A stretch of DNA of 63,979 nucleotides, the filler included, from Octopus bimaculoides (lineage: Eukaryota), in assembly GCF_001194135.2 (NCBI RefSeq). It is 7 parts of 7 records of this genome, joined end to end, with 100 filler letters (N's around TTAATTAATTAA, not from the genome) between each part and the next. Parts side by side here need not be neighbours in the genome. Positions count along the whole stretch, not along the records: positions 1 to 29,985 come from NC_068982.1; positions 30,086 to 36,648 come from NC_068994.1; 5 more parts are not named here. One strand, given 5' to 3'. This document shows, piece by piece, positions 1-63,979 of the stretch. The notes beneath the pieces are model-generated. The model was not told the origin of the DNA. It ran no database searches and was given only the letters and a program-made list of their open reading frames with translations. Each line of letters starts with the position of its first letter. Position 1 is the first letter of the stretch. The translations under genes were made by a program, and so were the position numbers.

Positions 1-41
<41 letters not shown>

Positions 42-370
42 CATATACATGCACGTATGTATGCACTCGTATGTGTGCTTGAATGTAAGTTGTTACACTG
101 TATATATATATGCATAAATATAGACACTTCGACACATATAGCAAGAGACATCGGCAGAAGCATACATACACAGTTATTTTAAAACATGTACTTCATATAG
201 CTATGATTTACTCTTGTCATTTGACAATTGATTATATCCAACTGATTTTATTTCAGATTTTCTTTCATTTCTTTTCTAGTGAAAGTTTCAAATGATTATT
301 TATGTTTGTTTCAGAATTATTCTTTCCATTTCAAAGTAGTCTTCTTCAATGAAATCCGAGTAACTTATTT

Positions 371-497
371 CTACCGTTGTGTCATAAATTGCACAACATA
401 ATCACCAATAGTAAAATGTTTCTGAAAGTCTGTAGGATAGAAACGAGCAGTTATATTATACTGGATATCAATGGGAAAATGTAACCTGCAGCAATTC
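371..497 (-). other. Candidate orphan coding exon (unidentified)
   Basis: Acceptor cctgttttcag on the minus strand, followed by an open frame [41 protein letters not shown]. No family recognised; could be chance. Confidence 0.22.
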
Positions 498-669
498 CTG
501 AAAACAGGTGCACGTACACACACGCACATTTACACACACACACAGAGACACACATACACACACATACACACACACACTGACAACCCCACCTCCACAGATG
601 CACACACACTTACGCATGCGCGCACACACACACATGCACACACACACACACACACACACACATTTCTGG

Positions 670-745
670 TTTCGAATTACATGGTTCCGAGTTTAGTCCC
701 ACTGTGTGGCACCTTCGGCAAGAATCTACTAGATCCTTGTGCCTT
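670..745 (-). mobile_element. tRNA-derived SINE head (family C of this window)
   Basis: Similar to the heads at 34815, 44000 and 49340 (cagtcccactg...ggcaccttgggcaag motif). Confidence 0.55.
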
Positions 746-794
746 GATTATATAATCTAAAAGAATTTCTTCGTATACACACAGACACACACGT

Positions 795-860
<66 letters not shown>

Positions 861-939
861 GTAAGCATGTATGTATATATGTATGTATCTATCTATCTGG
901 ATTACATGTTACCAGTAGCACTTATGAGAGCCTCATAAG

Positions 940-1340
940 TGATCTGTTGCATGGTCGGGTTGCCGGCGACTAAACTGGCACTCCCACCAGGCTATCCTGG
1001 TGAGGAGGGTTGCTAGAAACCCAGCAGGTCGGATGAACCTAGTGAAGGCTCAACGGCTATCTATCAATAGCACGGTTACGCAGAAATTGCGGGATGGTGC
1101 CCGGCGTGCTGAAAGACCACTGGGATTGAGGCCCCCTTCAGCTTTTGTTGAAGCATGTTTCTAGGAGAAGGTCACTCTGATATAAAACCGTATATGCATG
1201 GAATGGCATTCGATCTTTGGTTTATGCTAGAGATCATGGCGCTCCCACATACCCGAGCCTGCGACTCACACTAGCACCAGACCTCTTGCATTGGCTTGTC
1301 TTTGGATAATTTCAATAAAGTGGAAAGGGTCTATGAGGTG
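940..1340. mobile_element. Interspersed repeat, probably an RTE-like LINE 5' fragment
   Basis: GC-richer block. The segment gttgcatggtcgggt..ggcgactaaactggca..ccaccaggct..ggtgaggagggt recurs at ~52640-52710. RTE assignment is from recalled similarity only. Confidence 0.45.
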
Positions 1341-1622
1341 TTGTACAAGCCTTATTTATTACTTCTGTTAAATGATGATAAAAGAGTATTTATACATTTT
1401 TTATACATATATACATGGGTTTATTTTTAATTGGGTCGAAGTTACAAAAGATACTCAATTGCAGAGAGTTTTGCGCAATACATTTTTGAAATTTATGAAG
1501 TTTTCAATGATGGCCTATTTGCACCAAGCCTGAAAATAGGTGTGTGTGTGCGTGTGTGTGTCTGTGTGTGTTTGCAACACAGGCGAGAGAAGGTTTAAGA
1601 AATATATTAGTCTAATATTTGT

Positions 1623-1860
1623 TTCTTATTTCTTTACTTCCCACAAGGGGCTACACACAGAGGAGACAAATAAGGACAGACAAACGGATTAAGTTAATTA
1701 TATCGACCCCAGTGCGTAACTGGTAATTATTTAATCGTCCGCCGAAAGGATGAAAGGCAAAGTCGACCTCGGCAGAATTTGAAATCAGAACGTAGCGGCA
1801 GAAGAAATATCGCTAAGTATTTCACCCGGCCTGCTAACGTTCCTGCCAACTCGCTGCCTT
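1623..1860 (-). mobile_element. tRNA-derived SINE (family A), full length with 13-bp TSD
   Basis: Matches the family A copies at 30821 and 62817. GTCTAATATTTGT is directly repeated at 1610-1622 and 1861-1873. Confidence 0.85.
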
Positions 1861-2178
1861 GTCTAATATTTGTATGTATATTGTATTCATCTGCTTGTCT
1901 GTCTGTCTGTCTGTCTGTCTCTCTATATGTATATGTATGCACACACACAAATATATATATATATACATACATATTTATATATGTACCTGTATATGGTTGT
2001 ATATAGGTATATACATACTCATATGTGTGATAGCACTTTAAGTTGATAAATATCAAAATATCACTCTTAGATGAACAAGTATTGAACTAACTGGTTTCGT
2101 GTGCATTAACTCTGTTATATGTGTGTGACCATGTGAGCGCTTGTTTGTTATATATATATATATTGTGTGTGTGTGTGT

Positions 2179-2223
<45 letters not shown>

Positions 2224-4699
2224 TATGTGTGTGCGTGTAAACCTATGCATGTTTATGTGTTTGAAAATGCGTCTGATGTTTTGTTTGCGAGGTGTAAATA
2301 ATATAGTTTGATGCTGTTTTTGTTACTTGAAAAGACAATATACTGAATACATATCCACAGTTCTTTAGCGTCTGTATCTCCATACATGTTATATTTTCCC
2401 GCTCTATTTAAGAGTTTGAAAACAAGACTTTGAAGTGAATTCTTTCATCGTTGTTGACGCAAAAAATAAAATGTCTGTGTGTCATATGTTGCGTGACGTT
2501 AACCGTGCTCTGTTGTTTTACCTGAAAAGATGAAGAGAAAATGTCATACTGTGTCTGAAAGTCAAGATTAGCTCTATCTTTCTTTTCATTATCGGTGTGA
2601 GTTGACTTAGGATAAAATTTGTTTCAGTCTAAAACAAATTGCACTGTTTTGAACAATTATTCCATTAGATGACTGTCTCCAATATAAACCATATATTGGC
2701 GGCATAATCACTGCTTTTCTTTTTCGACTAATATGCTTCGGGCGCGATGTTTTGTTTTCTTTATAAGAGCGTTTGAAATATATCATGTGCTGTTATTATC
2801 AGCACATAAATTGGCGTATCTTTTATGCTACTGTAAGGAACAACGGCCGGACACAATTTGCAGTTGCTTGTGTACTCATTATTCAAAAGAGACAACTAAG
2901 TGTTTCAACAATTATAGATATTTCTATCTGGCTTTCATTGCCTTGAATGATTCAGTGTTTATGCACCGAAATGATTTTCTTTGCAGAATAGTTTGTGAGG
3001 TATCATGCTTTTATATTGGTCTTCTTGTTTTATTTATAATGTTTGTTGTGTTCGAGATGGTTTTGATTAAGGTAGTGTCTGTTTTTCCACACAAGATATA
3101 ACATTCTTTGTAAATGGTGTATTGAAATAGTATTTTTTGCTATAGATGTCTTCCTGAGTTGTTGTTGTTGTGTAACCATAGAGAAACATATGGCACAACA
3201 GTTAATTTCGCTTTACAATCCTGAGATGTACAAGCAGATTCCACTGCATGCAGCTTTGTTCAAATGTCATTTTTTATAACATCGAGTCGCACCATGCCAT
3301 GTGCAAGAAATTGGGCATGCTAAACGCTGATAGTTGTTGCGATTTATATAAACTTTACACTAATCTGTGGAACGGTGAGCCGTTTACACATTAAATGTAG
3401 GAGATAATCCTGCAGATGAGACAAATGGAAACTCTTTGCCGAACGACGGGGTAGCATGTTTTTGCATTATAACACTGCGTGCAGAATTTTGAATTTGAAA
3501 ATATGGTCAATACAGAGATGTTAGAAATCAGTAACTTTTATAGAGGTGTGGCCAATTTTCATAATATTTTGTCTGGCACCGGTTCACAAGTAACATTTAA
3601 TTAGCTGTTATCTGTGGATTCACAAACCATCTACGTGCAGTAATACAATTCGCTACCACCTGAGCAATATGTTTTCTCAAACCGGCTAAATCAGAATGAG
3701 AGCAACAACTGCTTTTTAACACTCTGTACATACTCATCTAGATTGCACTGTAATCCACGTCTAGTACAAGTTAAGATTCAAACGTTTTGGAACTACATCA
3801 CACTGCAGAATTACGGGTATAAATTACGAAGAAATACTGCCGCTTTTTTATTGTCCCTACATATAAGGCCACATGTAACGTATAGTATTGTTAGAAGACA
3901 TCTTGACTTTTCAGTTATCCGCCTGGCAGCGTTATCCGGTTATGGCTTTCTTGAAGAAGGATTGGTTGTGTAGCCTTCACCATTAAAAAAAAACTAATAT
4001 ATAGCATAATTTACTGGTAGTTACTGATAAACAACTAACAGTCTGATCACACAAGTTCTTTATAAATTTGAAAATATCCCAAATTTGGTAACCTGCCATA
4101 ATAATCACCATATTTGTAAGAGTAGTAGACTCATACTAGACTCATAGAGTTGTTGAGATATATCGTAAAAGCTAATACCTCTGATAGCTTGTGATTTTCT
4201 CAGCGAAAACAGGCTCATGACATTAGATTATTTCTGTCATATATGGAATGACCAGTTAATATACACGTAGAAATGTGGCAAGCTGCATCAGAATATAACA
4301 TCTAGTAAGTTGAAAAAATTCTATTTTGTAAAGAACAAGAACAGACTAGTTTTGGTCTGTAACAATATGAGGAAAATAAAAGCATACAATTAATCAAATT
4401 CGAAAATCAGTTTCTGTGTTGTTAGATGTGAGTTATATATATATATATAATTTGGTTTGAGCTCTTCAATTAAAGAAATGAAGATTTAAAGCGCTTTAAC
4501 AATGATTTCTTTACTCACATTCATTCACATGAGATTGGTACTATCTTAACGCTGCCATAAAAATATAAGAAAATACAGACTTAGTGGAGCAAAATTCCGC
4601 ATTCAAGTGCTGCTCTTATAGATGGTGTGCTACTTATCCGAAAGTCTCCCTCCATTTTGGGAAAGAAAACCATTCTTTTAATTGGCAATGTCTTCCCTA

Positions 4700-5291
4700 T
4701 TTATGACAACCTCTTTCTCACAACTTAGATGACGAGCCTCGTCCTAGAAGATCTGTAGGTCTTGGCGAGGACGTTCTGCAAACCTTATGAAGCAAAATCC
4801 CATCATAACCGCTGAGGAACTAGCAGAGAAGCTTGGATATGGTCATTCAACCAGTCATTCAAGTCATCACTAGAAGAAAAGCAGCCATCTTTGGTTTGAA
4901 GATGAAAGATGGTCTCCCATCAGGATAATGTTCGGTCACATACAACGAAGATGATATTCCAAAGACTGGAGCAGTTTGAATGGGAAACTCTGGCTACCAT
5001 ATTCGCCGAACATTGATCCATCTCAATATCATTTATTCCACAGTCTTCAAAATCATTTGGAGGACAAAAATATGAATTCTGTAGATGAGGTGAGAACAGT
5101 ACTGGAGGGGTATTTTTCTTCATAGACAAGTGAATATTGGAAGAGGGGCCGTGTAAGTCTACCAGATAGATGGAAGAGTATTGTACAAAATGAAGGAAAG
5201 TATATTTTAGATTAAAAATGAACTTTGTTTATCTTTATTTTGAAAATAAAAGAACTATAAAAAACCACATTGTTTATGGGATGACCCAATA
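4700..5291 (+). mobile_element. Internally deleted mariner transposon relic
   Basis: Fragments DDEPRP..EDVLQT, ELAEKLGYGHST, LEQFEWETL, YHLFHSLQNHL, LPDRWKSIVQNEGKYILD*. The 3' end TIR-like ..ttatgggatgacccaa is followed by TA. Confidence 0.85.
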
Positions 5292-7334
5292 TATGTATGT
5301 ATATTTATATATGTGTGTAATTGTAAGTCAGAGTGTATGTATGTCTTGAGATGGGGATGAAACTTACAGTAAGGCATACCATGCCAATACCCCGATAGAA
5401 TGATATACTAGACAGCTTAGTCTGTGCCCAGAGCTGGAATATATATATAAATATCTTGGAGACTATCTCGTTGAAATCCTGTTAATTTTAACTTAACTCT
5501 GATTTGACTGTAAATAGCTCATTCGTTTCCATATGCAACTCACTGGCTGTTGAATATTTATTCATGCAAATGGTTTAAATTATTAAACATTATCGTTTCT
5601 TCTTCATTGGCTTAAGCTTCTGACGGAGATACCAAATATCAAAACGCTAATTTTTCCTTAGTATGATGAATTGTGTTGCTTGAAAATTTGGAATTTTATA
5701 GGTTTAACTTGAAATTATCAATATAATATCCCCCGGTAATTTTTTTTTTAATTCACAAATAAAATATATTTTTGCATTCATTAAATAAAAACAATATCAT
5801 TATTTTAAATGTATTTCGTAAATTTTCCGTTCTATCTTCAACTTTTAAAATACTGCAACGTTTCAAATTAATCTTCAAATTTCACACTAAATAAGGCGTT
5901 TATATATTGTGTAATTTCTCATGGGAATGTTGAAGTTGAAATCATTCACAGATTATAAATTTCCCTTGATGATACGATCGAAACTTAGCTGCTGAGTTTA
6001 ATATGCTTCCGTATTAAGCTATTAAGTAGTAAGTCGACAGACGATGATAGAGTGCAAAATTTAAGTTGTCGTTGTAATAATTCAGGGATAATGATGAAAT
6101 ATGGAATTATTATAATAACATAGAGTACAATGTTACAATAACATGAGAATACATAAATGAACAGGCAGCATCTAGATAATTATTTAGTTGGTGAGAAACG
6201 AAGTCTTCTGTCTTGTCAAAATTGTAAGTATTATAACTGCGTCGGAGAAAGGATGTACGTATTTAGGGCATTTTTAAAATTAAAACTATATATATTGTGT
6301 ACAATTAAGTACCGATATATATATATATATTAAAATGTGTTGCATATATATATATATATATATATATATGTATAATTGCCTGAACGATATTTATGGAACA
6401 TATTAAAATAAGAAAACTACTTATTTGGCTACATATGTACAGAAAATGAAGCCGAGTTGGGAATAGATTAATGTGGAGTTGCCATATACTCTAGAGCTGT
6501 GTCGCTGATAGGATTTAGCCGAACGTTTTATATATTTCATTTGCATTATCTTATACGGTTGATATATTAAAGCTGTTTTAACTATCGGGGGGAAACGTTT
6601 TCTTTGTTGTTTGCATTTCCTTTTGGTTTGTGAAATTACAAGCAACCAATGCCTATATACAGCAAAAGCAATGTATATATGAAACATCTTCTTCAAGATT
6701 AATATATATTATACATACCGTATTATGTATCTTGATGAGATATTTCTATTCTATGTATACACAGGACAACGAACATCAATGATAACTATGATGTATGTAT
6801 AAAATTATGCAAACCCCTACAATAATTACCCTTTAAAATTGATCGCATCGGACGTAGTTTTGTTACATTAATAAGTGCAACTTAGTATCTCAAGTCTGTA
6901 GTTCTGTATCAAAGTAAGCTTAAGACAGATGTCTATGTATCTGCTAAGAGAAAATAATGCAGATTAAATATGGAAAGAAGAAATTAGATAAGCCCATACT
7001 ACAGATGCATATCGACGAATTAAAATTCAACATGTTTGTTATATTTCTATAGGACCAACAGAAATAATGAAACCAACAAAAAAGAAAATAGAAAATCACT
7101 TCTAACATTCTATAAAGGAAATTGCCCCCTATAGTTGAGGCTTCCATTCACTGGAGTTGTAAAGTAATATAATTTAGAAAATACAGTATATATTACTGTC
7201 GCACCTGTTACTGAATAATCTCTTTAATGTTAAATCCTTATATGCTTTTAAAATATTACACTCAAAGTTAAATCTCTGATGAGAAACGCATATATTGAGC
7301 ATCTTCTGTTACAAATGCTAATATTCCATAGCGA

Positions 7335-7540
7335 GGTAGTAGAAGCGTTAGTACTCCAGGCAAGATGCTTTGCGGCATTTGTCCTTTTTTACGTTTTGAG
7401 TTCAAATTCTGCCGATGTCGACTTTGCCTTTCATACCTTTAGGGTCGATAAAATAAGTGCCAGTTAAACACTGGGGTCGTTGTAATCGACTTACCCCTTC
7501 CACCCTGAAATTGCTAGCTTTGTGCCAAAATTTGAAATCA
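7335..7540 (+). mobile_element. SINE family A copy
   Basis: gagttcaaattctgccgatgtcgactttgcctttcat core shared with the other copies. Confidence 0.8.
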
Positions 7541-7760
7541 GTTTTTCACGACACTATTAGAAAGAAAGGCATCACTTTATGAAACCCATACATGCCTTAT
7601 ATCAAACACCCCATGAGATAAGGGGTCCTCTGACCTTTCATATCTCATGGGTAATAAAGGTCCACTGACTTTCCATATCATGCAAAATAAAGGAAAAAAG
7701 AATGAATTTAACCAACATTCTACGAATATTGTGATTTTCTTCTGTTCCACTTTTGTACAG

Positions 7761-7792
7761 GTTTCTGCTACTAAGAATTTGTGGTTTCCTCG
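7761..7792 (+). other. Candidate 32-nt internal exon (unidentified gene)
   Basis: Acceptor ccacttttgtacag and donor CG|gtaatt. Open in two frames (VSATKNLWFPR or FLLLRICGFL). Confidence 0.3.
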
Positions 7793-8611
7793 GTAATTTC
7801 AACATACTAACAACAAAATCATTTGATCAAATCACGTGACCGCGTCACATAACCATTTTTGTAACGATAATATACGTTCCTGATTTTGAGCAGAAATACA
7901 TTTCTCTTCGAAACTATATACTCCTTATAAATAAATTTGTAGCGTTACTATCCATATTTCCTTAATAGTTATAGAGTTTATTTCAGAATAACTATTTCCT
8001 GGGCTAAGCCGATCGTGTCTAGATAATCGTTGTCCTCATTTCAACCAACTTTCTATGATAATGATATTTTTCTTCCCGAATTTTCAAAGTAGATCATGGA
8101 TCATGGGAATTTTGTTGTAACTAAAAAACATCACCAAAGTGGAATCAGAAAGGTTAATTCAGATTTATTTTTTGTGACCAGAAACGTTCGATCGTTACAT
8201 GCGTGTAATTTTTACACACACACACACACACANNNNNNNNNNNNNNNNNNNNNNNNNNNNNNNNNNNNNNNNNNNNNNNNNNNNNNNNNNNNNNNNNNNN
8301 NNNNNNNNNNNNNNNNNNNNNNNNNNNNNNNNNNNNNNNNNNNNNNNNNNNNNNNNNNNNNNNNNNNNNNNNNNNNNNNNNNNNNNNNNNNNNNNNNNNN
8401 NNNNNNNNNNNNNNNNNNNNNNNNNNNNNNNNNNNNNNNNNNNNNNNNNNNNNNNNNNNNNNNNNNNNNNNNNNNNNNNNNNNNNNNNNNNNNNNNNNNN
8501 NNNNNNNNNNNNNNNNNNNNNNNNNNNNNNNNNNNNNNNNNNNNNNNNNNNNNNNNNNNNNNNNNNNNNNNNNNNNNNNNNNNNNNNNNNNNNNNNNNNN
8601 NNNNNNNNNNN

Positions 8612-8651
<40 letters not shown>

Positions 8652-10228
8652 AAATGTAAGTGGATTAAACGACAGAATCAGGGACCATGTTCACAAATTT
8701 CTTCATCTGCATGTATGAATATATCTATATTCAAATAAACAATGAAAACAGTTTTACGAGTAACGTGTAATGTTTCCATTTTTAAACATTTATCTAGATA
8801 TCCTTTATATAGCAATGAAAGGATATTTATGAAAAATACGCACGCAGACACGCACTCACAAATATATGCACACACGTACACGCACTCGCGCACAAGCACA
8901 CGCAAACATATACATACATTAACTGATACAATAATACATATGTGTCTACGCTTTCTTTTACATATATTTTCACATATGCCAGGCAATGTATACCCCTCTT
9001 TTCGTAATGGTACTTCAAAATACAGTATTGCACATTAGTTACGTAGCAAATGTTACAAGGACGCACATCTACGCGGGATAAAATGTATATCAAAATTAAT
9101 AGATCTAAACTTGCATTTAGTCTCGTTGGTGCACATAGATTTAGTCCAAACTCTGCTACTAGTATCTAACAAACTACATATAACATATTTTCTAAAACAT
9201 TGCCCGAATTCAACTCGAAACATATTTTTCCTTATGTTACCTCTTTTCATTCTTTCATACTTTTACTTTCTAATAACCGAATATTTTATGTATTTTCTGT
9301 TAACTTCTTTTTCCATTTAATTTTCTACTGTGTATATAGCGTGTTTATTCACCAACTTCAAACACTGTTGCAGCAATATCACACACACACACACATACAC
9401 ACACGCACACAGAGAAACACGTGTATGTCTATAAATAAATAAATAAATTACATAATTATACAAATGATGTTACGTACAATTATTGAAAAAACATCAAATA
9501 TATTCATGTGCATGGATATATATGCATGTGTGTGCGTGTGTGTGTGTGTGCGTGCGTTCGTACATACATCCAAGCATATATATTTATCTCCGTGTGTGTC
9601 TTTATATTGTATGATCGATTCAGGAAGTGCTAAAAAAATATATTCAAATTTCATTTGTTTAAAATATTCTGACAAAATATTCCCTATCCAATAATCCATT
9701 CTCTAGTGAGTTTATCCAATAAATAACCAGTATTAATATTGATTGTCTCCCTCGGTTTTTCTTTAGCAATTGTCAATGATTTGTATGCAGTTGCCGACCA
9801 CTCGTGACCAGAAAGTGTAGTAACCAAATTTGCTAGAGTATTGTATTCCTAAATGCAAGTTGGTAGTCAGTTTTTAAGCTTATTCTGGATAGTTGTATTG
9901 ATATAAACGATATATTTAGTTATGCTAGCCACAAACACCACATTCGGTGAAAACAAACTGTTATTTCTTTTCTTTGATGCTGTACACTTCTCGTTTCTTT
10001 TTGTTTGTTACAGATTATTTTTCCGGCGTTGAATTCTGTATCACAAGGTTATCTCAGTAGACCTCAAGTGTGTCTAATGTATATTTGCTTGAATGTGAGT
10101 TCTTGCATTTCTCTCTGTATTTTTCTAAATATTTCTGAATACGTATACATGTTATGAATATATATTTTATTTATGTGTGTATGCATCATTGTACACGGAA
10201 ATAAACTAGTTAACTTTTTCTATTCCAG

Positions 10229-10319
10229 GTTTCGTAGATGTCCATCATTCCATTTCGTGGGAGTAATCGCAAATTTAGACAATCGGTTGAAGCAAAGTAT
10301 ATATCAAGAATTCACATAG
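10229..10319 (+). other. Candidate terminal exon (unidentified gene)
   Basis: Acceptor actttttctattccag. Joins in frame to 7761-7792, giving ..LWFPRFRRCPSFHFVGVIANLDNRLKQSIYQEFT* or ..CGFLGFVDVHHSISWE*. Confidence 0.28.
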
Positions 10320-10487
10320 GCAGTGACCATAGCCAATATGTCCAATACCCAACTATCAAATGTTGTCCTGTAACTGCGAAACAGTCATATGGTATTGAAC
10401 TCTGTATCTCAGACAACACACACAAACACATACATATATACACATATACATACATGCATACTTACATACATACATACATACATACAT

Positions 10488-11164
10488 AAAAAATGTCATC
10501 ACGGTATTACCTACCTTTGAGACATGATGTTGTAGCCAAGACACTGTACAATGAAATCCGCCGACAGGATAACCCCGGGGCTAAGGAGTTGAAAACCTAT
10601 AATGAGGTAGAGGCCATTACCACTCACAATATGAAAGAGTATTGGTGGAATGTCCCAATAAAAACCTCAATAAAGTGCAGACATAATAGACCGGATATAG
10701 TAATCTGGGACAGAGAAGAGAAACTCTGTACAGTAGTAGAAATCAGCTGTCCTGCGGATGTCAACATCCCACTAAAGATTAGAGAAAAAGAGAACAACTA
10801 CGCCGAACTACTGAGAAATTTACAGATACTCCACCCAGACTACAAGTTCAGATTCATACCCGTNNNNNNNNNNAAGGCTGATTAGAAGACTACAGATTCA
10901 AGCCATCAATGGAACTGTAAAGATATGTAAAACTTTCCAAAAATTTAGCACATAAATACATATGCATGCATCTAGACATAAAAACGCATCCATAAAACAA
11001 ACATACAAATCTGCGCATACACTAACACCAAATACTGCACACACACACATATGCACAAATACCTAGATGATGTTGATAAAAGTTCCAATGAAGGAGCCTT
11101 GAATCTATGTTAGAGTCCGGCTCTTTCTCTATCGACAAGAAATACAGAAATGAACTGATTGATA
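10488..11164 (+). mobile_element. 5'-truncated non-LTR retrotransposon, R2-superfamily (R4/Dong-like), restriction-like endonuclease domain
   Basis: ORF 10493-10885 has RHD, NRPDIV, EISCPAD and K..EK...Y motifs of the PD-(D/E)xK endonuclease. Flanked by (TACA)n on both sides. Confidence 0.88.
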
Positions 11165-11551
11165 ACATACATACATACATACATACATACATACATACAT
11201 ACATAAGCGTGAGTGAGTGTGAGTGACCTGTATCCATCTAGAATGCGAAATATATAGTAGATATTAGTTTGAAAGAAGGAGGTACTAGATACATTAGAAC
11301 TATAGGAATTCAAACTGAAATATTTATGCTCACATTATTCACATACCAAGCTCAAGAGAACTTCTTCCTTGCCCTAATGCAATAATCGATTAAGATAAAA
11401 TAAGCCGATAAAAGATTTAGAACTAGAATTGCGATCGGGTTCAAGATAGGCGCCTTGATAACGGACCACTTGGTGTTACGAGTTTAATCCTTGAAAAGTA
11501 TAGATCTTGTCGACTGTAATAGGGGAGATGAGATGGTACATCTTTCATACG

Positions 11552-11692
11552 TGTTATGCAAATAACGTTGATATAAAGAGCATGCGCATTTGACAGGAAG
11601 AGGAAAAGGGAGTACGGCCGTTCGGAATAACGTACAGGACTATGACTAAAAATTGGTTTCTTTGAACCAAGATTTACTGGTTATACATTACA
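11552..11692 (+). repeat. 5' LTR
   Basis: TGTTATGCAA...CATTACA; 13 mismatches to the 3' LTR by manual count. Confidence 0.95.
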
Positions 11693-11773
11693 ATCAATGA
11701 AATTAATTTCTGAAAATACACAATTGGGAAAAGTTGTAGAGCAGTCTATGGAAAAAGAAACTTGTGAAAAGAC

Positions 11774-12560
11774 GTGAACGATATGGAAAGATACTTGAAA
11801 CCTGACAGATTGAATGTAGACCCAAATTCTACAAATGCTGATAAAACTTTTAATCACTGGTTTAGAACTTTCACCAACTTTATAGACTCACTACCAGGGC
11901 AGGAAGATAGGATTATCGATAAACTCAATATTTTGATTAATTATGTGGAACCGAACGTATACAAATTCATCAGTGAAGCTAAGAACTACGAACAAGCTGT
12001 GAATGCACTAAGGAGTGTGTACATTAAACAAAAGAACATCGTAATGGCACGCCATTTTTTAGCCACAAGAAAACAGAAACCAGGGTAATCTCTAGACCAG
12101 TTCTTAAACGAACTCAAAATATTAGCGAAAGACTGTGACTTTGTTGCAGTGAGTGCTGACCAGTACCTGTCTGAAATTATTCGAGATGCATTTATAAATG
12201 GGCTCACTTCGAATTAAATACGACAAAGACTATTAGAAAACAAAAGTGTGATCAAGCATGTTCACTAGATGTGGCACAATAGAGTTCCAGTGTCTTTCTA
12301 AACTCTGAGGGTGTCAACTTCAGTCCAACTGCACCCATTGTAGCTAAGCCAATAGATTTCCCAAAGCAGGAAGGAAGACATTCTGCCGTGATCCGAAAAG
12401 GAGACCCCTCTCAACGTTGGCTTTGTGGCTATCCCAGATAACCGCGGACTCACTGCCCTGCGCGGAAAGCAGTCTATCACAAATGCCAAACAGTAGGACA
12501 TTTTGGAAAACTATGTAGGAGCAACGCAACAACTGTAACACAGGATGATGGTAAACATGA
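11774..12560 (+). pseudogene. Gypsy gag (frameshifts and stops)
   Basis: MERYLKPDRLNVDPNS..FNHWFRTFTNF start. Degenerate zinc knuckle YHKCQTVGHFGKLC near 12475-12520. Confidence 0.85.
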
Positions 12561-12561
12561 T

Positions 12562-15181
12562 TTGCCATTGGCAGTATCAGGCTCACACTTCCGAGTAACC
12601 TCCATGGTTATACTGAACAATAGCTATAAAGCCGAAGCATTGATTGAGAGCTTCATCAGTGAGAATCTAGTGAACACTCAACATCAAGACGGTCAAATTG
12701 AAGAACGTCATTGGTATGGCTTCTGCATCTCTTTCTGCGGAATCCAAGGGATACTGCACTGTATCACTAACCCCGAATAATCAGAAATACTACCATGTGA
12801 AACTGTACGTTCTCAGAAACCTGTGCACTGACCTGATTCTGGGTACTGATTTCAAAGAACGGCATGAAACTATTACCATACAATACGGAGGACAGAGACC
12901 ACCATTAACATTTACTGCGCTAACAGTTATGAAAACTGATCCTCCAAATCTATTCGCTCATCTCAGAGAGGACTGTAAACCTATTGCAGTCAAATTGCGA
13001 AAATACTTGGAACGTGATCGAGAGTTCATCAGGACAGAAGTACGCTGCTTAGTAGATGCGAACATTATTGAACCTGGTAACTCCCCTTGCAGATCGCAAG
13101 TGTTAGTTGTTCAAGGAAAAAAAGGCGAAGAATGGTGATTGACAACTCAGAGACGATTAATAAATATACACAGCTTGATGCCTACCCGCATCCTAAAATT
13201 GATCAATTAGTGAACAATATCGCCAAGTATAAAGTCTACAGTACTATAGACTTACATTCGGCATACCATCAGATTCCTCTCTCTGAGAAAGTCCGTCAAT
13301 TCACTGCTTTAGAAACTGATAGTAAATTATGGCATTATACTAGGATGCCATTCGGAGTAACTAACGGCAGCTCATGTTTCCAACGTATAATGGACGACTT
13401 CGTGAGTAAATACAATCTGCGAGATAGTTCCCATTCATAGACAATTTAACCATATGTGGGAAAGATCAAAATGACCACGATAAAAATTTAGAAAAATTTG
13501 AAATGGTAGCAAAAAGTGATGGGCTTACTATGAATGAAGACAAATGCATTTACTCAGCAACTCTTGACTTTCTTGGATACCGTATCTCACACAATCTGAC
13601 CCACCGTATCTGACCCAGTAAGGCTTGCGCCACTCCTCAATATTCCTACACCAACTGATCAGAAAGCATTAAACTTATAGTCGGTATGTTTTGTTATGCT
13701 AAATGGATCTCCAAATTTTCTGACAAAATATATCCTCTAAATAACGTATTAAAATTTCCTCTAAACAGCCAACAAGTAAAAGCATTTGAGTCATTAAAGG
13801 TAGAACTAGCCAGTGCTGCCATTCAAGTAATAGGTGAGAACATTCCATTTACTGTTGAGACGGATGCTTCGGATTTTGCCATATCTGCGACACTAAATCA
13901 AGATGGAAGACCAGTCGCATTCCATTCTCGCACGCTGCAAGGTAGCGAACAGTACCACTCCTCAGTTGAAAAGGAAGCCCAAACAGTTATCGAATCAATT
14001 CATCATTGGAGTCACTTTCTTCTAGGTAGACATTTTACATTGATTACTGATCAACGTTCTGTTGCATTAATGTATAATTATAAAGCGACGAGCAAAATTA
14101 AAAATGATAAAATTATGAGATGGCGCATTGCATTATCTCCATACTCATATGATATTCACTATCACCCAGGATCCAGAAACATCGCTCCTGATGCATTCAC
14201 AAGGATACGCTGTTCAACAATTAGTTCACATTCACTTTATGAGTTGCATGCAGCACTGTGCAATCCTGGTGTAGTACGCCTTCATCATTTCGTCCGCAGT
14301 AGAAATCTTCCATATTCGTTACAGAACATGAAACAATTAAGTAGGAATTGCTCTGTATGTCAAGAAGTGAAACCACAATATTATAAACCAGACCCAGTTA
14401 ACTTAATTAAGGCCATGCAACCCGTCGAGTGAATTTCCATCGATTTCAAAGGTCCTATTCCTTCCACGAAGCATTCTTATCTCCTAACAATAGTTGCCGA
14501 ATACTCTCGGTTTCCGTTTGGTTATCCAGTTTCTGACACGTCAGCTCAGACTGTTATAAAGTGTCTTACAGACTTGCTTTCAGTCTTTGGTATGCTCAGT
14601 TATGTACATTCAGATCGTGGAACTGCCTTTATGTCTTCACGATTGAGAGAATGGCTCCTCACTAAGGGCATTGCAACGAGAAGGACGACACCATACAATC
14701 CCACTGGGAACAGTCGAGTAGAAAGATATAATGGTATTATTTGGAAGTCAGTACTACTCTCTTCGAAAACCCGTGCCCTTCCAGTATCTTCATGGGAAAC
14801 AGTTCTTCCAGACGCAGATCTCTACTTTGTACGTCTACTAATGCCACTCCTCATGAACGTCTTTTTAACTATCAAAGACGTTCAGCAACAGGAACATCTA
14901 TGCTAACATGGCTTCTTAACCCAGGACCTGCGCTTGTTCAAAGGAACAATCGCACTAACAAATATGACCCTATCGTGGACCAAGTTGATTTAATCGAAGC
15001 CAACCCCCAATACGCTCACGTCCGTTACCCTGACGGTCGCGAAACCATAGTATCCACAAAACAATTGGCATCACCAGAGAAGATTAACCCAACTAATAAC
15101 CTAACCCAGGCATTTGTCCCTCAAGAGCCAGACAGAGAGCCAACTGAAATTTCTCCTCCTCCTAGAGATAAGCGTCAATAA
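12562..15181 (+). pseudogene. Gypsy pol: protease, RT, RNase H, integrase (disrupted)
   Basis: RT: LDAYPHPKID, IDLHSAYHQIP, FGVTNG, FIDN at the YxDD-equivalent position. RNase H: VETDASDFAI, SVEKEA. Integrase: SIDFKGP, HSDRG, VERYNG. Confidence 0.93.
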
Positions 15182-15273
15182 CAAAAAGAAACCTCTCAGC
15201 TGCGTCGATCACAAAGGATTCGGAAAGCCCCGGAAAAGGCTTGATCTATGGGTTTTTTTTTCGTTCTTTTTCT

Positions 15274-15286
15274 AGGAGGGAGTGAA
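15274..15286 (+). other. Polypurine tract
   Basis: aggagggagtgaa immediately 5' of the 3' LTR. Confidence 0.75.
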
Positions 15287-15427
15287 TGTTATGCAAATAA
15301 CGTTGATATAAAGAGCATGCGCATTTGATAGGAAGAGGATGAGAGAGAACAGCCATTCGGAATAACGTACATGGCTATGACTAAAAACTAGTTTCTTTGA
15401 ACTAGGATTTACTGGTTATACATTACA
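15287..15427 (+). repeat. 3' LTR
   Basis: Direct repeat of 11552-11692, followed by TSD ATACG. Confidence 0.95.
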
Positions 15428-15754
15428 ATACGGTTAGCAAGGGTGAAAAATATGCGACTTTCGAGAGCTGGAAATTCTGAATAGAATCTGTTAGTCACGT
15501 ATATGATTTCACCGCTACGGAGAAGATAATATAAACAAAGCCCATTACGGGCTTCTAAGAAAGAAGATGTATATGTCATATTATTTTTCTGAAGGTCAAA
15601 GAGAAATAAATTCATGCAACCGCTAAATGACTTTTATGCTTCAATATTTTGCAAAGACTTTATTTTCGCAAATAACGACATACAATATTAAAATGCTCTC
15701 TGTAAGATATTCAAATTTGCTGAGCTGTACATTTTGTAATGAACGGTGTACTTA

Positions 15755-15786
<32 letters not shown>

Positions 15787-16109
15787 CATATATATACACA
15801 CNNNNNNNNNNNNNNNNNNNNNNNNNNNNNNNNNNNNNNNNNNNNNNNNNNNNNNNNNNNNNNNNNNNNNNNNNNNNNNNNNNNNNNNNNNNNNNNNNNN
15901 NNNNNNNNNNNNNNNNNNNNNNNNNNNNNNNNNNNNNNNNNNNNNNNNNNNNNNNNNNNNNNNNNNNNNNNNNNNNNNNNNNNNNNNNNNNNNNNNNNNN
16001 NNNNNNNNNNNNNNNNNNNNNNNNNNNNNNNNNNNNNNNNNNNNNNNNNNNNNNNNNNNNNNNNNNNNNNNNNNNNNNNNNNNNNNNNNNNNNNNNNNNN
16101 NNNNNNNNN

Positions 16110-16140
<31 letters not shown>

Positions 16141-16190
16141 GTACACATACATACGCAGCGCGCGCACACGCACACATATATAACTATATA

Positions 16191-16231
<41 letters not shown>

Positions 16232-16525
16232 ATATATTTATATATACATATATGTATATATACAGTACAAACACACATACGTACACACATACATACAGAC
16301 AAGCAGACATACATACATACATAATACATACATGCATAAATGCATACATACATCTGTACATCCTAACATACAGGGAATGACTCTATTACACGTCTGACAG
16401 AGTCTATCATCAGGCCCTATGTAATCTTCGTTTCAGTTCTTCCGGGTCGCTGAAATAAATTCAAGTCAAGTACTGGGTCGATCTAATTAACTGAACCTAC
16501 ATCCGAAATATAATTTTATTTTTAT

Positions 16526-16528
<3 letters not shown>

Positions 16529-16569
<41 letters not shown>

Positions 16570-16582
16570 TATTATTATTACT
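16529..16582. repeat. (CAT)n-(TAT)n microsatellite
   Basis: Direct reading. Confidence 0.95.
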
Positions 16583-17463
16583 ATTATCGGGTCTGCCCGT
16601 TCCATTGATTTCAAATTGATTTTTCAAGCAGAACTGTTTTATGTTTTAGCGAATGAATTTTATTATGAAAGAAACCTAAAAACCGTGTGTCAGTTTTGCT
16701 ATTATAGAACTTAACATGAAAAACAGGATTTATAAATACGCGGATGATTTATAAGTTTACTGCTATAAATATCCCTAATGGTTTACGCTATGATTCAAAT
16801 AAAGTCAATTATACGGTTTGATGCAATTTAGCAAAACACATTGAGTCAATAAATCAATTAGTTTCATTATTCTAAAAGATGGAAGGTTCTTCAGAATAAT
16901 TGTTTGGCACTTTACTCTTTAAAAGTCACAACGGGAGAGTAAAAAAAAATAAAAGTATTTCTAATATATTAATTCAATTATTACGTTTATGTATTAATGT
17001 ATTAATGTTTGTGCGTTACGTAAAATTTCTTAACAATATGTTCCTGATTCAAAGGATAACTTCCCTATATTTGATCCGGTAATGATCAGGTAAATTTAAT
17101 ATGTTTTGTCGCAATCATTTCAAACACTTCATACATACATGCATACATACATGAATATATACATAGATATATATATATGACTGTGTATACGTACATTTAT
17201 AATGTATATATGAGTTAGAGGTTATGCAACCGTCTAAGGGATAAATGTATACGTAAGTACTACTGGTGTTTTACCTCACTACGTATAGGCCTTGCTATAA
17301 GGTTAACAGTAGGTGGTAATTTAAATGCTTAACTGCGAAACATATATACATGCATACATTTCAACACGGATATATGTGGTGTGTGTGCGTGTGTGAGCAT
17401 CTATCTATCTACCTATCTTTACATTTATATATGTAATATATTTTTATTCTATGTACATAGGTA

Positions 17464-17501
<38 letters not shown>

Positions 17502-17919
17502 TATATACATAAATACATACATGTATATGTGTGTATGTATGAGTGTGTAGATATGTATATTTATCCGCCCACAGCATACGTGAATTCAATATTAATCACG
17601 TATCGCGAGTCACATGCCAACCACACTGATCTTGAAGCAAGGGATAACTGCAATATTATTCCGCCGTCAAATATTTGATTATTATCCTTCTTTCATTAGA
17701 TTCTAGTTTGGTTTCATCTCATCATTTTGTAGCATCCACTGTTATTTTATAACTCTTACTATGGGTGTATTTTTTTTTATAATAATGCAGCTCGTTAACA
17801 AAAAATTACATTTCCTTCAACGCGATTTCAATTATTACTCTGTTTTCTGTTTATTATCTGTTATTAATTATATTCTGTGGTTTAGTATATTTTATAACTC
17901 GTTATCTCAATTTACACTG

Positions 17920-17953
<34 letters not shown>

Positions 17954-18920
17954 GTTATTATTATTATNNNNNNNNNNNNNNNNNNNNNNNNNNNNNNNNN
18001 NNNNNNNNNNNNNNNNNNNNNNNNNNNNNNNNNNNNNNNNNNNNNNNNNNNNNNNNNNNNNNNNNNNNNNNNNNNNNNNNNNNNNNNNNNNNNNNNNNNN
18101 NNNNNNNNNNNNNNNNNNNNNNNNNNNNNNNNNNNNNNNNNNNNNNNNNNNNNNNNNNNNNNNNNNNNNNNNNNNNNNNNNNNNNNNNNNNNNNNNNNNN
18201 NNNNNNNNNNNNNNNNNNNNNNNNNNNNNNNNNNNNNNNNNNNNNNNNNNNNNNNNNNNNNNNNNNNNNNNNNNNNNNNNNNNNNNNNNNNNNNNNNNNN
18301 NNNNNNNNNNNNNNNNNNNNNNNNNNNNNNNNNNNNNNNNNNNNNNNNNNNNNNNNNNNNNNNNNNNNNNNNNNNNNNNNNNNNNNNNNNNNNNNNNNNN
18401 NNNNNNNNNNNNNNNNNNNNNNNNNNNNNNNNNNNNNNNNNNNNNNNNNNNNNNNNNNNNNNNNNNNNNNNNNNNNNNNNNNNNNNNNNNNNNNNNNNNN
18501 NNNNNNNNNNNNNNNNNNNNNNNNNNNNNNNNNNNNNNNNNNNNNNNNNNNNNNNNNNNNNNNNNNNNNNNNNNNNNNNNNNNNNNNNNNNNNNNNNNNN
18601 NNNNTTTCTGTTTATTATCGATAATTAATTATATTATGTGGTTTAGTATATTTTATATCTCGTTATAGTAATTTACATTGATTTTTCGTTTTATGTATCG
18701 ATCAGGAAAGGCTAAATGACGTCGAAGGGATTTGAATTCAGAATGCAGAGTAGCGAAGACTGCACGTGGTATAAATATGGGAAAAGTAAAAAGAAACAAA
18801 GAAAATACACACTAGTTATAAAAGTAATGACTTATTTGTAAAAACAAAGATATATACATACAAATAAATGGTTTGAGGTGGAATTAAGAAGTATAAACAT
18901 CAATATCATGAGTCAATATA

Positions 18921-18960
18921 GAAAGTCATACCGGTTTCGTCATCGCTGTTCACTGACTTT
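18921..18960 (-). ncRNA. Minimal hammerhead ribozyme-like motif, G3:C8 variant
   Basis: AAAGTCA-GTGAACA-GCGATGAC-GAAA-CCGG-TA-TGACTTT: 7-bp stem I, palindromic ACCGGT stem III, GUA site, weak stem II. Confidence 0.55.
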
Positions 18961-20678
18961 GAATCAACACCGATTACCAAACTGGGTTTGGTCTAATAGT
19001 ACCTGAGTGAAAAGAGTGCATGCAACGGACGTAAGCGGTTTTGAAAGTGATGCATTTAAGTTAGTATGATTAATTGAGTATGAACGGTATATAGGATGTA
19101 TGAGGTTTAGGGGGATCATTGGTATGTGTAAGGTTAGTAGTGTCCTGTATTAAGTTGTGTGTTCATGTTAAGTTGTGTTTGTTATTTATTAATGAAAGTT
19201 GCTATGGCGGTTCCTAGGATATCTATCGGTGTGCTCTCTGACCTATATCTGTCTATATTGTAGGAAGCGGATTTGTTCTTTGTGAAGCGTTGTTTTTCTT
19301 ATGAGGAACATTCGTATTTGGCTTATATAGTGATTTCCGAAACCTGAACAGGTAGTAGCATGAATTATGTTTTCAAAGACACAAGTGAAATTTGAATTTA
19401 TCTTAAATCTTTCACCTCGTGTGAAGTGAAATTGTGTACCCTCCAAATGGTGAGGGCATGAGCCACAGTTAGGCCGCCCGCGTTTTTCTACTTTTGGTAC
19501 TGTAGCTAAGGAATATAGTCCTGCGCTGGTTAATATTTTTTCAATGATTTCGGTAGCATTTTGTTTTTGTGTGAGCCGAAATTTTTATTCATTGTTTTAT
19601 TTTGAGTAAGAATGGGTAGATTTTGGATGATGGCATTGAATGTCTCATTGTTTCTTGGGTTTTGTGTACTTTAAAATTTAGTGCAGTATTTCGGTTAACT
19701 TCCCTTAATGTTTGTATGTTTAATTCCTATGCTCGTTTAATCCCATCATCTATTAAAGCTGTTGAGTAATGTCTCCTGATTAGTATTGATTTAAGTTCAC
19801 GGAGTCTTAGTTCACGGGTATTGGTATCCAAAGCTATGGTACAAATTCTTTGCGCTGGATTATAAGTTATATCAATTTTTATGTGTTTGGGGTGGCATGA
19901 GTTGAATAATAGGTATTGTTTTGAATTTGTGTGTTTATAAAAGATGTGAGTTTCGATGTGTTTTTTGACTATTTTAATTAGGATGTTAAGCAAAGGAAGT
20001 TGTCTATTGCTGTATTATATGGTGAATTGTATGTTGCTATTGATATTCTTGAGTATTATTGTGAAATCGAGGTGTTTGTCCATGCTATTGTTCTAAAGTA
20101 TAAAGCAATCATCAAAGTATCTGTTCCAGTTCTTTAAATAGCAATAAAATGAGGTACTATATTTTTTGTTGTGATAATTGGTATATTTTAAGCTCTAGAT
20201 AACCCATTACAAGGGTCGAAATGACTGGAGCAGCTCGAGTTCCCATCGTGATTCCACATTTTTTTCGATCTTAAATTATGTCGAACATAAAGTAGTTTTT
20301 CTGGAGGGTAAATTGCAGTGCTGTGATTATGAAGTTGTGGGTGATGCGTCCTGCATCTCTTCTGGGCATTTTTCTAGTCAGAAAGTAATTACTTTTATAC
20401 CGTAATCGTATGGGATATTGGTGTACAAGTTCACCACATCGAATGATTCTAATAGGCTTCCTTCATTTATTGTTTCCGGTAGGTGTTTAAGCATATCTAA
20501 ATCATCACTGATGAAGCTACTGACCTTACTAATACCAGTTATCTCACTAATCCTCATACATTCCCTATATCGTTCATTCTCTATTAATCATATTAACCTA
20601 ATTGCATCACTTTCAGAACTGTTTACCTCCCTTCCATGCAATCTTTTCACTCAGGTACTATTAGACCCAACACCGTTT

Positions 20679-20719
20679 GAGAGTCAGTGAACAGCGATAA
20701 CGAAACCGGCATGACTTTC
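20679..20719 (+). ncRNA. Second copy of the G3:C8 hammerhead-like motif (probably inactive)
   Basis: GAGAGTCA-GTGAACA-GCGATAAC-GAAA-CCGG-CA-TGACTTTC; U16.1 is replaced by C. Confidence 0.45.
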
Positions 20720-21391
20720 TATATTGACTCATGATAATGATTTTTATACTTCTAAATTCCACCTCATATCATTTATTTGTATATATATATCTTTGTTTTT
20801 ATAAAAAAAAGCTATTACTTTTATACCTAGTGTGTATTTTCTTAGTTTCTTTTTACTCCCCTCATGTATATATATATATATATNNNNNNNNNNNNNNNNN
20901 NNNNNNNNNNNNNNNNNNNNNNNNNNNNNNNNNNNNNNNNNNNNNNNNNNNNNNNNNNNNNNNNNNNNNNNNNNNNNNNNNNNNNNNNNNNNNNNNNNNN
21001 NNNNNNNNNNNNNNNNNNNNNNNNNNNNNNNNNNNNNNNNNNNNNNNNNNNNNNNNNNNNNNNNNNNNNNNNNNNNNNNNNNNNNNNNNNNNNNNNNNNN
21101 NNNNNNNNNNNNNNNNNNNNNNNNNNNNNNNNNNNNNNNNNNNNNNNNNNNNNNNNNNNNNNNNNNNNNNNNNNNNNNNNNNNNNNNNNNNNNNNNNNNN
21201 NNNNNNNNNNNNNNNNNNNNNNNNNNNNNNNNNNNNNNNNNNNNNNNNNNNNNNNNNNNNNNNNNNNNNNNNNNNNNNNNNNNNNNNNNNNNNNNNNNNN
21301 NNNNNNNNNNNNNNNNNNNNNNNNNNNNNNNNNNNNNNNNNNNNNNNNNNNNNNNNNNNNNNNNNNNNNNNNNNNNNNNNNNNNNNNNNNN

Positions 21392-21441
<50 letters not shown>

Positions 21442-23300
21442 ACAACGGAAGTTATAATATTTATTGACGCAGTTCACTGCATTCACAGCTCATAAATTTT
21501 AATTTGGCAGGCAGTGATATATTATTGTTAGATTCTCTTCATTCACAGAGCAACAAACTAGCAAACCAAACGTGCTTTTCGTTTGAGCCAGGCAAATTTA
21601 TAGTCTTACGAATTATAGATATCAATACCAGCATATCGAAGTAAAAGGAAAGAGGCTTTTTTTTAGCCTTTGTTTTTTTTGTTTTTGTTTTTGTATCCTC
21701 TAAGAGCGACAGAAAAGTAAAAGAGTGTTATGCTAATCTTTCCGGAAGCGAAATAAACATGTCCGGAAAATATATTTTTGTTTATAGCATTTCTCACATG
21801 ATATAAAATAGAATATGAATAAAATAGTTACCCTTTAAGAACTCTGCCGAAGCATATAGCTTAGTAGTAAATTTAATCCTTAAATATATGAGTCATTGAG
21901 ATTTTACAATATAAAGCACATCCATTAACATCTAAAAACGAAATACATTTTATGTTTTACGCATATAGTTTCCTATTTTTAATAGTTCTACATTTTTCTA
22001 AGTGAACACTAAGATTGGCATGTGCCATTACATCAGTAGCAGTTCATTGTTTATACTTAAATATTTATACTCTTTCTACCTGTAATATACACTGTTTTGC
22101 TTTATCAATTTCATTATCAACAGAATGAAAGTCTATAGAAGTGTTGCTGCTTTTGCAAGAAATGAATAAAAGAAAAAAATGTTTGCTATATTTTGCAGTT
22201 TAATTACTATGGTCATATAAATATATCCATTTTTAGTCTTCCATCAAAACATTTTCAAGGCTTGTGTACAAACAGTTTATTCTCTTTAAGTTTATTGTAT
22301 ATTTCTTTTTATATTGTCTTATATAGTGTAAGTTTTAGCTATTTTATTCTTAATGGTTTGCAGTAAAAGAAATAAATTGGTGTCTCCTGAAGAAAGAAAG
22401 ATTGTTTAACTTTATATTATAGTGTCATAGTTTTAGAACCACCAGAGAAAACTAAAGTGTAAATAAATAGTTATTGGAAGATGTTCAGATGCCAAAACAG
22501 TGTTTGGTAATAAAAAGTTCAGAGTATAAAAATATATATGAAATAAAGGTAGGGTATAAGTAATCTCTACCACACATGATGCAGCATTTTCGTACACGTC
22601 AAGTAGAAATTTATTCAAACGAACAGTTAGAAGATTTATAAACTATTAATAATCTGTAATTGTGCTTGTCACCTTATAGAGATAATATCTTAGAAATGTG
22701 CTTCTTTTCAACTTTTCACTCATTTCTTTATTGTTTTAAGTCCAGTTTGTGTGATATAGAAAATTTACGTATGCGGCAGGAGCATCAAGACAGATGTGAC
22801 CAGACATGTGAGTCTTAATTGGGTTTGTAGAAGGTCAATGACTGGTTCAGTTTACGCAATATTTATGCAGGACCTAAGATGGTCTCCTGGTGTTTGTTGT
22901 TCAATTTTACCAATATCATCTATGTGAATTCCTTTCAGAGGTGGCAAGTAAAGATGAAGTAGAAGACTGTGTCTTTCGTGTATGTAGTTATTGCATGTAG
23001 GAAATTAAAAAAAATATATATATTAAAGTATTATTAAAATAATGTCATATTGATATTGAAAATATGACTGGTATACAGTTTAGAATTTATAACCATGCAT
23101 CAATAGTTATCAATAATAGTAATATATGTCATTTATCAGTTCGAAGTATCGATTATAGTCAACGGCTTCCTTTTGCATGGATTAATTTTCAGTTCACAGT
23201 CACACGTCATTATGTTATTATTGTTATCATCCAAGTCATTGAATCTTGACGTTAATTCTCAGGTTTCATGATAAAATCTACTTTAAATGTTTTATGTATG

Positions 23301-23335
<35 letters not shown>

Positions 23336-24241
23336 NNNNNNNNNNNNNNNNNNNNNNNNNNNNNNNNNNNNNNNNNNNNNNNNNTATTAATTATGCTTAG
23401 AGTAATTTCGACAAAACTTATAATCATATGTTCCGTAGATATTTTAAAATTGTATTAACTGAAGAAATAAAGTACATTTTTCTTTATCTGTTGATTTCTT
23501 AGTTGTTTGAGATTTTTCATGATTAAACGTCTGTCCTCCCAGTAAAGGCTGTTTTCCCTTTTTTACAAATGCCGAATATATATATATATATATATATTAT
23601 TTTACACTCCAAGATTTAAAATTAAAAATAAAAAATTCTAATGTAGGATTAACAATTTGAAATTTAATATAATTCGGCTTTACTATAAGCGTTTATGTAT
23701 TTCGATGGAAGTTAATTGTGAATAAGTTAGGGGAAAAATGATAGCGTTGTCACTTCTACTGATCAATACACAAGATCAGAGAGAGTGTGCATAAAGACAG
23801 GATTGCTAGAATATAATATTTATGCTTATTATCAACATAACCTTTGGTAACTATTCCCTTTAAAGGTATAAATTTGCAACGGTGTATAATTCATGTAAGT
23901 TTTCATGGCACTTTAACAATATCACGTAAGTCGAACATGTGTTCGACTCAAAGAAGAAAAACGAAATTCTATAAAAGAAAGCTGACATCGCAAGAAAACA
24001 AATTTATAAATATTCTATCGGTAAACAAGAAAAAACACAATATCGCCAAAATATAATTTCATTTTTAACGTTACCTTTATTTTAATATCTTTTCTCACAT
24101 AGAGGTTTTTTTTTCTTTCTGTGTTTTTTCTATTATTATATTTTACAATTCGTACATTCTAGCTCCCTCCCACTCTTCCGAATGAAACACGTCTACGTAA
24201 GTTGCAATTAGCCTTTAACTAATATGTGCGCGTGCATGTGA

Positions 24242-24272
<31 letters not shown>

Positions 24273-24967
24273 ATTTGTGTGTGTATGAGTACGTGTATGC
24301 TTAATTATGTGAATATGATTGCGACATTCAGAAGATGAAAAATACCGTGCTCCAAATAAAAAATAAAGCTGCATATTTTAAAATCTGTTTTGTTAGGCAT
24401 TTTCCCCCCGTAGCAATTCATATATTTCCAATCTATTCTTAATTGTTTACTTCAAAACCAAGTAATGATAGTAGTGAATTCTAATATTATATATACTGAA
24501 ATTTCCTCTAAGCAAAACCCAAAATCCGCCTTTTCTCTTTAATTATTTTGAAATATTTAGAGATTTACAACTTACAGAAGACTATGTTCTAAAAATTCTT
24601 TTCTAGCTTCTGGGTATAAATAGCAATCGATTATTTGAACGAAAAATTTGAAAGTACAATAAGTACATTTACAATCACTTCGAATCACTTCGATTTACAA
24701 TTATAGTTTAGTACTTTCTCTTTTTGCAATGACACTTAAACAGGCAACTGTTATATAGACGTGATTGAACTTTATCAGGTAGAAACTCGCATAAAAATAT
24801 TTTTTTTCGATTGACTTCGGGCTTATTGAACGAAACACTCATATGTATGCTGTATTTACAAAACTAATATATATATATTTATATATATATACTTGAGCAG
24901 CGTATATAAAATAGTAGAGTATAAGTCAATTAAGCTATTGTAGAATGAGAACTCAGAAAACGCTTTT

Positions 24968-25017
<50 letters not shown>

Positions 25018-26089
25018 TAGCCACGAGCTAGCATCTAATCTGATTTATATTTGCATCTCAATACATGCAACCCCGCCTCCGGTATAGACCAATGCGATAA
25101 GCGTCATTTTCTAGAATAGGGTAAAATATTTGTTCTTGTGATAAAAACACCAGTGCTCAAGGGGAGCAACTCTACTATCACTATTTACAATGCCTTTGCT
25201 ACTTTCCAAGACGAAGGTATCAGTTACTTTAACTATTACTTTTGCAGCATGTAGCTGCAAGTAACAATCAGTTTTATATTATCCTTGACGCACTACTGGC
25301 ATGGTTAAACAAAAATTTACATTCTACTCGAATATGCTTGAGCACCAGGTATTTCTATTAGGAGAATCTTATTTAATGTTTATAACATAAACGTCTATTT
25401 TGAATATATTTATCAGTTTAGTTATACGGTAGTACTTGAAGGTAGAACATTGTTTTGTAACATTATATGTATTTTATTGTTTTCTATTTATTAACTAATA
25501 TTACTGCAGGGAATGCAGTTTGTTTACATTTAAATAGCGATCAGTAAATACTTCAATGGTTTTTTTCTTCGTGTGGATATGAACCTCAACTTACAAGGCG
25601 AATGTATCTGAACCTGATAATTTTAATGTTATTCTCTTTGTATTGAATGTTGAAAGACAACAGTGATAAGCTTAAACGTTAACTCTGCTATTTCGTTCAT
25701 GATTGTACACTTACGTATGTGGAATAAGATATCTCAAGTGTTGTTACTCATATTTCTCTTGATATGTATTGTTGTTCGTCTGAAATATTTATACCCGATA
25801 GAAAAGGCCACCCGTCTCAATATAGAAAGATCAGGATACATAGTTTAATGGTATTGAGGAACGAAATTTTACACATATCAACTTTACAAATGTTGAAACT
25901 ATTCTTCATTTGGAAATCTTTAACGCTACGATCTAATAAGATTATCTTCCCTGCAATATGCCCAAATGACGATGTGTTTATTGGTTAATCTCTGGATGGT
26001 TGTAAACATGTGATCAATACACTATTACCCGAGTTTTTCTATCATTATTGTCACAAGATATATACTGATGAATTTTCTCTCTTGGTTAC

Positions 26090-26400
26090 AAATCACTTGT
26101 ACCTTCCCCCTGACTCGAAACTCACAGCCTCTTCATACAAGCGCTGATGTGCTTCTAAGAATAAGGAAGTCTTTCTTTGGTTGTAGCTTTTATCCTCAAC
26201 TGTCAAACTTTGGAACTCTCATTCAACTTATTGTTTTCCTCCTTTTTATGACCTGAGCTCTTTGAAGCCTAAAGCCATTCCTTTCGTCCTAATTTCTCCT
26301 TCTTCATAGTCCCTTACACTAAGTTACTTCTCGCCTTGTTTGAGATTTTCTTATAAAGGAAAGGCGATTAAATAACATTCCTTCATAGGCAATTAGATAA
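26090..26400 (+). mobile_element. CR1/Jockey-type LINE 3' end relic
   Basis: Frameshifted SF.P...KLWNSL....F...YDL..LK pattern, typical of the CR1-group ORF2 C-terminus. Confidence 0.5.
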
Positions 26401-28049
26401 CAAGTAATTTTATCATAATTATAGAATTTATCGTAATTGTGTCAGATCTATTGCTTTGTACGTTTAATCGTCCTCAGTCTCTCTTCGTTACGTTCAAGAA
26501 ACCACGCATTTCCAAAGTAATTTACGTGAATACATGGTGTTCTTAAGTGTTTCCACTGGAGGCGCATGTAATTGCGTTTCTTTTAACTAGGCTCTGTATC
26601 TAGAGAAGCTGAAATTAGTATGAACAAACTGAAATTAGAATAAACATAGAAATACGATGAACATTTATGTAACATATAAAGAAGAAGTGAGTTCAAATGA
26701 CAGTTTTATAAAAGAAAAACCAATTTCATATCTATTAAATTGAAATTGATATACTTTTCTAAACTAGTAAAGATTAACTTGGAAATGTTTGGAAATGCTA
26801 TTTCACTTTCTGTGAAATTTCATTATTATAGTTGTTAGGAAACACGAATAAATCCCAGTGAAATAACTATGTGAATGGGACCCTGCCTAGAAACTATACT
26901 GTACAAGTTACATTCTTATGCATTTTAAGCACCGATACTGCAGAGGCCTACGAGTGTAAATTCATTAAATAATGTAGCACAGTAATATTATTCAAGAAAA
27001 AAAAACATTTTTAATTCTTTCTACATCACATTAGTTTACTGATGATATTAACCTTATATAGAAAACGTATTATTAAGATATAATTCAATGGAAAACATTA
27101 TAATTACATTTTACAAGTAAATTACCTGAATCTAATATGATATAAAATGACGACCATATAATTTATTAGAATGTATAATTTCTCTTGCAATTTAAGACGT
27201 GTTTTCAGTTAAACATGGATGAAATATATTAATGTAGTTTATTTAATCTTCGAAGTATATTAACAGTTAATAAGCAACAATTTTTACGAGAGGAAAAAAT
27301 GGTAAAAATACCGAAAGAATTGTAGAAAAAATATTTTAATTCCATTCTAAATATGTTAGACTTCTGGCATAAAACCCTGCCAAGCATGCATTAGAATACA
27401 TAAAGAGAATCAGAAAAAGAAATTAATGGTTGGGGTAGTTGGAATTCCTATCTGTCTTCCTGACACCTATTGCAAGCGCAAGGAAGTTGCTTTGATTAAT
27501 GATACACTCTTATGTTATTCGTACAAGAAATTTAACATAAACGTGATTCACTTCTGCAATGCAAAAGCCAAGAACACTTATTACACAAATGATTTATAAC
27601 TTGCTAGTAGGAACTATGCATGTGTCTAACACTGACGTTAGAAGAATTACTAAAGCGTTCTACTATTAGTGTGGATTTTCTTCTAGAGTATTCGAGTTAT
27701 TTTAACGAATCTAGATTACTATAAAGGCTATGCATGCAGATGCTTAGATAACATATTAAAAGTTTTCTAACATACGAAAACTTGTGTGAAACATTAATCA
27801 CCTGGATTAAACTGTCAATCCTTCCTAATAATAAACAAACTTTAGTGACAATTCTGCAAGTGATGAAATGAAATAGTAAATGTCTATGTTTCTTGAACCA
27901 CACTGATTAATACAGATCATACCACAAATTGTGTTTTATTTTGCGGGAGGAATATGGTGGATGTTCTAACGAATGCAGGCCCCTGAGAATAATGGGGTCG
28001 ATGGAATGAATACTAAGTTTCAACGTCTATATGGAAATATAGGCAAAAG

Positions 28050-28870
28050 GGATGTTCCAGACTGTATATATCTAGGTGGGAAATGTGTAAATGAGCTTAA
28101 TACAGACTCACCGGATTTGTGATGAGACAGACAGTAAAGGTAATGTGCAAGGCATTGGGTTAGAATAATTGTAGATACATTGCAGCATGCTACGTCATAG
28201 GATACTAAAAGTAAATGTGTCTGTAGTCAGAAGAATAGAGAATGGACCTTTGTTTGACATTTCTTTACCTGTAAAATTAGTAATATTTTCGCGTTGTAAT
28301 TAGTTTTGCTCGCAGTTTGCTTGCAAGATTTGTGTTGAGATATCGTGTGGGGTTTGTGGAGGGTAATTTAGCGAAGGTGAGCTGTATTTTGAGGAATTTT
28401 AATTGTCTTTTGCTTATGATTATTTTGTGTATTACGAATTCTTGTTTTATTATTGGGTCCTTTCTTAAAAGTCAAATGGTGAGGTGGATAATGTTGTAAA
28501 CCTCTGCGCTTTGGGGGTTGTATTTTGTAATAAATTGTAGAGTATTGGGCATATCTGAAGTTAATTTTTCCTTGTTCATGAATATCTATTGCCTTGGTAT
28601 GTTCTATTCTGTTCTCCATTAACATTGATGGATGTTGTCTTTCAAGCAGTATTTGTTTTAATTTTATTACGAGTTTCTTACTTTGAAACAATTGTGCAGA
28701 TTCTTCTTGCAATATTAAACAGAATATTAGTATCCGTGTGTTTGGAATGGCATGAGGAAAACATCAGGTTGTGTTTAGAATCTGCTGGATTATAATGAGT
28801 TTCCGTTTCCGTTTCCATGTTTGTGTCCATTTTGATGATTATAATGTCCAGGAATGCCATTGTTTATGCT
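28050..28870 (-). mobile_element. Penelope-like element relic
   Basis: FLDIIIIK..ETHYNPADSKHNLMFSSCHSKH..NIARRICTIVS matches the PLE RT thumb and parallels the 19727-19993 ORF. Confidence 0.85.
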
Positions 28871-29884
28871 GTTAATTATGGCAAAATGTATGCGTCAGTA
28901 GAACCAGTCAGATATCTAAGCAACATTTCCAGTTTTCTAGTAAATATTTATAATAATCCAAGCCGTATTTTAATTTAAATTGTTCATATATCTGGACCTC
29001 CATGTATGCCATGACCAAATTGGCATAATTTGGAGTAAATTTTGCAACCATCTCAATCCCAGATATTTGTTTGTAAATGTTGTCATTAAACTATTTAAAA
29101 ACAATTTAAAAACAATTGCTTACAGGGATGGATTTTAATAATTCTGTGATGGAACATATGTGCAAAAATTAAATCCCACAAATCTCAAGTCTTCCTAAGT
29201 TTTAATACCACAGATGAAACACGATTAGACATTCATACGAAAATACAAACCACGACCGAATTAATATCAACATTATATATACGCCAACAGCTACTCAAAC
29301 GAAAACACGTCCCGCCATATTGAATTTAGGTGGCCAAATCTGGGCACAATCATAACATTTCCTCGCATGACGCTAATGCACGAATTTAGTGAAGACCAAA
29401 ATTTTATGCCTACATAGATTCATCCTCTTGATATAATAAATTTGCAAAGTTTCGATTTTTGCAACTCGCAACAGTCACATGTTCTAAAAACAGGACAGTT
29501 TTAACTTTTGGGTTATTTTTCTTGCCTTGACTTATGTACAACAGATAAGTTCCCAAATTTGTGACTCTTTCCACTTTACTTTTATTCAAACAATACCACA
29601 ATTCAAACACGAATAAAGAAAATATATTTGCACAAAGGTACAAACCCCAACCTAAATAACATCAACAAAACACAGCAACACTAATCCGCGGAAACTAAAA
29701 AAAGGCCTAACAGAATTTAATGATTACATACAAATATTTCCTGTCTAGTTTACCATTTGACAGAGCAAACTGAGCCTTGCTTGCCTAGGAGTGTCATTAG
29801 ATAAGTTCATTTAACCGTGTCAGCCTCAGCTTTCGACTCCAAAATATTGTTACATGACATTAATGCACGCAGCGGAGAACTTAC

Positions 29885-29913
29885 AAAATTATTTCCGCTA
29901 TGTTTCCTCTCGC
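29885..29913 (-). other. Candidate 29-nt exon
   Basis: Minus strand: tactttattccag|GCGAGAGGAAACATAGCGGAAATAATTTT|gtaagt, strong splice signals on both sides. Confidence 0.3.
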
Positions 29914-29933
29914 CTGGAATAAAGTAGCATAAT

Positions 29934-29985
<52 letters not shown>

Positions 29986-30029
29986 NNNNNNNNNNNNNNN
30001 NNNNNNNNNNNNNNNNNNNNNNNNNNNNN

Positions 30030-30041
30030 TTAATTAATTAA
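30030..30041. other. Assembly spacer TTAATTAATTAA inside an N gap
   Basis: Identical 12-mer between N runs at 30030, 36693, 42518, 45196, 49198 and 57008. Confidence 0.9.
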
Positions 30042-30085
30042 NNNNNNNNNNNNNNNNNNNNNNNNNNNNNNNNNNNNNNNNNNNN

Positions 30086-30169
<84 letters not shown>

Positions 30170-30180
30170 GTAATAATAAT

Positions 30181-30360
30181 AACATCGAAAAATACCCTAG
30201 GAATGAGAATCCAGGTTCGAAATTTCCCCAAGACACCTGATGAAGGGTGGAGGGTATATCAGCCGAAACGTTGTGTTAACAACAAAGAAGATGAGGACAG
30301 ATGTCCGTCGAATGTAAATAATGTACATAATTCCTAATCTTTTAAATATTGAAAAGTATT
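30181..30360 (+). mobile_element. Short non-coding Penelope-derived repeat following (AAT)n
   Basis: Carries a minimal hammerhead of PLE type; no ORF. Confidence 0.6.
30232..30277 (+). ncRNA. Minimal type I hammerhead ribozyme
   Basis: Stem I GACAC/GTGTT, core CTGATGA (30237-30243), stem II GGgTG/CAGCC with one mismatch, GAAA (30265-30268), palindromic ACGT stem III, GUU site. Confidence 0.8.
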
Positions 30361-30820
30361 CGTTTGTTGAATTCTGTCTGACAAAATTATAATTTGGTAA
30401 CTGTTTGAGAAATATAGATTAGATGGAGTTTCATCTAACACAAACTCAGTGGTATGTTGAAGATGCTTACCTGTAATTATATCAGTTACGATATCAGATC
30501 CCGCCAGGATAGACTGTGCTTCCCTTTATTCGAGATCGATCAAATAATTACTAGTTGAATAAGTACCAGGGTTAAAAAAATAAGTATACGGGTCAAATAA
30601 TTCGAATAAAATTCTAAGGTGGTGCCCCAGCATGGCCGCACTTTAATGACTGAGAGAAGTAGAAGAATAAAAGAGTAAAAGAGTACATTTAGCTTGAGAT
30701 AATCTATCATACTGTTCCCTTAAAACATCTGACTCTACGTCTATGTTATGATATCAAAGGAGATACGCGAATTTCTAATACTTTGGTCTCGTTACTCATA
30801 TTCTTAATTCTTGTCCTTAA

Positions 30821-31342
30821 GGCGGCGAGCTGGCAGGAACGTTAGGACGTCGAGTGAAATGCTTATTGGTATTTCGTCTGCCACTGCGTTCTGAGTTCAA
30901 ATTCCGCCGAGGTCGACTTTGCCTTTCATCCTTTCGGGGTCGATAAATTAAGTACCAGTTGCGCACTGAGGTCGATGCAATCGACTTAATCCGTTTGTCT
31001 GTCCTTCTTTGTCCCCTCTATGTTTAGCCCCTTGTGGGCAATAAAGAAATAAGAAACGTTAGCACGCCGGGCGATATGTTTAGCGGTATTTCGTTTGTCT
31101 TTACGTTCTGAGTTCAAATTCCGCCGAGGTCGATTTTGCCTTTCATCCTTTCGGGGTCGCTAAATTAAGTACCAGTTGCGTACTGAGATTAATCCATTCG
31201 ACTGGCCCCCTCTCCAAACATTTCGGGCCTTATGCCTAGAGTAGAAAAGAATATATTAAAGGCGGCGAGCTGGCAGAAACGTTAGCACGCCGGGCGAAAT
31301 GCTTAGCGGTATTTCGTCTGCGTTGTGCCTAGATTAGAAAAG
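30821..31342 (+). mobile_element. Composite SINE family A trimer with 15-bp TSD
   Basis: Three head-to-tail units. AATTCTTGTCCTTAA at 30806-30820 and 31343-31357. Confidence 0.85.
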
Positions 31343-31925
31343 AATTCTTGTCCTTAACAATTGTAAAGTGAAAAATATTTGTGGATTCATAAGTTTTGGG
31401 GATCACTTATTGCTTGGTTTTCTCCATTAGTAACGTAATTAAGCTTGGACACGGCTTAGATATTGATGTCTAAATTTTTGGGAGAATCTCACGATGACTA
31501 ATCCATTTCTATTAACAGACACAGGATAACTAAGAACGACTTATGATAGAACGTTGTATGATAGAACAAGTGGAGCTACAAAGAAAATATGGTATGATAT
31601 TTGGTTATTTCTATTTTTGGTCAGCTTTTAAATCATCTCTTCGTGGTTTAAAATTTAGTTTTCTTCCTTCTGTGATTGATCAATATAAGTATCAGTATTA
31701 TTGTAGGAAAGGAAAATGTAACTTCAATAAGTGTCAATGGGGTTTTAAAAAAACAATTTGCAAACGAAAATGCTCTTAACTTATTAACCATCTGGTATGT
31801 GCATTGAAAGTATAAGACACACAGAAGAATAATCTTTAGGAAAGTAAACAAAATACAAAAGGGAATTATTCTTAAAAAAGATTGAACAGATAATGTGCGT
31901 GTGTGTCTGTGTGTATGTGTATATG

Positions 31926-31968
<43 letters not shown>

Positions 31969-32103
31969 GTATGTGTATAGATATGTGTGTCTCTGTGTCT
32001 GTGCGTCTGTGTGTATGCGTGTTAGTGTGTGTGACTGTCTGTGCATCTGTGTGTCTGTGTGTGTATGTGTTTGTGTCTGTGCGTCTGTATGCATGTATAT
32101 ATG

Positions 32104-32146
<43 letters not shown>

Positions 32147-32196
32147 GTATATATGCATATATACAAATATATTTGTGTGTGTGCGTGCGCGCGCGC

Positions 32197-32236
<40 letters not shown>

Positions 32237-33039
32237 AATATTTAAGCAAAACTCGAAAATAGTACAAACGTTGAAAATACAATGCCGTGAAAAGCAGAAT
32301 CCTTAGAAAAGTACAATTATCTTTCAAATCAATTCAAGAAGATGGACATTTACTGCATCAAGCTTATGGCAGAATCTTATGGGGAACGGGCGATCGGGAG
32401 AGGATGAAAATAATATCTGAAATTTGATATTTTTCCATGCCATTAAAACGAACGCTGACATAAATGGGAAGAAAATACTACTTAACATAAAGATGAATTT
32501 TGAAAAGTCTTGAAGAACGTCAAGAAACTTCAATAATTAAATAAATCGTTTGAATATAAGTGTTAGCAACAATGTTGTAGAACTCACCTGGTTCATGTCT
32601 ATGATTGACATCAAGTAAGTCAGTCGTACAGAATGTTGCAAATTATGGGGAATAATTTATCTGGTATTGTTATGCTTTATATATTACATGCTTTTCTACT
32701 GAATAGGTGCTGCTGAAATTACAGTGCGTTCAATATATTCACATGTGTTATTTATCCCATCAAATACGCTAATCTTTCTGCATGACTTTTCCCACTGAAG
32801 CTAAATCCATCAAATCAATTAACAACGAATGAACGAACGAGTTACAGAGTTTCAACGTGAACATATGAACTGCTAGAAAATGGTGGCCATATCTCCTTCA
32901 ACTTTACAGATTATCCTCTTAAGAAAAGTAGGACATATTAGATAAGAAATGGATTGGTCATAGGGAGAACAGGATTGTTCTGATAGGTCTACTTCATCAC
33001 AGCTAAATCGGGGCGGGTTAAACACAAGCACCAGAACTA

Positions 33040-33170
33040 ATCGTGGTACTCCGTCGGTTACGACGACGTGGGTTCCAGTTGATCCAATCAATGAAACAGG
33101 CTGCTCGTGAAATTGAAGTGCAAGTAGCTGAGCACTCCACAGACACGTGTACGCTTAACGTAGTTCTCCC
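33040..33170 (+). mobile_element. SINE family B
   Basis: Reverse-complement match to 42640-42812; a degenerate copy lies at ~40905-41040. Confidence 0.75.
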
Positions 33171-34284
33171 TCCGATATAAATTATATTTTTTTAAATAGT
33201 ATATCCTTAAAAGATGTTATCTCTGCCCGAATGTTGCGGTAAATTGCCTTCCAAATAAGTATTTACATTCAATATCATATATAGCTTTTCTAACTTAATA
33301 CTTCTTCTATTGCATATAATAATTGCTGTTAAAGTATATATATTCCCTTTAATATAAGAATCATTTGATATAAAGGGCAGATATTTTATACGCATGTTAT
33401 TGGCATACTTTTTTCATGTAGTATCAAAACTAAATTTAGTTATGCATTAAGAAAAAAAATAAACGAGTATCTTTCAGTGTACAATTTGCCTGCTAGAAAT
33501 GCCATCTGCCGCCCCTCACCAATTCACATCCAACGAGATTTATGGAAGGGTAGATCGGTTTTCCTATATTTCAAATGGCATTTGTTCAGAGATCTATCTA
33601 TAAGATCGACTGCAACGAAATATTGCTGGAACAATTTCATAGCACATTGAGGAAGTACTTTTGCAGAGAAATGTTATTAACATATTAACCAGTTGGTATA
33701 TACATTCCGAATAAGACACGTTGAAGAATTATCTTCGAAAATGTAAACAAAATGCAGAGGGGAATTGTTCATAGAAAAGATAGCTTAGATAATACCTGCA
33801 TGCACATATTCATACACACACGCGCACACACACACACATACACACTCACACACACACACATATATATATATATATACATATATAGATAGATAGATGGATA
33901 TATATANNNNNNNNNNNNNNNNNNNNNNNNNNNNNNNNNNNNNNNNNNNNNNNNNNNNNNNNNNNNNNNNNNNNNNNNNNNNNNNNNNNNNNNNNNNNNN
34001 NNNNNNNNNNNNNNNNNNNNNNNNNNNNNNNNNNNNNNNNNNNNNNNNNNNNNNNNNNNNNNNNNNNNNNNNNNNNNNNNNNNNNNNNNNNNNNNNNNNN
34101 NNNNNNNNNNNNNNNNNNNNNNNNNNNNNNNNNNNNNNNNNNNNNNNNNNNNNNNNNNNNNNNNNNNNNNNNNNNNNNTATATATATACACATACATATA
34201 TACATGTATATATATATATGTGTGTCCATGTATATATATATATGTGTGTGTGTTTGTTTGTGTGTGTGTGTGTATGTGTGTGTA

Positions 34285-34322
<38 letters not shown>

Positions 34323-34814
34323 TGTGTGTGCGTGTGTGTGTGTATACTACAAACGCGGAAAATACTGTAACACAAAAAAAATAGAGTTGAAAAAGTACAA
34401 GAATTGTTAAGGGAATATAAAATATTTAAAAAATGCTATTTTCTGCAGCAAGTAATGATAGAATGGTATAGGAAAGAGAATATTCGAGAAAGAGCAGAAA
34501 AGAAATACACAATTTCTGAAATTTCGAATTTTCATAGCATAAAAATGAATGCTTGGAGAGTTAAATAGATTTAAGACAAAGATAGTTTCACAACGTGAAG
34601 TAAATAACTGTGGAGAGATCTCTTGGAAAGAAACAATATTCTCTCACTATAAACGTATATATGTATATTTTAATTGTTTAATAACAGTGTTAGCAGCAAT
34701 CTTGTGAACACCAAAATTATTACATCTTTACAGATATTTTATTGTTAGTTTTAAAACCTAGTTCAATTTTGACAAAGATAGAACTAAGAATAGGCGCCAT
34801 TTTAATAATGAGCA

Positions 34815-35255
34815 TATAGGAGTGGCTGCGTAGTAAGAAACTTCGTTCCCAGTCACATGCCTCCGGTTTCAGTTCCATTGCGTTGCACCATGGGCAAGTG
34901 TCTTGTATTTATACCATAGCGCAAAGCCGACCAAAGCCTTGGGAGTGGAACTGATAGATGGAAACTGAAAGAAGCCAGTTGCATATGTGTGTATACGTGT
35001 TCGTGTGTGTGTGTGTGTGTGTATGTGTGTGTGTGTGTGTGTCTTTGTGTCGGTGTTTGTCCCCTACCACTAATTAACAATTGGTGTCTGTGTATTTAGG
35101 TCCCCGTAAATTAACGGTTCGCCAAAAAAACAGCGATAGATTAAGTACCAGGCTTGAAAAATATATAATAACTACTGGGATCCATTCGTCCGTCTCAAAA
35201 TTCTTCAAAGCATCGTCCCAGGATGGGCACAGTTTAATTACAGTAGGAAAAGATA
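34815..35255 (+). mobile_element. SINE family C (tRNA head, internal (TG)n, 3' tail)
   Basis: Collinear with 44000-44410. Confidence 0.8.
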
Positions 35256-35630
35256 AAGGATATCATACTTTCTCCTAAAATAATGTATCCCTGATAACAC
35301 TAGCTAATAGATTTCTTCATATCTCGGTTGGATGAGGTTTTGATGGTAAGTTCCATGCATCACTGGTATTTCTAGCAGGCAGACTGTCCACATAAAGTCC
35401 ATGTAATTGTTGATTTTCGATAGTTAATTTTTATTCACGTTTTGATGCTTCTATAAACAAATATGCCAATACTAACGTAATTATACAAATGTAATTATAT
35501 ACGCATGCGTATGTGAGTGTGAGAGTGTGTTTCTATAAATTATTTACTCTTGAATCTAAAGATATATTAAAGTACATCTATTTATCTATCTCTATCTCTC
35601 AATCTATCTATCTATATATTCATACATGTA

Positions 35631-35688
<58 letters not shown>

Positions 35689-35692
<4 letters not shown>

Positions 35693-36465
35693 AAAGAAAA
35701 ATATATAAAAACTCACAGGAGGTTTGTATAATAAAATTTATGCTAATATTAATATCATTAATGAAACAAAGAGTTGTATTACAACATTATATGATAGAAT
35801 AAACTACGAGTACCGGTTTTGCGTCTTACGCTTATCAAACTTTTTCAAAGTCTCAGTTTTAACTCATGAGGACGCCATTTTTGTTGTTGACAATAATTTT
35901 TGCAGTCAAGGGATGTAACTCTTCAATTTGTCTGAAACATATTGACGTATGTGCTAAACAATTGCAACCACAGTTCTATATATATTCTTTCTGTACAAAT
36001 TTGCTGACTGGATCTCAACACAAGCTCGTCTTAATAAAGAAGCGTCATTCCTCCAGAAATATAAACAAGAAACGAACATTAATTCATTTTAGTAACAACC
36101 AACCCCCACTAGAACAGAACAACAATCAATTATTCTCTCCACCCTTGAAATATTTGTAAATAACCCCTTAAAACTTGTGTATATATGTCACATATCTGTA
36201 TACATTAAGAATATGTCCAAAGATCCTAACAATACTTTGAAAGTAACTTGTAATTTTCAGATAAATTGAAGACTTACGAAAATTATTGTCCTCGAATTAA
36301 AACTGAGACTTTGGAAGTTTTTTGATAAGCGTAAGACGCGAAACCGGTACTCCTAGTTTATTATATAATGTTGTAATACAACTCTTTGTTTCATTATGAT
36401 ATTAATATTACCGTAAATTTTATTATACAAACATCCTGTGCGTTTTTACATATTTTTCTTTCTTA
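35689..36465 (+). mobile_element. 5'-truncated Penelope-like element with inverted pseudo-LTR
   Basis: ~185-bp inverted repeats at 35689-35873 and 36288-36465. The interior reads like the end of a GIY-YIG domain (KHIDVCA..FYIYSF..RLNKEASFLQKYK). Confidence 0.8.
36314..36352 (+). ncRNA. Minimal hammerhead-like motif, U3:A8 variant
   Basis: TTGATAA-GCGT-AAG-ACGC-GAAA-CCGG-TA-CTC: perfect 4-bp stem II and palindromic ACCGGT. Stem I junction disturbed by a T run. The inverted copy at ~35808-35843 has GAAA->AAAA. Confidence 0.55.
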
Positions 36466-36793
36466 AATAACTACAACCACGTGTAAACAAGATCTGAAAC
36501 ATTTGTGTTTACTGTACTCGTTTATCATTTTGTCTACGCTTTGTTTGCAATGTCCTGTACTCAGATATGCATCTATATATACAGGTAGATTTAAGTATGT
36601 ACATACATGTACGTATATATGCTTATATTCATTTATTATTTGTATTATNNNNNNNNNNNNNNNNNNNNNNNNNNNNNNNNNNNNNNNNNNNNTTAATTAA
36701 TTAANNNNNNNNNNNNNNNNNNNNNNNNNNNNNNNNNNNNNNNNNNNNTATATATATATATATATATATTTACACACACACACACGTATGTTA

Positions 36794-36828
<35 letters not shown>

Positions 36829-37192
36829 TGTATGTGTATGCGTGTGTGTATATATATATCTAGTGTATATGTTTTATGTAGATGTATAGGTTTGTATGTA
36901 TGTCTGCATGCATATATACATGTATGTATGTATGTATGTATGTATGTATGTACGTATACACATGCATGTAGAGAATCACTTGACGGATCACCCCTGCAGT
37001 CTACTCCACCTGAAGACTCATCGCTCCAGACCATGGTGAATATGAATATTATTTATATAATTGGGTTAGTATGTGTTGTGTGTTGATATTTTTAAAAGTT
37101 TAAAGAATAACGAAAATAACAATATCTAAAGTTAGCTGAAGCAACAATAATTATAGAGAGTGTATTACAAAACACACCGTTAAATAAAGAAA

Positions 37193-37236
37193 TTATGATG
37201 ATGATGATGACGACGACGACGACGATGACGAGGATA

Positions 37237-37293
<57 letters not shown>

Positions 37294-37306
37294 CAACAAC
37301 AACAAT
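37193..37306. repeat. (GAT/GAC)n-(CAA)n microsatellite
   Basis: Direct reading. Confidence 0.95.
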
Positions 37307-37309
37307 AAT

Positions 37310-37465
37310 GGTTTCAAATTTTGCCACAAGGGCAGCAATTTTGGGTGGAGAGGACGAGTCGATTACATCGACCCCAGTGATCAACTGGTACTTATTTTAT
37401 CAACCCCTAAAGGATGAAAGGTAAAGTCAACCTCAGAACGTGAAGACGGACGAAATACCGCTAAA
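37310..37465 (-). mobile_element. SINE family A, internally deleted
   Basis: gtcgattacatcgaccccagtg..ggtacttattttatc core. Confidence 0.75.
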
Positions 37466-37489
37466 GCACTACAAAAAAAAAAAAACTAA

Positions 37490-38190
37490 CAAGAAATGAT
37501 GATAAACATGTTCCAAACACGGTACATGACAACGACCAGGCCACAGTCATCTGGGATATGCCTGTTCAAACTGACAAAGGAATCAAAGTTAACCGCCCAG
37601 ACATAACAATCAAGGACTAGAAAAAAACACCTGCTTACTGATACACATTGCAGTCCCTTCTGACAAAATATTGCCCAAAAAAGAAGTGGAGAAACTGTCA
37701 AAGTACAAAGACCTCGAAATTGAAGTATTCGAGATGTGGAGCATGACGGTGAAAACAATACCAGTAATAAATGGAGCATTGGATATTGTAAAAAAAAAAG
37801 CATATGAACAAAAACGTAGAAGCTATACTTGGACCCTCAATACTACACACTATCCAAAAAATAGTCCGGCTAGGCACAGCCCACATCCTACGCAAGACGC
37901 CATCAATTCATCCACAAACACAAGATACACTCTATACAGTAAATAACCAATAAAATAACCAACCACCACAACATGTGCTCTACTGGCCGGATACCCAACA
38001 GAAGAACACAAATCGCATTACACGCACAACACACAATACAAACACTTATATAACAAAAGACTGCAACCAAATCCCGTAACAAAACAAACTGATGCAATAC
38101 AATACCGGGAAGGGTTTGCGCTTCCCCAACAACGAAAAATAAACACAATGCTGCACACACCCTAGAAACATGAAATGATAATAATAAACA
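37490..38190 (+). mobile_element. R4/Dong-like non-LTR retrotransposon 3' end (second family)
   Basis: VIWDMPVQTD..NRPDI, AVPSD..KKEVEKLSKYKDL, IPVINGAL. Ends in a short (TAA)n. Confidence 0.85.
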
Positions 38191-38260
38191 CCATGTTTCA
38201 AAATGAACTGAAGTTACATATATGGAAAATTATATTGTAAATGACACAGTACTAAAAAGC

Positions 38261-38315
<55 letters not shown>

Positions 38316-38637
38316 TGTTATAAACACATTGCTAATGGTACATTTTAAAAGGGTAAGTATAGATGAAATAGACTGTGTTTCAAAATTTATTGAAGTTACA
38401 ATTGCCCAATATTTCGAAATACATGATGCATTTTAGAAAGAGGATTCTCCTGTATAATTTTTTTAAATCTCTTTTTCTTGTTTCAGTCAATGGAATGCGG
38501 CCATGCTTGGACGCCGCCTTCAAAGGCTTAAGTCGAACAAATCGATCCCAATACTGACATATTTATATCTTAATCGGGCATTTACTCTATTGTTTCATTT
38601 TGGGCGAACCGCTAGGAGATGTAGACGTAAACAAACC

Positions 38638-38827
38638 AACCTTAACCCAAGCCCTAGACCTAACCTTAAACCCTAAATTTAACACTAAACCTTAACTTTA
38701 ACTGTAAATCCTAACCCTAAACTTAAATCCTAACCGTAAACCCTAACTCTAAGCTAAACCCTTAATCCTAAACCCTAGCCCTAAACACTTAACATAAACC
38801 CTAACCGTAAACCGTAAACCCTAACCC
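38638..38827 (+). repeat. Degenerate telomere-like (CCCTAA/CCCTAAA) array
   Basis: ~190 bp of mixed 6- and 7-nt units such as accctaa, ccctaaa, ccgtaaa, ccttaa. Confidence 0.85.
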
Positions 38828-39355
38828 AGATCAGGCCATTTCACAGCGTGCACTACAGATACTACGATAGATCATACGCTTAAATAACACCAATGGGTGT
38901 ACAACCAAGACACAGCCAATGAAATAGCTGCGGTTCAAACAGGATCTAACTTGGTACCAACATTTCTCCTAGTCGGCAGTTTACTTAAGCAATTATTTCT
39001 CATGTTAATAAAAACCATTCAACAGGCTGTGCGGTAAGACGCTTGCTTCCCAACCCCATGGTTGCGGGTTCAGTCCCACTGTGCGGCAGCTTGGACAACG
39101 TAAGCGAGCAAGACAAATGAAAAGATACAAAATACGTTCTAGCGCTTTCTGAATTTTCTTGAGAACAATCTTTTCTTAGTGCTCAGATCATATGGGGTCT
39201 ACATCTAGCATAATGGATGTCCACTTATTGGCCATCCCTCTTTTATGTATGTAATATAATTTTTCTGAATCTTCAGATTTTTAAATATGCTAGGCCACTG
39301 GTTTTAAATTGATATTAAACAAACTAATATTCAATTTTCACCCTTATTATTTAAA

Positions 39356-39389
<34 letters not shown>

Positions 39390-63979: not shown

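Follow-up and report, generated by a model that had tools for sequence, protein, structure and literature searches.

A stretch of Octopus bimaculoides DNA (the window; 63,979 nt with filler, seven parts joined) carries minimal hammerhead motifs whose cores depart from CUGANGA at positions 3 and 8 together. Are these cores decayed, or are they natural variants of the ribozyme in which the 3:8 pair has been swapped?

Five hammerhead motifs and the elements that carry them

The original prediction placed a minimal hammerhead layout at five sites, and all five were present, with position 3 at 18953 (−), 20687 (+), 30237 (+), 35838 (−) and 36322 (+). The paired difference at positions 3 and 8 was also read as claimed: GUGAACA at the first two sites, CUGAUGA at 30237 and UUGAUAA at the last two. 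These motifs were the top five of ten window matches (E ≤ 5) to a covariance model built from 19 hand-picked copies, which included the 18953 copy and relatives of the other four. A relaxed descriptor recovered two of them (18953 and 30237), compared to 0.33 per shuffled window (30 shuffles). At this chance rate a single motif proves little; the case rests on the family data. Hammerhead families were absent among the 147 Rfam matches at E ≤ 1 in the window, where the canonical 30237 copy was missed as well.

As the window is made of joined parts, its elements come from two contigs, C2 (18.9–20.7 kb) and C14 (the 30237 and 35.7–36.5 kb elements). The first is a 5′-truncated Neptune-type Penelope-like element of the G3:C8 family, whose 3′ pseudo-LTR (18756..19125, −) shares 88% identity across 374 columns with another copy in the genome. 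This pseudo-LTR holds a GUGAACA hammerhead at 18921..18961 (−; G3 at 18953, C8 at 18948) with every core position undamaged, a 7-bp stem I, an 8-nt stem-loop II closed by G10.1-C11.1, the palindrome ACCGGU and a predicted cut after A17 (18929). It lies downstream of a broken ORF remnant (19195..20524, −) comprising reverse transcriptase (RT), a cysteine-rich linker and a GIY-YIG endonuclease, which tblastn aligned to residues 168–620 of protein P0001 with 42–44% identity, stops and frameshifts. The inverted upstream pseudo-LTR copy (20527..20870, +; 83% to the other arm, 358 columns) contains the second G3:C8 hammerhead (20679..20719, +, antisense to the ORF; G3 at 20687), damaged by U16.1>C at 20710.

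The canonical motif belongs to a solo 3′ end (30171..30349, +) that follows a (TAA)n tract, is 94% identical to another copy and comes from an abundant family of the Penelope/Poseidon type; at two other loci (L089 and L100) this family lies 3′ of an endonuclease remnant whose homologues carry RVT_1. Its CUGAUGA hammerhead (30229..30280, +; C3 at 30237) has the palindrome AACGUU, a stem II of 5 bp that is mismatched at one pair in this copy, a base bulged out after A9 and a predicted cut after U17 (30272). The third element starts with an inverted pseudo-LTR copy of the U3:A8 family (35672..35937, −; 88% arm identity), in which the hammerhead at 35803..35846 (−, antisense to the ORF; U3 at 35838) has lost its general base through G12>A at 35820. 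The last ∼45 codons of the endonuclease follow (35935..36069, +; 80% to a family ORF piece in L052, E 3e-14), and then the sense pseudo-LTR (36201–36469) with a U3:A8 hammerhead at 36310..36357 (+; U3 at 36322, A17 at 36349), a 4-bp stem II and ACCGGU. Here, expansion of a U-run by three extra U has spoiled stem I. Three of the five window motifs are thus damaged (20687, 35838 and 36322), in agreement with the predicted inactivating changes in some copies. Within both paired elements the two copies are on opposite strands, and the window's own inverted pairs could not yield a dimer from a single transcript.

The motif carriers are fossil pseudo-LTRs of Penelope-like retroelements. Pfam gave nothing significant for the window's ORF scraps and the family pieces, whose identity came via homologues: P0001 matches RVT_1 (E 1e-7) and GIY-YIG with an E of 6e-4 that falls below the cut-off, which a sister-family piece (L113) passes. 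RT and, at the C terminus, a GIY-YIG endonuclease are found within one ORF in the clade of the G:C and U:A families. A CX2-5CxxC motif separates the two domains in P0001 and L052, and the window copy is without its first Cys; the motif is absent from P0003, a homologue of the 30237 family with only 26% identity to P0001. Nematis elements also have this linker motif. The Neptune clade is described as having RT followed by GIY-YIG, the CX2-5CxxC linker, an inverted 5′-truncated pseudo-LTR and a (TA)n neighbourhood (PMC8557442, available text), an architecture that the window elements match by description. The three families had been taken as unrelated, which does not hold for two of them: by protein homology and tree, the G:C and U:A families belong to one Neptune-type clade. 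This makes the covariation stronger evidence, since the sequences can be aligned and placed on a tree.

Core state within families

When the query did not fix positions 3 and 8, or when these were taken from aligned copies, 27 of 33 copies of the G:C family had G3:C8 (28 of 34 rows by hand count), 28 of 32 in the U:A family had U3:A8 and 37 of 41 in the 30237 family had C3:G8. A Watson–Crick 3:8 pair is the majority state in all three. The literal C3 and G8 of CUGANGA occurred in 0/33 and 0/32 copies of the G:C and U:A families, so CUGANGA-based searches miss both, as had been proposed. A canonical family consensus or an unconserved pair would have countered the idea of family-specific cores; neither was seen in the copies, and the G3:C8 and U3:A8 states are family traits, not decayed CUGANGA. 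Both are variants of the Penelope min-HHR (type I), filed as such because they lack the literal C3 and G8.

The remaining core (U4, G5, A6, A9, G12, A13, A14, A15.1, U16.1 and H17) had majority fractions of 0.81–1.0 in all three families. Among the 19 hand-picked copies, U4, G5, A6, A9, G12–A15.1 and U16.1 were invariant (19/19) while loops and stems turned over; single copies, 20687 and 35838, are broken at such positions. In copies selected by protein, where N17 was free, it was A, U or C, never G. A17 was found in 34 of 38 G3:C8 rows, which avoids a G3-C17 mispair of the kind suggested in the available text of PMC3884650. A general avoidance of 3-17 mispairing was ruled out, as U3 occurs with A17. 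Within the G:C family the motif also showed higher conservation, an observation left out of the evidence because the loci were chosen by a pattern over the motif.

Genome-wide, 1503 matches whose position 3 was C, G or U compared to 101 reversed-pattern controls, and 632 with A to 43 (2135 versus 144 for all letters); by position 3, there were ∼150 G3, 632 A3 and 1300 U3 matches. By hand count among the ACCGGU-type matches listed, U3 came with A8 in 84/91, A3 with U8 in 88/100, G3 with C8 in 38/73 and C3 with G8 in 3/27, and a canonical core is estimated for <1 in 100 motifs of the ACCGGU clade. G3 rows without C8 (35/73 among the matches listed; control 62/203) are decay of other families plus chance matches.

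The stems differ more than the core. Stem I is 7 bp long in the G:C family and covaries across subfamilies among the hand-picked rows. The covariation score, reached by 0 of 500 shuffles, rests on hand-picked copies. In the U:A family, all 32 copies insert an additional U between stem I and position 3, usually with an A·C mismatch in stem I, which in the window family forms only with the extra U bulged. Stem II has 1 bp and a 6-nt loop in the G:C family, where a second pair would be C·A, and 4 bp in the U:A family, both without a bulge after A9; the bulge and a long stem II are present at 30237 and in a second G:C family (see below). G10.1-C11.1 was conserved in 17 of 19 aligned rows, and the two exceptions carry the bulge. 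The caveat that stem II of the G:C form measures about 1 bp was right about length, but this is no weakness of the form: the 8-nt stem-loop II is a clade feature that also occurs with U:A, A:U and canonical C:G cores. The minimal stem III is palindromic throughout, with ACCGGU in the G:C and U:A families and AACGUU at 30237.

Sister lineages and the probable order of pair changes

An abundant A3:U8 sister lineage surfaced from elements chosen by protein alone. Its pseudo-LTR is 71% identical to the window's over 255 nt, and a stem I base pair is lost on both strands. A supposed G3·U8 wobble family turned out to be an A3:U8 family in which some scattered copies have A>G. G3:C8 is maintained in at least four G:C subfamilies that differ in the sequence of loop II. 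With 640 matches versus 2 controls (65/100 G:C among the matches listed), a second G3:C8 family, whose stem II has 5 bp, is independent-looking with respect to the window's G:C family; a search beside it turned up no Penelope ORF. G3:C8 motifs with a 2-nt stem III were not enriched genome-wide (144 versus 303 controls); some of these rows led to the second family.

Outside this genome, 127 homologous loci on metagenome and MAG contigs yielded 32 hammerheads, all sense to the ORF (shuffle 0.4), with 20 C:G, 10 U:A and 2 U:G cores. There, as in the protein-selected elements, the hammerheads are sense-strand and sit downstream of the ORF. In two loci of the sister group (L280 and L325), CUGAUGA occurs together with ACCGGU and the same stem-loop II of 8 nt. 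Viral contigs gave seven pattern matches, none with stem I, and a first metagenome scan with one protein query had no matches.

On a tree of 37 labelled rows, position 3 changed three times and position 8 three times; with outside homologues (36 labelled rows), each changed seven times. The two positions always changed together on the protein trees and were complementary at the family level. Family labels were assigned by us, and L149 and L157 were left out as doubtful after their labels were dropped, a nearer U:A motif giving the better fit. A single clade of A:U rows was rejected (p-AU 3e-7). The pair likely followed the path C:G → U:A → A:U → G:C → A:U, likely with its origin in canonical relatives from other hosts, which have the tiny stem II as well; the order of A:U and G:C hangs on short branches (SH-aLRT 87–93, unstarred).

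A wider reading is a serious but still tentative possibility: one retroelement lineage took the 3:8 pair through all four Watson–Crick forms, G3:C8 and A3:U8 being natural ribozymes that work and are as yet unpublished, perhaps viable through the element's own protein propping a weak core. Some 2,000 motifs here would then escape CUGANGA searches, and many 'ribozyme-less' Penelope families may carry them.

Predicted cleavage, competing explanations and known systems

In the hammerhead, G12 acts as the base, and the 2′-OH of nucleotide 8, not its nucleobase, as the acid; any base at position 8 therefore keeps the chemical group while paired with position 3. We consider it probable that active ancestors carried minimal hammerheads with a swapped Watson–Crick 3:8 pair, and that these motifs cut the element RNA slowly, as dimers, with likely help from protein. 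In a read-through transcript of tandem elements, two hammerheads would pair via ACCGGU into a 6-bp stem III and release unit-length RNA by the predicted cut, which follows GUA here and GUU or GUC in sister families. Selection would have acted on master elements, their inserted copies decaying neutrally. A tandem pLTR-ORF-pLTR locus of the window's G:C family has two same-strand motifs 3020 bp apart, each with one damaging change. For the 18953 copy, the lowest-energy self-dimer predicted by cofold has double-hammerhead stems I and III, with a 6-bp intermolecular stem III, and a competing 2-bp hairpin that uses G12; for many other representatives the predicted dimer was not a hammerhead, and the predicted folds of monomers did not surpass those of shuffles (z −1.3 to +0.5). 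According to the available text of PMC11167929, cutting by the Anolis Poseidon element PAc depends on its protein, and C3G/G8C partly rescues its cleavage; rescue by this swap in vitro was partial only (PMC8495972, PMC11167929).

Selection might instead keep the fold as a signal by which the element's protein binds or folds, in RNP assembly or at the start of reverse transcription, with cleavage negligible or dispensable and weak 3:8 pairs tolerated for that reason. Insertion in vitro was not impaired in hammerhead mutants, and reads ending at the site were absent (PMC11167929, available text), Naiad elements multiply without canonical hammerheads (PMC8557442, available text), and C3:G8 is almost gone from the ACCGGU clade. 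Our reads, too, crossed the predicted cut with no pile-up of ends (three RNA runs, ∼6% of each, possibly from a related species, in libraries that rarely could show one). Yet G5, A6, A9, G12, A13, A14 and U16.1 are fixed in the 19 aligned copies despite the turnover of loops and stems, and the absence of G at N17 in the protein-selected copies fits the cleavage-site rule, so that we regard the signal explanation as unlikely.

Less probable by some way is that the window's G3:C8 family was a ribozyme heading for loss, killed by two substitutions and the collapse of stem II to a single pair and replaced by the younger A3:U8 branch. The end branches of G:C rows are longer than those of nested A:U rows (0.07–0.63 versus 0.04–0.20), G3 matches are fewer than A3 or U3 matches and the second stem II pair is C·A, but the G:C subfamilies with distinct loops keep the pair, the same stem-loop II accompanies the other cores, and the second, independent-looking G:C family has a full stem II. 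That the cores merely resemble CUGANGA by decay or by chance, with a coincidental 3/8 pairing spread by a few founders, is largely refuted: shuffled windows do yield matches, copies made from a single master do not count as independent events and most window copies are damaged, but seven inferred changes each hit both positions in a complementary way, genome matches far exceed controls and the motif keeps a fixed sense-strand place downstream of the ORF.

Judging from sequence, Penelope elements are under selection for the geometry of the active site, including in forms whose laboratory mutants are weak. The data add natural, tree-mapped covariation for the tertiary 3:8 pair, previously based on crystal structures, mutants and one natural swap. 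They bear on the role of Penelope ribozymes and on possible assistance by the element's protein, for which the natural sister ribozymes are a ready series of probes. Hammerhead descriptors should accept any complementary 3:8 pair.

Lünse, Weinberg and Breaker (2017) reportedly described short-stem-III hammerheads with the same Penelope association as here and with the dimer cleavage that is proposed here; theirs is the likeliest precedent, and their alignments may already contain G3:C8 or A3:U8 examples. Natural forms of either core were not found in the literature searched, where variants given in figures only or written with a colon would escape. U3:A8 is an already published variant, Penelope elements included (PMC3088659; PMC4209133 for Schistosoma mansoni Cercyon elements; available text of both).

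The 'cuganga' string used for motif searches in PMC8557442 (available text) fails on G3:C8 and U3:A8 cores. As far as the available text of Cervera and De la Pena 2014 (PMC4209133) goes, the min-HHR (type I) of metazoan Penelope-like elements shares the pseudo-LTR location, a minimal stem III that is palindromic, the G10.1-C11.1 pair, opposite strands for the paired motifs of truncated copies, U3:A8 covariation and the dimer model, and the 30237 motif fits the class outright. G3:C8 and A3:U8 cores are absent from that text and from the available Fig. S3 representatives; the ACCGGU clade differs by its 1–4 bp stem II without a bulge after A9, and the window's U:A family by the U inserted ahead of position 3. 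Perreault et al. 2011 (PMC3088659, available text) likewise reported natural U3-A8, a stem II of two or even one bp, and insertions 2a and 2b between stem I and position 3. At 3:8 that text gives only the change from C3-G8 to U3-A8, in contrast to all four Watson–Crick pairs here, three of them within one retroelement clade. Engineered C3G/G8C hammerheads carry the same G3:C8 swap (PMC11167929, PMC8495972, PMC3884650; available portions), there a laboratory mutant and here the majority state of multicopy natural families.

Hammerhead motifs of the window and their carriers

All five hammerhead motifs of the original prediction were found in place, with core position 3 at 18953 (−), 20687 (+), 30237 (+), 35838 (−) and 36322 (+). 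A covariance model built from 19 hand-picked copies ranked them first to fifth among its 10 window matches. Only 18953 and 30237 passed a strict structural scan of the window (0.33 matches per shuffled window). The 20687 copy has lost U16.1, the 35838 copy has lost G12, and stem I of the 36322 copy is spoiled by a U-run. No hammerhead was present among Rfam's 147 window matches at E ≤ 1.

The unusual core pairs had been proposed to be family-specific rather than decayed, and the copies bear this out. Within the window's G:C family (18953 and 20687; GUGAACA), 27 of 33 copies carry G3:C8; within the U:A family (35838 and 36322; UUGAUAA), 28 of 32 carry U3:A8, and neither family includes a canonical C3:G8 copy. 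C3:G8 is the state of 37/41 copies of the 30237 family (CUGAUGA). Of these families, the U:A one departs furthest from the canonical form, since an extra U precedes position 3 in all 32 copies and stem I mostly contains an A.C mismatch. In this family (window 36310–36357; loci L041 and L057), the fixed extra U co-occurs with A17 at the predicted cut site; the two might pair with each other and prevent the cut, or the extra U might serve as a 2a-type insertion.

The G:C-family carrier at 18.8–20.9 kb (−; contig C2) is a 5′-truncated Penelope-like element, consisting of a broken RT-linker-endonuclease remnant, matching residues 168–620 of the protein P0001, and two pseudo-LTR arms, the 3′ copy and an inverted upstream one (83% identical). 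The other two elements come from contig C14; in that of the U:A family (35.7–36.5 kb), two inverted arms, 88% identical to each other, flank all that is left of the endonuclease, its final ∼45 codons. Owing to the inverted arrangement of both window pairs, a transcript would contain just one hammerhead in sense orientation. For the G:C family, a pLTR-ORF-pLTR tandem is present on contig C17, where two motifs on the same strand lie 3020 bp apart. The families had been described as unrelated, which is wrong for the G:C and U:A elements, as both are members of a single clade whose linker has the CX4CxxC motif, a Neptune-type mark according to PMC8557442. The 30237 family is distant, and its endonuclease homologues lack this linker.

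The window also holds another decayed Penelope RT/linker remnant (28355–29090, −; 38–55% to P0001), near which no hammerhead was found, and a GC-rich repeat (30819–31345; 3–4 copies spaced ∼217 bp), a short piece of which recurs at 44361–44402 and 54624–54664.

Core pairs across the genome

A genome-wide search that required the ACCGGU palindrome and allowed any base at position 8 returned 1503 matches with C, G or U at position 3 (reversed-pattern control, 101), of which 203 had C or G (control, 62). Pairs were counted by hand on the first listed rows, taken by position and containing chance matches as well as occasional double registers: A8 accompanied U3 in 84/91 and U8 accompanied A3 in 88/100, G3 was joined by C8 in 38/73 (otherwise U8 14, A8 14, G8 7), and C3 by G8 in 3/27, the 23 rows with A8 being copies of U:A families that decayed by U3>C. 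Scaled up from these listed rows, the canonical share of ACCGGU-type motifs is estimated at <1 in 100. All four pair types at 3:8, together with stem I covariation, were also seen in pair counts from the 19 copies that we hand-picked. Among 40 fetched loci, stem I was present in most families, an 8-nt stem-loop II closed by G-C was common to the G:C, A:U and U:A families, and at least four G:C subfamilies differed in loop II sequence.

A3:U8 hammerheads (632 matches versus 43 controls) form two separate lineages in the same Penelope clade (L142, L148, L166, L186, L191 and L179–L198), one of which is nested within the G3:C8 families and looks younger. At L156, L163 and L164, a putative U3:A8 motif with a weak stem I lies 3′ of the ORF, and GAAAA and then a longer palindrome come after it.

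A search for G3:C8 with a stem III of 2 nt showed no overall enrichment (144 versus 303 controls), but it led to a repeat whose stem I is long, whose stem II has 5–6 bp and in which a base is bulged out after A9. When positions 3 and 8 were left free, this second G3:C8 family gave 640 matches versus 2 controls, with G:C in 65 of the first 100 rows listed. Its members are ∼200 nt, non-coding and often fold-back (L224–L247, at about 1500–1700; L204; L212–L219); no ORF was seen near the checked copies and no autonomous partner was found. In an older branch, C8 was kept in eight of 10 decayed copies and G3 in only five; the stem III palindrome differs between the younger and older branches. An old repeat with similar stems and the core UUGAUGA (U3.G8 wobble; ∼9/100 listed rows of the search for this second family; L225, L231, L232, L235 and L248, at about 1500) could represent either an intermediate with a wobble pair or a family in decay.

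History of the 3:8 pair

An A3:U8 sister to the window's G:C family was uncovered among 30 long elements selected by protein alone. In a quick tree of 37 rows, this genome's elements formed one clade (SH-aLRT 100) adjoining the C:G carriers L280 and L325 (88), in the order C:G, U:A, A:U, G:C, A:U, the final steps depending on short, unstarred branches (SH-aLRT 87–93), with seven changes at each of positions 3 and 8 overall. A careful tree (39 of 54 protein rows, ≥150 residues, one duplicate dropped, two rows unlabelled, decayed copies scored with their family state) required three changes at each position and rejected a single A:U clade (p-AU 3e-7).

In 127 homologous metagenome or MAG-contig loci, we detected 32 hammerheads, all sense (shuffles, 0.4), with C:G in 20, U:A in 10, U:G in two, and neither G:C nor A:U. 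The sister-group elements L280 and L325 combine CUGAUGA with the same 8-nt stem-loop II and ACCGGU; the tiny stem II is therefore ancestral and compatible with the canonical core. L280 is an intact metagenome element whose direct pseudo-LTRs are identical; its hammerheads (57 and 3756) have the canonical core and the same mini layout. Hammerhead-bearing Penelope-like elements in bacterial MAGs and symbiont assemblies (L360–L365, L372; proteins such as P0055 and P0074) most probably come from contaminating host-animal DNA, their proteins bearing the label of bacterial GIY-YIG proteins.

Predicted cleavage and comparison with known hammerheads

In the hammerhead, G12 acts as the base and the 2′-OH of nucleotide 8 as the acid (PMC6257768), so base 8 is free to change while pairing with position 3. 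A C3G/G8C double change partly restored cleavage (PMC8495972), and it did so too in a Penelope hammerhead that cut only with its protein (PMC11167929). G3-C8 reportedly works worse with C17 than with G17 (PMC3884650); A17 occupies 34/38 listed G:C rows of the genome-wide search. Cofolding two 18953 motifs predicted stems I and III of the double hammerhead, together with a hairpin that competes at G12. Several A:U copies were predicted to form complete double hammerheads; many other representatives were not. Monomers folded no better than shuffles. In ∼6% of three RNA runs, whose organism may be a relative, depth was low, reads crossed the predicted cut and no ends piled up there. We consider it likely that tandem transcripts are cut slowly, as dimers, probably aided by protein. 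Insertion of the protein-dependent Penelope element in vitro did not need hammerhead cutting (PMC11167929). Retention of the fold for protein binding only ranks below cleavage and appears improbable. Slow dimeric cleavage remains our preferred reading.

Natural G3:C8 or A3:U8 was not found in the literature searched; the alignments of Lünse et al. 2017, which lie outside it and are where a precedent is most probable, may alter that result. Both pairs are absent among the Fig. S3 representatives examined from PMC4209133, and the text consulted from PMC6765202, PMC6155905, PMC6466107, PMC10085705 and bioRxiv 10.64898/2026.07.22.740005 holds no precedent. The finding is real and partly known: the core-pair variants stand, but natural U3:A8 had already been published (PMC3088659), including in Penelope elements (PMC4209133), and the scope is wider than originally predicted, taking in A3:U8 lineages and a second G3:C8 family. 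Stems II of 1–2 bp and insertions ahead of position 3 are likewise published (PMC3088659).
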